Shown: in pieces, positions 1 to 64,000 of the stretch
Position numbering within the stretch: position 1 is the stretch's first letter
Layout of the letters: each line of letters starts with the position of its first letter
Assembly: GCA_963827165.1 (NCBI GenBank)
Contig: CAWGZR010000005.1
Coordinates: 448,001 to 512,000, forward strand
Direction of reading: 5' to 3'
DNA length: 64,000 bases
Origin: Candidatus Bathyarchaeota archaeon
Lineage (GTDB): Archaea; Thermoproteota; Bathyarchaeia; Bathyarchaeales; Bathycorpusculaceae
Made by a program: the position numbers and the translations under genes
Notes under the pieces: model-generated
Database searches by the model: none
What the model saw: the letters and a program-made list of their open reading frames with translations, nothing else
Told to the model about the DNA's origin: nothing

Positions 1-38
1 GCAAGAACCGAAAAAAGAAATAGAATTGAAAAAAACGT

Positions 39-443
39 TTATTTAAGCGGCACATACATCGAAGAACGTGACGCACCGATTCCTGGAGTTCCATGTCTAA
101 CGGGTTTGTTTGTTATTGCGAATTCGCCTGTATAGTGTCCGATCATTTCAGGTTTTATTTCAACCGCAACGAATTCTTTGCCGTTATGTATCTGGATTTT
201 AACGCCGACCATTTCGGGCAGAATAATAAGGTCTCGAACGTGAGTTTTAAGGTTGACTTCTTTGCCTTGCTTTTGTGCTTCCTTAGCTTCACGCAGCTTT
301 TCTAGCAGTATGCGTTGTTCGGGGGTTAAACCGCGTTGAAGGCTTCTTCGCTGTCTTGAGGGAAGTAGATTGATGAATTCATCCATAGACATCCCTGTCA
401 AATTGGCCAAGCTTTGTCCGCGGTAACTAAATTCTTTCGGCAT
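39..443 (-). CDS. rps19p: 30S ribosomal protein S19 (uS19)
   Basis: [15 protein letters not shown]...HNGKEF...EMIGHY motifs; last gene of the L3 operon. Confidence 0.97.
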
Positions 444-496
444 TTTTCATCTTCACCTTAAACTCTTTCTAAACGCTATAAACCTTATCCCCGATT

Positions 497-1237
497 CTAG
501 CGGATTGCTCGCTTCTTTTTCTGCCCCGGGCCTCTTGCAGCGATTAAGCCTACTTTCTGTCCTGGTGGAGCGCCATGTGAAGTCGTTGTGCATCTGCGAG
601 AGCTTCGTTTGCTACTTCCATATGGATGGACAGCTGGAACCATTTTACGTCCGCTCGTTCTCGGGTACTTGTGGCCTTTAGCTTTCATTAGATGGAATTT
701 TTCGCCTGCTTTCAGAAAAGGCTTCTCGATTCTTCCCGAGGCGGAAACCACGCCTACGGTTGCTAAGCAATAATCGTCAACGTACCTAGTTCTTCCTGAG
801 GGTAACCTAATCATTGTACCTTGAGGTGTGTGACCGACAACGGTTGCGTATGCGCCTGATGATTTTGCCATTTTGCCGCCGTCGCCTGGCCGGAGTTCTA
901 TTCCACAAACGATTGTTCCTTCAGGTATCTTTCCCAGTGAAACGATGTTGCCTATTTCAGCAGGTGCATTTCCGCCGTAGGTGATTTGTTGCCCTGTGGA
1001 GACGCCTTCAGGGACAATCGTGTAAAATGACAATCCGTTTGCGAACTTTATTAGTGAAAGGGGTGATCCTCTGCCTGGATCATGCATTAGTTCTTGTACT
1101 GTGCCGCTTAGTGAGGCGTCGAATGATTCTTTTGGCGTTATCGCGGGGTATTTTGCTGGAGCAACTCGTTTATGAGTGGAAGCTCGCCAGTTTCGTCCGC
1201 CGCGACCGCGTCTCTGAACACGAATACGTTTTCCCAT
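497..1237 (-). CDS. rpl2p: 50S ribosomal protein L2 (uL2)
   Basis: MGKRIRVQRRGRG start, HDPGRG, ELRPGDGGK, APPGQKVGLIAAR. Confidence 0.97.
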   Translation of the reverse strand: MGKRIRVQRRGRGGRNWRASTHKRVAPAKYPAITPKESFDASLSGTVQELMHDPGRGSPLSLIKFANGLSFYTIVPEGVSTGQQITYGGNAPAEIGNIVSLGKIPEGTIVCGIELRPGDGGKMAKSSGAYATVVGHTPQGTMIRLPSGRTRYVDDYCLATVGVVSASGRIEKPFLKAGEKFHLMKAKGHKYPRTSGRKMVPAVHPYGSSKRSSRRCTTTSHGAPPGQKVGLIAARGPGQKKKRAIR

Positions 1238-1257
1238 AAGTCATGCATCCAATCAGT

Positions 1258-1518
1258 TTATAATATTCCTAGTTTAATTGCGACGTCTGAAGCCTTAAAT
1301 TCAGGTTTTAGTTTCACGAAGGCTTTCTTCACGCCTTGCGGGGTAATAAGCAAGTTTATTTTGTTTACTTTTACCTCGTAGAGTTCTTCAACAGCTTTTC
1401 TTATGTCGTTTTTTCCAGCTTTAATGTTTACGATGAAGATCAGTTTGTTATCTTTCTCAACCATTACGCTTGCGGATTCTGTCATTAACGGGTAAAATAT
1501 AACATCATTGATTTCCAT
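1258..1518 (-). CDS. rpl23p: 50S ribosomal protein L23 (uL23)
   Basis: PLMTESA...VEELYEVKVNKIN...KKAFVKL motif; operon position. Confidence 0.96.
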   Translation of the reverse strand: MEINDVIFYPLMTESASVMVEKDNKLIFIVNIKAGKNDIRKAVEELYEVKVNKINLLITPQGVKKAFVKLKPEFKASDVAIKLGIL

Positions 1519-2312
1519 TATTCGGTTTCTCCATGACTGTAGAGTTTATCTAAACTTTCGATCGCGCCACTGGTCCAAAGAGTCAATCTGCCCGGATGAG
1601 TTCCAGGCGCTAACATTTCAGTGTTAAGATTTTTGACCGTGGTTACTTGTACTCCTGGAACGTTGCAAGCAGCGTTTTCCAATCCTTTATTGTCAACTAC
1701 TACAATTAGCGGTCCAACGGCTTGCTTCATTTTTCGGCCTCTGTGCTTGCCTTTGCCCGCGCGGATTTTTCGGCTGTCTCGAACGCGGGTTATGTCGTTT
1801 AGTACGCCGAGTTTTGTTAGGGCTTGCTCGACTTCTTTTGCCTTTGTTAAGCTTTCAATGGCGTTGTCAACTATTAGAGGTATGTCTACGACGTCTTGAA
1901 TCTTGTGTCCACGCGAAGCTACGGTTTCTTTTTGAGCTGTTGCAGCAATCGCCGAAAACAACGCTAATTTTGCCTCCTTTTTCGGGATGCTTTTTAGTAT
2001 TTTCTTTTCGGCTTTTGGAGGATGAGGTTGTCGTCCTTTGACTGTGCTTGGAGCAAAAGCTGCTCTTCCGCTGCCGCCCTTGATGCGGGGGATTCTTGCT
2101 GTTCCGCTACCTGTTCCTCGTGATTCGGCGCTTGTCCTTTTTCCAGCCATCGGGTCTCTGCCTTGCGGCTGTAACCTGCTTGACTGTATGGCTAGGACTG
2201 CTCGTTTTATGATGTCGGGTCGAAGAGGCGTAGAGAATACGCTTGGAAGCGTGACGTTGCCGGTTGATTCGCCCTGTAAATCGAAGATTTTCGCTGTTTT
2301 TTGCTGTGACAT
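1518..2312 (-). CDS. rpl4p: 50S ribosomal protein L4 (uL4)
   Basis: GRDPMAGKRTSAES, RAGKGK, LAPGTHPGRLTLWT. Confidence 0.97.
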   Translation of the reverse strand: MSQQKTAKIFDLQGESTGNVTLPSVFSTPLRPDIIKRAVLAIQSSRLQPQGRDPMAGKRTSAESRGTGSGTARIPRIKGGSGRAAFAPSTVKGRQPHPPKAEKKILKSIPKKEAKLALFSAIAATAQKETVASRGHKIQDVVDIPLIVDNAIESLTKAKEVEQALTKLGVLNDITRVRDSRKIRAGKGKHRGRKMKQAVGPLIVVVDNKGLENAACNVPGVQVTTVKNLNTEMLAPGTHPGRLTLWTSGAIESLDKLYSHGETE

Positions 2313-2325
2313 AACTTTTTCAACC

Positions 2326-3339
2326 TTACTTTCCTTGTGGTGATTCCAGCGACACGTATGTTACTTGTGGCGGCGCTTCAGGGATTTCCCGTGGTGGACG
2401 TGCTGGAACACGTAAGCGGATTTGGCGTTTTTCTGTTCCTGGGATGCTTCCTTCCATGAGTATGTATGGCCCTTTAACTTCGCCGTAGCGTATGTATCCA
2501 CCTTTGACGGTTACTTCTTTGCCGTCTTTGCCGATTTTGAGTATGCGCTTGTTGAATTCTATACGTTGGTGATAGCCCATTTGTCCCGCTCGTGGAATAG
2601 AGTACATGAGGTGATGTGGGTTCCATGGACCCAAAGTGGCAATTCCACGTTTGGTTTTGCGGCCTTTATGCTGCAGTTTGGTTACTCCCCAACGTTTAAC
2701 TGGTCCTTGGAAGCCTTTTCCAACTGTGACTCCTGCGATGTCGATGTATTGTCCGTCTTTGAAAACTTCTTCAGGCGTCACTGTTTTGCCTAAAATCTGT
2801 TTGGCATATTCAAGCTGCTGTGCTATAGTGCCTCCGCCAATTTGGACTTCACATGCGTCAGGCTTCTTCTTTGAGAGGCTTGTCTGGGTAGGTTGTGTTG
2901 CTGTAATTACTCTTACGATTGTTGTGTTTTCAAGGTTCTGCTGGAGTTTGTCAAGCATTGCTTCTGTGTCAAAGTTTTCTGGCAGAACCATCATGCGGTC
3001 CAGGATTGCTGGTGGATCTTTCATCCATGCCTCGCTGATGTTCTGGAGCCCGTATGGCGTTTTGGTGTAAGTTCGGATGCCGCAGACAATGATCGGCGGC
3101 GTCTCGAGTATGGTTGCTGCCCGCATGACTTCTTTGCCGAAGTTGGGTGAACGTTTACGGTCTTCGATGGTGAAGACATATGTCATGCCTGCTTTGTACG
3201 CTGAGAAACCAAGCAGCCTTGGAGAATCAGATTCTATTTTTGGCCAATATCGGATCCGCGCAACTGGATTCTTAGCGCGTTTCCTAGGTAAATAAGCAAG
3301 TGAACCATGCTTAGGAGCGTGAGTTTTACGATGTCCCAT
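2326..3339 (-). CDS. rpl3p: 50S ribosomal protein L3 (uL3)
   Basis: HGSLAYLPRKRA, YKAGMT, GKGFQGPVKRWG, RAGQMGYHQR. Confidence 0.97.
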   Translation of the reverse strand: MGHRKTHAPKHGSLAYLPRKRAKNPVARIRYWPKIESDSPRLLGFSAYKAGMTYVFTIEDRKRSPNFGKEVMRAATILETPPIIVCGIRTYTKTPYGLQNISEAWMKDPPAILDRMMVLPENFDTEAMLDKLQQNLENTTIVRVITATQPTQTSLSKKKPDACEVQIGGGTIAQQLEYAKQILGKTVTPEEVFKDGQYIDIAGVTVGKGFQGPVKRWGVTKLQHKGRKTKRGIATLGPWNPHHLMYSIPRAGQMGYHQRIEFNKRILKIGKDGKEVTVKGGYIRYGEVKGPYILMEGSIPGTEKRQIRLRVPARPPREIPEAPPQVTYVSLESPQGK

Positions 3340-3772
3340 AGATTATCCGCTTCGCGCCATTAGCAAATATAAGGAGAGGTAATAAACATTACCGTCAAAA
3401 ACTGTAAAGGAAAGCGCACAATCAAGTTTCGTTTTCGGCTTTGTTGTGGCTGACTTTTTTGTTGTTTTGAGTGTAGATTTTTGAGTTGAGACCTTTGGTT
3501 TTTGGAAATTTCGACTTTTCGCAGGGGTTCTTTGTGTTTTTGGTTGCTTTCGTGGAATAAAGCTTGGATTGGTTACAACTGTAGGCTAGAATATGCTATA
3601 ATATGTTATAAGACGCTATAATGAGCTAGAAAAGGATGGAAAATACAATACGGTCAACGCTGGGAAGAAGAAGTGGAAGTTTATGGCGGTTTTGATTTTT
3701 TTTCGCAGAATTTTTTCTTTGTTTTAGATTGGTTTTTTGGTTTGGGGCTTGGATCGGTTGCGACTAGTCTCC

Positions 3773-3803
3773 CAAAACATCGTGAAACATCTCAAAACAT
3801 CGC
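3773..3803 (+). repeat. Three AAACATC units at 10-bp spacing (variant of the nearby AAACGTC array)
   Basis: AAACATC at 3775, 3785 and 3795. Confidence 0.7.
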
Positions 3804-3910
3804 TGGAAGAAACTGTGAAGTAGGAGCGGATAACAGGTTTTTGGGTCGGAAATTTTTTTGCTTTGTGTTTCAGATTGCTTTTTTGCATCAGGGTTTGAAT
3901 CGTCTTCAGG

Positions 3911-4040
3911 TTGCGTCATGAAACGTCACTAAACGTCATGTAACGTCATAAAAAGTCATGAAACGTCGCCAAACGTCATAAACCGTCACAAAACGTCACT
4001 AAAAGTCAACCAAAGTCAACAGGTGGCCACTACCGTCACT
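3911..4040 (+). repeat. 10-bp-period direct repeat array, consensus AAACGTCAYN; 11 consecutive units plus one in phase
   Basis: ttgcgtcatg/aaacgtcact/aaacgtcatg/taacgtcata/aaaagtcatg/aaacgtcgcc/aaacgtcata/aaccgtcaca/aaacgtcact/aaaagtcaac/caaagtcaac, one degenerate unit, then taccgtcact. Confidence 0.92.
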
Positions 4041-4237
4041 TAAGATAAAAGTCAAAGATCGTGATGGGAGAGCGAACGCGCAGATAGATTTCTTTTTTTG
4101 GGGGGGCTTGAAGGTTTCTGTGGACTGCGACTTTCGTTTGGGAATTGGTTGTTGAATTGCGTTTGGTTTTGGGGCGTCTTTTGTGTTGCTTTGTCATAGC
4201 AAACAGTAGACCCTCCTGCGCTGGTCAGTTTCCGTTA

Positions 4238-4252
4238 GAAAACGTTTTTACA
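4238..4252 (+). promoter_or_regulatory. BRE/TATA promoter of tRNA-Ser
   Basis: GAAAAC-G-TTTTTACA about 25-30 nt upstream of the tRNA 5' end. Confidence 0.55.
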
Positions 4253-4277
4253 GCCCAGACACAAATCCTATACCTGC

Positions 4278-4399
4278 GCCGGGGTGGCGGAGTGGTTAAC
4301 GCGCCAGCCTCGAGATCTAACAAAAGAGGGCTAAGCCAAAAGGCAAGTTAGCTGGTGGGCTTCGTGCTCGCAGGGGTTCGAATCCCTTCCCCGGCGCCA
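4278..4399 (+). tRNA. tRNA-Ser(CGA) with a 35-nt intron at 37/38 (4315-4349) and encoded CCA
   Basis: Acceptor GCCGGGG/CCCCGGC-G-CCA, anticodon stem CCAGC/GCTGG, CT-CGA-G loop, long variable arm GGGC-TTCGT-GCTC, T-loop GGTTCGAATCC. Confidence 0.93.
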
Positions 4400-4627
4400 A
4401 CAACATTCTATTGGATAAATCCCAGCATGAGGTTATTGACTTTCTAGAGATCCTTCCATTTTTTAACTCTCAGGTTCAATTTTGAAAATATTTTTATCCA
4501 AGAAAGGCTCGAAAAAATTTTAGAATCGCCAAAACTCAAAACTCTGGACACAAGGAAAAACGCGGTTTATTTGGCGATGTGTTAAAATATTAGTTAGAAA
4601 AGCTAATTGTTAGAAGATGCAATTAAT

Positions 4628-5089
4628 ATGACTTTGTCTCCTAAAGAAGCCGCGCGCCAGTTACTTGAAGTAATTCCAGTCGTCATGAGAGAGATACGTT
4701 CAGAAATGCGCAGTCGAAGATCACCAGACTTAACAGTTCCTCAGTTTCGCGCCCTTTCGTTCGTAAGCCGAAACGTCGGCACCTCGCTCTTGGAGGTGGC
4801 AAATCACCTCGGTTTAACTCCGCCCTCAACATCCAGGCTGGTGGACGGCTTAATTTATCGAAACATGATGACAAGAGAAGATCACCCAGACGATAGGCGA
4901 CGAGTAAAATTAACTGTAACTCATGTTGGAGAACAGATCCTTGAAGCCTCGCGGCAAGACGCATTAACCTATTTATCCACAAAACTAAGCAATATTACCG
5001 CTAACGACAGGGAAGCTATCGTTAAAGCCATGAACGTTTTGCAGCCCATCTTCACAAGTGACGCAAAAACCAGAATGGGGTTGAAGTAA
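4628..5089 (+). CDS. MarR family transcriptional regulator
   Basis: DLTVPQFRAL...LTPPSTSRLVDGL...DDRRRVKLTVT winged-helix signature; ATG at 4628 preferred over TTG at 4607. Confidence 0.9.
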   Translation: MTLSPKEAARQLLEVIPVVMREIRSEMRSRRSPDLTVPQFRALSFVSRNVGTSLLEVANHLGLTPPSTSRLVDGLIYRNMMTREDHPDDRRRVKLTVTHVGEQILEASRQDALTYLSTKLSNITANDREAIVKAMNVLQPIFTSDAKTRMGLK

Positions 5090-5887
5090 ATGTTCATTTT
5101 AACAACCGAGCATCTTACTCGCTGCTTCGGAGATTTAACTGCAGTTGACGACCTGACGATATCAGTAGAAGAAGGCGAAATATTCGGTCTCCTCGGCCCG
5201 AACGGAGCAGGCAAATCGACAGCGATTAAGATGATCACCACTCTTCTGCCTCCGACCTCTGGATGCGTAAGTGTCGGCGGTTTTGACTTGGCGCATGGCG
5301 CAAACCAATTCAGAAGATTGATTGGCTACGTGCCACAAATCCTCTCAGCTGATGGAACACTAACAGCCCGTGAAAACCTTACCGTCTTCGCCAGCCTATA
5401 TGATATTCCAAGAAATGAACGTTCCAAAAGAATTGATGAGTCGTTGGCGTTAATGGAACTGACGGAAGCCTCGGATAAACTTGTGAAAAATTATTCTGGT
5501 GGCATGATTAGACGTTTAGAGATAGCACAGTCAATGCTTCATCGACCTAAAGTTCTGTTTTTAGATGAACCAACCATAGGCCTTGATCCTGTTGGGCGCA
5601 AAGCAGTTTGGGACCACATCCAAAAACTGCGGGACAATTTTGGTACAACCATTTTTCTTACAACACATTACATGGAAGAGGCAGACAAATTGTGTTCCAG
5701 AGTGGCGATTATGCATTTAGGGAAATTAGCTGTTGTCGGTGTCCCAACTGATTTGAAGATGTCGCTACATTTGGAGAATGCGACACTTGAAGATGTGTTT
5801 ACTCATTACACTGGAGGAGCACTTGACAGGGGAGACAGTTACCGAGAAGCAAGAATTACAAGACGAACAGCGAAGAGGCTCGGCTAA
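5090..5887 (+). CDS. ABC-2 (DrrA-like) exporter ATP-binding subunit
   Basis: GPNGAGKST Walker A, YSGGM signature, LFLDEPT Walker B. Confidence 0.93.
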   Translation: MFILTTEHLTRCFGDLTAVDDLTISVEEGEIFGLLGPNGAGKSTAIKMITTLLPPTSGCVSVGGFDLAHGANQFRRLIGYVPQILSADGTLTARENLTVFASLYDIPRNERSKRIDESLALMELTEASDKLVKNYSGGMIRRLEIAQSMLHRPKVLFLDEPTIGLDPVGRKAVWDHIQKLRDNFGTTIFLTTHYMEEADKLCSRVAIMHLGKLAVVGVPTDLKMSLHLENATLEDVFTHYTGGALDRGDSYREARITRRTAKRLG

Positions 5888-5888
5888 A

Positions 5889-6695
5889 ATGAGTACAGAT
5901 AAATTGAAGACCGTTTGCAACTCGGTCAGTTGTTTCTTTAGTAAAACTTTGAGTATCGCAGCGATGGATGTTCGGAAGCTTCGTCATGACCCCGCTGAGT
6001 TGATTACTCGAGCAGTACAGCCAGCACTTTGGCTTCTGGTCTTCGGAGAAGTTTTTACAAGAGTACATATCATACCGACTGGCAGTCTGTCTTACTTGTC
6101 TTTCATGGCGCCGGGGATTTTGGCTCAAAGCGTACTTTTCATAGCTATATTCTTTGGCATTACTGTTATTTGGGAACGAGATTTAGGCATTGTCCATAAA
6201 TTTTTGGTCAGCCCTACTCCACGTGAAGCATTGGTTCTTGGAAAAGCCTTGTCCGCAGGAGTCCGTGCCCTTTCTCAAGTAGTTATCATTTACTTGTTGG
6301 CTGTGTTAATTGGTGTTGGAATAAATTGGAACCCCATAAATCTAACACTGGTCGCAATCGTTGCAATATTGGCTTCAGCATCGTTCTCCACGTTTTCACT
6401 CATCATAGCTTCGGTCGTAAAGACAAGGGAACGTTTCATGGGCATCGGTCAAATCTTAACCATGCCATTGTTTTTTGCAAGCAATGCCATTTACCCGCTT
6501 TCAATGATGCCGAGTTGGTTACAAGCGGTTGCACAAGTTAACCCACTAACATATACCGTTGACGCTTTGCGAGGGCTAATGATCGTTGGAGGAACCAGTG
6601 TCTACGGTATTGATTTGGATATGCTTGTACTTTCAGTTAGTATGATAGCCTTGATAATTATCGGAGCTAAGCTCTATCCGAAAGTGATCATTTGA
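5889..6695 (+). CDS. ABC-2 (DrrB-like) exporter permease
   Basis: About six TM segments, FMAPGIL, NPLTYTVDALR motifs; ATG directly after the ATPase stop. Confidence 0.9.
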   Translation: MSTDKLKTVCNSVSCFFSKTLSIAAMDVRKLRHDPAELITRAVQPALWLLVFGEVFTRVHIIPTGSLSYLSFMAPGILAQSVLFIAIFFGITVIWERDLGIVHKFLVSPTPREALVLGKALSAGVRALSQVVIIYLLAVLIGVGINWNPINLTLVAIVAILASASFSTFSLIIASVVKTRERFMGIGQILTMPLFFASNAIYPLSMMPSWLQAVAQVNPLTYTVDALRGLMIVGGTSVYGIDLDMLVLSVSMIALIIIGAKLYPKVII

Positions 6696-6763
6696 GGCTT
6701 TATCTTGCCCCGAGCAATCTATAGAAAAAAATTAATGCTTGAAGCATAAACGAGATTACTAGT

Positions 6764-6793
6764 CAGGTGGGTTCGAATCGAATCCTTTTTCCC
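6764..6793 (+). mobile_element. Degenerate copy of the tRNA 3' end (att-like scar)
   Basis: CAGGTGGGTTCGAATC(GAATC)CTTTTTCCC versus tRNA CAGGGGTTCGAATCCCTTCCCC. Confidence 0.5.
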
Positions 6794-6926
6794 AATTAGA
6801 ATTTTATAAGAATCTTGGAGAAAGAATTTCAGTCCAATATTTAGTATTTGGCAAAGCATTCTTGAGTGCTCTGCTCTGGATATCAGACCAAAACGCTTTA
6901 GTTATAATTTAGCCTACTTTGAAAGC

Positions 6927-7328
6927 ATGATTGCTATCAGACGCCCTTTGTATCTAACGCGTTTTAAAAAGGATGTTTCGGGCGCCCGAAAGCACCTTCT
7001 TGAGGCTGATTATGTTCAAGCGTCGGAAGATGTTTGGGGAGCTTTCTCTTCGTTAGTAAATGCTTGATCAATAGTAGAGGTTGCGTCGGTTGCAGTAAAG
7101 AAGGAAAAATTTGCTGAATTGTTTCAACTTTTAATTAAGGAAGATTCCAATTTGAAACAGTCATTGCTTGAGTCACACTTTGATAATCCATTACATTTTG
7201 CTTCAAAAGCAGAAGGCTTACATCTTTACTTTTTGGGGAAAATGGATTACCCAGAAGACTTCATGAAATCTACATTAGAAGACTGTTTAAGAGTGCTCGA
7301 AGAAGTGGAGAAAGTTGTGGTCAAATAA
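6927..7328 (+). pseudogene. PaREP1/HEPN-like protein interrupted by in-frame TGA at 7065-7067
   Basis: ATG 6927 gives DYVQASEDVWGA (PaREP1-type QASEKxWGA motif); same frame continues into the 7119-7328 ORF with GLHLYF. Confidence 0.6.
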
Positions 7329-7942
7329 TTTAAGTAATTGAACGAATTGATCGTTGCTAAATCGCTAAGCCCAAAGTAATTGAACGCAGTCCTGTATTCG
7401 TAATATTCTACCAAAACCGCATTTTGAGACAGATTGAGCTTAATTCTTGAAAACAATGTAAGAATGTTCCGTATTGAATCGAAATCGCCCATTAGCAGCT
7501 TGCCATCTTGATTAACTTGTGATAGAAGTCCATCAAAGGTTAACAACGAATCAAGAAGCATAGAGTAAAGATTGTTGTCTATAAGATTACGTTTTTTCAG
7601 CTCTGCGATAACTTGAGGAGTTTGGGCTTTATCTGTTAGTGGTTCGCCAAGAGCACCCGCAACTCGTTCGAAGCTGTCGAATAGTTGCCTATCAACGGAG
7701 TTTATAGTGCTTACATACTGCCCGCCGCCAAAAGTGCTCATTGTCCTTTGAACATTAATGTTTGGAAAAACTGCGCTTTCTGTGCTTACAAACGATTTAA
7801 GGACAAAAATGTTCTGGGCAAGGCTATGAATGTATTTGGCATTTTCTTTCTGACAAAAATTGCTAAATAAAAGAGGCGAGTATGTTGACATAAACGTTAT
7901 TCGCCTTAAACAGCGCGTTTCCAACTGACTATAGGCGACCAA
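7247..7942 (-). CDS. Hypothetical protein (start uncertain)
   Basis: 231-codon AT-rich ORF coupled to the upstream ORF; no recognisable motif. Confidence 0.5.
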   Translation of the reverse strand: MVAYSQLETRCLRRITFMSTYSPLLFSNFCQKENAKYIHSLAQNIFVLKSFVSTESAVFPNINVQRTMSTFGGGQYVSTINSVDRQLFDSFERVAGALGEPLTDKAQTPQVIAELKKRNLIDNNLYSMLLDSLLTFDGLLSQVNQDGKLLMGDFDSIRNILTLFSRIKLNLSQNAVLVEYYEYRTAFNYFGLSDLATINSFNYLNYLTTTFSTSSSTLKQSSNVDFMKSSG

Positions 7943-8361
7943 TTAACAACATAAGCAGGCTCATTAAGTTCATTTTTGTAATTCAAATTAACAGCAGCCA
8001 TTGAAGGTATCGCTTTTAGGGTAACCACGAAGGAGCCTTTTGTTGTTTCTACTTTAGTGTCTGAGGAGGCCAGAGTAAATTTGACGATATCAACAATTTG
8101 CCATCCATAGGTCGGTTGTTCACCTGTTTGGAGAAGAGGTTTGTCTTTCACCATTTCCGATGCTTTTGCCCCGATTTTTGTTATCGCAATTCCTCCAGCA
8201 TGTTTCACGAGAATATTTACTCCGCCAAATACAGAGAAACCGCCCTCACGTGCATCTATAATACTTACAGCAACTTTCAGAACCGAACCATCCACCAATT
8301 CTACTGAACCGTCAACACTATTGCAACTCATTGTAACCACTTTATTAATAAATGGATTCAA
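7906..8361 (-). CDS. Hypothetical beta-rich protein
   Basis: 151-codon ORF with VELVDGSVLKV and NEPAYVVNW segments; protein-like composition. Confidence 0.6.
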   Translation of the reverse strand: MNPFINKVVTMSCNSVDGSVELVDGSVLKVAVSIIDAREGGFSVFGGVNILVKHAGGIAITKIGAKASEMVKDKPLLQTGEQPTYGWQIVDIVKFTLASSDTKVETTKGSFVVTLKAIPSMAAVNLNYKNELNEPAYVVNWSPIVSWKRAV

Positions 8362-8726
8362 AAACTATTAAAAACTTTGTCTGTAAAACAATGTAAGTAC
8401 TGACAGGATATTTTCGTTCTATCTAATTTTATTGCCTTATTACCTTTTTTCCTTTTTTTTCAACCATTAAGCTTAAGGAATTTGTGCCTTTTTGCGTGAA
8501 TTGACTTGGGATATCGCCGAAGCTTCAAAACCTGATTTTAGCATTGAAGCCCAACGGGTTTGAATTGTTCGCTTCAAGCCGCTTGATAATCTTTCGGGAA
8601 ATGTTTTGGCGGAATGAAAAGGCCAATTTCAACAATTAGCAGTATTGTTCAACAGTCTTAAAATCTCGAACCAGAATCTCAAAACTTATATAATGAGATT
8701 TAATAAACGAGATAGTGGTGAAAAGA

Positions 8727-8933
8727 ATGACCCTCACTTTGGAAGCAAAATTAATTGGAAGCGCCGCAGCCTACGCCGTTGCGGTCTTATTGTTGTTTGA
8801 GCTTGTCATCGCTAACAGTATCCTACCTAGCGTCTACGTCGCAACTGTTATCGCATCCTTCGCTGTCTTGATAGGATTGATCTACACATTTTACAGAACG
8901 AAAAAACGCGAACGCCTCATGTTCCACCTCTAA
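8727..8933 (+). CDS. Small two-TM membrane protein
   Basis: GGTGA SD 5 nt before ATG, TTATATAA TATA upstream, two hydrophobic helices and a basic tail. Confidence 0.65.
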   Translation: MTLTLEAKLIGSAAAYAVAVLLLFELVIANSILPSVYVATVIASFAVLIGLIYTFYRTKKRERLMFHL

Positions 8934-9089
8934 CCAGGATTAAAAAGCTGTAGGTGGCGTCCTTATCGCTTGGATAGTAGCTTTGCTCTTCGCCGACATT
9001 TTCCGGTTAAGACACCTAAAACCCAGACAAACAAAAGAAGTAAGATAGGCCTAAAATCGGGAACTAAATGAAGCTTCCTTTCCCTTTTT

Positions 9090-9401
9090 ATGATGCTATT
9101 ATTGTCTGAGCCAACTTTGATCCCACTCGCGTTTAGAAAAACTCGAATTATGGATAATTTTATATCTAAATCAAATATTATTTTGATTATGAGCGGGCTT
9201 GGCAAGATGGAAAAGATGGCTGAAGGCATCAGTGACTTCGGTGATTTTAAAGCTATTTTGTTTAGGACATCTAATGGTCGCCATTTCGTCAGGTTTGAGC
9301 CTTTGGGTGGTCATGAAAATGCACATGTTGAGTGGCTCAACGGCGATGATCATTTGGAATGGCTCAGATGCTGGGACCACGAGTCAACCGTTGAAAAGTA
9401 G
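9090..9401 (+). CDS. Hypothetical small protein (true start probably downstream, near MEKMAEG)
   Basis: C-terminal 65 aa look globular; TTTATAT box inside the 5' part of the ORF. Confidence 0.4.
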   Translation: MMLLLSEPTLIPLAFRKTRIMDNFISKSNIILIMSGLGKMEKMAEGISDFGDFKAILFRTSNGRHFVRFEPLGGHENAHVEWLNGDDHLEWLRCWDHESTVEK

Positions 9402-9499
9402 GGAAAGTTTCAGTTGCAAAGTCACTTTGCAGATTGACCCCAAAAGAAGAAGAATGGAGTAAATATAGAAAACCGTTTGCCATCTAGAAATTATTAGGG

Positions 9500-11350
9500 C
9501 TATTCAGTCATGTATGTTATGTCGTCCCATGGATGTCTATAGAGTCCTTGTTTCAGCCGTTTCTGGTCGAGAAAGTGGGCTGTCATGCCGATGGTTCTGC
9601 CTACCACGAAAAGGCCGTTGAGGGCGCCCATCTTGATGTATTCGTCGGCTTCCTGCTTCGGCAGCTCGTTTCGCAGCATGTCGACAAAGCATATTCCGAT
9701 GCATCCATCCACGTTTAGGATGAGGTTGTCTTTTTTAGCGGTGGTGATTTTCTCCACTTCCAGCGCATAATCCAAGAGGGGCGTTGACTTGAAATGTTTC
9801 TTTGCGTACTCCTTGAGGATGGTTACGCGCATGTCAGGGTTGTTTATGCTTTTTATTAGGTGACCGATGCCCTGGATATTTTCGCCTTTCCGCTTCATTT
9901 CCTCAACAAACTCGGCTGGACTCAAACCCCTGTCGTAGGCTTCAGAGAAGCTTTGTGCTGCGCCGTCGATGGCTCCTCCGAACCTTGGTCCGATGGTGAG
10001 CATGCCGCTTGCAACTGAGGAAACCAGGTCCTTGCCTGCACGGGCTGCAACTATGGTGTTGTGGGCGCCTGAAACTGCGGGTCCATGGTCAGCCGTAACC
10101 ATGATTGCCATCTCGATGAATTTGGTTGCATAAGCGGGAAGCTGACGCTTAAACCACAGGATGCTTAGTACTCCGCCGATTCCAATGTCTTTTTTGAAGA
10201 CTTCGGAGATAGGCACATTCCCATAAAGTAGTTCTTCGCCTCGATCGTCGGATATGGTACAGATGAAGTTTGAGGGTTTTCTGATTACGCCTTCCTTTAA
10301 CGCTTTAGCATAGTCCATCGGGATTCTTGGTTTTGGAGGTTCAGACTTTGGCTTGATTACGCATTCTCGGACAAGTTTTTCGTATGTTTCTTTTATTTTT
10401 TGGCCGTAGTCGTCGTATGAGTTGGGAACTATTGCGCCCGCTTGTCTAAGAGCTGAATTTTTTGCATCAGCGGTTTCTGATTCGCAGCCTGCTTTGGCGC
10501 CTGCATGCCCGAATTGGACTTCGGTTTTGAATGCTTTAGAGCAGGTTCCTGTAACCCAAATGACAAGAGGCTTAGTGATTTTCTTTGTTTTAAGAGCCGC
10601 GGCAATCTCGTATTCTCCGCTGCCCCCTACTTCGCCAAGAGCAACGAGCATCTTGATTTCTGGGATGGCTTCGAACCTCAAGAGGTGCTCTAGCAATGTT
10701 GAGCCTGGGTATGTATCTCCGCCGATCGCTATGCCTTCGTATAGTCCGTCTGTGTTTCTGGCGATAATGTTGTAAGCCTCGTTGCTTAAGCCGCCTGATT
10801 TGGAAACAAAACCCACCGAGCCTGGTGTGTGAAGTTTGGATTCGACGATATTTTCTATGGTGCCGCCGGCATTGCCGATTTTGAAGCAGCCTGCTTTTAT
10901 GCCGCCGACAGTCGCGGGGCCAATGATGACTTTCCCAAGAGCCTTTGCTTTTGCGGTAAGCAACTTCATCCGCCGCTCAGGCACCCCTTCGGCGATTATC
11001 ACAACTGTTCTGATTTGAGGTATCGCCAAGGCTTCCTCAGTTGAAGAAGCGGCTGACCTAAAAGACGCAAAGTTTATCATCACGTCAACTTTGGGATGCG
11101 TCTGTGCTGCTTTCTCAAGGGTTTTATACATTGGCAGCAGGATTTCGCGTTTACCGAAAAAGAACTTTGAGTAGCTGTCTGAGCCTGTCGGGTTGATTAT
11201 TGCCGCAACAGATGGCGTCTTGCGTCCGGAAGCATAGTCGAAATCCAGCATCCTCTGAGTTGCTGCTGCCTGGTTATTGTAGATGAACGATTGGGTATCT
11301 TTGTCGAATAATTCGTTTGGGTTAGCCTTCTTGGTTGGATCTGTCGCCAT
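9500..11350 (-). CDS. aclA: ATP citrate lyase alpha subunit (CoA-binding/ligase plus citryl-CoA lyase domain)
   Basis: [26 protein letters not shown] phospho-His, [28 protein letters not shown]. Confidence 0.95.
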
Positions 11351-11351
11351 T

Positions 11352-12665
11352 TTATTTTGCTCCTTTAAGAGCCATTGAAACGATTTTGGTCATATGGGTT
11401 TCTGGCCCGTAAACTTCAATTGGAACGCCAAGCTTCTCGCCCAACTCTCTCATCTGGCACAAACCTTCTTGATAGTTCGGTCCACCTCTGCGAACGTATA
11501 TCTTAACCTTGTTCTCCTGCAGATCCTTCTGAAATTCCTTGAGCGCTTTTATTATACCTTTGAAAGTGGCTGCGACATCGGTGAAATTCGCGATTCCTCC
11601 GCCGATTAGCAGGAACTTGCCCTTCGGGTTTGGTTTTCTAGTCATAAGTTCAAGAATTGTTTTGGCGTAGAGATACGTGAATTCCTCGCTTGGATCCCCA
11701 GAATATTCGCCGTAATTAGCCAGTTCATTCATGAAGCCCAGGTCTGTGATTGTGTCGGCGTAGATTACTGAGGCACCGCCGCCTGCCACCATCGTCCAGA
11801 CTCTTCCTTCCGAATTGAGAACCGTGAGTTTGAGAGAAGCCCCTGTTTTTGAATCCAAGTCTTCGATGAAAGTTTCTTCCTTACTTGAAACTCTTCCGAA
11901 AGGCGCTGGAAACTCGATTTTACCCCATTTGCAGCCGCTTTCAAATTCCGCGGTGCTGTCCAACTTGGCGGCAAGATCTAATGGAATAATTGTGTCTTTG
12001 GTTACTACAAGTGGATTTATCTCTAAATATGTGAAGTTTAGGTCTGCATAGAATTTGAAGAGCGCTTCGATGAAACCTGCAAGGTGGCTTTTGCAAATAG
12101 CTGGAACTTTTTCTAAGAGTTTTTTCTGGATTTCTGAGGAGGTCGGGTATGTGCCTATGAGTACTTCTAGGCGCGCTGCTTTGCTGTCTACATCTCCGAC
12201 GTTTACTCCGCCTTCGTTGTAAAACAGGATGGTGTCGCCGTATTTGGAAGAAGTAATGGCAAGGTAGCATTCATCTGAATCTTTGTGGGGTGTCAGCGGC
12301 TCGATGATGAAGTGAGTCAGCTTTCCGACGGTTCCTTTGCCTGTGGGTTTGCCGTCTGAGTCGAAGCTGCCGTACACGGTTATCGGCGCTTTAGACTCCT
12401 CGTCTATCCAAGCCTTGGCTTGGGCGTAGTCTGCGTCGACAAGGATAAGCTTGTTTTTTCCTCGTCGTTTTATCAGTTGGTCGGGTTTAACTACCAACCT
12501 TTCAGTATTCAACCACTTATATTGATTGGGCAGTTTAGCCAAATCAGTGTCTGGTCCTACGCTGACAATTTTGTCTGAAACAGTATATTTCCCATCAGAA
12601 TATTCTTTTAGCAAACGCGCCAACATGCATTTACCGTCAGCTTCTCTGATCGCTTTATGAGCCAT
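11352..12665 (-). CDS. aclB: ATP citrate lyase beta subunit (ATP-grasp)
   Basis: [55 protein letters not shown]. Confidence 0.95.
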
Positions 12666-12676
12666 TCACATTCCCT

Positions 12677-13891
12677 TCATTGAAACGTCTTTAGTCGTTT
12701 TGCAACCTCAGCGATGAATTCCTCGGTATATACCTGACGGTTTTTCGGGTTTGGCGTTGAAACCTGCATCAAATCGCCAGTTAGAATGCCGCTTTCAACT
12801 GTCTGCAAAGCTGCCATCTCCAGGTTCTTTGCGAATTCAACGACTTCAGGCGTATTGTCTAGTTCGCCTCTTTTTGTTAGGCAGCCGCTCCAAGCGAATA
12901 TCAGAGCCATTGGATTGCTTGATGTTTTTTCGCCTTTGAGATATTTGTAGTAGTGTTTTTGAACGGTACCGTGTGATGCTTCAAACTCGTAGTATCCCTG
13001 CGGGCTGACGAGGACGGATGTCATCATGGCTAAGCTCCCGTAGGCTGACCCTAACATGTCGCTCATTACGTCGCCGTCGTAGTTCTTGCAAGCCCAAAGC
13101 AACCCGCCTTCAGACTTCATTATTCTAGCAACTGCGTCGTCGATTAGAGTAAAGAAGTAATCGAGCCCCGCTTGTTCAAATTTGACTTTCCAGTTCTTTT
13201 GGTATTCTTCCTCGAATATCTTGCGGAACTGTCCGTCATAAGTCTTGGAGATTGTATCTTTAGCGCCGAACCACAAGTGAAGTTTCTGGTCGTACGCGTA
13301 GGTGAAGCAGGCTTTGGCGAAGCTTTCGATGGATTTGTCAGTGTTATGAATGCCCTGGATGATTCCTGGACCCTTGAAGTCATGGATTGTTCCGCGGAAT
13401 AGCTCCTTGCCTGCTAAGTTTGTGAATGTCAATTCGGCTTTTCCTGCTTCTGGAACACGAAACTCAAGGTTTTTGTAAACGTCACCGTAGGCGTGTCGTC
13501 CGATATGGATTGGTTTTTTCCATGAGCGGACTGCAGGCGGAATGTTACTGACTAAAATTGGCGCACGAAACACAGTACCATCCAATGCGGCGCGAATGGT
13601 GCCGTTGGGGCTGCTCCATTCTTTCTTGAGATTGTACTCTTTCACGCGGTCTTTGTTAGGGGTGATGGTGGCGCATTTGACGCCGACACCGTATTTCTTT
13701 ATGGCTTCTGCCGCTTCGAGGGTTATTTTGTCATCTGTTTCGTCCCTTACTTTGAGCTGCAGGTCATAATAGGCAAGGTTGAGGTCCATATAGGGTAGAA
13801 GAAGCTGATCCTTTACCATGTGCCACATTATGCGGGTCATTTCGTCGCCGTCCATCTCGACGATGGGGGTCTTCACTTTTATCTTGGTCAT
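12677..13891 (-). CDS. icd: NADP-dependent isocitrate dehydrogenase (type II homodimeric family)
   Basis: [40 protein letters not shown]; GGAGG SD before ATG 13891. Confidence 0.95.
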
Positions 13892-13905
13892 TTCTGCATC
13901 CTCCT

Positions 13906-15852
13906 TCAATTTTGCTTGACTGTGTATGGAAGCAAGCCGCCCGCGAAAAGAATGTCTTTTTGTCTCTGTGAAAGATTGTAGACGAGTTCGATTTCCAGTT
14001 TCTTGGTTTTGTCCAATAGAATTACTTGTTGGTTGTTTTGCAGTTTCTTTTTGATGTCGGGAATTTCGATTTCGTCGCCTTGATCCAACTTGTCATAGTC
14101 AGCCATGTTCTTGAACGACAAAGAGACTATGCCGAAGTTCACAAGGTTAGCCGCGTGGATACGCTCCACAGATTTGGCTATTATTGCTTTAACGCCGAGA
14201 TACATCGGGCACAGTGCAGCGTGTTCTCTTGAGCTCCCTTGACCGTACGATTCGCCCGCAACTATGACCGTGTGAAGTCCCTTTTTCTTGGCGTCCATTG
14301 CTCTTTTTGGGAAAGCGGGATCGATCGGTTCGAAAACGTATTCCGAATACTTGGGCACGTTAGACCTGTACTTTAGCCTGGCTCCAGCAGGCATTATATG
14401 GTCGGTTGTAATTTTATCCCCGACCTTTATTCCGACAACGCCTTTTATCTGCTCGGGCATTTCATCGTTTGTTGGGGGCGCCCCGATGTTTGGTCCTCGG
14501 GCGACTTCAACGGTTCTGTCAGCGTCTTTTGGGAAAATAAACATGGAGTCGTCAACGAGGAATTTTATTGGCATGTTAACTTTCGGGTACTCGAGGCCTG
14601 TTTTTCTTGGGTCGGTGAATTTGCCAGTGATCGCGGCAACGGCTGCTACTTCGGGGCTTACAAGATAGACCTGGGCGTCGGCGGTGCCGCTTCTTCCCTC
14701 AAAGTTTCGGTTGCTTGTCCTTAGAGACACGCCAGCCGATTGAGGGCTTTGGCTGTTGCCAATGCAGAATCCACAGGTTGCCTCAAGAAGTCTAGCTCCA
14801 GAATCCAGCAGATCAACGATGTAACCGTCCCTTGCCGCCATTTGAAGAACCTGCCGTGAACCAGGTGCGACTCCGAAGGAAACATCGGGATGAACTTTTT
14901 TGCCTTTCATTATCTTGGCTATGGTGGCTATTTCTTTGTAGGATGAGTTGGTGCATGATCCAAGCATGACTTGGTCGACTTTGATGTCTTTCATGTCGCT
15001 TACACGGACCACGTTCCCTGGGCTGTGGGGCGCCGCTGCAAGAGGCTCCAATTGGGAGAGGTCAAGGTCAACGACTTTGTCGTATTCTGCATCGCCGTCG
15101 GCTTTTAGTTCAACCCAATCTGCTTCCCTACCCTGTGCTTTAAGGAACTTTTTGGTCTCCTCGTCTGAGGGAAAGATAGAGGTGGTAACGCCCATCTCCG
15201 CGCCCATGTTTGTGATTGTGGCTCGCTCTGGAACTGTGAGGCTTTTAACACCGGGTCCAGCATATTCCATGACGACGCCAACGTTACCTTTCACCGTGAA
15301 TATTTCCAGCATCTTGAGGACTACATCTTTTGCAGTAACCCATGGTTGAAGGCTGCCCGTCAGGTTTATCTTGTAGATCTTCGGGCAAGTTAAGTAGAAT
15401 TCGCCTCCGCCCATCGCAACTGCGACATCCAAGCCTCCTGCGCCAATAGCCACCATACCGATACCTCCCCCGGTAGTTGTGTGGCTGTCAGAGCCTAGGA
15501 GCGTTTTGCCAGGTTTCCCGAACCGTTCAAGATGGACTTGATGGCAGATTCCGTTTCCAGCCTTTGAGTAAACGATCCCGTATTTGGCGGCTACCGTTTG
15601 GAGGTACTTGTGGTCGTCTGCGTTCTCAAAGCCTACTTGAATTGTATTGTGGTCGACGTAGCTTACGGAAAGCTCGGTCTTTACTTGTTTAAGACCCATT
15701 GCTTCGAACTGTAGGTAAGCCATTGTCCCAGTGGCATCCTGAGTTAGGGTTTGGTCAATTTTTATGCCAATCTCATTTCCCGGAACGTACTGACCTACTG
15801 CAAGGTGGTTTTCAAGTATTTTTCTGGCTAGGGACTTTCCCATAGATGACAC
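13906..15852 (-). CDS. acn: Aconitate hydratase (short archaeal/bacterial type)
   Basis: [50 protein letters not shown]. Confidence 0.93.
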
Positions 15853-16125
15853 GTCCTTTGGAAAGGTTTGTTTTTCTTAAGCGTATATAAATGTTGTCAA
15901 TTTAGAGGAGAGCCGCATCCCCGTATTTACTTAATCCGATTTTCCCCACAATAATTGCGACTCAAAAAACGCCGCCTAAAGAGATTGAATCTTTTTGAGC
16001 GTTTCACTACTTTTGAGCTGAATATTAGCATAACACGAAGCGGTCGGACATGCATCCACTGAGATATCCTAGCAAAAACTAAATTCTCAGGATGTAATTA
16101 TTTGACAGACGCCTTGGTGAAGTGA

Positions 16126-17304
16126 ATGAAAGTTCTATTAAACGACGGAATGGATGAAGAAGGGATAAGACTTTTCAGAAACGCAGGAATCGAGACAGAC
16201 AATGACAAGCGTGATCCAAAGTCTCTTGTTGAGCAAATCGGGGAATTCGATGCTATAGTTGTGCGGAGCGCGACTGTGGTGACAAGGGAAGTGATTGATG
16301 CTGGTGTCAAGGGAAAGTTGAAGGTTGTAGGGAGGGCTGGAGTAGGCACAGACAACATTGACATCAAAGCTGCAGTTGAAAACGGTGTCATAGTTAAGTC
16401 GGCGCCGTTTGGAAACACGAACGCCACAGCCGAGTTGGCACTCGCGTTGATGTTAAGCATTTCAAGGAGGGTAGCGCAAGGGCATCATTCTTTGAAAAAG
16501 GGTGTTTGGAGAAAGAAGTGTTTCGAAGGTACAGAACTTTCCGGCAAGACAATGGGCATAATTGGTTGCGGTAGAATTGGGCAGAAATTAAGTGAGCTTG
16601 CAGTTGGCTTCAACATGGAAACTATAGGCTATGACCCAATTGTTAAGGTCAGCTCCAGAATAAAACTTGTGTCAAAAGAAGAGGTTCTATCACAGGCTGA
16701 TTATGTTAGCATCCACGTAAACGGAAACGAAAACGTGATTGGAGAGAAGGAGTTGTGGTTGATGAAGCCGAACGCCTATTTGATTAACACTGCGCGTGGA
16801 CGAAACGTAGACGCGAAGGCGCTGTATAAAGCGCTCAAAAGCGGAAGCATAGCGGGGGCAGCCCTAGATGTTTTTGAGGATGAACCCTCACAAGAAAATT
16901 CAAAATTTGCAAACCCTCTGCGCCGGTTGGACAACATTGTCTTTACTCCCCATTTAGGAGCATCCACCGTGGAGGCACAGATGAAAACGTCTATGGAAAT
17001 GGCAAGAGTTATTGTTGATTACCTATTGCACGGGGATTTCTCGAACGCGGTAAACGTAGGAGAAAGCATCGAGTTGGAGGAAAGACCATTCTATCCTCTT
17101 TTCGTTTACCATGTTGACAAACCGGGGATGTTTGCTAAGATTGACAAGGTCCTTGCGGACAACGGCGTGAACATAAGGGAGAACCCGTCCCGCCAGATAG
17201 GGCAAGGATGCGCCATTGCCATTTACCTCGTACATCAGAGAGTCGGGCAAGGAGTTATAGACGAATTAAACAGGCTAGAAGGCGTCATCAGAGCCACGAC
17301 TTAA
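16126..17304 (+). CDS. serA: D-3-phosphoglycerate dehydrogenase-like 2-hydroxyacid dehydrogenase with C-terminal ACT domain
   Basis: RAGVGTDNID, GCGRIG, INTARG, TPHLGAST, HVDKPGM ACT motif. Confidence 0.85.
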   Translation: MKVLLNDGMDEEGIRLFRNAGIETDNDKRDPKSLVEQIGEFDAIVVRSATVVTREVIDAGVKGKLKVVGRAGVGTDNIDIKAAVENGVIVKSAPFGNTNATAELALALMLSISRRVAQGHHSLKKGVWRKKCFEGTELSGKTMGIIGCGRIGQKLSELAVGFNMETIGYDPIVKVSSRIKLVSKEEVLSQADYVSIHVNGNENVIGEKELWLMKPNAYLINTARGRNVDAKALYKALKSGSIAGAALDVFEDEPSQENSKFANPLRRLDNIVFTPHLGASTVEAQMKTSMEMARVIVDYLLHGDFSNAVNVGESIELEERPFYPLFVYHVDKPGMFAKIDKVLADNGVNIRENPSRQIGQGCAIAIYLVHQRVGQGVIDELNRLEGVIRATT

Positions 17305-17888
17305 GAAGAAAAAAAGCTCTCTGAAAAATCTGACCCACTAGCCTACCTTAAGCCGATTTACCTGCAAAAAGTCTTGTTTTTGTTGTTGCTGACCGATGAC
17401 CACAAAGAAATATTAACACTACTGAGAATCTTTCTTTGTAACTAAGAAAAAAGTCATCGTCGTTCTTTGATTTTGAATCGTTTCATTCTATGGATTGCTG
17501 AGTCGGTTGAGTGATTTTTTGACAGAAATTATAATAAAGGTTAAACAACCCTTCAACAGCGTGGATTCAATCATATTTGAAGCAGCCCTAACCCTTAATG
17601 CAATCGAAACCCTTAACAAACAGCGTCAATACGTTAGCTGACCCGCATTTTAGTTCCGAATAAGCGTGATTAGTATGGAAAGCCAGGGAAGCCACACTTT
17701 AAACCTGCTTTGGTAATACTGTCCAATCTTTTTTTTCTGATTCGCTAACTTATATAAGCCACATGGCTTCCTCTGCTTATTCAATGTTCCAGCATATTCT
17801 TCGGAACTGTGAGTCACCACGGCAAGTTTTGGAAAATAGTAGATTTGCCGCGTCGGAAGACTTCCAAAAATAGGGGGTAGGAAGAAAC

Positions 17889-18428
17889 TTGGGATGGCAT
17901 CAAGAAAAAGAGAATAACACGATTTGGGTAAGCCGAGAGTTTTCAAAATGTAGTGGCTGCCGAAAATGTGAAATCGCATGTTCTCTTGAAAAAGAAAACA
18001 AAATTTGGCCAGAAGCGTCGAGGGTTCGTGTTTTTATGTTGGTTCCGGGCGCCGAGTTTCCCCATCTTTGCACTCAATGTGAAGATTATCCCTGCGTCGA
18101 AGTCTGTCCTTTTAAGGCTCTCGGCGTCAACAAGGATACCAGCGCCGTCACAATTGAAGTAGAAAAGTGCATAGGCTGCGGAAAATGCATCGATGCATGC
18201 CCAGGAAAAGTCCCTCATATTCACCCGAAAACCAAGAAGATTTTGATTTGCGATCTTTGCGGCGGCGACCCAAAATGTGCCAAAGTTTGCCACGACGGTG
18301 GTTGGAACTGCCTAAAAGTTGTTGCTCGGGGAGACAGAGAGTTTAAACTATATTCCCGAACACCTGAGGAAACCTCACGGAACCTGGCAGTGAAAATGTA
18401 CGGTGAAAAAGCGGAGGAATTTATGTAA
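17889..18428 (+). CDS. Multi-4Fe-4S ferredoxin subunit (DmsB/HycB-like)
   Basis: CSGCRKCEIAC, CTQCEDYPCVEVCP, CIGCGKCIDACP, CDLCGGDPKCAKVC. Confidence 0.9.
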   Translation: MGWHQEKENNTIWVSREFSKCSGCRKCEIACSLEKENKIWPEASRVRVFMLVPGAEFPHLCTQCEDYPCVEVCPFKALGVNKDTSAVTIEVEKCIGCGKCIDACPGKVPHIHPKTKKILICDLCGGDPKCAKVCHDGGWNCLKVVARGDREFKLYSRTPEETSRNLAVKMYGEKAEEFM

Positions 18429-20293
18429 TGCTGGGTTACGCTGGGAAATTCTTGGAAGTTGACCTTTCAAAATCAAGCTTCAAGGATACGACTCTGCCTG
18501 AAGAATGGCTACTGGATTATATGGGTGGCAGAGCTCTTGCAGCCAAAATCCTAAGCGAAAGGCTGATTCATAAATGGGAAAAAGTGGATCCTTTGGGTCC
18601 TGAAAACCTCCTGTTTTTCATGTCAGGTCCCTTCACCGGTTACTATCCAGGCGGCAGAACCTGCGTAACCGGAAAATCGCCTCAAAGCAATGGCATGGTA
18701 GGCTCAACTGTAGGCGGCGAATTTGCGGTGGAGCTTAAATGCGCAGGCTACGATGGCATTATCGTTTCTGGCAAGGCGGAGAAACCTGTTTATCTTTTCA
18801 TTAAAGATTCCGACATTGAGCTCAGGGATGCCAGCGGCGTTTGGGGTAAAGACTGCAAACAGACGGAGGCGTTGCTAAACCGTGAATGTCGAAAGCTGAT
18901 GGCTGAGCGTTATCCGCGCGTTGGTGTTTGGAAAGAGCCAGCAAAACTCTACATTGGCCCCGCGGGAGAGCATAAAGTCAGACCGTCCGCAGTAATTGCC
19001 AAATGGACTCATGCTGCTGGCTATGGCGGTTACGGCGCGGTAATGGGTTCAAAAAACCTTAAGGCGGTGGCTGTTAAAGGTACGGGCCCTCTGCCTGAAG
19101 TGGCCGATTTAGAAAGGATCAAAAAAATGATTGATGACGTTTGCAAAGGCTGCTATGGTAACGTGATGTGGCGTAGATACGGGACGGGGGGAGGAGGCTA
19201 CAGCTTCGGCGCAGACACCAGTTCGGAGCCAGTCCGAAACTGGCAGGAGGAGTGGCATGACCAAAGAAGCTACGGCGTTGACCAGTTTGAAAATCGTGTT
19301 TGGGTAAAGCCTGCTTGGAGCGATTTCGGCTGCCCGACTAATTGTCTCAAAATCAGCTGCATCCGCGCAGGCAAATACAAGGGCGCGATAAGCGACAACC
19401 CAGACTACGAACTACAAGCTTTTCTGGGTCCCAATCTGGGACTATTCACCCCGGAAGAAAACGTGCATCTGTCTTCTCTTATTGAGGATTTAGGGTTCTG
19501 CGGAATCCAAGGGGGCAGCGTGCTTGGCTTCGCAGCTGAACTTTTCCAGAGAGGCATCCTAACCATCGAAGACCTAGATGGACTTGAGCTAAAATGGGGC
19601 GACGCAGATGCCTTCGCCGTTTTGGCAAAGAAAATCGCGAATAGGGAAGGCATAGGTGACATTCTAGCTGAAGGAACACATAGAGCCGCAATTAAGCTCG
19701 GACAAATGAAAGGCAAAAACCTTCTCCCCTACGCTGTAACTGGCAAGGGCATTAGCATCGGCGCGCATGGAATCAGGAGCGGTAGGGATTTTTCACGTGA
19801 AATAGGTTATGCATGCAGTGTTCAGGGCGGCGACCACACATCGATGACTGATTTCCCTATTGATGGATGGGGCAGCGAGATTTGGACGATATTTAATGAT
19901 TCTGCTGTAATGTGCATTTTCACCTCGTTTAGCTTGACTCCGACCTTTCGATACGAGTTCTACAACGCGCTCACAGGCAAAACCTTGACACGTAAGGAGT
20001 GGCTTTGCGGTGGAGGAATGAAGACTCTGGAAATTCAGCGAGCTCTACTGCTTCTCGGTGGACCTGATTTGACTTGGAATCCCAAGATTGACGATGATAA
20101 CCCGGAGAGGTTCTATGAACCGTTACCTACAGGACCATGTAAGGGGCAAACCGCCAGTAGGGCAAGCGTTAAGCAGAAGGTAATGCAGTACTATGGACAA
20201 GCAGGTTGGGACCAAAATGGCGTACCCACATCGGAAACATTAAGCAAGCTTAAACTTGAATATGTTGATGAAAGTTTGAAAAGATTACGATGA
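18428..20293 (+). CDS. Tungsten-containing aldehyde:ferredoxin oxidoreductase family protein
   Basis: DPLGPEN, ELKCAGYDGI, IGPAGE, GAVMGSKNLKAV, PDYE, GIGDILAEG, YYGQAGWDQNGVP. Confidence 0.92.
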   Translation: MLGYAGKFLEVDLSKSSFKDTTLPEEWLLDYMGGRALAAKILSERLIHKWEKVDPLGPENLLFFMSGPFTGYYPGGRTCVTGKSPQSNGMVGSTVGGEFAVELKCAGYDGIIVSGKAEKPVYLFIKDSDIELRDASGVWGKDCKQTEALLNRECRKLMAERYPRVGVWKEPAKLYIGPAGEHKVRPSAVIAKWTHAAGYGGYGAVMGSKNLKAVAVKGTGPLPEVADLERIKKMIDDVCKGCYGNVMWRRYGTGGGGYSFGADTSSEPVRNWQEEWHDQRSYGVDQFENRVWVKPAWSDFGCPTNCLKISCIRAGKYKGAISDNPDYELQAFLGPNLGLFTPEENVHLSSLIEDLGFCGIQGGSVLGFAAELFQRGILTIEDLDGLELKWGDADAFAVLAKKIANREGIGDILAEGTHRAAIKLGQMKGKNLLPYAVTGKGISIGAHGIRSGRDFSREIGYACSVQGGDHTSMTDFPIDGWGSEIWTIFNDSAVMCIFTSFSLTPTFRYEFYNALTGKTLTRKEWLCGGGMKTLEIQRALLLLGGPDLTWNPKIDDDNPERFYEPLPTGPCKGQTASRASVKQKVMQYYGQAGWDQNGVPTSETLSKLKLEYVDESLKRLR

Positions 20294-20577
20294 TAAAGAT
20301 CCAGTACTGAGCCCCTTTGCTATAGGCTTTCAAATGCCGACGGTAGGAGTTTTTGAGAACTTTTAAATTCTTTCGTACTCTGGTTTACGAGCAAGCTTTT
20401 CATGCCGATATTCACGACAAAATCCAGGGTCAAGGATTCATTTTGCCTGGGTTAAGTGCGTGACTGAAGCGCTCGGAGGCAATGTGATTTTTTGAGAGCC
20501 AAAAGTATCTGGGAACAAAATTGATCGTTTACTGGCCAAAGAAACCAAAAGGAGAAACAACGTCAAACAACTGAGCG

Positions 20578-20874
20578 CTAACCCATTAAGGTTGGGTTAA
20601 TGTTTTCTTCGTTTATGTGATGCATTACATGGAGGGCTAATCCAGTCGCGGCGCCTGCTGAAAGCCCAATGAGTAGATCATTAAGAGGAGCATAGTTCCC
20701 AATCAATCCGAAAACAACTAGAACGTCGAAGACCACTGCTACAGCCAAGTAACCGACGCACCACATTTTAACGCTCATTCCCCTAGGCTTCTCTATGCCG
20801 ATAACGCCTAATACACCGAACATAATTAGGAAGCCTACTAAAGCGAAAATCCAGTCGTAACTCAACTTTTTCAC
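20578..20874 (-). CDS. Small three-TM membrane protein
   Basis: Hydrophobic 98-aa ORF; AGGTGA SD 5 nt before TTG (probable start MSYDW). Confidence 0.65.
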   Translation of the reverse strand: MKKLSYDWIFALVGFLIMFGVLGVIGIEKPRGMSVKMWCVGYLAVAVVFDVLVVFGLIGNYAPLNDLLIGLSAGAATGLALHVMHHINEENINPTLMG

Positions 20875-20978
20875 CTGTTAGTCTGGCTATGTTGGGTTAG
20901 CGCCTTATTAGGTTATCGAATAAGATGCATCGTTACAGAACATGAGCAATTACCGTTAACCTTTTTTACCCTCAACCC

Positions 20979-23093
20979 ATGAATCAATACTACCTCAAGG
21001 ATGTGGAGTCATTAACAAATTTCGATCCGAAACAATGCCACCGATGGGCGCATCTCCTGGTTCTAAGGCGGCAAAAGCTTAGCCAAGCATTAAGCGCGTT
21101 TGAGGAGGAAAATTTTGATTTAGCGAAGCGTCTCTCTTCAGAAATTTTCTCTGGCGTAAATGGTAAGCAAGCTGATCCAGGCATGGCCGGATCTTTGCTT
21201 TATCACATGGCAATGGTTACAAAAATGGAGTCGGAGACCCGAGTTTTACTTGAGGAGCTGAAGGCAGATTTACCCCAAATAATCCAAAAGACCGATGCAA
21301 TTTATGGTGACTTTCAAGCTGACGCCAAAGAACTCACCCAAGGAATCACCCCTTTCACCTTAACCGCCCAAGAAATATCGGCAAGTTCACATCTTGAAAG
21401 CTCCGAAAAAATCACTCTTTTCAACAAACTAAACAAACAAAGAAAAACTGTTGAGAACCAAATAGCTAACAAAGATCCTAAAGCTTCTGAAGCGCTAAAA
21501 AAACTGTTCACTGTTTGGGCAGACCAGATTGTGAGAATGAGGCTTATCCAAGAGTACGAGACAATTAAGGGCTTCCTGGTTACAGCTGGTTTGGCAGATA
21601 CTTTTGGCGTCGACGCATTGGAAGATGCTATGCAGCGGGTGCAGGAAAGATTCGGTAAAGAAACCGTTGACATAGCTCTTGACGTGACGCTCAAAGTTGG
21701 CATGAGAAGAGAGAAGCTCCAGTCAATCATGTTAAGCGATCACGTTATCAGCTACTCCATGAGTACCGAAACATTGGATGGGCATATGGAGTTCATGAAT
21801 TGCCCAATATTTGGAAGCCACAAATACGCAGAGGAAAAATATGCTGTGAGCCCTAAGGTGGCGTCACTTTTCTGCCGTCACTTCTGTTTTGCCCATGCCA
21901 AAGAGATGCTGGACACCGTGCTTCCCTTCCCGTTTACCCTTTGGCAGTCCAAACGCTTGGAGACCCATGACAACTGCGAGTATTACCTTAAACTAGCTTA
22001 TTCGCCGCTTGCCGAAAAGGCAGAAAGGTTTGTTCCCCTTGTTATGTCCTGGAACATTACGCGCGAATGCAACATGAAATGTTCTCATTGCTACATCAAC
22101 GCTACTGAGAAAAAACTCGACAATGAACTAAACACGAAAGAAGCAAAAAACCTGATGGATCAAATCTACCAAGTCAGCCGACCCCTACTAATCCTGAGCG
22201 GAGGCGAACCTCTTCTGCGCCCTGACATTTATGAATTGATAAAATACGGAACAAAGATCGGTTTGAAAATGGGTTTGGGAAGCAACGGAAGCCTAATCGA
22301 CGAAGCCGCAGCAAGAAAACTCAAAGATGCAGGGATAGCGACGGTTTCAATCAGTTTAGACTCCAATATTCCGGCTCAGCATGACGCGTTCCGAGGAGTT
22401 TCGGGGGCTTTTGAGAAGGCAGTTGAAGCGTGCAAGGCTTTGAGAAGAAACAATGTGCTTGTCCAAGTAAACACTACTTTGACTCAGCAGAACTATAACC
22501 AAATAGACGACATAATGACTCTTGCAGAAAGCATTGGTGTTGAAAACTTCCACCTGTTCTTTCTTGTACCAACGGGGAGGGGAACCAAACTAGCCGACAT
22601 TTCCCCAGAGCAGTACGAGGAAATGATATCCAAAACCTTCGCAAAAACCGCCAACCACCAACTTAACGTCAGGCCTTCATGCGCACCTCAATTCATGAGA
22701 ATCGCGAAGGGCATGGGATTGGATATGAGGCAGTGGATTCGCGGATGCATTGCGGGAATGTATTACTGCCGAGTTTACCCTAACGGCGACGTGACGCCAT
22801 GCCCCTACTTGCCAATCAAGCTTGGAAATGTGCGGGAAAAGAATTTCAAGGAAATATGGCTTAATTCAGAAGTCTTCAAAGCACTAAGAGATCCAAACAT
22901 GCTGAAGGGCAAATGCGGCATCTGTGAACACCGTTCTTTATGTGGAGGCTGCCGAGCCCGAGCCTATGGCTTATCCAACGATTTCATCGACTACTGCGGA
23001 GATCTTCACGAACCCACAGAAATAAAAAGAGACTATCTTGCTGAAGACCCGTGGTGCGTTTACCAACCAAAAAATAATTCACAAAAACGGTAA
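20979..23093 (+). CDS. Fusion: uncharacterised helical plus Cys-rich N-terminal region joined to an AhbD/NirJ-like radical SAM-SPASM domain
   Basis: CNMKCSHC, LSGGEPL, SPASM GCIAG...TPCPYL...KCGICEHRSLCGGCRARA; about 345 extra N-terminal residues. Confidence 0.85.
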   Translation: MNQYYLKDVESLTNFDPKQCHRWAHLLVLRRQKLSQALSAFEEENFDLAKRLSSEIFSGVNGKQADPGMAGSLLYHMAMVTKMESETRVLLEELKADLPQIIQKTDAIYGDFQADAKELTQGITPFTLTAQEISASSHLESSEKITLFNKLNKQRKTVENQIANKDPKASEALKKLFTVWADQIVRMRLIQEYETIKGFLVTAGLADTFGVDALEDAMQRVQERFGKETVDIALDVTLKVGMRREKLQSIMLSDHVISYSMSTETLDGHMEFMNCPIFGSHKYAEEKYAVSPKVASLFCRHFCFAHAKEMLDTVLPFPFTLWQSKRLETHDNCEYYLKLAYSPLAEKAERFVPLVMSWNITRECNMKCSHCYINATEKKLDNELNTKEAKNLMDQIYQVSRPLLILSGGEPLLRPDIYELIKYGTKIGLKMGLGSNGSLIDEAAARKLKDAGIATVSISLDSNIPAQHDAFRGVSGAFEKAVEACKALRRNNVLVQVNTTLTQQNYNQIDDIMTLAESIGVENFHLFFLVPTGRGTKLADISPEQYEEMISKTFAKTANHQLNVRPSCAPQFMRIAKGMGLDMRQWIRGCIAGMYYCRVYPNGDVTPCPYLPIKLGNVREKNFKEIWLNSEVFKALRDPNMLKGKCGICEHRSLCGGCRARAYGLSNDFIDYCGDLHEPTEIKRDYLAEDPWCVYQPKNNSQKR

Positions 23094-23457
23094 CAGCCAG
23101 CCCACCAAGAAAAAGCCAAAACAAACCGCCTCGGTCGGAAACTATTTAAGACATCAATGTCTTTCAAAAACTTTAACTGGCAGTTAAATCGGCTTTGGCA
23201 GCCCGCACGCTACACTGTGACTGTGGACAGCCAAAATTTAAGGGATGGCGGAAAAATGCGAGGAGTCCACAAATCAAGAAATTCAAGAATTGCCCATAAA
23301 GCAGTCAATTCATCGAGTATGGCAATTAAACATGGAAGTTGCTACCAAGGCTTAACAAGCAAGCGTCTATTTTTGGGATCAAAAAAGCTTTCTTCTAGCC
23401 AACGTTAAGGGGGCAATCAGGATCTCAAATGGCAGCCTTTCAAGTTCTTTCTTTGGG

Positions 23458-24636
23458 ATGTTTAAGCAAACTACTCTCGCGTACCTATTCGACATAGCAG
23501 GGTTAATCGCAGGTTTTCTGATTGCTTATCAACTTAATGTTTTCGAGCACTATAGCTGGGCTTTGGCCCTTTATCCGGCTCTGATAAGTACAAGAATAAT
23601 CAACGGGTTGCTTAGCGGTCGCCTAAGCACAGGCCTGCATCTTGGAACAATAAACCCCCAATTCTCTAGAAATACCCGATCATTCTATAAACTTCTGCAT
23701 GGCATCATCGTCTTAACTTTGGTAACGAGCTTGACGGTCAGCGTAATATCGCTGTTTTTCGGCTACTTATTCTTAGGTATCAGACTAATTGATTTTCCGA
23801 CACTTCTATCTGTGACGGTGTGCACTTTGGCGATAGGTTTGCTTTTTTCCTTTGTGACAATAAAAGTCGCCTTTGTCTCTTTCAAAAAAGGATTAGACCC
23901 CGACATCATCGTTTACCCCGTTATCGCAACTTCAGCCAGCATCTTCATCACAATATGCTATGTTGGAGTGCTAAGGTTATCGACTTCCACGCCTGGCGCA
24001 TTATTAATCACAGCCATCGGTTTAGTCCATGTCTTCCTCGTTTTGTATCTATTCTCACGAGATAGGAAAGACTTTGAATTTAATAGAACCATACACGAAT
24101 CTTTCCTAATGCTGATTCTCGTATCATTAATTATAACTTTGACCGGAACAATTTTTGGAGGTCTTACAAGGTTCACGCAGATGGAAATCGTGATGGTCTA
24201 CCCCGCTTTACTTACTGCATACCCAGCTTTAATCAATAACATAAGCAACGTTGGCTCCGTTGTAGGCTCAACAGCCAATACTAAACTTGCTTTGGGCTTG
24301 CTTAAACCAAGCTTCAGCTCGATCCACAACCACGCCAAAAACATAACCAGCGCTTGGCTGGCGTCTTTTTCGATTTTCATCATATTAGCCTTAGGCTCTT
24401 TGGCGATAAACCGAGTCTCCTCGGTAGCTACTTTCGTTGATGTTATAGCGATAATCGTGGTATCCAACGTAATTGCAGTCGTCGGAATAGTTCTTGTATC
24501 CTTCGGAATAGCAATTCTTACTTTCCGAAGAGGATTAAACCCCGAGAATTTTGTTATCCCGCTTGAAACATCTTTTGCAACAGTTATTATGTCAGCATCT
24601 TTGCTACTGACCTTGTTCTTGCTCACGTTGCATTGA
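23458..24636 (+). CDS. Archaeal MgtE/SLC41-type divalent cation transporter (duplicated MgtE membrane domain)
   Basis: RLSTGLHLG, GLDPDIIVYP and GLNPENFVIP repeats. Confidence 0.85.
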   Translation: MFKQTTLAYLFDIAGLIAGFLIAYQLNVFEHYSWALALYPALISTRIINGLLSGRLSTGLHLGTINPQFSRNTRSFYKLLHGIIVLTLVTSLTVSVISLFFGYLFLGIRLIDFPTLLSVTVCTLAIGLLFSFVTIKVAFVSFKKGLDPDIIVYPVIATSASIFITICYVGVLRLSTSTPGALLITAIGLVHVFLVLYLFSRDRKDFEFNRTIHESFLMLILVSLIITLTGTIFGGLTRFTQMEIVMVYPALLTAYPALINNISNVGSVVGSTANTKLALGLLKPSFSSIHNHAKNITSAWLASFSIFIILALGSLAINRVSSVATFVDVIAIIVVSNVIAVVGIVLVSFGIAILTFRRGLNPENFVIPLETSFATVIMSASLLLTLFLLTLH

Positions 24637-24689
24637 GGGGATAATTAAAATAATTCAAAATGGTATCTTGTCTTAGAGGCACCTCTTGC

Positions 24690-25889
24690 ATGCCCAAATT
24701 CGAAAGAATAGAATACAAACCCATCCCAGTCAGAGAGCTCTTACTAGAAATGAAAAACCTATCTGAACTAATGATAGACTTAGCATACTCATCCGCTCTT
24801 TACAACGATAAAGACCTCGCCGAAGACGTTTTGGCGCTTGAAAGTCGAGTAGACACGTTAGCGTACCTTCTCGATATGGAAATAATGGTCGCTTCAAGAA
24901 ACCCGAAGGAAGCAGAGGCAATGGTGGGGATTTCCAGGGTAGCTTCCGCTACAGACAAGATTTCGGATGCTGCCGCAGACATCGCGGCAATCGTAACCCG
25001 AAACATCGGAGTTCATCCCGTTGTGGGGGAATTTTTTGAGAAAGTGGAAGAGCACCTGATGAAAGTAACAGTGAAACCTAATTCAACGATAGTTAAGAAA
25101 ACTATTGATGAGCTTGAGTTAGCCCCAACTATGGGTATTGACATAATTGCGATCCGCCGCAACAAAGATTGGATTCTTGATCCAAAAGGACAGGAAAGGA
25201 TCTTTCAAGGCGACGTTCTAATTACACGTGGAGCCCCAACGGGAATTGAAGCTTTCAAAGATTTAGCAGAAGGCGAATTTGCTAAACTTAACGTTGAAGA
25301 ACGGGCGAAATTCGAGGAAATCGGCTTAAGATTCGTTGAGCTCAAAGATACCTCGGAGCTAATGCTGGATTTAGCCTATTCCGCGGTTATGTTGAACAGT
25401 AAAGAGTTAGCTGAAGAAGTAGAACGTCTCGAAGAGCAAGTAGATCTACTTCACACTGAATTTGAATTGCTTGCCCTAAAAAGCGACTTCAAAAAAGAGG
25501 AAGCCTCAGGTTTCCTTGGGTTAATCAGGCTAGGCGTGGCAACAGAAAAAATCGCTGATGCAGCCGCTGACATAGCGGGGGTCGTTCTTCGAGGTATTGA
25601 ACCACATCCGATTTTGAAATTGACTATCAGTGAGGCAGAGGAAACTGTGGCTCAGGCATGCGTTTCTGCAGATTCCCCGCTTGTGAATAAGACCCTGAAA
25701 GAAGCGCGAGTGCATGAAGGGACAGGAATGTGGGTTTTGGTTATCAAAAGAAGCGGAAAATGTCTGCGGCCCCGCGCTGATTCAAGAATCGAAGTTGGCG
25801 ACGTCTTAGTTGCTTCAGGATACGCCGAGGGCGCTGACGACTTAAAGAAGCTTGCTTCCCCAACGCAAACATGCAGTATAGATACTTAA
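24690..25889 (+). CDS. PhoU plus TrkA-C (RCK_C) tandem-repeat regulator, usual partner of archaeal MgtE-like transporters
   Basis: Two copies of EMKxxSELMxDLAYS...KIxDAAADIA, each followed by an RCK_C domain. Confidence 0.85.
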   Translation: MPKFERIEYKPIPVRELLLEMKNLSELMIDLAYSSALYNDKDLAEDVLALESRVDTLAYLLDMEIMVASRNPKEAEAMVGISRVASATDKISDAAADIAAIVTRNIGVHPVVGEFFEKVEEHLMKVTVKPNSTIVKKTIDELELAPTMGIDIIAIRRNKDWILDPKGQERIFQGDVLITRGAPTGIEAFKDLAEGEFAKLNVEERAKFEEIGLRFVELKDTSELMLDLAYSAVMLNSKELAEEVERLEEQVDLLHTEFELLALKSDFKKEEASGFLGLIRLGVATEKIADAAADIAGVVLRGIEPHPILKLTISEAEETVAQACVSADSPLVNKTLKEARVHEGTGMWVLVIKRSGKCLRPRADSRIEVGDVLVASGYAEGADDLKKLASPTQTCSIDT

Positions 25890-25984
25890 CGTCTGTATTT
25901 TGGATTCATCAATACTATAAAGCAGCAAACACAATCTCTAAACAACACCAGCCTATCGTTCACTGAAAAGAAGAAGGAAAAGAA

Positions 25985-26311
25985 ATGTTCACCTGCCCGA
26001 ATCCTTCATGCGGAAGAGATTTTCCCATGCCACTTAAAACCCTGAATTTGCGGGATTCGGCGGAACCCTACCAAGCTTGCCCTTTCTGCTTAACAAAAAT
26101 ACCGGAGCCACCGACTGAGAGCACCAAACCAGAAACACACGATGAAAATCGGTCTTCTAAAGAAAAGAAAGACAAAAATAAGCAAAAACCCCAATCATGC
26201 CCGTTTCATATGGGTTATTTGAGTGAAAGAAAAGAAAAACAGCAAATTCCAGAGGACTGCATTATTTGTCATGCCCTTCTCGATTGCATGTTACAAAAAA
26301 TGAGATCTTAG
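25985..26311 (+). CDS. Small zinc-finger protein
   Basis: CPNPSC, CPFC, CPFH, CIIC...C motifs. Confidence 0.7.
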   Translation: MFTCPNPSCGRDFPMPLKTLNLRDSAEPYQACPFCLTKIPEPPTESTKPETHDENRSSKEKKDKNKQKPQSCPFHMGYLSERKEKQQIPEDCIICHALLDCMLQKMRS

Positions 26312-26389
26312 CATCCCAATGAGCACAAAATAGGATATAAGTCAAGAAACCAAAAAAACAAAGAATTGTTTTTAAAAAAGAGTTAATTT

Positions 26390-26722
26390 TTATTTCTTTT
26401 TCTTAGCCGATTCGGTGGCAGGCGCTTCCATTGAAGATGTTTCTTCTGCTTTAGGCTCTTCTTTCTTCTCTTCAATCTCGGTCGTTATTTCTTCGATTGG
26501 TTTTGGAGGCGGTGTTGTTGCCATTGTCCAGCCTATCCATGCACCGATGGCGAGAATTGCTATGAATGCGATGGAAACGAGAACCAATACTGCATCTAGC
26601 CGAGCGGCGGTTGTGTTCAAGCCAAACAGACCTGGATCAGCCACTAAAATTATGTAACCTACAGCGACTATAACGCAGACTGCGAGTATTGCCCCACCTA
26701 TTCCTTGATCTTTGCTAACCAT
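26390..26722 (-). CDS. Conserved archaeal two-TM membrane protein with acidic tail
   Basis: WIGWTMATTPPPKPIEEI motif; GGTGA SD. Confidence 0.75.
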   Translation of the reverse strand: MVSKDQGIGGAILAVCVIVAVGYIILVADPGLFGLNTTAARLDAVLVLVSIAFIAILAIGAWIGWTMATTPPPKPIEEITTEIEEKKEEPKAEETSSMEAPATESAKKKK

Positions 26723-26801
26723 TTAAGTCACCACTTTATAGCCAAGTATATTCTCAAACAATTTAAAGTTTGTCATGCTTTTGAGAGAGCTCTTGCTTGG
26801 G

Positions 26802-28058
26802 CTAGGTTGTTCCCATTTCCCAAGTTGACAGGTACTTTTTCTGCTCATCAGTCAGCTCATCGATTGCAACATTCATTGATTTCAGCTTTAAGTCAGCAAC
26901 GTTCTCATCGATTTCTTTTGGAACCGTGTAGACTTTCGGCTTCAAATCCGCTGCCTTAGCGATGTATTCAGAGCATAAAGCTTGATTAGCAAAGGACATA
27001 TCCATGACTTCAGAGGGGTGTCCTTCCGCCGCTGCCAAGTTCACGAGCCTACCCTCCGCTAGAAGGTAAAGTTTTCGTCCGTCTTTTAGTATGTACTCTT
27101 CGAGGTTTGGCCGCATTGTTCTTTTTGTTGTTGAGAGCGATTCTAAGTCTTTGATGTTGACTTCAACGTTGAAGTGACCACTGTTAGCCATTATGGCGCC
27201 ATCCTTCATTTTCTGCATATGTTCTTTTCGTATGACGCTGATGTCGCCTGTTGCCGTTATGAATATGTCACCGACAGCTGCTGCTTCAGCCATTGGCATA
27301 ACGCGTAAACCGTTCATGACTGCTTCCAAGGCACGAGTTGGTTGCACTTCAGTCACTATAACGTTGGCGCCTAACCCTTGAGCACGCATAGCTATGCCTC
27401 TTGAGCACCATCCGTATCCACAGACAACAAAAGTCTTTCCAGCAATCAAAATGTTGGTGGCGCGCAGTATGCCGTCCATGCTACTTTGCCCAGTTCCGTA
27501 GCGGTTATCAAAAAGATATTTTGTGTAGGCATCATTGACAGCGACGATCGGATATTTGAGGCTGCCATCTTTTTCCATCGCTCTTAGACGGATTACACCA
27601 GTCGTGGTTTCTTCTGTACCGCCTTTTACGGTTTTCAACTGGGCTTGGCGCTTGCTGTGTAGGGTGCCCACCAAGTCTGCACCGTCATCAAGAGTAATGG
27701 AGGGTTTGAAATCCAACGCGTAATCTATGCACTTGTAATATTCCTCGGTGTTTTGTCCTCTCCAAGCAAAAACGTTAACGCCACTCTCCGCCAAAGCGGC
27801 AGCAACATCATCCTGAGTTGAAAGAGGATTAGAGCCACATAACGCAACTTTGGCGCCGCCGACGGTTAATGCCTTAACCAAAACGGCTGTTTCTTTCGTC
27901 ACGTGAAGGCAAGCGCCCAACGTCAAGCCTTTGAAAGGTTTTTCTTTTTCTAACCTGTTTCTTATGAGTTTAAGCACCGGCATGTGACTTGTGGCCCATT
28001 CAATCTGTAAATGACCTTGAGGGGCCAAACTTTTGTCTTTAACTAGGAATTCTTCCAC
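26802..28058 (-). CDS. ahcY: Adenosylhomocysteinase
   Basis: [48 protein letters not shown]. Confidence 0.96.
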
Positions 28059-28184
28059 GAGTATGCCTTCTTTTCAGAAACAAGATAAACTTCAACCTAT
28101 TTAGATTTTCTTCAAACTACAGGAGCCAAAGCTGGAAAAAGCTTTAATTGCAACATACTTCAGAGCTAGCAGTAAGAAGGTTAA

Positions 28185-28793
28185 ATGATGAAAGAGCCTT
28201 TCTCCAAATTCATCCAAACAAATTTAGGTCCAAAGACTCTACTGATTACCACAGGGTTACCTGGAACTTGGAAAACTGAAACCTCCGAGGAAACCTCGAA
28301 AATCAAAGGCTACCCAATTCTTCGAAGCGACATAATACGTTTGGAGGTTCTCAAGAATGAGGATGTTTTCGATGCAAAGGTTGCGGGAAACATGAACAAA
28401 CGACTGTCTGTTTACGATGAAGTCTTTCGAAGAGCAGACGACCTAGCGCAGAAAGGAACTCTGGGAATCATTTTAGATGCAACGTTTGTTACCCAAGAGC
28501 TGAGGCGTCGAGCAGCTGAAATCGCGGCGAAACATGGAATGACGTTGGTCATTTTGCAAACAAGTTGCTCAGAAGAGGTCTCAGTAGCCAGAATTCAGCG
28601 GCGTACAAAAGAAAACTATGAATCAAACGCCCTAACGGTTGACGCGTATCTTGCTAATAAGAAAAAGTTTGAGCCCGTAGATATCGGCGACCTAAAAACA
28701 AAATATCCAAAACTCAACATACTCCATTTGACTGTTGACACATGCCACGACAACTCTAAAGACTGGTATGTTATTGGATTAGAAAGAGCCTAA
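28185..28793 (+). CDS. AAA_33 family P-loop kinase
   Basis: GLPGTWKT variant Walker A, LRSDIIR, ILDATF. Confidence 0.8.
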   Translation: MMKEPFSKFIQTNLGPKTLLITTGLPGTWKTETSEETSKIKGYPILRSDIIRLEVLKNEDVFDAKVAGNMNKRLSVYDEVFRRADDLAQKGTLGIILDATFVTQELRRRAAEIAAKHGMTLVILQTSCSEEVSVARIQRRTKENYESNALTVDAYLANKKKFEPVDIGDLKTKYPKLNILHLTVDTCHDNSKDWYVIGLERA

Positions 28794-28809
28794 GGGAACC
28801 AGTTAAAAA

Positions 28810-29676
28810 ATGATAATTGATTTGCACATCCACTCCAGCGCCTCAGACGGAAAATTTACTGTTCAAGAAATTTTCGAGGAAGCAAAGAAACGAAACATTA
28901 GTTTCATGGCAATAACCGACCACGACTCAATCGGCTGCCAAACACAAGCCATCGCGGCCGCCAAGGAACAATCCATCAGTTACGTCAATGGGGTCGAGTT
29001 AAACGTAACCTTCGCACACCCTGAATACCACGAAGGCAAACCTGTTTCACTCGATTTTCTCGGGTACCAATACGACGCCTCGAATAAAGCGTTAGGAAAC
29101 AAGCTCGAAACAATGGCAAAATATAGGGAAGAAAGGGCAGGAAAAATCCTCGACAAACTAAATACTGAATTCAAGAAAGAAAGCATTCAAGCGTTAACAA
29201 AAGACGACCTTGGGAGAATTGAAGAGTCGGTTGATGGCGTACTCGGCAGACCCCATATCGCAGATTACTTGGTCAAGAAAAACATTGTAAAGACGCGTCA
29301 GGAAGCATTCGACAAGTACCTTGTTAAATGCGATGTGCCCAAATCCCCGCTTTATTTGGAAGAAGCATCAAAACTTGTTAGGGGCGCAGGCGGAAAACTG
29401 GTTTTAGCCCACCCTAATGACCCTCACGGAACTTCATTGGTTGCCTTAACTAAGTCTTTGGTTGAGCAAACGGAGATTATTGAGGAAAAAATGCTGCCGC
29501 ACCTGGACGGAGTGGAATGCTGGCATTCAAGAAACACAGAAGAAACAACAAGCCACTATGTTGCGTTCGCAAGTCAACAGGGGTTGATTATGACCGGCGG
29601 AAGCGACTGCCACCAAAAACCAGTTTTGATGGGCACAGTTAAAATTCCCGATTGGGTAGCTTACCAATTCTCTTAG
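28810..29676 (+). CDS. PHP-domain phosphoesterase (TrpH/YciV-like)
   Basis: DLHIHSSASDG, ITDHD, GRPHIA, LAHP, GGSDCH. Confidence 0.9.
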   Translation: MIIDLHIHSSASDGKFTVQEIFEEAKKRNISFMAITDHDSIGCQTQAIAAAKEQSISYVNGVELNVTFAHPEYHEGKPVSLDFLGYQYDASNKALGNKLETMAKYREERAGKILDKLNTEFKKESIQALTKDDLGRIEESVDGVLGRPHIADYLVKKNIVKTRQEAFDKYLVKCDVPKSPLYLEEASKLVRGAGGKLVLAHPNDPHGTSLVALTKSLVEQTEIIEEKMLPHLDGVECWHSRNTEETTSHYVAFASQQGLIMTGGSDCHQKPVLMGTVKIPDWVAYQFS

Positions 29677-29679
29677 GAG

Positions 29680-30687
29680 CTACATTTTTCTGGCGTACTC
29701 CGCTGACAGTTTGAAGTATGCTTGTGCATCTTTGACTGCTTCAGCTCTTTCTTTATCTTTGATGCTTGGGTCGTCAAGTTTGAACGAAATCACTTTTCCG
29801 CGGATATACGCGCGGTAGCATTTGTAGAAAGCAAGCAACTTTGTAAGGCCACGGTCTTTTGAATACTCTGTGTATTTTTCTATGAGGTAATCGGATAAGT
29901 CGGCTCTTTTTTGATAGTCAAGATCCATGGCTAAAAAGGCGATGTCTGAAGCCACGTCCGAGTATCTGAAGCGATCGTTGAATTCTATCGCGTCAAAGAT
30001 GCAGATTTTGTCAGTTATGAAGATATTTCCAGAATGTAAATCGCCGTGGCAATCCTTAATGTTTCCGTTTTTAATTCTTTCTTCGAAAAGCGCGTTATTG
30101 GTTTCCATAAAACTGCCGACCGTTTTCTGTATAAAATGGTATTCCGTCTGCGTGATTGCTTGGTCAATGTATTTTTTGGTTTGAGCGAAGTTTTCGTTCC
30201 AGTTGACCTTGATAATTTTAGAGGATCCGAACTCGGCTATTTCATTGCTGGTTTGGGCGTTTGAATGAAAATCCGCGATTATTTTTGCCAACGAGTCAAT
30301 CGTTTTTTTGTTCACTTTGTTTTCGCCTATGAGTTTCGTCATTATTGCTTCTTGGGGAAGACGTTTCATCTTTAATGCATATTCAACTGTTTCGCCATCG
30401 CCCTCTATCTTGATATTTGTTGACTTGTTAATTGTCACAACTTTAAGATAGATTTCGGGGCAAAGACGTCGATTTAGCTCCAACTCTTTTTCACAGAAGA
30501 AGCCACGTTTTTGCAATGTTGAGAAATCCAGAAACCCAAAGTTCACCGCTTTCTTGACCTTGTAAACATATTTTTCGGTTAGAAAGACAAAGGAGATATG
30601 GGTTTGGATCAGCTCGATTTTGCCTGGCCCTTCAGAGTAAGCGCCAGGTTTGAGGAGGGCGTCGACCACTTGCTTTTGGGTTTGCAT
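29680..30687 (-). CDS. Aminoglycoside-phosphotransferase-fold kinase (Rv2004c N-terminal-like)
   Basis: IQTHISFVFL, YKVKKAVNFGFLDFST, CHGDLHSGNI, FDAIEFN, YRAYIRGKV. Confidence 0.85.
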   Translation of the reverse strand: MQTQKQVVDALLKPGAYSEGPGKIELIQTHISFVFLTEKYVYKVKKAVNFGFLDFSTLQKRGFFCEKELELNRRLCPEIYLKVVTINKSTNIKIEGDGETVEYALKMKRLPQEAIMTKLIGENKVNKKTIDSLAKIIADFHSNAQTSNEIAEFGSSKIIKVNWNENFAQTKKYIDQAITQTEYHFIQKTVGSFMETNNALFEERIKNGNIKDCHGDLHSGNIFITDKICIFDAIEFNDRFRYSDVASDIAFLAMDLDYQKRADLSDYLIEKYTEYSKDRGLTKLLAFYKCYRAYIRGKVISFKLDDPSIKDKERAEAVKDAQAYFKLSAEYARKM

Positions 30688-30791
30688 TATTGTGCTCTTC
30701 CTTTGAATTGTACAATTCAAGCAGCTTTCCAATAAAGGTAGAGTAGCTTTTTAAGAGGTTGCCTGATTACCGTATATTCTGGGGATGCAAA

Positions 30792-30890
30792 GTGGAGAAG
30801 GATAGGTTAGTTAAGGACCTAAAAAAAGCACTTTTGATGTATGGTTATTCAGCCAAAGTTTCAGAGCAAATTCTCAAGTGGTATTCTTAG
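30792..30890 (+). CDS. Putative 32-aa microprotein MEKDRLVKDLKKALLMYGYSAKVSEQILKWYS
   Basis: GTG start after GGGGAT SD-like run, TTTTTAAG TATA at about 30748, amphipathic helix-turn-helix pattern. Confidence 0.5.
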   Translation: MEKDRLVKDLKKALLMYGYSAKVSEQILKWYS

Positions 30891-31509
30891 GCGCTTGAAA
30901 ACTTTTCACGTATGCAAGGACCTCGTAGGCCTGTTCCTTGGAAATATGCTGTTCAGATAGAGATTTTACGAGATCAGAAACTTTAGCCAAAGCGTGCACT
31001 CTAAAGCCCAGTTTCTCCAAGTTTTCCTTGCCTCCCTGCTCCCGGTTAACAACTACAAGGAAATCTTTGACGACGCCCCCTAGTTCCTGAAGAGGCTTGA
31101 TACCTTCAATTTTGGATAGCCCCTCACTTATAACATCATCAAAGAAAAGTATTTTATCGCCTCTTTCTACGTCGGCGCCGGCAATTCTGCCCGTTACTCC
31201 ATAAGACTTATCCTCTTTCCGCACTATGATGCAAGGTAGATCAAGCTTACTGGCAATGCTTGGAACAATCAGCGCCCCCTTAAGCTCGATTGAGGCCAAC
31301 TTGTTTATTCCGTTGGCAACAACTATTTTCTTGGCCTGCTCAGCAGCGGCATCGACTACAATGCAAAGTTGCTGTGGCGCAGCCAAGAGACGGGCAAGGT
31401 CAATATAATATGGGCTCGTTGCACCCGACTTGATTTTGAAGTCCCCGAATTTTAGGCATCCTGACAGGTAGAGAGCGTTAGCCACTTTATCAATTGTGCT
31501 AGACGACAT
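30874..31509 (-). CDS. pyrE: Orotate phosphoribosyltransferase
   Basis: FGDFKIKSGATSPYYIDL, VRKEDKSYG, FFDDVISEG PRPP loop. Confidence 0.9.
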   Translation of the reverse strand: MSSSTIDKVANALYLSGCLKFGDFKIKSGATSPYYIDLARLLAAPQQLCIVVDAAAEQAKKIVVANGINKLASIELKGALIVPSIASKLDLPCIIVRKEDKSYGVTGRIAGADVERGDKILFFDDVISEGLSKIEGIKPLQELGGVVKDFLVVVNREQGGKENLEKLGFRVHALAKVSDLVKSLSEQHISKEQAYEVLAYVKSFQAPKNTT

Positions 31510-31579
31510 TTCATTTTCCTCAGGTGTGAATGTAAACTTCGAAATTTAACCCTTTATCCCACTCGAAAGGAGTATCCGG

Positions 31580-32557
31580 TTAAGCTACTAAATCTGCGAT
31601 ATCTACGCTGTGCTCGTAAATCTGTCTTAGGAAAGATGCTGTAGCCAAGATTTGAGGCATCAGATCCACCGAAGCCCTTTTCGCGACACTTTCAATGCTT
31701 GCCGAGGCCGCGTCAACTTCTACATGCATGCGGCGCACGCTTGCGGCTAAAGCGATGTCTTTTGTAACAAAAGACTTCAATGCTTGCTCATGAGCGCCGT
31801 AACAGATAGTTTCCAACTCAACAAGTAACTTTTGTAGCTCGCCCGAAAATTTATGTCCGTTTAACGCAATGGCTTTTGAGGCAACTTGCACGCATGCGTC
31901 GCCGATTCCTTCGATCAAACTCGCAGCTAAACGGTAATCTAAGCATTCAATCGGCGTTATCCCGAGCTTCTCATTTAATCTTGGATTCTGAATTATAGTC
32001 CGCAAAATCCTAACAAGCAAAAAATACAGCCGGTTACTTTCATCGTCCCGCGCAATAACGTTCTTGGCCAATTCAACGTCCCCGTAAACAAAAGAGTTTG
32101 CCGCATCACGAATCATCCCTGCAACGATGGCGTAGTTTCGCTGCAGTATTTTTTCTGGCGAAGTAGAAGGCTGCTGCTGCATTAGACTGTGAAGCGAAAT
32201 TTTTGAGCTGGTTTCCTCGAAAATCTCTAATCCGGAAAGAGAGCTTGCAGTCGATTTGACAATGGCCCTAGCCGCGGAATCGATTCTGTCTTTTGCTTCA
32301 ATGTCAATTGTGTCGTAGCCTAGAAGGTATCGGCCAACAATCTCTCGTCCAAGATTCGGACCGACAGTTAAAGTAACAGTTCGGGTTGGGGGTTCAGCGT
32401 CATATTCGGAGTCAACGATGAGTTTTCCGTCGTTGGTTATGTCTATACAGACTAGAGCGCCTTTTTTGAGCCCTTTCTTTTTAGCCCAATCTCTTGGTAA
32501 GCAAACGAAAAATGTGCCTGTGGGCGTTTGTTGGATCTTGCGTAGATCAGCCGTTAA
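31580..32557 (-). CDS. phoU: AbrB-PhoU phosphate uptake regulator; full-length frame has no ATG/GTG/TTG start
   Basis: Frame extends without stops upstream of 32182 to ADLRKIQQTPTGTFFVCLPRDWA (AbrB domain); in-frame TGA at 32564-32566. Confidence 0.85.
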   Translation of the reverse strand, partial: LTADLRKIQQTPTGTFFVCLPRDWAKKKGLKKGALVCIDITNDGKLIVDSEYDAEPPTRTVTLTVGPNLGREIVGRYLLGYDTIDIEAKDRIDSAARAIVKSTASSLSGLEIFEETSSKISLHSLMQQQPSTSPEKILQRNYAIVAGMIRDAANSFVYGDVELAKNVIARDDESNRLYFLLVRILRTIIQNPRLNEKLGITPIECLDYRLAASLIEGIGDACVQVASKAIALNGHKFSGELQKLLVELETICYGAHEQALKSFVTKDIALAASVRRMHVEVDAASASIESVAKRASVDLMPQILATASFLRQIYEHSVDIADLVA

Positions 32558-32787
32558 GATACCTCACAGATGATATAACACATCTAAACTACGGTTCAAT
32601 TATATAAATTAATTTAGTTTTGACTAATCAATGGCGAAAAGAAGAGAGGCCGAAGGCGGGTTTCTATAGGTAAAAAGCCTCTGAAGCAGAACTTAAGCAA
32701 ATACCCCCTTAGAACGAAAAACGGTAAATAAGTCATAGACATAACAGGGTAAACATAAAGCTGTTCGAACCGGAGACCAAGCGAAGA

Positions 32788-34368
32788 ATGATGAGTGGGC
32801 AGGAAAAACTTCAAAGAGCAATCCAAGCAACAATCGCGGCTGGGTACCAGTTAGACAGCGAAGCGTTTGAGTTTCTGAGCCAAAACGCAGAAACGACCGA
32901 TCCAGTAGGCATAATGGACATAGCCCTTCAAAGGCTTTCTGACCTGCAAGAAAAACCATTTTTCATAGACAAGGTTTTCCTGGAAACTCTGGTTCAGCAG
33001 CTCACAGTTCCAACAATTACAACCAGAGAACCCGAACCCGAGCCGCAACAAAGCACAGTTGAGCAACCGCCTTCGCAGGTAATAGATCAAACTGGCTCAG
33101 CTGAAGGCAGGTTTTACCCTTACGCCAAAGACATAAAGGCCGAAATCGCGATTCTAGAAGACGCAACAGGCAAGCTTAGCTCTAACGGAACCATTGATGA
33201 GTACCTTCTGTATTTTCAAGATAGGTTTAGGCGGCTGGAGCATTTGCTAAGGCAAAGAATAGATGTGAGAGCGGCAACGCCGATACTTGAAGCATTAAAG
33301 TCTCCTGCAAAAACAAAACTCAAAATAATCTGCATGGTAAGCGAGAAAAGAGATTCAAAAAACCATATCGTTCTTTCAGTGGAAGACCTTCAAGGAACCG
33401 CCACCGTTTTGATTCCTCAAAAAGCCCCAGAAGATGTCCGAAAAAAAGCCCTGATGCTGTTGCCCGACACAGTTGTATGCTTAGCAGTAATCAAAACGCG
33501 TACCAATCTTTTCCTTGCAGAGGATATTATTTTTCCAGAAATTGGGAAAAAAACTCAGCAGAGAGCGCAAGAACCAATCTACGTTGTTTTAACTTCGGAC
33601 CTTCATATCGGGAGCACCAAATTTGAAAAGCAAGCTTTCAGGCGGTTCATCCTGTGGCTCAGGGGGAAATATGGGGACGAGCAAATGAGGGAGATAGCGG
33701 GCAGGGTAAAGTACCTCCTGATTGCAGGAGATATAGTTGACGGAGTCGGAGTGTATCCGGGGCAAGCAAAAGAATTATCGATAAGAGATGTTCATAAACA
33801 ATACGACTTCGCATTCAAATACCTCGAAAAAATCCCTAGCTACATCGAAGTAATTATATCTCCAGGCAACCATGACGCAGCGCGAAAAGCCTTGCCTCAG
33901 CCAGCAATAGCTGAAGGCTACTTGAAGGGTATGCAGGGAAAAAGCAACATCCGCTCCGTCGGCAGCCCATGCTTGCTCAGTTTACACGGGGTTGAGGTTT
34001 TGATGTACCATGGTCGTAGCTTAGACGACATTATCGGTGTAGTGCCGGGGATGGATCATGATCATCCCGAAAAAGCGATGAAGCTTCTCATGCAGAGTCG
34101 ACATTTGGCTCCTGCATATGGAGGAAAAACCATGCTTTCCCCCGAAAACCGTGACTATCTAGTTATTGATAGGGTACCAGACATCTTTCACGCAGGGCAC
34201 ATTCACGTGTTAGGCTATTGCAATTACCGTGGGGTGCTCGTCGTTAATTCGGGCGGCTGGCAGGAACAAACCGATTACATGGAAAAGCTGGGGTTAGTTC
34301 CTACACCTGGAAAGGTTCCAGTGGTGAACCTGCAAACGCTTGAAACCACAGTGCTTTCTTTTCTTTAG
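32788..34368 (+). CDS. polD1: DNA polymerase D small (proofreading) subunit DP1
   Basis: SDLHIGS, AGDIVDGVGVYPGQ, PGNHD, YHGRSLDD, RHLAPAYG, HAGHIH. Confidence 0.95.
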   Translation: MMSGQEKLQRAIQATIAAGYQLDSEAFEFLSQNAETTDPVGIMDIALQRLSDLQEKPFFIDKVFLETLVQQLTVPTITTREPEPEPQQSTVEQPPSQVIDQTGSAEGRFYPYAKDIKAEIAILEDATGKLSSNGTIDEYLLYFQDRFRRLEHLLRQRIDVRAATPILEALKSPAKTKLKIICMVSEKRDSKNHIVLSVEDLQGTATVLIPQKAPEDVRKKALMLLPDTVVCLAVIKTRTNLFLAEDIIFPEIGKKTQQRAQEPIYVVLTSDLHIGSTKFEKQAFRRFILWLRGKYGDEQMREIAGRVKYLLIAGDIVDGVGVYPGQAKELSIRDVHKQYDFAFKYLEKIPSYIEVIISPGNHDAARKALPQPAIAEGYLKGMQGKSNIRSVGSPCLLSLHGVEVLMYHGRSLDDIIGVVPGMDHDHPEKAMKLLMQSRHLAPAYGGKTMLSPENRDYLVIDRVPDIFHAGHIHVLGYCNYRGVLVVNSGGWQEQTDYMEKLGLVPTPGKVPVVNLQTLETTVLSFL

Positions 34369-34382
34369 AAGCCTTGTTCCCT

Positions 34383-35622
34383 TCATAGCTGAGCGTTGGT
34401 TTTGCGGGTTGCTTGTGGAGAATAATTGATCAGTTGGCTAAAACGAGCGTCGTCTGTGAATACGTCTCGAATGAGGCTTCTTGAAATTTCAAGTCTGATT
34501 TTTTTGGTTCTGCCGTACCTACCCATGCTAACGACCTTGGCATTCACAAGGCCCATCGAGTCAAGCTCATTTATCAGGGTGCCTAACCGACGCTGAGTCA
34601 GAAGACCAGCGCCGAATTCGCCGCACAACTCATTGTAAACGTCGTAAATTTCACCGGTTGTGGCGTTTGGCTTGTTTAGATGGTAAACACTTAGAAGCAC
34701 AAGTTTTGAGTGAAGCGTCAAGTTTTTGAGAGCTTCCACCACACGATTATGCTCAATATGTTTTTCTGCTAAACGTACATGTTCCTCTGTGATCGTAGCG
34801 GCACCCTGGCGTTCAGCAACCTCGCCTGCCACACGAAGCAGATCCAGAGCTCGACGTGCGTCTCCGTGCTCAGCAGCAGCCAAAGCCGAGCAGACACTCA
34901 GGGCTGGCTCAGTCAAAACGTTCTCGCGAAAAGACAGTTTAGAACGTTCCGAAAGAATGTTTCTAAGTTCCGCCGCGTCGTACGGTCTGAAAACCAATTC
35001 TTCCTCACTAAGTGAGCTGAAAACCCGGGGATCCAAGAACTCTTTCAACCGAAGGTCATTTGAAATGCCGATAATTGAAACTCGACTTTTCTTTAGTGTT
35101 TCATTTATTCGGGTTAGCTCATACATGAAAGCGTCTCCCTGATCTTTTATCAAGGCGTCGATTTCGTCAAGCACAATTATGAAAATGATTTTAGAAGAGT
35201 CAAGGCCTGCTCTGAACCTGTCAAAGACTTCTCCAACCGACAAACCCGTGAAAGGAATTGTCATACCTACACTTTGACTTAGAGCCGCGAAAACCCGGTA
35301 TTCTGAACCGGTCATTCTGCAATTTATGTAACAGAATTTTACCTAGGGAACCGTACTCTTTTGCCTTAAACTCAAGATGGCTCAAAACATGTTTGGCAAC
35401 TGCTGTTTTACCTGTGCCTGTTTTTCCGTAGATAAAAATGTTAGAGCATCTTGCATTTTTCAGAACTGGAGCAACCGTTTGACCCAGCAACTTTATTTGC
35501 TCCTCTCTATGGGGTAGCTTCTCAGGAACGTAATCGGTCCTAAGCACTTCTCGATCTTTGAATAATTTGACCCCATTCACGAAGCTTTCAAACACTTCAT
35601 CTAACACATTTGGATTCGCCAT
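34383..35622 (-). CDS. cdc6: Orc1/Cdc6 replication initiator, split by a single +1 frameshift near 35342
   Basis: 5' part LPHREEQI, YGKTGTGKT; 3' part VKFCYINC, VLDEID, HGDARRALDLL, SMGRYGRTK. Confidence 0.93.
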
Positions 35623-35660
35623 TCTCCCCACTTCCCCATTTTCAGAGGTACAACCGATAG

Positions 35661-36236
35661 TTCGAGTGGAACAGATAAAGGATGCAGTACAAAAAACTGG
35701 TGGTGAAGCACAACAATCCTAAAAAACCATGATGAGACTGCATCACAAGCGGATAAATCTACGTTGACACACACCCCAAAGTTTCTACTGGAAAAAATTA
35801 AGACGAGAAAGAAAAAACTAATAATTATAATATTTATTATATATACTCTGAGTAATAAGTTGTAAATTAGTATATTAAGAATAATGATTTAGAATTTTAA
35901 ATAGAAAATCTACAAAAATTTTAAGAAATATTTTGAGATTCCGCCTCGCCAAAATGCGTCGACAGGAAATGCAGGGGTGTGTCTTCTTGGATCAAATTAT
36001 GGAAAAATCTTTGAAAAACCATGGAGATTGACCATTTTCATCATGACCTGGGGAAACTTGGTTTAAGAAGTCTAATTACAAAAATCTTCTCTTCACAAAC
36101 CCTTTTTCCGTTCACAAAACTGTGAATACGTGTGAAATAGCATTGAATTTGTCGCTTAATTGCCTTTGTTTTCTCTAAAATTACCTTGTTTCTGTCTTTT
36201 TACAGTGAACAAGGCACCCCTACGCTTCCTCTGGAA
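35661..36236. other. Replication origin oriC: four ORB-like boxes and an AT-rich DUE (about 35794-35940)
   Basis: ORBs: TTCGAGTGGAACAGATAAAGGATG (+, 35661, degenerate), TTCCAGTAGAAACTTTGGGGTGT (-, 35771-35793), GTCGACAGGAAATGCAGGGGTGT (+, 35958-35980), TTCCAGAGGAAGCGTAGGGGTGC (-, 36214-36236); directly upstream of cdc6. Confidence 0.9.
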
Positions 36237-36429
36237 AAGCAGAACCGAGCAGTAACAACAATCTTTCAGCCATTTGACTTTCATGTGAAGTCAGTTATGT
36301 TCAATAGAATGAAGATCTAACGTCTTTACCAGAAATAAGCTCACAATCAGTTTTTCTTTTCACTGCTTTCACCATAACAGCTATAAGGTGTGAAGTGTAA
36401 AGTTGTGAACTCCTTAAGGTGTGCGCCTG

Positions 36430-36861
36430 ATGCCAGCTCGAAAAATGCGCGTGGAGCTGTTTGATAACGATGGCAACCGATACACCATCGCATTCGAGGG
36501 TCAAGTGACCCGAGACAAAGCTCTACGACTCTTAGACCTCGTGGAACTCCTAGGCGGCGCGCCAAGCGAAAACCCTTCATCAAACCCAAGTTCTTCAATC
36601 ACAAATGGGTTGCCTTCGCGTTTCGATAAGGTCCAGTTAGTGATTCAAAAGAGCTTCCCGTTGATTTGGTTTTCTTCCAAGGATATCCAATCTGTTTACG
36701 AGCAAGATCTTAAAGAGCCGATAGGCCTAAGCACCGTATCAACTTACCTTTCAAGAATGGCCGTCAAAGGCATGCTGCTGAGAACCGGCGGATCCAACAA
36801 TCTGAAGTACAGAAGCGCACCAAACATCCCTCAAGCAACTCTAAGACAAACCATAAAGTAG
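36430..36861 (+). CDS. Uncharacterised protein: small N-terminal alpha/beta domain plus C-terminal winged helix
   Basis: FSSKDIQSVYEQDLKEPIGLSTVSTYLSRMAVKGML...KYR wHTH pattern; AAGGTG SD before ATG 36430. Confidence 0.8.
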   Translation: MPARKMRVELFDNDGNRYTIAFEGQVTRDKALRLLDLVELLGGAPSENPSSNPSSSITNGLPSRFDKVQLVIQKSFPLIWFSSKDIQSVYEQDLKEPIGLSTVSTYLSRMAVKGMLLRTGGSNNLKYRSAPNIPQATLRQTIK

Positions 36862-36871
36862 ACGAACGAAT

Positions 36872-37663
36872 TTAGGTTGCGGGTGTTTCTTCGGTTTTCT
36901 TTAACAGCTTTTCCATCTCAGATTTGATTGTGTACTTGAAGGGTATTTTTCCGGCTTCGCGCTCAACGTAGCCGCCCTCGTAGAGTTTTTTCATCAGTCT
37001 CGCAGTGTGCTCTCTGCTTAGATGTACTTGCTCCTTTATTTCAGGCGCAGTTTTGGGTCCTTCCGAAGATAGTTTCTCCAGCACTATTATCTCCGTTTCT
37101 GTTAGGGCGGCCATTGCTTTATCGCGTTTGATTGGCATAACTGGCATAAGGGTTTCAACTTGGACTTCTGGAGGAGCGGACAACTTTTGGATTTGTTCTT
37201 CGAATCCAATGATCTTTACTTTCACTGCTTCTTGGGCCGCTTCGATGTCTTGGATCTTTGTTTCCAAACCCGCTAAACCCGACAGAATGCTTGTACTAGT
37301 CAGTTTAAGGCTTTGCGACACAACATTGACTTGTCCTTCTATAGGCGTTAGCCTCTTCTCTAAATTGTCCGCTTTTTTTATGCCTTCGTCAGCCCTGGCA
37401 AAGTTTCCCTCTATCTTGAAGGCGACCAGGTCTATTTTCTCTGCTTCACGCTTGAGTTCCCTGTGAAAGCTCATGACAATGTCTTCAACAGTGTTCTTAG
37501 CTTTCTCATATTCCCGTTGTGCCTTGCGTATCTGATTGTAATATTCAGCTGAAGTTGCAACTGTAACTGATGCTAAAGCAGCTAAGATTACAAGCGTGAG
37601 GTCAATCGTGATTTGCCACCCCTGTGACGCATTCGTGACATCGTCGGTTGCATCACACATCAC
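36872..37663 (-). CDS. Membrane-anchored coiled-coil protein with C-terminal winged helix (start uncertain: 37660 ATG or 37609 ACG)
   Basis: IDLTLVILAALASVTVATSA hydrophobic anchor, about 120 aa of heptad-rich sequence, LTETEIIVLEKL...SREHTARLMKKLYEGGYVER wHTH. Confidence 0.8.
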   Translation of the reverse strand: MMCDATDDVTNASQGWQITIDLTLVILAALASVTVATSAEYYNQIRKAQREYEKAKNTVEDIVMSFHRELKREAEKIDLVAFKIEGNFARADEGIKKADNLEKRLTPIEGQVNVVSQSLKLTSTSILSGLAGLETKIQDIEAAQEAVKVKIIGFEEQIQKLSAPPEVQVETLMPVMPIKRDKAMAALTETEIIVLEKLSSEGPKTAPEIKEQVHLSREHTARLMKKLYEGGYVEREAGKIPFKYTIKSEMEKLLKKTEETPAT

Positions 37664-37890
37664 AATTCTCCATGGACTTTTTAAGGTTTGTGGTAATGCG
37701 AGTGCGTGTTTGATATGATATCACACATCACGTTTAATTTTCTTCTACGAACGCCTTAGGATACGCCCTGTGGATCTCCTTACTTTAAGCCTATTTTCTA
37801 ATTCCAACGTTCAAGAAGCCTGATTCATTTTAGCTTCTTAGCCTTCCTCTTCTTGCGTAGAAAACTGTAGAAAATGCGTGATTTGTGACG

Positions 37891-38370
37891 TCACATTAAC
37901 GATTCTGATGGACTAGAAAGCCGTTTTAGGCTCGTTTCTAGCTCATGTCGTATGATTTCTATTACCTTTAGATGGTCTTTTAGTTCTTCTTCCTTACCTG
38001 GCATGTCTTGATGTGCCTCCAGATATTCGTGCAATTTATTGGCTATTTCGAGATACGGGTCAAGGGTTGTGCTCTCAAACACGCCCAAATACCCTAGAAG
38101 TAATACCGTATAGATCGATTTTATGACGTTTTCTTTGGACTGTCGTAGTGTCCTGTTAAACGATCCGCGACTTATTTTAGCCTTGGTTAGCCTTAAATTG
38201 GCTTTTTCATCGTATTTTAGCTGTTTGCCTGATAAATTCTCGGCTAAAACATCAATTAGGAGAGTTTCGAGCTGAGTTTTTGTCAATTGGCTGTTTTTCG
38301 CGAGTATTTGGACAATGGGATCGTTTAGTGCCCCGTTTAGCCACGCTTGTACGCCGTCTTTTAGCTTCAA
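37891..38370 (-). CDS. Uncharacterised HTH-like protein
   Basis: LTKTQLETL...YDEKA...ISRGSFNRTLRQS resembles a sigma-region-4/LuxR-type HTH; GGAGG SD. Confidence 0.7.
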   Translation of the reverse strand: MKLKDGVQAWLNGALNDPIVQILAKNSQLTKTQLETLLIDVLAENLSGKQLKYDEKANLRLTKAKISRGSFNRTLRQSKENVIKSIYTVLLLGYLGVFESTTLDPYLEIANKLHEYLEAHQDMPGKEEELKDHLKVIEIIRHELETSLKRLSSPSESLM

Positions 38371-38863
38371 ACTTAACGTTCCTCCGTATACTTCAATGAA
38401 TACATTTTTGTATACTGGCTCAAGTTTTTAAGTGTTTGTGGGCGAAAAAGTTGTTAATTGGGCAACGTAACGCCTAGAAATTTACCTAAAAAACGTAAAT
38501 AAGGAATTATCAAAGGTTCTTTTATGAATTAGCCATGAGAATGGCGTATTTACAAAATAGCGGCAAAAGCAATTGAACTCTTGGCGGAGAACTTTACCGT
38601 ATTTTACACAAAAGTTGATAGTTTTTCCCTGAGCATTTTTGTTTGAATCATCCAAAAGTCACACATTCACGGATCTAGTGGTTATTTGTCAATGCTGTTT
38701 GAGCTTTCCAACCCATTTCTTGGCGATTCACTTTCATGTGATGGGTGTGACGTCATTGATCACGCTGCGTCACTGTGATTTATACCCATGAAAGAGCTAA
38801 TGTCACATGATTCTATGGAACGCGTGATGCCTCTGTGATTCGGAGATCTTGCAGGCGAATGCC

Positions 38864-39697
38864 TTAGAAGAGTTCTGAGTATTCTTTTAGTTTGTCGAAA
38901 AGTTCAGGTCTCAGGTCTCTTAGAGTCGGAATGAATGTTTCTGCGCTTTTCAGGTCGCTGTAATCTACTTCGCATGTTACAAAGTCTTCCTCGTCGTATT
39001 TTGCCTTTGCCAAGAGGTCTCCATTTGGACTGACAAGCCTGCTTCCTCCCCAGAATTGAAGGCCATCTTGAACTCCTGCAAGATTCACGTAGGCTACGTA
39101 CGATGTGTTTTCGATTGCTCTAGCGCAGGTTAAGGTTTCAAAGTAGCTTCTGCGAACTGCAGGAGACGCAGAAATGCAAACCATTAGTTGTGCACCTTTC
39201 AGTCGGGTGAGTCTGAGCACTTCTGGGAAGAAAATGTCGTAACAAATGCATAAGCCAATGTTGCCGATGTCTGTTTGAAACGCTGCTGTTTGGTAGCCGG
39301 GGCGAAAATACCTTTTTTCCTCGAAGACGCTGTGAGTCGGTAGGTACATTTTGCGGTATTTTCCGATTAGTCCTTTGGGGCCGACAAAGACGGCGGTGTT
39401 AAAGAGTGTTGCTTGGGTTTTTTCACTCAGCTCAGGCATTCCGAAAATCAGGTGCATTCCTGTTTTTTTGGCAAGCGTTTCAGCCTTCGCAACTGCTGGT
39501 CCAGGAATAGTTTCCGCCATTTCGTAGGCTTGGTCATGAATAACATAACCTGTTAACGACATTTCTGGGAAAATAGCTAGGTCTGCCCCTTGCTCACTGG
39601 CCTTAACGGTTAATTTCTCTATTTTCTGAAAGTTCGCATCTTTATCCTCTCGCCTACTGCTTATCTGGGCAAGGGCAACCTTGATTTTGTCTTTCAT
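38864..39697 (-). CDS. Carbon-nitrogen hydrolase (nitrilase superfamily)
   Basis: FPE, YRK, ICYD catalytic triad motifs. Confidence 0.9.
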   Translation of the reverse strand: MKDKIKVALAQISSRREDKDANFQKIEKLTVKASEQGADLAIFPEMSLTGYVIHDQAYEMAETIPGPAVAKAETLAKKTGMHLIFGMPELSEKTQATLFNTAVFVGPKGLIGKYRKMYLPTHSVFEEKRYFRPGYQTAAFQTDIGNIGLCICYDIFFPEVLRLTRLKGAQLMVCISASPAVRRSYFETLTCARAIENTSYVAYVNLAGVQDGLQFWGGSRLVSPNGDLLAKAKYDEEDFVTCEVDYSDLKSAETFIPTLRDLRPELFDKLKEYSELF

Positions 39698-39708
39698 TTG
39701 CTTTCCCT

Positions 39709-40551
39709 TCAATACATGTTTCTCGGAAGCCTAAAATCTGTTCCTACCGATCTAAAGCCTATTTTAGGCGCAATGGGCATTCTTCGTTTATGTTCATTTC
39801 TTAGCCATCTACGTTTTACGGCTTCGACAACAGATTTTTCTAAGGCAAGCTGATCGGCAATTTCCTGAGTTGTCATGAACCGCTCTAAGCCGAAGAGAAT
39901 TAGATCTAGGGTTTCGTATTTCATGCCGAGTTCCGTTTCAGCCATTTGCGAGGGCCAAAGCGCTGGCGTGGATGGTTTTAACGCAAGCTCTTTTTGGATT
40001 CCCATGTGAAGGGCGAGTTTGCGAACCTGTGTTTTGTATAGATCCATAATTGGTGTTATGTCCGCGGCTGCATCCCCCCACTTAGTGAAGTAACCCATCA
40101 TCGTTTCCGACTTATCCGAGCTGCCGCATACAATCTTGTTGAATTTGTTCGCGTAGTAGTAGAGATATATCATTCGGGTTCTTGCCTTGATGTTTCCTTT
40201 GCAGAGATTGTCCTTTGGGTCAAAAACTGGAATTTGCTCGTAGAAACTCTTCGTAACCTTGGTGATGTCGCAGACGCTGGTTTCTATTTGAAATTGGTCT
40301 GCAACGGCTTTGGCGTCGTTGATGTCTTTTTGGCTGAAGTTTTCCTCTTCAGGAAGCATAAGTGCTGAGACGTTTTTTCCACCTACTGCGAGACTTGAAA
40401 GTGCAGCTATCGTGCCGCTGTCGATTCCGCCGGACAAACCGAGGACGATCCCTTCGGCTCCGGCGTTTTCAACGTATTCTTTGATAAAGCGGCAGATTCT
40501 TGTTTGTGTTTCTGAAAAGTTGATGTCGAAGACGGAAGGCGTAAGTTTCAA
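39709..40551 (-). CDS. nadE: NAD+ synthetase (synthetase domain only)
   Basis: GLSGGIDS, GNIKARTRM, GYFTKWGD, NEHKR. Confidence 0.94.
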   Translation of the reverse strand: MKLTPSVFDINFSETQTRICRFIKEYVENAGAEGIVLGLSGGIDSGTIAALSSLAVGGKNVSALMLPEEENFSQKDINDAKAVADQFQIETSVCDITKVTKSFYEQIPVFDPKDNLCKGNIKARTRMIYLYYYANKFNKIVCGSSDKSETMMGYFTKWGDAAADITPIMDLYKTQVRKLALHMGIQKELALKPSTPALWPSQMAETELGMKYETLDLILFGLERFMTTQEIADQLALEKSVVEAVKRRWLRNEHKRRMPIAPKIGFRSVGTDFRLPRNMY

Positions 40552-40650
40552 TCGGCTTCACCAGCCACTATACTCTTGGTTTGTAGGCAAGTATTTAAGG
40601 ACAGGCATAAATATTACTGAACAATACCCTCGATTTGAAGGCTGTTATGA

Positions 40651-40920
40651 TTGGGTCGAAGAAGAAAGAAAGTTGTTCATATTCCAAAGAAACGTTTACC
40701 AAAATTCTTTTCCTGTCCCAAATGCGGGAAAGAAACAGTTAAGGTTGACATTTCCAGAGAGGAAGGCGGTCACGCTGTTGCTCAATGTAGTGGCTGTGGG
40801 CTGAAGGAGGAATTTCCAGTTAAGCAAGCTCAAGGCGAAGTTGACGTTTACTGCATGCTAACCGATCGAGTTTACGGTTCCGGCAAGAGAGCGCCGTTGC
40901 CAAACTTAAAGAAAGAGTAA
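40651..40920 (+). CDS. elf1: Transcription elongation factor Elf1
   Basis: MGRRRKK basic N-terminus, FSCPKCG...CSGCG, VDVYC. Confidence 0.9.
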   Translation: MGRRRKKVVHIPKKRLPKFFSCPKCGKETVKVDISREEGGHAVAQCSGCGLKEEFPVKQAQGEVDVYCMLTDRVYGSGKRAPLPNLKKE

Positions 40921-40936
40921 TCGAAGGATTATCGGC

Positions 40937-41689
40937 ATGCTTGGGTCTATCGAAAAATACTTGCTCGAAAAAATAAAGGCTGAAGGCTCCATTCATCTAA
41001 CACTTATAGATCCAGAGAAAGTTACAGCCCAAGATGCTTCATGCATCGCAGAAAACTCCAAAAACAGTGGAACAGCTGCCATAATGATTGGAGGCTCAAC
41101 ATTTATCTCCCAAGCTCACCTCGACGACGTCGTCAAAGCAATCAAGACCCGCGTAAGCATTCCAACAATACTTTTCCCAAATAATGTGACTGGTATAAGT
41201 TGTCACGCAGACGCCATATGGTTCATGTCACTTCTAAACTCGGTTGACCCTTACTTTCTTATCGGCGCCCAAATCTTGGGAGCTCCGCTTGTTAAGAAAT
41301 ACGGTTTGGAACCTTTGTCCATGGGGTACATAATTGTTGGTGAAGGAGGAACAGCAGGTATCGTGGGAAAAGCAATATCTGTGCCCTACAACAAGCCGGA
41401 GCTTGCGGCGGCCCATGCGTTAGCCGGGCAATATCTCGGTATGCGTTTCATTTATCTTGAAGGCGGTTCAGGAGCGAAGAACCCAGTGCCTCCTGAGATG
41501 ATTCAGGCAGTCAAGCATGTGATTGAAATACCTCTCATCGTAGGCGGCGGGATCAAAACTAAAGAACAAGCAATAGCCGCTGCTTCTGCAGGCGCCGACA
41601 TCATAGTCACGGGCAACGTTACTGAGACAGCAGATTCTAAACAGAGAGTCGCTGAAATCATAGCGGCAATAAAAAACATCAAGGCTTAA
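40937..41689 (+). CDS. Geranylgeranylglyceryl phosphate synthase (group II)
   Basis: TLIDPEK, IMIGGST, ILFP, YLEGGSGA, VGGGI, VTGN. Confidence 0.92.
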   Translation: MLGSIEKYLLEKIKAEGSIHLTLIDPEKVTAQDASCIAENSKNSGTAAIMIGGSTFISQAHLDDVVKAIKTRVSIPTILFPNNVTGISCHADAIWFMSLLNSVDPYFLIGAQILGAPLVKKYGLEPLSMGYIIVGEGGTAGIVGKAISVPYNKPELAAAHALAGQYLGMRFIYLEGGSGAKNPVPPEMIQAVKHVIEIPLIVGGGIKTKEQAIAAASAGADIIVTGNVTETADSKQRVAEIIAAIKNIKA

Positions 41690-41780
41690 ACGTCTGCAGT
41701 TTGTTTTCTTGATTTTCTGGTTTGTTTTTAGAAAAGCAAAATAACCCATCAGGATATATCTTGCCGAGGGAAGCTGCACT

Positions 41781-44700
41781 TTGAACATTAGCAAGGGCTA
41801 TCGAAGCTACGTTGATGCAATGGAAAACGAGCTGAAGCACTTGTATTCAATAAGCGACAGCGCAAGATCCTTGGGATTAGATCCCGCCGTGAAAACGGAA
41901 TGCATCATCGCCCAAGACATCGCTGACCTAGTGGAAGGGCTAGTGGGACCCAAGCAAGTGGCGTTAAGCATCAGAGAATTAAGCACAAAGATGCAGCGTG
42001 AAGAAATAGCCTTCAAAGTGGCTGAAGAAATCGTCCAGGGCAAATTCGGCACAACGGACCCCGAGAAACTAGCTGAACAAGCGATTAGGACAGCCCTCGC
42101 AATCTTCACCGAAGGGTTGACCGCAGCGCCTATTCAAGGCATCGCCCAAGTGAAGATTAAAACCAACGCCGATCGCACCCGCTACCTTGCCATTTACTTC
42201 GCTGGCCCAATTCGTTCGGCAGGCGGAACCGACCAGGCGTTAACTTTGGTTGTAGGAGACTTCGTGAGACAACAGCTCGCGTTGGACAGGTATAAGCCCA
42301 CGGATGAAGAAATCTCCCGATTCACCGAGGAGCTTAGGCTGTATGAACGGTCAGTAGGCCGGTTCCAATATCACATTCCCGACGACGAGTTAAGAAAAGC
42401 CCTCAACTTGATTCCGGTTGAATGCACGGGCACCGAATCCGACCCGGTTGAAGTGTCTTCCTATCGGAATCTTCCGCGAGTTGAAACGAACAGGGTGAGA
42501 GGGGGCGCCTTGAGAGTTGTTAACGATGGAATAGTAGGGAGAGCCCAAAAAGTCTATGTAATTATCAACAAAGTAGGTCTTCAGGGTTGGGATTGGCTTA
42601 AAGAGTTTAAGAAGAAATCTGAGAAGAAGTCAGGCGGCTTCATGGATGATGTGATCGCTGGGCGACCTATCTTTGCTTTTCCTTCCCGTCGTGGTGGATT
42701 CAGACTTCGATATGGCAGGTCGCGGAACACGGGCTTGTCAGCCGTCGGCATTCATCCTGCGACGATGCTAGTGCTTGAAAACTTTTTGGCGGCGGGAACC
42801 CAGATGCGACTTGAGCTTCCTGGGAAAGGTTGCGTTACCTTACCTGTGGATTCAATTGAACCTCCAGTTGTCTTGCTCAAAGACAACTCGGTTGTCATGG
42901 TTACAATGAGCAATTTTTCCGATGTTAAGGGTAAAATCCAGAAAATCCTGTTCTTAGGCGACATTCTCATCAGTTTCGGAGACTTCCTTTACTCGAACAA
43001 GAGTCTTCCTCCATCAGGGTACGTTGAAGAATGGTGGACAAAAGATCTCCATAGCCAAATTAAAAGCAGGTTCACATCTGACATATCAAAAGCCGCTGAA
43101 GCCGCTCAAGTTTCCAGGGAAAAAATCAAAGGTTTTCTGGACGACCCATTCATAAACAAGCCGTCGGCTAAAGAAGCAATTCTTCTCAGCCTTAATCTAA
43201 ATGTTCCCTTGCATCCCAGTTTCACCTTCTTCTGGTCAAACTTAACCGCTCTTCAAGAAGTTGAAGCGCTAAGAAACTGGTTGGATTCCACTGAAACAGT
43301 TGTTACCCAAGGGATAATTTGTAGCATCGTCGGCGAGTTCAATCATGAAGTCGTGGCGATGTTGAGGAAGATTTTTGCTCCACACAAAATAGTTAACGGC
43401 AAAATCGTTCTGGAAGGAGAAAACGCTACGGCTCTGGCTTTCAGTCTCGGCTACGGGACCACGAGAACGGTCGATGTTTCTCAACCCATCTGCTTGGCGG
43501 AAGTGATCAGCAGGCTTGCTGGAGTGCAGGTTAAGGATAAGGCTCCAACCTACGTTGGCGGACGCATGGGACGACCTGAAAAAGCTAAGCGACGCGAGAT
43601 GAAACCTCTGGTCCACGTTCTTTTCCCCGTGAGTTTAGCCGGCGGCACGCACCGTGACCTTTTAGAGGCTGCAAAGCAGGACCACGTTTTTGTTGAAATG
43701 GTGAGGCGCAAGTGCCTCAACTGCAAAAGTTACACGCGAAGGATAAAATGCCCAAATTGCGGCGGCGAAACCGTAGAGGAGAAATGTTGCCCAAGATGTG
43801 GAAAACCATTGAAAGACAACCCTTGCCCAACCTGCAAGGCAGAACCGGTCGACTTCCAACGCCAATCAGTTAACTTCAGAGAGTTGGTTGATAGTGCCTG
43901 CAAATCGCTTGGCTATTCAGCTCCAAAACAGTTGCGTGGTGTCAAGGGTTTAACCAACCTTAACAAAACCCCTGAAATCATCGAGAAGGGTATTTTGCGA
44001 GCAAAATACGAGTTGTCCGTTTACAAGGACGGAACGATTCGTTTTGACGGCACAAACGCTCCGCTAACCCATTTTACTCCTGCAGAAGTTGGAGTTCCGG
44101 TTGAAAAAATAAAACAGTTAGGTTACGATTACGACACGCATGGTTTGCCACTGACAGATCCCAATCAGGTCTGTGAACTCAGGATCCAGGATGTTGTAAT
44201 CCCTTGGAAAGCGGGCGAATACTTCCTGCAGATCGCGGCTTTCATTGATGACTTATTGATCAGAGTCTACAAACTCCCCCCTTACTACAACGTAAAGAAG
44301 CCAGAGGATCTCGTCGGACAGCTCATTTTCGGTTTAGCTCCCCATACATGTGCATGCATTTTGGGGCGTGTCGTCGGATACACAGATCGAAACGTGATTT
44401 ATGCCCATCCAATCTGGCACTCAGCTAAACGCCGTGACTGCGACGGCGATGAAGACGCCATAATGCTTGCCCTTGACACGCTTCTGAATTTTTCCCGCGT
44501 CTACTTGCCCGCTCAAATAGGCGGAATCATGGATGCGCCGATACTCCTAATTCCGTTTGTCAACACCAAAGAGGTTCAAAGGCAAGCACACGACTTTGAC
44601 GTCGACCAAACTTATCCGGTAGAGTTCTACCTAAAAACTTGTGATAAAAGCGAAGCTGGACCCGTAAGCTCGATTATGGATGTCATTAGCCACAGACTTG

Positions 44701-45194
44701 GAACCGAAGCCCAGTACGAAGGTTTCCAGTACACGACACCAGTAACCAACATAAACATCGGCAATGCAAACAGCTCCTACAAAGAATTCAAGTCTATGGC
44801 AGACAAACTTAACAAGCAGCTGGAGCTTGGGGAAAGAATAGATGCTGTGGACGTTAAACGTGTAGCGCTAAAAGTTTTAACAACCCACCTCATCAGGGAC
44901 ATAGCGGGGAACTTGAGGGCTTTCTCAACCCAGTCATTTAGGTGCAAGTCATGCAACAAAAAGTTTCGCCGATTGCCGCTTAAAGGAAAATGCTCGTTCT
45001 GCGGCGGAAAACTCACTCTCACCGTTTACCAGGGGAACATTGAGAAATATTTGGTAGCTGCTCAGCAACTCGTTGATAAATACGGTTTACCTACCTACTA
45101 CACCCAGCGCATGGTTCTCATAAAAGAAGAAATAGCTTCCATGTTCGACAACAAAAAGCCTAAACAAGCCAAACTTTTCGATTTCGGTAGCTAA
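41781..45194 (+). CDS. polD2: DNA polymerase D large subunit DP2 (no intein evident)
   Basis: YFAGPIRSAGGT, GFRLRYGRSRN, RMGRPEKA, AKRRDCDGDED, Zn fingers. Confidence 0.97.
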   Translation: MNISKGYRSYVDAMENELKHLYSISDSARSLGLDPAVKTECIIAQDIADLVEGLVGPKQVALSIRELSTKMQREEIAFKVAEEIVQGKFGTTDPEKLAEQAIRTALAIFTEGLTAAPIQGIAQVKIKTNADRTRYLAIYFAGPIRSAGGTDQALTLVVGDFVRQQLALDRYKPTDEEISRFTEELRLYERSVGRFQYHIPDDELRKALNLIPVECTGTESDPVEVSSYRNLPRVETNRVRGGALRVVNDGIVGRAQKVYVIINKVGLQGWDWLKEFKKKSEKKSGGFMDDVIAGRPIFAFPSRRGGFRLRYGRSRNTGLSAVGIHPATMLVLENFLAAGTQMRLELPGKGCVTLPVDSIEPPVVLLKDNSVVMVTMSNFSDVKGKIQKILFLGDILISFGDFLYSNKSLPPSGYVEEWWTKDLHSQIKSRFTSDISKAAEAAQVSREKIKGFLDDPFINKPSAKEAILLSLNLNVPLHPSFTFFWSNLTALQEVEALRNWLDSTETVVTQGIICSIVGEFNHEVVAMLRKIFAPHKIVNGKIVLEGENATALAFSLGYGTTRTVDVSQPICLAEVISRLAGVQVKDKAPTYVGGRMGRPEKAKRREMKPLVHVLFPVSLAGGTHRDLLEAAKQDHVFVEMVRRKCLNCKSYTRRIKCPNCGGETVEEKCCPRCGKPLKDNPCPTCKAEPVDFQRQSVNFRELVDSACKSLGYSAPKQLRGVKGLTNLNKTPEIIEKGILRAKYELSVYKDGTIRFDGTNAPLTHFTPAEVGVPVEKIKQLGYDYDTHGLPLTDPNQVCELRIQDVVIPWKAGEYFLQIAAFIDDLLIRVYKLPPYYNVKKPEDLVGQLIFGLAPHTCACILGRVVGYTDRNVIYAHPIWHSAKRRDCDGDEDAIMLALDTLLNFSRVYLPAQIGGIMDAPILLIPFVNTKEVQRQAHDFDVDQTYPVEFYLKTCDKSEAGPVSSIMDVISHRLGTEAQYEGFQYTTPVTNINIGNANSSYKEFKSMADKLNKQLELGERIDAVDVKRVALKVLTTHLIRDIAGNLRAFSTQSFRCKSCNKKFRRLPLKGKCSFCGGKLTLTVYQGNIEKYLVAAQQLVDKYGLPTYYTQRMVLIKEEIASMFDNKKPKQAKLFDFGS

Positions 45195-45236
45195 AGCTTT
45201 TCAACCCAAACCGCTGAGTAATCTAACGGTGACTCT

Positions 45237-45488
45237 GTGCATCCCAACGCTTACCTAAAAAACGTGAGAAACGTGAAATGCGGCCTTAATGCAAGGAGCA
45301 AAATTATAGAAACTTTAGAGGCTAAGCCAAGCGATGCAGCAAGAATATCGAAGGCGGAAGCTCTTTCCTACAATGTCGTAATGCACCATCTTCGACTTCT
45401 TAAAAATGAAGGCATCGTTACTAGAAAAGGGCGAAGACCATATTACTGGTCAGCTACTGGTTTGGGGCAGAAACGCTTGCCGGGTTAG
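45237..45488 (+). CDS. Small winged-helix (ArsR-like) protein
   Basis: RSKIIETL...LSYNVVMHHLRLLKNEGIV; GGTGA SD. Confidence 0.75.
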   Translation: MHPNAYLKNVRNVKCGLNARSKIIETLEAKPSDAARISKAEALSYNVVMHHLRLLKNEGIVTRKGRRPYYWSATGLGQKRLPG

Positions 45489-45784
45489 AACGTGCATTGG
45501 CATGGTGACTGTTGACATTTTGGGCATTTGTGATTGTACTTGTTTATGGCTGCACGCTCAAGGTCGATTCCCATTATATTCGCGAGAGAAGCAAGCCATG
45601 CGATTACGTCTGCGAACTCTTTCTCGGTGGCTTCCCTGTCTGTTCCTTTTTTCAGCTCTTCCCCCAACTCCCCAACCTCGTCGACGAGCCAGTTAAAGGT
45701 ACCTTCTGCCCCGCGTTCAGAGTCTCTTTTGAAATACAGCTGACGCATCATCTGTTGGAATTCACTTATCTGCATAAACTCCAC
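45485..45784 (-). CDS. MazG-like nucleotide pyrophosphohydrolase
   Basis: WLVDEVGELGE...EFADVIAWL, C-terminal CPKC..PCQC. Confidence 0.88.
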   Translation of the reverse strand: MEFMQISEFQQMMRQLYFKRDSERGAEGTFNWLVDEVGELGEELKKGTDREATEKEFADVIAWLASLANIMGIDLERAAINKYNHKCPKCQQSPCQCTF

Positions 45785-45910
45785 GGGTTTTAGAGGTTAA
45801 TCGAAGCGGAGTTTAAACATTTCTAACCCAAAGCGAAGCGAATGTTTTCAATCGGCAGCCTGCACAACATTAATTAATGTTTACGGTTACATGAGATGGC
45901 AGGGATAATC

Positions 45911-46084
45911 GTGAGTAGTAGAAGGAAAAAGAAAGATACTGGCCCAATGCCTGCAGCAAGCGCAGGGTTGCTCAGATTCTTCGAGGAAGAAACTGAAGGA
46001 ATAAAAATGAGGCCTGAGCTGCTTGTGATTTTCTCGGTTTCACTGATTGTCCTATCAGTGCTGGCTAAAGTGTTCTTTCCCTAA
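45911..46084 (+). CDS. secG: Preprotein translocase subunit Sec61beta/SecG
   Basis: AGLLRFFEEE...KMRPE plus single C-terminal TM. Confidence 0.85.
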   Translation: MSSRRKKKDTGPMPAASAGLLRFFEEETEGIKMRPELLVIFSVSLIVLSVLAKVFFP

Positions 46085-46093
46085 ATGCTTACT

Positions 46094-46390
46094 TCACCGT
46101 CTCGGTGTGGTAGCGTGCAGAACTTCTATTCTTTGAACTGAATTTAGATGCAGAAAAATCTCGCTTCTTTCTTCTCGACTTGTAATCTGCGGAATAGGCT
46201 GTGCAATTGTTGATCTCAAGACGATGGCTTCCGCTTCGGAAAGCCAGATTCCTGAGGGGTCATGGGTGACCGCGGCTAAGGTGCCCTCGAAGCCGTACGC
46301 TGGGTCTATGATTACCCTGATTTTTTTGCCCACATTCCGCTCCAACATGTGAAATATCGAAGGGGGCAAGTCACGTTCTGACATGGCCAT
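46094..46390 (-). CDS. Divergent Sm/Lsm-fold protein
   Basis: LERNVGKKIRV...FEGTL...IWLSEAE (Sm1-like) and IFLHLNSVQRI (Sm2-like). Confidence 0.55.
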   Translation of the reverse strand: MAMSERDLPPSIFHMLERNVGKKIRVIIDPAYGFEGTLAAVTHDPSGIWLSEAEAIVLRSTIAQPIPQITSREERSEIFLHLNSVQRIEVLHATTPRR

Positions 46391-46641
46391 CGCAAACTAA
46401 TATGTTAGTCAAGCTAAAGATAAAACAATTACCCCGTGACGTAATGTTCATTTTTTAGTTTTAGGAGTGGAAAGAACTGTTTTCCCCTTAAGCTTTGCCT
46501 GTTACATGGTCAAAACAACCGTTGACTCAGCAAACAATTGCCGAAAAAGTTTAATTCATGCACTAGTAGGATCGGCTCAAGTTGACTAAATTTTAATAAG
46601 GCTCATCGCTTCCATAAGAGACTCAACCCTGGGCTGATGAC

Positions 46642-48447
46642 ATGGAAGACAACAACTCGCTAAACCGTTCTATAGACGACGCAAAGAGACATTACTCATC
46701 GATGTTTGCCCTTCCATCGCTAAAAAAGACACTCGTAGCTGTTGCGGTTGTCTGCTTTGTTACTGGACTGTTGACTTACGCTGTTCCCTCTCAAGGTTTA
46801 ATTGGCGCCTTCCTTCTTGCTCTTTCGCTTTTTGCATTAACGGTTACTGCAGATTTGTTAGTGAGCAAACTCATTCTTAGTAAAGACCCGATTTTCTCTC
46901 TTCGGCGTATTGATGGTCTTTCGTTGGTTGGAATGGTGTTTTGGTTAATCTTCATACTGATTGGCGTCGCCTTGGGTTCCCAGTTCGGTTGGCAACTTTG
47001 GGAAAAGTTCGCCCTAATCGGTTTCGCCGCAATTGTTACCCTTCGAATCATTGTGTTTATGGCAACTTCCGAGGCGGATATGTGGCGGAAGGGATTATCC
47101 GTTTTGCTTCAGCCGGCGTTGTGCTTGGCTCCTTTCGTTGTCCTTTGGGTTTCAAGCGGTTTCTCACTTTTGCATGTTCTGCCCTTCATAGTTCTCTGTC
47201 CAATAGTCGCGATGCTGACAGCATTATTGTTCTTTTACCCAATTGAGCGTTTGGGCAGAGCATACTCCATTTCCTCAATTCCCCTCTTCAAAGCCTTCAT
47301 AGCCAACTGGGTAACCGGCGCCTACGCACCTCTTGAAAAATTCTTAGAAGATATGGGTAAAGACACTGATATCGAAGTTAACCTCCTAAAGTTTGAATCT
47401 TCCAACCCCAAAGCCGCCATTATAGTTCCATTCGTTCATCCTGGGCCATTCAAGAACATCGGCAGCAGCCTTTTGCCTTCAATGCTGAAGCATGACTTTC
47501 AGAAAGAATACAACTGCGAAGCTTGCACCCCCCTGGGTATTTTGGGGCATGAACGCGACTTGGCTTCACAAGCCCAGAATAGAAAAATCGTCTCTCAAGT
47601 GATATCTTCTGCAATGTTTAAGGCATCGGCTTATTTGGCGTCGCCTTTTGTGCGGGTTTCTCAAGGAGTTGCATCGGCTTCATCTCAAATCTTCGGGGAC
47701 ACGGTCTTTCTCAGTTTCACACTTGCTCCAGAAACAACGGAAGATCTTCCTCAAGACTTAGGCCGAATTGTGAGCGAAGAAGCGGCAAAATATGGGTTAA
47801 AACACGCTATAGTAGTTAATGCTCATAATAGCATCACAGACATTGTTGACGTTGAAGCGCATTTGGACTCCCTCCGGGCTGTGGCTTTAAAATGTCTTCA
47901 GGAAGCAACGGCACAGCCGACCAGCCAGTTCCAGGTAGGTGCCGCTAGCGTTTACCCCTCAGAATTCTCTTTAAAGTCAGGAATGGGAAGCGGAGGAATC
48001 ACCGCGATAGTCATTGAAGTGCAGAATCAGAAAACTGTTTATGTCGTAATTGACGGCAACAACATGGTTTCTGGTTTGCGAGAGAAGCTTCTTGCCGCTT
48101 TGGGCTCGGCTGGTTTTAATGAGAGCGAAATTCTTACGACGGACACCCACGCCGTAAGCGGAAATGAACCTGGGCGTCGAGGTTACCACCCTGTTGGGGA
48201 AACTATGGATCAGGAGCTACTGAAAAGTTTCATTGTTGAGGTCGCAAAGAAGGCAGAGAAAAACTTGGAGCCTTCAACTGCGGGCAGCGTGCAGTTCGTC
48301 GTTCCAAAAGTGAGAGCCATCGGGGAAGAGCGGTTGAAATCAATGACCACTCTTGTTCATCGCGCAATTCAAAAAGTCAAACAAACACTTGTTCCCATCT
48401 TCGGATTGGAAGGGCTAATCCTGATCTTGATTCTAATATTTCTATAA
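46642..48447 (+). CDS. DUF2070 family membrane protein
   Basis: N-terminal TM bundle; HPGPF, NAHN, DGNN, TTDTH motifs. Confidence 0.85.
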   Translation: MEDNNSLNRSIDDAKRHYSSMFALPSLKKTLVAVAVVCFVTGLLTYAVPSQGLIGAFLLALSLFALTVTADLLVSKLILSKDPIFSLRRIDGLSLVGMVFWLIFILIGVALGSQFGWQLWEKFALIGFAAIVTLRIIVFMATSEADMWRKGLSVLLQPALCLAPFVVLWVSSGFSLLHVLPFIVLCPIVAMLTALLFFYPIERLGRAYSISSIPLFKAFIANWVTGAYAPLEKFLEDMGKDTDIEVNLLKFESSNPKAAIIVPFVHPGPFKNIGSSLLPSMLKHDFQKEYNCEACTPLGILGHERDLASQAQNRKIVSQVISSAMFKASAYLASPFVRVSQGVASASSQIFGDTVFLSFTLAPETTEDLPQDLGRIVSEEAAKYGLKHAIVVNAHNSITDIVDVEAHLDSLRAVALKCLQEATAQPTSQFQVGAASVYPSEFSLKSGMGSGGITAIVIEVQNQKTVYVVIDGNNMVSGLREKLLAALGSAGFNESEILTTDTHAVSGNEPGRRGYHPVGETMDQELLKSFIVEVAKKAEKNLEPSTAGSVQFVVPKVRAIGEERLKSMTTLVHRAIQKVKQTLVPIFGLEGLILILILIFL

Positions 48448-48525
48448 TCAAAATTCTGCTTTTCATTGTGGCTAAAGGTTAATATTGCGTGTCCACTAGT
48501 CTTTTCTGCTGGAGTTTTCTCCAAA

Positions 48526-49860
48526 ATGTTTTATCCAAAAATTGTTGTTTCTCCACCTGGCCCAAAGGCTAGAGAGCTCGTTCAGAAGGATGAAGAGTTT
48601 GTTTCCCCATCTTACTTGCGGTATTACCCACTTTGTATTGACTCAGCCGACGATTGCATAGTTAAAGACGTCGATGGAAACGAGTACATCGACCTTAACG
48701 CGGGCATAGCCTGCATGAACGTTGGCCACTGTCATCCCCGCGTGGTAGACGCAATAAGAAACCAATCTAGCCGCTTCTTGCATTACTCGAATACAGACTT
48801 CTACTACAAAGAAGCAATCAACCTTGCAGAAAAACTTTCGGAAATCGCCCCTGGCGAATCGAAGAAGAAAACGTTTTTTGGCAACAGCGGCACCGAAGCC
48901 GTTGAAGCTGCAGTTAAACTTGCCAGGTGGCACACTCGAAAACCTCTGTTCATTGGTTTCATCGGCGGTTTCCACGGTCGAACGATGGGTTCGCTGGCGT
49001 TCACCGCCAGCAAAGCAGTGCAAAGACAATCTTTCTTCCCTATGATGCCTGGCGTAGCCCACGTTCCCTACCCATACTGCTACCGTTGCCCATTCAAGCT
49101 AACGCGCCCAAATTGCAACTATTGGTGCGCCGACTTTATAGAAGAGCAAGTGCTGCACAAGTATATGCCTCCAGAAGATGTGGCAGCGATTCTTTTTGAG
49201 CCCATCCAAGGAGAAGGTGGCTACGTGGTTCCTCCAACCGAGTTTTTCCAGAAACTCAAAAAAATCAGTGATGAATACGGGATTCTACTTATTGACGATG
49301 AGGTGCAGTCTGGTATTGGCAGAACGGGTAAGTGGTTTGCCATCGAACATTGGGGGGTCGAGCCTGACATTATCTGCTGTGCTAAGGCTTTAGCTTCTGG
49401 CTTACCCATTGGAGCAGCCGTCGCAAAGGCATCTATCATGGATTGGACGGCAGGTTCGCACGCAAGCACTTTCGGCGGAAACCCCGTAGCCTGCGCCGCA
49501 GCCCTTGCAGTGTTAGGTGTCATAAAAGATGAGCACTTGCTGGATAATGCTAACAGACAAGGCGATTACCTAAAAAAGCGGCTTGAAGACTTCGGAAAAA
49601 CCAATGGAATAGTTGGGGATGTACGCGGAAAAGGATTGATGGTCGGCGTGGAACTCGTTGAGGATAAGGAAACAAGAAAACCTGCACCGAAGAAAGCCAC
49701 CGAAGTCATGTTACGTTCATGGAAACGGGGAGTGGCAGTTGTCACCTGCGGGGTTTCAACTTTGAGAATAGCTCCACCCCTAACCATACAGACCGACCTT
49801 CTCGACCCGGCCCTGGCTATCATTGAGGATACAATCACCGAAGTGGCAAAAGAAAACTGA
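48526..49860 (+). CDS. Class III PLP aminotransferase (4-aminobutyrate/ornithine type)
   Basis: NSGTEAVE, FHGRT, EPIQGEGG, DEVQSGIGRTG, AKALASG. Confidence 0.92.
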   Translation: MFYPKIVVSPPGPKARELVQKDEEFVSPSYLRYYPLCIDSADDCIVKDVDGNEYIDLNAGIACMNVGHCHPRVVDAIRNQSSRFLHYSNTDFYYKEAINLAEKLSEIAPGESKKKTFFGNSGTEAVEAAVKLARWHTRKPLFIGFIGGFHGRTMGSLAFTASKAVQRQSFFPMMPGVAHVPYPYCYRCPFKLTRPNCNYWCADFIEEQVLHKYMPPEDVAAILFEPIQGEGGYVVPPTEFFQKLKKISDEYGILLIDDEVQSGIGRTGKWFAIEHWGVEPDIICCAKALASGLPIGAAVAKASIMDWTAGSHASTFGGNPVACAAALAVLGVIKDEHLLDNANRQGDYLKKRLEDFGKTNGIVGDVRGKGLMVGVELVEDKETRKPAPKKATEVMLRSWKRGVAVVTCGVSTLRIAPPLTIQTDLLDPALAIIEDTITEVAKEN

Positions 49861-49863
49861 TCC

Positions 49864-50415
49864 CTATCTGTTAACGTTTCTGACAGTTCTTCGAGGTTTT
49901 CTCTTAAGTTGTGTACCGCAGATCAGGCACTCTTTTGAGGTGCAGTTGGAGGGATACTCTTTGTGACAGGCTGGACAGTATCTTATCCACTCCAAAAGAC
50001 GTTTGATGCCGAAAGTGGCAAGCGCCAAGAATTCAATCCCCACCTGCGTCGCAACGTTCTGGATTGAATAGTCATCGGTGACGATTTGAGGAATAAACCC
50101 TTCAGCTTTGAACTCAAGCGCCAACGCTAAAAGTTCGGTGTCCGCCTTCGACAAAAGATGGGAGTCGCCGAGTTTAGTTGCAGAAATCTTTGTTTTATTC
50201 AGAAATTCTGTGCTTGGGGCTTTGACTTTGAGTCTGCCGCTTTCAATGGCTGCCCTAAACCGCGTGCAAATCATCGAGTTTCTTATGATTTCTTCTTCCA
50301 CGCTAGGAACAGTTACTTGGTCCTCGCTTGAAGCAAAGGGGTCAAAACCTGCCAAAAAAGCAGACGTATCAAGAACTACGATCCTTCTGCATTGATTTCC
50401 TGTTGGAGTTGTCAT
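49864..50415 (-). CDS. nob1: Nob1 PIN endonuclease with zinc ribbon
   Basis: VLDTSAF, LSKAD, TDDYSIQNVA, CPAC...CLICG. Confidence 0.9.
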   Translation of the reverse strand: MTTPTGNQCRRIVVLDTSAFLAGFDPFASSEDQVTVPSVEEEIIRNSMICTRFRAAIESGRLKVKAPSTEFLNKTKISATKLGDSHLLSKADTELLALALEFKAEGFIPQIVTDDYSIQNVATQVGIEFLALATFGIKRLLEWIRYCPACHKEYPSNCTSKECLICGTQLKRKPRRTVRNVNR

Positions 50416-51266
50416 TGTGTTCCCTTAAACAGCAAGCGGCATCTTAACCGGTCATAAAAGTCGGCTTCAAACCTGATGAACGAGGTTACATTCTTCGATA
50501 CGGTGACTTTCAGCATTGGCTCCTCGCTGCCCACGACTTTACGGTATTTACCATCGATTGAGACCAACACTTCTTTGGGCTTGAAAACTTTGAATGTGGC
50601 GGTTGCCTCTGCGGGCAGAACAAGCGAGGGAAAAGCAGTTAACGGGCAGATGGGTGTAATAATAAAAGCGTTTGCCCCTGCATCCAAAACGGGTCCTCCC
50701 GCGGAAAGAGAATACCCCGTGGAGCCCGTTTGCGTCGCAATGATCAACCCGTCTGCTTGGCATTTGAGAATGGGTTTTCCATCCTTGCATATTTGACAGG
50801 AAAGAATACTCGATGGTTCGCCAGCCGAAATGACCACGTCGTTTAAAGCATCTGGAAAATGTTCATTCCCTGCAGCAACCGATAATTTCACGCATTTTTC
50901 CGTTTTGTATTCATCCTTCAAAATCTTATCCACTGCATCGCGTGCATTTTCAGGCTCCACCTCGGTTAAAAATCCTCTTTCACCCATGTTAACGGTCAAG
51001 ATCGGGGGCTCGGGTTTGGGAACTGTGATGCAGGTGCGCAATATTGTCCCGTCCCCGCCGATTGTTATTATGAAATCCGTTTGCATTTTTGAGAGAGAAA
51101 TCATCTCGGCATTCGCCGGCAGTTTGACCTTTCCCGCTAAAGTGTCTTCCAAATAAACTTTCAACCCTTTATTAGAAATATGCTCTGCAAGTTCCTCTGC
51201 AAGCTTTAAAGCTGCCTTCTTATCGTAGCGAGCAACCAGCCCCACAGTTGTGAACACTAAATCCAC
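50412..51266 (-). CDS. nadK: NAD kinase
   Basis: GGDGTIL, GFLT, DGLIIATQTGSTGYSLSAGGP. Confidence 0.93.
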   Translation of the reverse strand: MDLVFTTVGLVARYDKKAALKLAEELAEHISNKGLKVYLEDTLAGKVKLPANAEMISLSKMQTDFIITIGGDGTILRTCITVPKPEPPILTVNMGERGFLTEVEPENARDAVDKILKDEYKTEKCVKLSVAAGNEHFPDALNDVVISAGEPSSILSCQICKDGKPILKCQADGLIIATQTGSTGYSLSAGGPVLDAGANAFIITPICPLTAFPSLVLPAEATATFKVFKPKEVLVSIDGKYRKVVGSEEPMLKVTVSKNVTSFIRFEADFYDRLRCRLLFKGTQ

Positions 51267-51354
51267 GGCTCAGTAAAATAGCGTTCTCCACACTATGTAT
51301 TAAGCTTTTAAGATTACTCTTGCCGTTTCACCGCATTTCATTTTGCAGTTTTTG

Positions 51355-52155
51355 TTATCCTACTCGGAATGCTCTCATTGAAATTGAACCATGCTGAAAA
51401 CCTTCATGGATAAATTCCAATTTCTCGTTCTTTTGGAGTCCAATCACATAAATCATTGGAAGATAGTGATCTAGTGTGGGCACCGCGTAAATTGCTTCTT
51501 TACCGAGCCTGAGGTAGTCGATGAGGTGACCATGGTTACTTGAAACCAGAGATTGCTTGATTTCATTGTCAAACTTCACTGCCCATTCAACGGGGTCAGC
51601 GTCGATGTCAAAATCGATAAGCCCCAAGTTATGGACGATGTTTCCGCTTCCGATTATAAGCACCCCTTTTTCTCTTAGGGGCGCAAGCTCCGAAGCTAAC
51701 TTGTAATGAAACTCCAAAGGTTTCGGGTTCCAATTGTTATAAGGTGAGTAATCTAAACTCATCTCAAAAACAGGAATATTCGCTAGAGGGTACATATGTT
51801 TCAAGACGGCCCAAGCGGCATGATCCAAACCCCAGTCTCCACATTTTACTTGAGTTGACCTTACCAATTTGATTGTTGCTTCGGCGTCTTCGCTTGAGCC
51901 AGGGGCTGGGTAGTTTAGTCGGTACAGTTCATCTGGAAAACCATAGAAGTCGTAGATGGTCTTTGGTTTGTTGACGCATGTGACGTAGGTGCCGTTTGTT
52001 AGCCAGTGAGCTGATATTACAAGTATTGCTCGTGGCTTAGGGAGCTCTTTCGCAAGTTTGGCTATGCTTTTGGTATAGCTGTTGTCCAAAACTATGTTCA
52101 TGGGTGAACCATGCCCGATGAATAGAACTGGCATTTTTCCAAATGGTTTTGCCAC
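51355..52155 (-). CDS. 4,5-DOPA extradiol dioxygenase-like (YgiD/LigB family)
   Basis: FIGHGSPM, ISAHW, YDFYGFP, WGLDH, GSGNIVHNL, PTLDHYLP. Confidence 0.9.
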   Translation of the reverse strand: MAKPFGKMPVLFIGHGSPMNIVLDNSYTKSIAKLAKELPKPRAILVISAHWLTNGTYVTCVNKPKTIYDFYGFPDELYRLNYPAPGSSEDAEATIKLVRSTQVKCGDWGLDHAAWAVLKHMYPLANIPVFEMSLDYSPYNNWNPKPLEFHYKLASELAPLREKGVLIIGSGNIVHNLGLIDFDIDADPVEWAVKFDNEIKQSLVSSNHGHLIDYLRLGKEAIYAVPTLDHYLPMIYVIGLQKNEKLEFIHEGFQHGSISMRAFRVG

Positions 52156-52208
52156 TGTATCGACCTCAACAACACATTATGTTGAAGAACACTTTGTTCG
52201 GGCAAGAT

Positions 52209-52481
52209 TTATTTTTTTATTTTATTCGGAAAAACATTTTGATCTGCTTGTTCTTCAATCATCATCAACGTTAAGGTGGATAAAACCCCATTGGTGCTTC
52301 TGACTTTGCCCGTCACGATACCTTTCAGCTGTTCAGCCGTTTCTGCTTTGACCCTTATTATAAGGTCGTAAACCCCGTAGGAAACGTAGGCTTCTTCAAC
52401 AGCTTCGATGGCTTTGAGGTGTTGTAGCACATCTGCTTCCGAGCTGGGAGCGACGTTAAGGAATATGAATGCGCGTACCAT
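52209..52481 (-). CDS. Stand-alone Lrp/AsnC ligand-binding (RAM) domain protein
   Basis: EAYVSYGVYDLII...VRSTNGVLSTLTL. Confidence 0.85.
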   Translation of the reverse strand: MVRAFIFLNVAPSSEADVLQHLKAIEAVEEAYVSYGVYDLIIRVKAETAEQLKGIVTGKVRSTNGVLSTLTLMMIEEQADQNVFPNKIKK

Positions 52482-52816
52482 AATTACATCTCAACGTTAT
52501 GTTCAACCAATCATGTCGAAGCTAAAAATGTTGCGCATGAAGCCCAACAAATAGATATTTTCATTAAGTTGGGCGTAGTTTGCACGAGTCAGAATCAATG
52601 GATAAAGTCAAAATGAGACTGAGTGTCAAGCATAATTGAGATTAATCAGGTTGGCGCTAATAGATGTTAACCTTAAAAAGCAAAGATTTTTTTGAATCTA
52701 ACATATAATTCTACAAACGATTTGTAAGCTTTTCTCTTTTTCAACTCTTCCAATGTGTCTAGTTAAAGGGCCAAGATTAAGGCGAAATTCCCCGCCACGT
52801 CGAATGGGAAAGCAGA

Positions 52817-53037
52817 TGGTTAATGAATGCCTCTTGCGGTCGGCCGTTTCAAGCCCAGGAGATCAAAAAGGAAGAACTATATGCTTACGAGTTCCAAGAA
52901 CCCGGAAATCGGGAAAGCTCAGTCGGGGGTACGCGGAAAACTTCCGGGTCACCTACAAATGCGAAAACTGCGGTCATGAATGGACAGAAGTAAATGAAAA
53001 AGCTCTCCATGATCATTTGAAACCTCCTAAACTCTAA
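52817..53037 (+). pseudogene. Frameshifted zinc-ribbon protein remnant
   Basis: CGRPFQAQEIKKEEL in one frame and YKCENCGHEWTE in another. Confidence 0.4.
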
Positions 53038-53091
53038 ACTGCATGTTTGTCTTTGAACATTTCTTTTGGCGTTTAATTAGCATCGATGGCG

Positions 53092-53853
53092 TTATGATGC
53101 CATTTTATTAAGTGACCATAATCCCCATAAGAACACAAGGAATGCAAGTGCACCGGTGATGACAAAGCCCTCTATAACTCCGATGCTTTGAAAGTTCCCA
53201 GCAAAGAGCGAGCGTGTAGCGTTAACTGCATATGAGAACGGGTTAATCTTCGCTACGTCTTGCAGCCAGATTGGCGCAAGTGCGAGAGGAAGTATAATTC
53301 CCGATAGCAAAGAGACAGGCAATGTTATCGTGTTTAATGTGGGAGCAAGGGCGTCCTCAATTTTGTAAATAAGAGCGAAACCGTACGAAATAGATGCCAT
53401 AGTGAATCCGATTAAAGCGTACAGGACAAGCGAGAGTGAGAAACCGTAAACATTTACATTTAGCCCAAATGGAATGGCAACTAGCGTAATGAGGACGCAT
53501 TGAAGAAGAAGGATGACTGCATCCCTCAGAACCCTGCCTAAGAGGATGGCCGGTCGTTTCGCTGGGGTGACTAAAAAGCGTTCTATAACTCCACTTCTAA
53601 TATCGTCAATAAGTGAAAATCCTACGAAGGCGGTTCCAAAGAGCGCTTGAAGGACTAAGAGTCCAGGAATGAAGACGTCAACTGCTTTTCCCGCTGGAAT
53701 GCCCGGAACTCCGCCTAGTCCATTTAGTAGTGGCATAAACAAAAGCAGGTACATTAAGGGTTGGAACATGCTTACGAAAACAAAAACTGGGCTGCGAAGG
53801 GTGTGTTGCATGTTGCGGATAAACATTAGTTTGGTGTCGCGTAAAAGAGTCAT
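53092..53853 (-). CDS. ABC-2 exporter permease
   Basis: FIPGLL, ERFLVTP, NPFSYAVNATR. Confidence 0.9.
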   Translation of the reverse strand: MTLLRDTKLMFIRNMQHTLRSPVFVFVSMFQPLMYLLLFMPLLNGLGGVPGIPAGKAVDVFIPGLLVLQALFGTAFVGFSLIDDIRSGVIERFLVTPAKRPAILLGRVLRDAVILLLQCVLITLVAIPFGLNVNVYGFSLSLVLYALIGFTMASISYGFALIYKIEDALAPTLNTITLPVSLLSGIILPLALAPIWLQDVAKINPFSYAVNATRSLFAGNFQSIGVIEGFVITGALAFLVFLWGLWSLNKMAS

Positions 53854-54833
53854 TTTATTGTATCCTCCCTGAGTGAACGTCCCGTGTACTTAAGAAAAAC
53901 ATCATCTAAACTTGGTCTAGACAATGTCACACCTTGCGCTTCCAAGCCGTTTGCGTCGAGGGACCGGAGAAGCTCAGGCATAATTCTCTCTCCGTCTTTA
54001 ACAGTGAGATGCACGGCATTATTCTTAGTTAGAATTTTTTCCACCTTAACTTTCTCAGTTAATAAAGTTTCGGACTTGCGAGCGGTCTCCTCAGACGCGA
54101 AAGTAAATACGATCGTGTCGCCACCGACGGAGCTTTTCAATTCGCTAGGCGTTCCAGTTACGACGATTTTCCCATTATCTATTATCGCTATTATGTCGCA
54201 GAGCTTGTCAGCTTCATCCATGTACTGAGTCGTCAAAAAGATGGTGACTCCCGCCTCTTTCAACTTTCTTATTTCTCCCCATAGATACGCTCTGCTTTGA
54301 GGGTCAAGACCTGTCGTAGGTTCATCAAGAAGAAGCAGCTGAGGATGGTGAATCATGCCAAGAGCAATATCTAGTCGGCGCTTTTGGCCGCCTGAATAGG
54401 ATTGGGCTGGTCTCGCTATGAATGAGCTCATCTGGAAACGCTCAATGAATTCGGAGGCATACTTCTTGGCAGTTAAATCATCTAAACCATAAAGTTGAGC
54501 TTGCAGGACCAGGTTCTCAAGCCCTGTGGACGACAGGTCTGCCCCTCCAGCTTGACTGACACAGCCAATGTTCTGCCTAATCTCTTCCTGTTGCGCCGCC
54601 AAGTTGTATCCGAGAACTTTGGCTTCCCCGCCAGTGGGACACAGCAATGTAGAAAGCATTTTTTGAGTGGTGGATTTGCCAGCGCCGTTTGGACCCAGAA
54701 AACCGAAGATTTCCCCTTTCTTGACGCTTAGATCTATGCCTTTAACGGCTTCTACCTCTTTTTTTCCACCTCTACCCTTAGAAATGAAAGTCTTCCTAAG
54801 CCCCATCGTTTGAATCACAAAATCTTCCGTCGT
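53850..54833 (-). CDS. ABC-2 (DrrA-like) exporter ATP-binding subunit (start GTG 54818 or ACG 54833)
   Basis: GPNGAGKST, YSGGQ, LLLDEPT, PSLDDVFL. Confidence 0.92.
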   Translation of the reverse strand, partial: TTEDFVIQTMGLRKTFISKGRGGKKEVEAVKGIDLSVKKGEIFGFLGPNGAGKSTTQKMLSTLLCPTGGEAKVLGYNLAAQQEEIRQNIGCVSQAGGADLSSTGLENLVLQAQLYGLDDLTAKKYASEFIERFQMSSFIARPAQSYSGGQKRRLDIALGMIHHPQLLLLDEPTTGLDPQSRAYLWGEIRKLKEAGVTIFLTTQYMDEADKLCDIIAIIDNGKIVVTGTPSELKSSVGGDTIVFTFASEETARKSETLLTEKVKVEKILTKNNAVHLTVKDGERIMPELLRSLDANGLEAQGVTLSRPSLDDVFLKYTGRSLREDTIK

Positions 54834-55026
54834 CTTAAGTCACCTGTTAATAGTTGTCAAGCAAACCTTCCTCAGCCCCATACAAAACATCTATTTAAGA
54901 ATTTGTTGCGTGTTCTTGAGTTGTAAAATCTAAAAGTTTTGCGGAGACATTGAAAACTTAATAAATATCTATATATGGCTCTTATTCAGAATGCTTTGAG
55001 TAGAAATAGTTACTATTGGTGAGTGT

Positions 55027-55422
55027 ATGAGTAAACCTGTTGACGTCGGAGAATTACGCGTTGGCGGCTATATGATGATTGAAGGCGAACCCTGCCGCAT
55101 TGTTGACATCGCCAAATCTAAACCGGGAAAACACGGATCCGCAAAAGCCAGAATTGTGGCAATAGGTGTGTTTGACAAGCAGAAGCGACAGTTCGTTAAG
55201 CCAGTTGATCTCGGCGCAGAAGTTCCGATAATTGATAAGAGGGCTGGTCAAGTTTTCGCTGTTAATCCGACTGGGATACAGATTATGGACCTGGAAACTT
55301 ACGAGTACATCGACGCTCCCTTCCCAGATGAGGAAGAAGTCCCCAAAGCCAAGCTTGTTGCCGGCACCGAAATCGAATACTGGAAAATATTGGGCAGAGT
55401 AAAAATCGTCCGAGCCAAATAA
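55027..55422 (+). CDS. eif5a: Translation factor aIF-5A
   Basis: SKPGKHGSAK hypusine loop. Confidence 0.96.
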   Translation: MSKPVDVGELRVGGYMMIEGEPCRIVDIAKSKPGKHGSAKARIVAIGVFDKQKRQFVKPVDLGAEVPIIDKRAGQVFAVNPTGIQIMDLETYEYIDAPFPDEEEVPKAKLVAGTEIEYWKILGRVKIVRAK

Positions 55423-55433
55423 ATTAGCTGACG

Positions 55434-55449
55434 ATTTTTCTTTTCTTCC
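55434..55449 (+). terminator. Oligo-T terminator after aIF-5A
   Basis: ATTTTTCTTTTCTTCC shortly after the stop codon. Confidence 0.5.
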
Positions 55450-55671
55450 GAAATATTAATTTTACATTTATTTCCTGTTGGCATGCATGTTGAAAAGCAT
55501 CAATTCAACATACAAAAGTGTGCGTGCTGATTTAATGTCGGGGTAGTTTGTTTCGTAATTAGAAACCTATTGGTGCATCTTTTGGATCAGAGGTAGAATG
55601 TGCATTTCAAACAGGATGGAAAAAGGGTCAAGCGGTGAATTTGTGGTCAGAAACCATCACAAAAATGGGTT

Positions 55672-55869
55672 TTAGCTCCACCATTTCCAATCAAGCCATC
55701 TAAAAGCGACGTAGAGCGCCAGAAGAATTAGTCCCCAACTTAACGCGACACCTGAAATGACTAATGCAATGTTGTGAAGGTAAGTGTAAAAGGCCCACAT
55801 GTCAAAAACAGCTGGACCGAAAAGAAGCAAAAAGAAGATTGCCGCATGAATTAAACGCTCAGTATTCAA
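55672..55869 (-). CDS. Small two-TM membrane protein
   Basis: AGGTG SD 6-7 nt before TTG; two hydrophobic helices. Confidence 0.6.
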   Translation of the reverse strand: MNTERLIHAAIFFLLLFGPAVFDMWAFYTYLHNIALVISGVALSWGLILLALYVAFRWLDWKWWS

Positions 55870-55955
55870 CCGCTAACACCTAACCACTGATATGTGTCCC
55901 TGCTTGTTAAAAGATTTTTCATCAACGTTTATTTTCCAGATGAAGCTTTTTTAAG

Positions 55956-56025
55956 TGAAGCCAATGATGCATGAAGAGCCGTCTGAATAGTGAAGAACAA
56001 ATAATATGGGGAAACTGAGGCTTCA
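55956..56025 (+). ncRNA. Box C/D 2'-O-methylation guide sRNA
   Basis: Terminal stem TGAAGCC/GGCTTCA, C box ATGATGC (55964), D' CTGA (55983), C' GTGAAGA (55990), D CTGA (56015); 12-nt D' guide. Confidence 0.75.
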
Positions 56026-56130
56026 AACCAAACGGCATCTAATATGTGGTTGATTTAGGTGTTTTCTTGAGGTTTACGCTGCAATATTTATCTAAAGGAA
56101 CCGCAGCTTGATTATGACTGAGAGACTCCG

Positions 56131-57483
56131 ATGTCACTTGACAAATTAAGTTCTTCCTTAACCGACGCCATAAAGAAGCTTTTCAAGGCAGGTGTAGTGG
56201 ACGAAGCCACAGTGAAGGAACTTGTCCGCGACATACAGAGGGCGCTTCTTCAAGCCGACGTTAACGTCCAACTTGTCCTAGATATCTCCAAACGAATAGA
56301 AGATCGCGCCTTAAAAGAGAAAGTTCCACCAGGAATCTCAAGACGCGAACATATCATAAAAGTAGTGTATGAAGAACTCACGCGCTTCGTAGGCGACAAA
56401 CCCGTCCCTATCAAGATGGAGCCCGGCAAAAGGAAAATAATAATGCTCGTAGGGATCCAAGGTTCTGGCAAAACCACGCAAGCATCCAAACTTGCACGGT
56501 ACTACCAGAAAAGAGGCCTAAAACCCGCCTTGATTTGCGCTGACACTTATCGTCCAGGCGCTTTTGCTCAGCTTCAGCAACTGGCAAACAGAATAAACAT
56601 GCCTATTTACGGAGATATCACGTGCAAAGACCCAGTGAAAGTTGTCCGTGAAGGGCTAAAACAATTCGTTGGCAAAGACCTAATAATCGTTGATACAGCG
56701 GGCAGACACAAAGAGGAAAAAGATCTAATCAAAGAGATGAAGGATCTGGAGAAAAACATCAAGCCTGACGAAGTTATAATGGTTATCGACGGAACAATTG
56801 GTCAGCAAGCACTTATTCAAGCAAAAACGTTCCATGAAGCAACACCCATCGGCGCAATCATCGTCACTAAACTCGACGGCTCCTCACGCGGCGGCGGGGC
56901 GTTGTCAGCGGTTGCTGCAACAGGCGCACCCATAAAGTTCATCGGGACAGGTGAAAAAATCGAAGATATCGAGCCGTTTATTCCCTCCCGTTTTGTCGGT
57001 CGACTCTTGGGTATGGGCGATCTAGAAACGCTGCTGGAAAAGGTACATGACGCCGAAATCAAAGTGCCTCAGAAGAAAGCTAAAGAAATCCTCAGCGGCA
57101 AATTCACTTTAACAGACATGTACGAACAGTTCCAAGCGGTCAAAAAAATGGGGCCATTCAGCAAAGTGCTCAAAATGCTTCCAGGCATGTCTTCTGCAAA
57201 TGTGCCGCAAGAAATGCTCAACACAGCCGAAGGTCGTCTTGAAAAATGGGGCGTCATAATTCAATCGATGACGCCTCAAGAACGGGAAAACCCAAAACTG
57301 CTTAACTCGTCAAGGGCAAAGCGTGTGGCGCACGGTTCAGGAGCAACCGAAAAAGAAGTCAAGGAACTTCTTAAGCAATACGTTATGATGCGTAAAATGC
57401 TAAAGATGATGAAACGCAAGAAGAAATTGCCATTTGGACTCGGTGGCCAAGGCGGCATGCCCGCGAATTTTCCAGTAGGCTAA
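56131..57483 (+). CDS. srp54: Signal recognition particle protein SRP54
   Basis: [28 protein letters not shown] domain. Confidence 0.96.
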
Positions 57484-57488
57484 GCGAC

Positions 57489-58820
57489 ATGGGTGTTCTT
57501 GAAAAAGCGCTTGAACTTCTTAGCAAATACCCCCTTTGCGACCACTGCCTTGGCAGACAATTCGCGTTGTTGGGGTACTGCATGGAAAACAACTTTAGGG
57601 GCTCAGCCCTTAAAGTCACATTAATCTTGCAAGCATCCGACCTTGCAAAAGAAGGTAATCCAGACGGCGTCAAGCGACTTAAAATCTTGGCGGGCAATGG
57701 ATTTTCAAAGGAAGCAAAAGAAACACTGCGACATCTCAAAAAGCGTGTCGCAAAAGTCTCCGATGACACAAAATGCTTTCTCTGCGAAGGAAAATTCGAG
57801 CTTCTTGATGAGTTAACTGAGAAATCTGTTGCCTCCATGCTGGGCTATGAATTTACTACGTTTTTAGTGGGAATCGAGCTGCCGGTAAAGGTTGAGGAAC
57901 GCGAAGACGAGTTCAAAGCTGCCTTAAACCTTGGCTACGGCGAAAGCATAAAGCATGAATTTGGACGCCTATTCGGCAAGTCCATTGCGTCCTGTACCGG
58001 TAAAGAAGCAGAATACTTGAAACCCGACTTAGTCGCGGTAATTAATCCTTTCAAGGAAACGGTTCAGCTTCAAGTTAACCCTCTTTTTGTCGCTGGCAGA
58101 TACCGCAAACTAGTACGCGACATTCCACAGTCGAAATGGTTCTGCTCAAGCTGCCGCGGAAAAGGCTGCGCGAAATGCGGTGGAACTGGAAAACTCTACC
58201 CTGAATCGGTTGAGGAATTATCTTCCGCTCCTTTGATGGAAGCAACTAAAGGTGAAAAAACAGCGTTTCATGCTTCAGGTCGCGAAGATATCGACGCTAG
58301 GATGCTAGGAACTGGACGACCCTTCGTTATCGAAATTTCAAGACCCAGAAAACGTTTTTTTGACTTAAAGGAAATTGAAAATAAAATCAATGCTGACGCC
58401 ACGGGGAAGGTCCAAGTTTCGCGGTTACGGTTCGCCAGCAAGGACGTGGTTAGGCGCCTCAAGAAAGGCGAATGTTCGCAAAAAAAGTATCGTTTGTTAG
58501 CGGAGTTTGAAAAAGAGGTTTCTGAAGAGGACTTGCACATGTTGCAAGAGAAGCTTAGCGGTGCTTTAATCAAGCAACAAACGCCTCTTCGCGTCGTGCA
58601 TAGAAGGGCGGATTTGATCCGAGAAAGGTACATATATAAGTTTAAAGTTAGGAAGGTGTCGCTTAAGAGGGCTCTGTTTGAAATTTATTGCCAGGGCGGC
58701 CTCTACGTTAAAGAATTGGTGTCTGGAGATGAAGGAAGAACAAACCCAAACGTTTCGGATCTGCTTGGAAACAGAGCGAAGACGCTTAAGCTTGACGTTT
58801 TAAAAGTCATGGTGGAATAA
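57489..58820 (+). CDS. pus10: tRNA pseudouridine(54/55) synthase Pus10
   Basis: CDHCLGRQF, GRYRK, SGREDIDARMLG, QQTPLRV, GGLYVKEL. Confidence 0.94.
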   Translation: MGVLEKALELLSKYPLCDHCLGRQFALLGYCMENNFRGSALKVTLILQASDLAKEGNPDGVKRLKILAGNGFSKEAKETLRHLKKRVAKVSDDTKCFLCEGKFELLDELTEKSVASMLGYEFTTFLVGIELPVKVEEREDEFKAALNLGYGESIKHEFGRLFGKSIASCTGKEAEYLKPDLVAVINPFKETVQLQVNPLFVAGRYRKLVRDIPQSKWFCSSCRGKGCAKCGGTGKLYPESVEELSSAPLMEATKGEKTAFHASGREDIDARMLGTGRPFVIEISRPRKRFFDLKEIENKINADATGKVQVSRLRFASKDVVRRLKKGECSQKKYRLLAEFEKEVSEEDLHMLQEKLSGALIKQQTPLRVVHRRADLIRERYIYKFKVRKVSLKRALFEIYCQGGLYVKELVSGDEGRTNPNVSDLLGNRAKTLKLDVLKVMVE

Positions 58821-58838
58821 TTAAAAGGTGAAATTTGG

Positions 58839-59144
58839 ATGAGAGGTTCAAAAGGTTATTATGCTGGTACTCGCAGCCTGCTGAGAAAGCCAATCAGGGA
58901 AAGAGGAAAACCAAAAATTAGAAAGATACTCCAGGACTATCCGTCTGGGTCACAAGTGATAATAAAGATGGATTCCAGCACACAGAAGAGTATGCCTCAT
59001 AAACGTTTCCATGGGAAGATAGGGACAGTTAAAGAAAAGCGTGGCCGAGGGTACGTTATTACAGTACCGCAAGGAAACAGCATCAAAGAAATAATTGTTC
59101 GCAGCGAGCATTTAGAACCCTATATGGGTAGTGGAACAGAATGA
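58839..59144 (+). CDS. rpl21e: 50S ribosomal protein L21e
   Basis: TRSLLRK, MPHKRFHGKIG, VRSEHL. Confidence 0.95.
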   Translation: MRGSKGYYAGTRSLLRKPIRERGKPKIRKILQDYPSGSQVIIKMDSSTQKSMPHKRFHGKIGTVKEKRGRGYVITVPQGNSIKEIIVRSEHLEPYMGSGTE

Positions 59145-59479
59145 GTAAAAGAGAAGTAAGCGAAAGCCGATTAACGTTGCCGCAAGTCAAGAAACTTTTA
59201 GAAACGATAGGTGAGGAAAACCTAGACCAGTTTCAACGGCGAACGCTGGATTACGTGAACAAGTTTTCTAAAGCTGATTCTGAGAAGGCGGAAGAGCTCT
59301 TGCAGATTCTTGTGAAGGAATACGAGATTGATGAGGCTGAAGCGATCCAGATCATAAATTGCATGCCTGAAACAGTTGATGAGCTGCGCGTTTTCTTAGC
59401 TGGCGGTCGGAAGATTATAGAAACCACGAAATTGCGGGCAATCGTTGACTTGTTGAATGAGAATAGGACTTTGAAGTAG
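59141..59479 (+). CDS. rpoF: RNA polymerase subunit F (Rpo4)
   Basis: QRRTLDYVNKFSK, QIINCMPETVDELR; conserved position after L21e. Confidence 0.9.
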   Translation: MSKREVSESRLTLPQVKKLLETIGEENLDQFQRRTLDYVNKFSKADSEKAEELLQILVKEYEIDEAEAIQIINCMPETVDELRVFLAGGRKIIETTKLRAIVDLLNENRTLK

Positions 59480-59542
59480 CCTAAAACGGCTAAGTATTTT
59501 TAAGCAGATAAGCACAATTACCTATAGGCTTAGTGACTACTA

Positions 59543-60109
59543 ATGGAAAAGCGGTATGAAGAGTACGCTTACGTACTAGATTTCCTGTCCCACGGCAAAC
59601 CGGGTTTCCGTCCAACCGGGCGTGCGGGTTACAGAGCGGGCGCTTTGATTCAATCTGTCGGCGAAGAATTTTTTACACTTTTAGAGGCTTTGGTTAAGGA
59701 GGGTCTAATGCTAAAGCCCGGTGACCGCGTTTATGTTGGGAAAGATTCACGTTCAGAGGTTACTTACATTATTGGGAGAGTCAGTTACGAAGAGTTGACT
59801 GCATCGGCCAAGGCGGAGCTTCCAAGCGTGATAAACCGCATTGTGCTCAACAGGGAGAAATGGTTTGTGAACTTTTTCAACACCGCGCGGGCAGTCACCC
59901 CCCGCATGCACGCTTTGGAACTGGTGCCTGGAATCGGAAAAAAATACATGTGGCAAGTTATCAACGAAAGAACACGCAAGCCCTTCGAAAGTTTTGAAGA
60001 CCTGCAGAAGCGAACTGAGCTGCCTAACCCCGTAAAATTGATTACAAAGCGGGTTATGGAAGAACTTGAAGGCGACAGCAAATATCGCCTTTTCACGCGG
60101 GCGCAGTAA
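59543..60109 (+). CDS. DUF655 family putative RNA-binding protein
   Basis: EEYAYVLDF, FTLLE, RMHALELVPGIGKK HhH. Confidence 0.88.
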   Translation: MEKRYEEYAYVLDFLSHGKPGFRPTGRAGYRAGALIQSVGEEFFTLLEALVKEGLMLKPGDRVYVGKDSRSEVTYIIGRVSYEELTASAKAELPSVINRIVLNREKWFVNFFNTARAVTPRMHALELVPGIGKKYMWQVINERTRKPFESFEDLQKRTELPNPVKLITKRVMEELEGDSKYRLFTRAQ

Positions 60110-60119
60110 GGCAAAACTG

Positions 60120-60935
60120 ATGAGCCTTGAAGAGACGAAGCAACTGCTTCGAAATCACCGAATCGTCCCTAACAAGCTTCTTGGGCAACACTTCATGGTT
60201 GAACCCGTAATCTACAGCAAGCTGTGCACTTATGCCACTTGATTTTTCTGATGTTGTGTTGGATGCTGGGGCAGGCTTCGGTTTTTTAAGCTGTTTCTTA
60301 GCTGACAAGTGCAAAGCTGTAATTGCAGTTGAAAAAGACCCGAAAGTGGCAGCGGTACTTCACGTTCAACTCAAAGACTTTGACAATGTGACGGTTGTAG
60401 AAGGGGATGTCTTGAAGACTGAGTTACCACAATTTAATAAGGTAATAGCAATTCCTCCATACTGCCTCTCTACCCATCTTGTAACGTGGCTTGTCGAACG
60501 AAAATTAGATTGCGCAATTATCATTATCCAGAAAGAATTCGCTGAGAAGCTAGTGCCTCGGCGGGAAACGAGGATTACGGCTGGTTAACTGTCCAAACTT
60601 ACTTGCACTCAGAGGCTCAGCTCTTGGACTCCATTCCCAAAGAAATGTTTTTCCCCGAGCCAAAAGTTGACTCCGTAATTGTTCGGCTAAAGCCTTGGAT
60701 TAAAAGCCCATTCGAAGTAAGGGACGAAGTCTTCTTCAAGAAAGTTACAAAATGGCTTTTCACTCAACGCAACAAAAAGTTATGCAAAGCAATTGTTCCG
60801 TTTTTGAAAACCAACTTAAATTTGAGCAAACAAGAGGCGGGAAATTAGCTGCCACATTACCCTTTCATGATAAGCGCCCAAGAGAGCTGACGCCTGAACT
60901 GTTTCGGAGAATTAGCCAATGCAATCCCCCGTTAA
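60120..60935 (+). CDS. rsmA: 16S rRNA dimethyladenosine transferase RsmA/KsgA, broken by about four frameshifts
   Basis: KLLGQHFM, VLDAGAGFG, IPPY, QKEFA, FFPEPKVDS, FTQRNK spread over successive frames. Confidence 0.85.
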
Positions 60936-61535
60936 AAGAATACATTTTAACAATTACGTTTTTGACGTTTCTGAAAACGTTTACGAGCCTGCTGAGGATT
61001 CTTTTCTTTTCGCTGAAAATCTCGAAGTAAGACAAGGAGCGAAAGTGCTGGATGTCGGCGCCGGCTGTGGCATCCTTGGCGTGCTCGCAGCGGAAAACGC
61101 AGCTTCAGTCCTTGCTGTTGACTTAAATCCATTTGCTCTTCGTTGTGCAAAAGAAAACTCCGTGCTCAATAAACAAGACGACAAAATAGCTTTCCTGCAA
61201 GCTGACCTGCTTACTGCTTTTGACGCGAAAGCAAAATTTGATTTAATCCTCTTCAACGCACCCTACCTTCCAGCAGAGGAGTACGAAACTGAAACTTGGA
61301 TAGGACGTTCTTGGGCAGGGGGAATCAACGGACGACAAGTTATTGACCGTTTTATTTGCCAAGTTCAACCCCACCTGACGACAAGCGGTCAAGTTCTTAT
61401 TAATGCAATCGACGCTCGCGGATGTTGAAGAGACAATACGTGAATTCGGCAAGAACAAGACTGGATGCGAGAGTCAAGGCGGAACTTAGCCTTCCCTTCT
61501 TTGAAACTCTGGTTCTCATTAAAGCAGAAAACTGA
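60919..61535 (+). CDS. HemK2/PrmC-like methyltransferase, about two frameshifts near the 3' end
   Basis: VYEPAEDS, LDVGAGCG, FNAPY, WAGG; C-terminal LPFFETLVLIKA in a shifted frame. Confidence 0.85.
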
Positions 61536-61606
61536 GCCCCTGGTTTGTTTCGCCTGTGAAAAGCAAATTAAGGGTGTTGCGCATTGGTTACTTTGGTGAT
61601 TTCAGC

Positions 61607-61936
61607 ATGACAATTTGGTTTTACGTTAAGACAAACGATGATCCAAAAGTTGTGGGAGAAGTCGTGTGTGCCTTCAATTTTGAGCAAGGGGAGCACCCGC
61701 AGGATCAATATTCTTGGCTTTTGGAGCCTGGCAGAGATGAGCCTGGCTACTGGGAAATCAAAGGAAAATATGCAGTTCTAAAAGACCTCACTGAAATCGG
61801 CATCGTTTACAGGATTGGCGATAGTGTGGTTTTCGCGGAAATAGAAGATTACTTATCACCTGATTTTGCCGACCCTCTCATAACCAAATACGGGTTCGAC
61901 AACGTTAAGTGGATAGTTGTTCCGGGAAGACGATAA
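61607..61936 (+). CDS. Hypothetical protein
   Basis: GGTGA SD 7 nt before ATG; globular composition. Confidence 0.65.
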   Translation: MTIWFYVKTNDDPKVVGEVVCAFNFEQGEHPQDQYSWLLEPGRDEPGYWEIKGKYAVLKDLTEIGIVYRIGDSVVFAEIEDYLSPDFADPLITKYGFDNVKWIVVPGRR

Positions 61937-61974
61937 TATCGCTTATCACTTTTTTTGCTCCAGTTGCTTTACTT

Positions 61975-62447
61975 TACATGGGATTGCTTTGTCGTTAAGA
62001 GAACGACTGCTCTAGGACAACTAGCGAGACTCTAAATAGTATGATTACACCACCCAGAATTGAAACCACAATGTTAGCTGCTGGCTCTGGGTAAGGTGAT
62101 TTTCATGGTCGCAAGGATGTCAGCATGTAAGCTGCACCAAACCAGAAGATCAAGTCTCCAACGGTTTGGGCTGTTCTGCGTATTCGAGAATCGTTTGCAA
62201 GATGTATTGCTAAAATCAAGGGTTCTAAAATCACGATGCCTAATGGGAACTGAAAAGCTGCTGAATAGACTGCTGTGTAGGTGGCAAGCATGGCTGGCGC
62301 AGGTAGTTGGATTCGGGTGTTCAGTTTTGCCGTATTCCTTTAGAAGTGTGCGGAGGATTTTTTCTTGGGCTTCTTGAGGGTTCTTCAGAGATTCATACCC
62401 TGGACCAATTATTGCCTGAAGGAGACCGAGACCATTTCCGTCAATTG
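61975..62447 (-). pseudogene. Chimeric remnant: GH3-family-like 5' fragment joined to the 3' fragment of a membrane protein
   Basis: LLQAIIGPGYESLKNPQEAQEKILRTLLKEYGKTE, then frame-broken hydrophobic segments (GDLIFWFGAAY, LWFQF). Confidence 0.45.
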
Positions 62448-62570
62448 AAATTATCGTCTGCCTTTATAAAATGATTCAGGCTCCGATATATGTAATTTTT
62501 GAAAATTTTAAAATGGAAAAAAATGACGCTTTACGATATTATTTCCCCTAATTGAAAGACGCTGGGCAGA

Positions 62571-63071
62571 TTATTGCTTGTCGTACTTTTCAACTTCATT
62601 GTTTACAATCGTTAAGTCAACGCATCCCTGTTTGAACAATTCTATTGTGTCAGCATCGGCATGGTAGCGTTTTTCGCAAACTACGCGCTTTATTCCCGCA
62701 TTAATTATCATCATCGCGCATGTCCGACACGGCGTCATTTTGCAGAAAAGAGTCGCCCCCTCAAGTGGTATCCCGAACCGTGCTGCTTGAATTATCGCGT
62801 TTTGTTCTGCATGAAGAGTGCGAACGCAATGTTGGGTTTCATTGCCGTTGTTGTCAAAAACTTTGCGCATGTCGTGGCCTGCTTCGTCGCAATGGGGCAA
62901 ACCGGAAGGAGCGCCGACATATCCCGTAGTCATGATTCGTTTGTCTTTAACAATTACGCAGCCGCTTCTTCCACGGTCGCATGTTGCGCGCCTGGCAACG
63001 GCTTCGCATAAGTCTAAGAAGTATCTATCCCAGTTAGGTCTTGAATTGGTCTCCAACGTTTTCAGCCTCAA
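62571..63071 (-). CDS. dCMP deaminase (ComEB family)
   Basis: RPNWDRYF, RATCDR, HAEQNAI, PCRTC. Confidence 0.92.
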   Translation of the reverse strand: MRLKTLETNSRPNWDRYFLDLCEAVARRATCDRGRSGCVIVKDKRIMTTGYVGAPSGLPHCDEAGHDMRKVFDNNGNETQHCVRTLHAEQNAIIQAARFGIPLEGATLFCKMTPCRTCAMMIINAGIKRVVCEKRYHADADTIELFKQGCVDLTIVNNEVEKYDKQ

Positions 63072-63250
63072 ACAGTTTTAGAGAACTATCACTACTTAAC
63101 GAATTAATAAATTATGTTACCCCTCTTTCAATGATAATTGGCGCATAGTCCATTTTGATGTCTGCAAGTTCAGTTTTGGAAAATGTGTCTCGTTGAATAT
63201 TCCTTCAGTTTTAGTGACCGTCCATTTTTTTGAAGTTCATTGGAGACAAG

Positions 63251-63315
63251 GGACGTTAAAGGACTTTTGTAGACTTTAATAGACTTTAGTAGACGTTAGT
63301 AGACTTTTAGGGACG
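63251..63315 (-). repeat. 10-bp-period direct repeat array, minus-strand core WAAMGTC, about 7 units
   Basis: ggacgttaaa/ggacttttgt/agactttaat/agactttagt/agacgttagt/agacttttag/ggacg. Confidence 0.85.
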
Positions 63316-63456
63316 GATGCTGCAGAATATTTTAGCCCGGTTGCAAAAAAGCAACCCAAAACGTAAAGAACAGTTTTTTCCAGTTCTAAATAGAAAACCT
63401 TTGGCAGCCATTCCATAAATAAGACACGTTTAATCGTGCCTTTTTACTGGAAAACT

Positions 63457-64000
63457 TTATTTTTGGTAGACGTGAATTTCTCTGCCAATCTTATGACGCT
63501 CGTCGATTTCAACCAAGGAATGAAGACCCGTTAATGCTTCAACCGCCTCCATCTCCACCGGAAACATTTCTTTTGAAAAGGGCTTTACTAGTCTGAATCC
63601 AAGGCTCTCAAGTTTGCTCCCGATTGGCATGGTCACCGCTTGCCCTGAGCGTGTAGCAATGTACGGTGTCACAACCACCAATCGCCCGCCTTCCTTAAGC
63701 ACTCGGAAAGCTCCCTCAACGAAACCAGAAAATAACGGCTCAAGCTTTTGAATAATCTTTACCGCGTAGGGTCCGGTAGGCACCTGACGCAGCGCGGGAC
63801 CTAAATCTGGTTCGGTAACAATGCAGTCAACCATTTCTTGACCGATTTTCTGTGTAAGCTTGCTAACTTCGCCCTGCACGACCCTGAAATCAGCGCCTTC
63901 AAGATTATACTCTCTTGTAAGCCACTCTAGATTTTCGGTAGCTGCTTTTACACACCAAGAATTCGCGTCAACGCCCACAACCTTCGCCCTCCCCAATAAC
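63457..64000 (-). CDS. Trm11/TrmG10-like SAM-dependent methyltransferase, C-terminal part (gene runs off the window)
   Basis: VVGVD, DCIVTEPDLG motif IV-like, RVLKEGGRLV, REIHV. Confidence 0.75.
   Translation of the reverse strand, partial: LLGRAKVVGVDANSWCVKAATENLEWLTREYNLEGADFRVVQGEVSKLTQKIGQEMVDCIVTEPDLGPALRQVPTGPYAVKIIQKLEPLFSGFVEGAFRVLKEGGRLVVVTPYIATRSGQAVTMPIGSKLESLGFRLVKPFSKEMFPVEMEAVEALTGLHSLVEIDERHKIGREIHVYQK

Follow-up and report, generated by a model that had tools for sequence, protein, structure and literature searches.

A probable self-targeting DNA-binding module beside the replication origin of Bathyarchaeia

Little is understood of chromosome organization and separation in archaea, and the available excerpt of a cell-cycle review covers segregation for Sulfolobus and Asgard archaea only (PMC7617429). 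Three small genes beside the replication origin of an uncultured Bathyarchaeia archaeon (genome 3.13 Mb) raise the question anew: what do their products do, and does their position have anything to do with the origin? An earlier note on this DNA had suggested an origin-tethering or origin-positioning trio; the window examined here is the whole 64-kb stretch that contains it. We consider it reasonably probable that the trio, whose members are referred to as (i), (ii), and (iii), is an old, vertically inherited, origin-adjacent, self-targeting DNA-binding module of Thermoproteota. Bathyarchaeia carry the module, as do AmoA-positive Nitrososphaeria-like genomes and several other families; targeted literature searches found no published description of the trio.

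The three open reading frames (ORFs) lie to the right of the ORB cluster, as the note had it, at 36421–36861, 36872–37663, and 37891–38370, and Pfam matches place cdc6 and DP1 on the opposite side of the origin. The gene for the PolD small subunit DP1 (32788–34368, forward strand; DNA_pol_E_B 3.1e-15, Metallophos 2.9e-11) marks the left edge of a conserved block and adjoins cdc6 in the loci of relatives too. The orc1/cdc6 gene itself, a cdc6-1 orthologue (34383–35631, reverse strand; Cdc6_C 7.1e-25, Cdc6_lid 1e-24, AAA_16 1.1e-7), is split in the window into two overlapping ORFs (34383–35315 and 35221–35631). Because the frame breaks at 7 nt in the window versus 6 nt in relatives, and a contig from run X1 has one letter fewer at 35342 within cdc6, the break is probably an assembly error. 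Matching contigs from an RNA library show no more than that the stretch is present in such a library. Runs X2, X9, and X11 leave parts of it uncovered, and no conclusion draws on these gaps.

Between cdc6 and gene (i) lies the oriC spacer (35632–36420; 789 bp, GC 0.35), in which GC content is 0.30 across the 400 nt from 35800 to 36199 and falls to 0.13 in the lowest 100 nt, starting at spacer position 177. ORB-like elements 1 (35772–35795; its reverse complement is TTTTCCAGTAGAAACTTTGGGGTG) and 2 (36215–36238) were found by pattern matching on the reverse strand; element 3 (35960–35981, forward strand) is inverted relative to both, and sequence and GC profile point to a candidate AT-rich unwinding element between the inverted ORBs (35796–35935). 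Element 3, whose ORB copy lies at about 35964–35979, was identified by an inverted match, AGGAAATGCAGGGGTG / AGGAAGCGTAGGGGTG, at spacer positions 333 and 584. The ORB pattern has two matches in the spacer against 0.05 expected in shuffles, element 3 being an additional inverted copy, and ORB G-string words are 12-fold enriched in the spacers of 18 relatives. With three ORB-like elements in both orientations, an AT-rich stretch, and an adjacent cdc6, the spacer has the predicted makeup of an archaeal Orc1/Cdc6-dependent oriC. Its length is ~650–810 bp in most measured Bathyarchaeia loci, but three have 546–578 bp and two others 2.1 and 3.3 kb; in an AmoA-positive family it is ~430–470 bp. A search of positions 31000–42000 against Rfam (E ≤ 0.1) gave zero matches, and a scan for bacterial-type promoters and terminators gave no excess over shuffles.

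Gene (i) (36421–36861, forward strand) encodes 146 residues, or 143 from an ATG at 36430. The note had read its product as a two-domain winged-helix protein, a description that the AlphaFold2 (AF2) model (mean pLDDT 70.7) corrects: a small beta-beta-alpha domain (beta-hairpin and helix, residues 4–42) is followed by a disordered linker (42–60) and a single winged helix (64–129, pLDDT 80–91). The winged helix resembles MecI and BlaI most closely by both fold and profile; Foldseek pairs the protein with MecI (1sd7_A; E 3.3e-3, probability 1.00), and the Pfam family Penicillinase_R matches 19 of 21 members of the (i) family (best 2.5e-5), the window's own protein scoring 15.8 bits, under the cut-off of 22.6. 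MecI and BlaI consist of an N-terminal winged helix and then a helical dimerization domain, and have a sensor protease as partner. Protein (i) shares their winged-helix fold, but not this layout: its winged helix is C-terminal, behind the beta-beta-alpha domain, and no such protease partner is encoded nearby. The centromere-binding winged-helix protein AspA (5k5q_B/5k5o_C) also appears among the fold matches, beside many ordinary repressors. Derivation of (i) from the Cdc6 winged helix was considered and rejected as a specific kinship: an hhalign comparison with 34 aligned Cdc6 winged-helix sequences gave a probability of 1.3%, and the Pfam Cdc6_C match was weak and confined to 8 of 21 (i) members.

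The half of the origin next to gene (i) is filled by a TGTGAA/TTCACA array (36092–36410) of seven sites and 12 GTGAA cores, which encloses ORB-like element 2. It is the sole locus in the 3.13-Mb genome with at least five sites per 400 bp. Across 18 order-level origin spacers, 89 copies of TGTGAA were seen where 7.9 were expected (11.3-fold enrichment), and 17 of the 18 hold at least two. The presence of the array tracks gene (i) across loci: where (ii) is lacking, the densest TGTGAA window (3–5 per 400 bp) lies upstream of (i) in 6/6 cases, and where (ii) is present without (i), the array is missing in 6/6. AmoA-positive origins carry GTTAAC in place of TGTGAA, with 4–5 sites per ~470 bp versus 0–3 in ~15 kb. 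The TGTGAA array may serve protein (i) as an operator or in iteron-like fashion.

Gene (ii) (36872–37663, reverse strand) encodes 263 residues, and hydropathy, heptad counts, and Pfam matches bear out the architecture given in the note: a single N-terminal hydrophobic anchor, a coiled coil, a Pro-rich linker, and a C-terminal winged helix. The hydrophobic 19-mer spans residues 18–36 (Kyte-Doolittle 2.22), 104 heptad-like residues fall within 39–163, and a Pro-rich stretch at ~170–185 precedes the winged helix at 187–246. This last domain is of TrmB/MarR type by curated profile cut-offs (TrmB 31.4 bits, cut-off 25.6; MarR 29.0, 24.6; HTH_27 26.4, 22.2) and also resembles Lrs14 (NCBIfam, 1e-6, below cut-off). 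Protein (ii) lacks any domain beyond the winged helix that would place it in the TrmB family proper, ending ~15 residues later; and whereas TrmB, MarR, and Lrs14 regulators are soluble and carry ligand-binding or dimerization parts, (ii) has an anchor and a long rod.

That the N-terminal helix might be a cleaved signal, or absent in orthologues, was a doubt that the note had raised against its own proposal. Anchor and charge pattern speak otherwise. No Lys or Arg occurs in the 12 residues preceding the helix, and such residues follow it; among 18 order-level (ii) orthologues, 17 keep the anchor (19-residue Kyte-Doolittle maximum at least 1.8), and Lys/Arg before it number zero in 16 and almost none in the others, with 2–5 after it. 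This N-out/C-in pattern does not fit a cleaved export signal. Among distant homologues, the anchor is absent in 3/14. The start codon of (ii) is uncertain: a canonical start before the hydrophobic stretch is missing in 22 of 30 genus members, in which the anchor may therefore not be translated; in many species its translation would begin at a non-canonical AUC. Conservation is uneven along the protein, the mean majority-residue fraction being 0.76 in the winged helix versus 0.36 in the rod, and 0.60 each in the juxtamembrane segment and the Pro-rich linker. From Bathyarchaeia to ammonia oxidizers, the winged helix is nearly invariant, which is unusual for a lineage-specific regulator.

A second motif, GTGAY/RTCAC, is concentrated around genes (ii) and (iii). 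Array A (37608–37732, seven sites) overlaps the 5' end of (ii) and a TATA-like box (37680–37689) and is the second densest 250-bp GTGAY window genome-wide; array B (38658–38840, nine sites per 250 bp), located 290–470 bp upstream of (iii), is the densest in both the 64-kb window and the whole genome. At least seven sites per 250 bp occur at three places in 3.13 Mb, two of which flank gene (iii); the third (C1:28801), inside a repetitive surface-protein ORF, was dismissed as a coding coincidence. Array A holds GTGATGTGTGAT twice (37652–37663 and 37720–37731), although this word is meaningful only within the GTGAY array, its two matches being equalled in 2 of 100 shuffles. Where gene (iii) ends, a 20-nt element (37876–37895) that contains the palindrome GTGACGTCAC forms an inverted repeat with 38746–38765 (pair I3, 85% complementary).

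Pooled over 32 loci, the number of GTGAY sites per kb is 23.6 upstream of (ii) and 9.4 upstream of (iii), as against 1.9 within origins and 2.7 in the remaining sequence. The layout would suit an operator: the array lies just downstream of the TATA-like box, with conserved 7- and 11-bp spacings in 23 loci. Loci with (iii) and without (ii) lack a GTGAY array at these genes in 10/10 cases, behind which there may be few loss events; in 6/6 of those with (ii) and without (i), the spacer between (iii) and (ii) holds 6–13 sites per 250 bp. All four AmoA-positive loci keep 5–7 sites in ~190 bp, in line with the near-invariant winged helix of (ii). The note had counted binding limited to the genes' own promoters against a tether, and the data come close to that: the predicted arrays sit at the genes' own 5' regions, with no GTGAY enrichment in origin spacers. 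A wider regulon is possible, however, because motifs of five or six bases cannot reveal lone sites elsewhere.

Linkage to the origin was followed in a class draw of 151 Bathyarchaeia genomes, in which (i) was found in 91, (ii) in 101, (iii) in 120, and cdc6-1 in 103. Across the class and further afield, homologues proved to be closely linked to cdc6/oriC; lack of such linkage would have counted against the note's proposal. Where two of the genes share a contig, the distance between (i) and cdc6 is at most 5 kb in 82/83 cases, that between (iii) and cdc6 at most 10 kb in 77/79, and that between (ii) and (iii) at most 10 kb in 92/92. Outside the class, a (iii) homologue lies within 3.2 kb of cdc6 in 11 of 20 genomes checked. 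The note had mentioned similar proteins near cdc6 in Nitrososphaeria; AmoA-positive Nitrososphaeria-like genomes indeed show the complete arrangement, four of four loci having the order DP2-GGGPS-(iii)-(ii)-(i)-ori-cdc6-DP1. Gene (i) is present in 43/43 genomes of an AmoA-positive family, so the module also exists in relatives of cultured ammonia oxidizers. The trio is not uniform: (i) tracks cdc6, and (ii) and (iii) track each other. In 25 genomes, (iii) occurs without (ii), so the three do not form an obligate set. Anatomy, linkage, uniqueness of the arrays, and co-occurrence of array and gene are all observed directly in these genomes.

A simple mechanism can be proposed on this basis. Soluble protein (i) would regulate its own gene by binding the TGTGAA array that adjoins its promoter, and would probably influence cdc6 expression or use of the origin in the same way. 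Protein (ii), presumably held in the membrane by its N-out/C-in helix, would reach into the cytoplasm with a rod of ~100 residues; its winged helix would bind the GTGAY arrays, both the one that covers the transcription start of (ii) and that near (iii), repressing its own gene and probably (iii) as well. Protein (iii), a predicted helical protein, travels with (ii). Anchored (ii) on its array would also hold DNA 1.2–3 kb from the origin at the membrane, whether as by-product or purpose, making tethering of origin-proximal DNA a plausible consequence of the module. We infer repression, tethering, and the pairing of protein with motif; the pairing rests on proximity and on co-occurrence in related, non-independent genomes.

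Should tethering be the purpose, the trio would be a dedicated origin tether or segregation device, with GTGAY as a centromere-like site, anchored (ii) positioning the origin together with (iii), and (i) coupling it to the initiator. In partition systems such as ParR/parC and SegB, the centromere is usually a site array that adjoins the gene for its binder, and the genome's two densest GTGAY windows, unique as arrays, likewise lie beside the gene of their presumed binder. The arrays are 1.2–3 kb from oriC, the linkage to cdc6 spans classes, AspA is among the fold matches of (i) together with many ordinary repressors, and the anchor of (ii) has almost no external part, so the protein cannot sense the outside of the cell. 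Moreover, genes for a HerA-like ATPase and a NurA-like protein stand between (i) and (ii) in 10 of 20 mapped loci (nine outside the genus, one within). In this genome, however, no HerA-like or NurA-like gene was found, and neither a ParA-type nor a HerA-like gene is linked to the trio; the note's statement that the window lacks a ParA/SegA ATPase agrees with zero matches to PF01656 and PF13614 inside the 64 kb. SegB (PMC7617429, in the excerpt available), ParR, and AspA are site-specific binders with a multi-site target beside their own gene, as proposed for (ii), but there a ParA-type or actin-like motor is linked and the binder is not known to be membrane-anchored, whereas no linked motor NTPase (ParA/SegA, ParM, or TubZ) was found here. 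Further points against a dedicated device are that the ORB/unwinding-element spacer is not enriched in GTGAY, that (ii) and (iii) remain in 28 and 30 of 151 genomes without a cdc6-1 orthologue, that 25 genomes have (iii) but no (ii), and that autorepression would fully account for an array over a transcription start. Of the note's tether, then, the origin linkage and the retained anchor stand; the position of the arrays at the trio's own genes, the persistence of (ii) and (iii) without cdc6-1, and the lack of a linked motor ATPase weigh against it, and we regard a dedicated device as possible, if on the unlikely side.

A more specific version dispenses with the motor: (ii) and GTGAY would form a membrane-anchored, centromere-like tether that fixes origin-proximal DNA to the membrane, (i) would act in iteron-like fashion at sites interleaved with those of Orc1/Cdc6 and gate initiation, and together with (iii) they would constitute an origin-organizing system of Bathyarchaeia and ammonia-oxidizing Nitrososphaeria; this we hold to be rather doubtful. 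For the role of (i), Sulfolobus oriC1 offers a parallel. There, a small non-initiator protein, UBP, binds a short motif (ucm) between ORBs, as is proposed here for (i) and TGTGAA/GTTAAC; according to the excerpt available, UBP has 111 residues and a beta-rich saddle shape and occupies hundreds of sites in the genome (PMC12141716), whereas (i) has a winged helix, is encoded beside the origin, and has a predicted array that is unique in the genome.

Alternatively, the three proteins could be ordinary transcription factors with targets elsewhere, beside cdc6 only because they share a rarely rearranged part of the chromosome. The PhoU-DP1-cdc6-...-GGGPS-DP2 block is conserved as a whole, including genes for GGGP synthase, NadE, a hydrolase of nitrilase type, and a zinc-ribbon protein, and with metabolic genes in the block, linkage alone is weak evidence for a function at the origin. 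The domains are also of common repressor types (TrmB/MarR and MecI/Fur/ArsR folds), and in families f46, f51, and f61 trio genes lie 11–150 kb from cdc6. Yet (i) accompanies cdc6-1 in 91 of the 151 genomes and occurs without it in none; (i) and (iii), which outside the class lie no more than 3 kb apart in 58 of the 66 cases on one contig, remain adjacent even where they have left cdc6; and in relatives the metabolic neighbors are lost from the block and the three genes retained. Confinement of multi-site arrays to this locus and the near-invariance of the (ii) winged helix from Bathyarchaeia to ammonia oxidizers also argue against this account, which we judge unlikely.

Least probable, and by our estimate quite improbable, is that (ii) is a regulator kept inactive by sequestration at the membrane until proteolysis or some other signal frees it to act on (iii) and further genes, for instance with the cell cycle: membrane-bound archaeal transcription factors are known in ArnR and ArnR1 (PMC6396743, in the excerpt available), and the conserved juxtamembrane segment and Pro-rich linker of (ii) could be a processing site, but no protease or sensor gene is linked to the trio among the window's ORFs or in relatives' loci, profile search and anchor analysis revealed neither a HAMP match nor an external or recognizable sensor domain in (ii), and a rod of ~100 residues would be superfluous for sequestration. 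ArnR and ArnR1 of Sulfolobus acidocaldarius resemble (ii) as membrane-fixed archaeal DNA-binding proteins with few promoter boxes; according to the same excerpt, ArnR controls archaellum genes and has its helix-turn-helix at the N-terminus and two transmembrane helices at the C-terminus, together with HAMP and sensing domains (PMC6396743). In (ii) the order is reversed, with one N-terminal helix, a plain coiled rod, and a C-terminal winged helix, no sensor, and a place beside oriC, and it is thus not an ArnR-type one-component regulator.

The favored reading of a self-targeting module carries some weight beyond this locus. The module occurs in most sampled Bathyarchaeia, is testable in cultured ammonia-oxidizing archaea, and is compact, comprising three small proteins and two short motifs whose arrays are essentially confined to a single locus in each genome. 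If (i) acts at its ORB-interleaved sites, it would be the second non-initiator factor built into an archaeal origin, after UBP/ucm. If (ii) binds while anchored, chromosomal DNA would be held at the membrane next to an archaeal origin; we know of no earlier archaeal case of this kind, and literature searches aimed at the module found none.

The remaining member, gene (iii) (37891–38370, reverse strand, 159 residues), belongs to a family without Pfam coverage. The note's label of a sigma-4/LuxR-like protein gains no significant support: the structure model is all-helical (pLDDT 65.4), and its match to sigma-E region 4 (2h27_A) has a TM-score of 0.52 on the target and a Foldseek probability of 0.28. 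Sequence searches of Pfam, NCBIfam, and the PDB gave zero significant matches, and similarity to DUF134 is weak (2/20 members, best 0.031; one distant representative, 5.8e-4). For a DnaA domain IV-like helix-turn-helix in residues 1–99, VIA-align returned 8btg_A (Z 6.1 over 82 aligned residues, rmsd 3.9) and 1j1v_A (Z 5.8 over 81, rmsd 3.7), scores under the level trusted for helical folds; hhalign against the E. coli domain gave a probability of 0.2%, and we build nothing on this kinship. A cyclin/TFIIB-like fold was rejected (Foldseek probability ~0.1, rmsd >12 Å). In P0156 (362 residues), an apparent (iii)–(ii) fusion, the N-terminus is (iii)-like, but the membrane/coiled-coil tail is another one and lacks the (ii) winged helix; it is not a Rosetta stone. 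Homologues of (iii) number 4027 at E ≤ 0.001; among the 120 listed, every named one is annotated as "hypothetical" and none has a Pfam domain. Of the three proteins, (iii) is the most conserved, with ~90% identity within the genus.

The three small genes for predicted DNA-binding proteins, designated (i), (ii), and (iii), lie to the right of a 789-bp spacer, with cdc6 and DP1 on its other side; in this gene order the ORF listing and the Pfam matches agree with the earlier note. Gene (i) occupies 36421–36861 on the plus strand (143 aa from an ATG at 36430), and genes (ii) (36872–37663; 263 aa) and (iii) (37891–38370; 159 aa) follow on the minus strand. The spacer separates (i) from orc1/cdc6 (34383–35631, minus strand; Pfam Cdc6_C, 7.1e-25, and Cdc6_lid, 1e-24), beyond which the PolD small subunit gene DP1 is located (32788–34368, plus strand; Pfam DNA_pol_E_B, 3.1e-15). 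A small zinc-ribbon gene (40651–40920), the GGGP synthase gene (40937–41689), and the PolD large subunit gene DP2 (41781–45194) come after the trio, as they do in many lineages, including an AmoA-positive family; thus, both PolD subunit genes flank the origin module. Judging by its composition and repeats, the spacer resembles an origin: GC content falls to a minimum of 0.13 over 100 nt, and there are two copies of an ORB-like 24-mer (35772–35795 and 36215–36238; two matches versus 0.05 expected from shuffles). A third ORB-like copy, at about 35964–35979, is inverted relative to the other two, so that an AT-rich stretch lies between inverted ORBs. On the opposite strand the repeats read TTCCAG..GAAAC...GGGGTG, which we take to be the ORB form.

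The cdc6 frame is shifted at 35221–35350, where two overlapping ORFs replace the EYGAKVKFCY of relatives. Because a contig from sequencing run X1 (depth 12.9) has one letter fewer at 35342, a position without coverage in run X2, the split is probably a 1-nt insertion error of the assembly and not a pseudogene. Run X1 itself may stem from the source sample. The origin spacer has one additional letter after position 36347 in contigs from X1 (G) and X2 (C), two runs belonging to separate studies; this is likely another assembly indel error, or else a strain difference. Two RNA-library contigs from one study cover cdc6, a presence that offers a weak hint at most. Gene (iii) is bracketed by a 20-nt inverted repeat (37876–37895 and 38746–38765; 85% complementary; palindrome GTGACGTCAC).

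The best 80 loci for (iii) were nearly all labelled Bathyarchaeia or Bathyarchaeota, with few otherwise. Among 61 closely related genomes (60 plus the window's own), cdc6 was present in 60, (iii) in 56, (i) in 55, and (ii) in 54, and the loci of 20 relatives share one conserved block, PhoU-DP1-cdc6-ori-(i)-(ii)-(iii)-[nitrilase-type hydrolase-NadE]-zinc-ribbon gene-GGGP synthase-DP2. A class-wide draw of 151 Bathyarchaeia genomes, whose counts overstate independence because the genomes are kin, contained (iii) in 120, the orthologue of the window's cdc6 (cdc6-1, called at E ≤ 1e-40) in 103, (ii) in 101, and (i) in 91. Linkage of the homologues to cdc6 and the origin was borne out in this draw: on shared contigs, (i) lies within 5 kb of cdc6 in 82/83 cases and (iii) within 10 kb in 77/79, and (ii) is within 10 kb of (iii) in 92/92. 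The trio nevertheless splits by phyletic pattern. Gene (i) goes with cdc6-1 (both in 91 genomes, (i) only in none, cdc6-1 only in 12, neither in 48); (ii) and (iii) also occur without it, in 28/151 and 30/151 genomes, respectively, most of them from family f24. A further pattern, (iii) present and (ii) absent, was seen in 25/151.

Within family f24, cdc6-1 and (i) are each found in 1/27 genomes; its mapped loci (L145–L147) retain (iii) and (ii), separated by an inserted HypF gene, in the interval from DP2 to DP1. In 10/20 mapped loci (L032–L037, L040–L042, and L048; nine outside the genus, one within), two co-directional genes lie between (i) and (ii), just downstream of (i): one, of about 330 aa, is NurA-like (sub-threshold Pfam NurA hit, 9.4e-4), and the other encodes a HerA-like ATPase (DUF87, 9.8e-13). 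Neither gene gave a tblastn match in the window's 94.5%-complete genome.

Beyond the class, the (iii) profile matched 148/301 Thermoproteota genomes and the (i) profile 198/301, including 43/43 of family f38, a Nitrososphaeria-like group with archaeal AmoA in 4/4 genomes tested. All four f38 loci examined share the order DP2-GGGPS-(iii)-(ii)-(i)-ori-cdc6-DP1, placing the trio beside the origin and cdc6; this and the Thermoproteota linkage bear out the earlier note's suggestion that Nitrososphaeria carry such genes close to cdc6. In 20 non-Bathyarchaeia genomes, (iii) lies at most 3.2 kb from cdc6 in 11, at 11–15 kb in two, at 22–152 kb in six, and on another contig in one. Among the matches listed outside the class, (i) and (iii) co-occur in 81 genomes; 66 of these have them on one contig, and in 58 they are no more than 3 kb apart, a closeness that persists in families where both have left the vicinity of cdc6.

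Of the domain anatomy proposed from sequence, that of protein (i) stood in part. Its AF2 model (mean pLDDT 70.7) has a single canonical winged helix at residues 64–129 (pLDDT 80–91), preceded by a disordered linker (residues 42–60); the other supposed winged helix is a β-hairpin plus one helix (residues 4–42; pLDDT 63–73). In Foldseek, the winged helix matched the centromere-binding protein AspA as well as repressors of the MecI/BlaI, Fur, and ArsR types (lowest E-value 3.3e-3, at probability 1.00), and Pfam Penicillinase_R matches 19/21 members of the (i) family (best 2.5e-5). For protein (iii), sequence searches of Pfam, NCBIfam, and the PDB found no significant match, and neither did Foldseek at E ≤ 0.001 with its all-helical AF2 model (modest confidence, 65.4), leaving the suggested sigma-4/LuxR-like HTH unconfirmed. 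VIA-align of residues 1–99 placed DnaA domain IV at the top (Z 6.1 and 5.8, below the trusted level for helical folds); when profiles were compared, domain IV of E. coli DnaA reached a probability of 0.2%. The (iii) family comprises 4027 members at E ≤ 0.001 in 5.8 billion proteins and only 323 clusters in 1.84 billion representatives; among the 120 matches listed, those with a name are all called hypothetical, and no Pfam domain is present in any. In one 362-aa protein, P0156, an N-terminus resembling (iii) is followed by an unrelated tail with transmembrane and coiled-coil segments, perhaps through fusion in a single lineage, perhaps as an artefact of a frameshift.

Protein (ii) has the anatomy first read from it. 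Its top 19-residue hydrophobic stretch (residues 18–36; Kyte-Doolittle 2.22) is followed by a rod in which 104 positions of residues 39–163 match a charged heptad pattern, then by a Pro-rich stretch and a winged helix (residues 187–246) that exceeds the Pfam cut-offs of TrmB, MarR, and HTH_27 and shows a sub-threshold NCBIfam similarity to Lrs14 (1e-6). The 12 residues preceding the hydrophobic stretch contain no K/R, which occur after it; this charge pattern predicts an N-out/C-in topology, and thus a cytoplasmic winged helix. A cleaved export signal is not plausible, because the DNA-binding domain would end up outside the cell. The anchor is kept (19-residue score at least 1.8 in the first 40 residues) in 17/18 order-level orthologues, whose N-flanks of 0–18 residues are K/R-free in 16/18 and whose C-flanks carry 2–5 K/R. 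Distant homologues retain the N-terminal helix in 10/14, with one more if the start is an AUH codon, and lack it in 3/14 (families f35, f42, and f49).

The window's (ii) frame is open from a GTG/ATG at 37663/37660. Across 30 genus loci, the hydrophobic stretch is in frame in 29, only eight have an ATG, GTG, or TTG between the last in-frame stop and the stretch, and an ATC immediately follows the stop in 19. Either translation begins at a non-canonical codon, or the protein will be annotated by gene callers as lacking its anchor. Locus L148, from another family, likewise lacks a canonical start ahead of the stretch, as do 22/30 genus members (L002–L030). An RNA-library contig from run X11, identical to the window at 37379–37611, covers the 5′ part of (ii) and ends in the ATC codon (37612–37610) ahead of the stretch, a weak hint at most as to the start, coming from one study and from contigs, which cannot give transcript ends.

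Two site arrays accompany these genes. Against a genome background of 2.5 GTGAY/RTCAC sites per kb, only three windows in 3.13 Mb reach at least seven per 250 bp: one upstream of (iii) (38651; nine sites), one over the 5′ end of (ii) (37651; seven sites), and a third inside a repetitive surface-protein ORF. Pooled over 32 loci, the density per kb is 23.6 upstream of (ii) and 9.4 upstream of (iii), and 1.9 in origin spacers versus 2.7 elsewhere. The layout is conserved, with two direct GTGAT 7 nt apart and then inverted RTCAC every ~11 nt, and spacings of 7 and 11 predominate (23 loci). In the window, the array starts about 25 nt past a TATA-like CCTTAAAAAG, and the seemingly coding 'MCDATD' is predicted operator sequence, hence the stop codon there in relatives. 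The second array is built of TGTGAA/TTCACA, which, the ORB G-string aside, shows the strongest enrichment of any word across 18 order-level origin spacers (89 versus 7.9 expected; at least two copies in 17/18). The window's seven sites (36092–36404) all lie in the (i)-proximal half of the spacer, around the ORB copy at 36215–36238, and nowhere else in the genome are there five or more per 400 bp.

Each array co-occurs with its own gene. The GTGAY array is absent at the genes in 10/10 loci with (iii) and (i) but without (ii) (L141–144 and L158–163), six of which (L158–163) have their TGTGAA peak window (3–5 per 400 bp) upstream of (i). Six loci that lack (i) but have (ii), (iii), and cdc6 (L152–157) show 6–13 GTGAY per 250 bp between (iii) and (ii); TGTGAA forms no array in them, reaching at most 1–3 per 400 bp in other parts of the locus. 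These patterns point to pairing of (i) with the origin array and of (ii) with GTGAY. The AmoA-positive family keeps GTGAY (5–7 sites in about 190 bp, 4/4 loci), which fits a near-invariant recognition region in (ii); at its origins (L131–L134), GTTAAC replaces TGTGAA (4–5 per about 470 bp versus 0–3 in the other ~15 kb of each locus), interleaved with the ORBs, which makes these sites candidates for binding by the (i) homologue in ammonia oxidisers.

We propose that (i) would bind the array sharing the origin spacer with the ORBs and control its own promoter, possibly also cdc6 or origin use, and that (ii) would bind across the start of its own gene and in the vicinity of (iii), repressing both genes. 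Because (ii) is anchored, any occupancy of its array would take DNA 1.2–3 kb from oriC to the membrane. A dedicated tether like that of the earlier note, here centromere-like and with this contact as its purpose and not a side effect, draws on the same anchor; we consider it rather unlikely, though far from negligible, as no linked motor was found and (ii) and (iii) survive loss of cdc6-1. A literature search for the module found no description of it. Among the closest analogues, SegB-type centromere binders come with a linked ParA-type motor (PMC7617429), whereas none was found linked here. ArnR and ArnR1 are archaeal regulators that are membrane-bound like (ii) but have the reverse domain order and sensor domains (PMC6396743). 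A further analogue is UBP, a non-initiator factor of unrelated fold at ucm, a motif between ORBs (PMC12141716).
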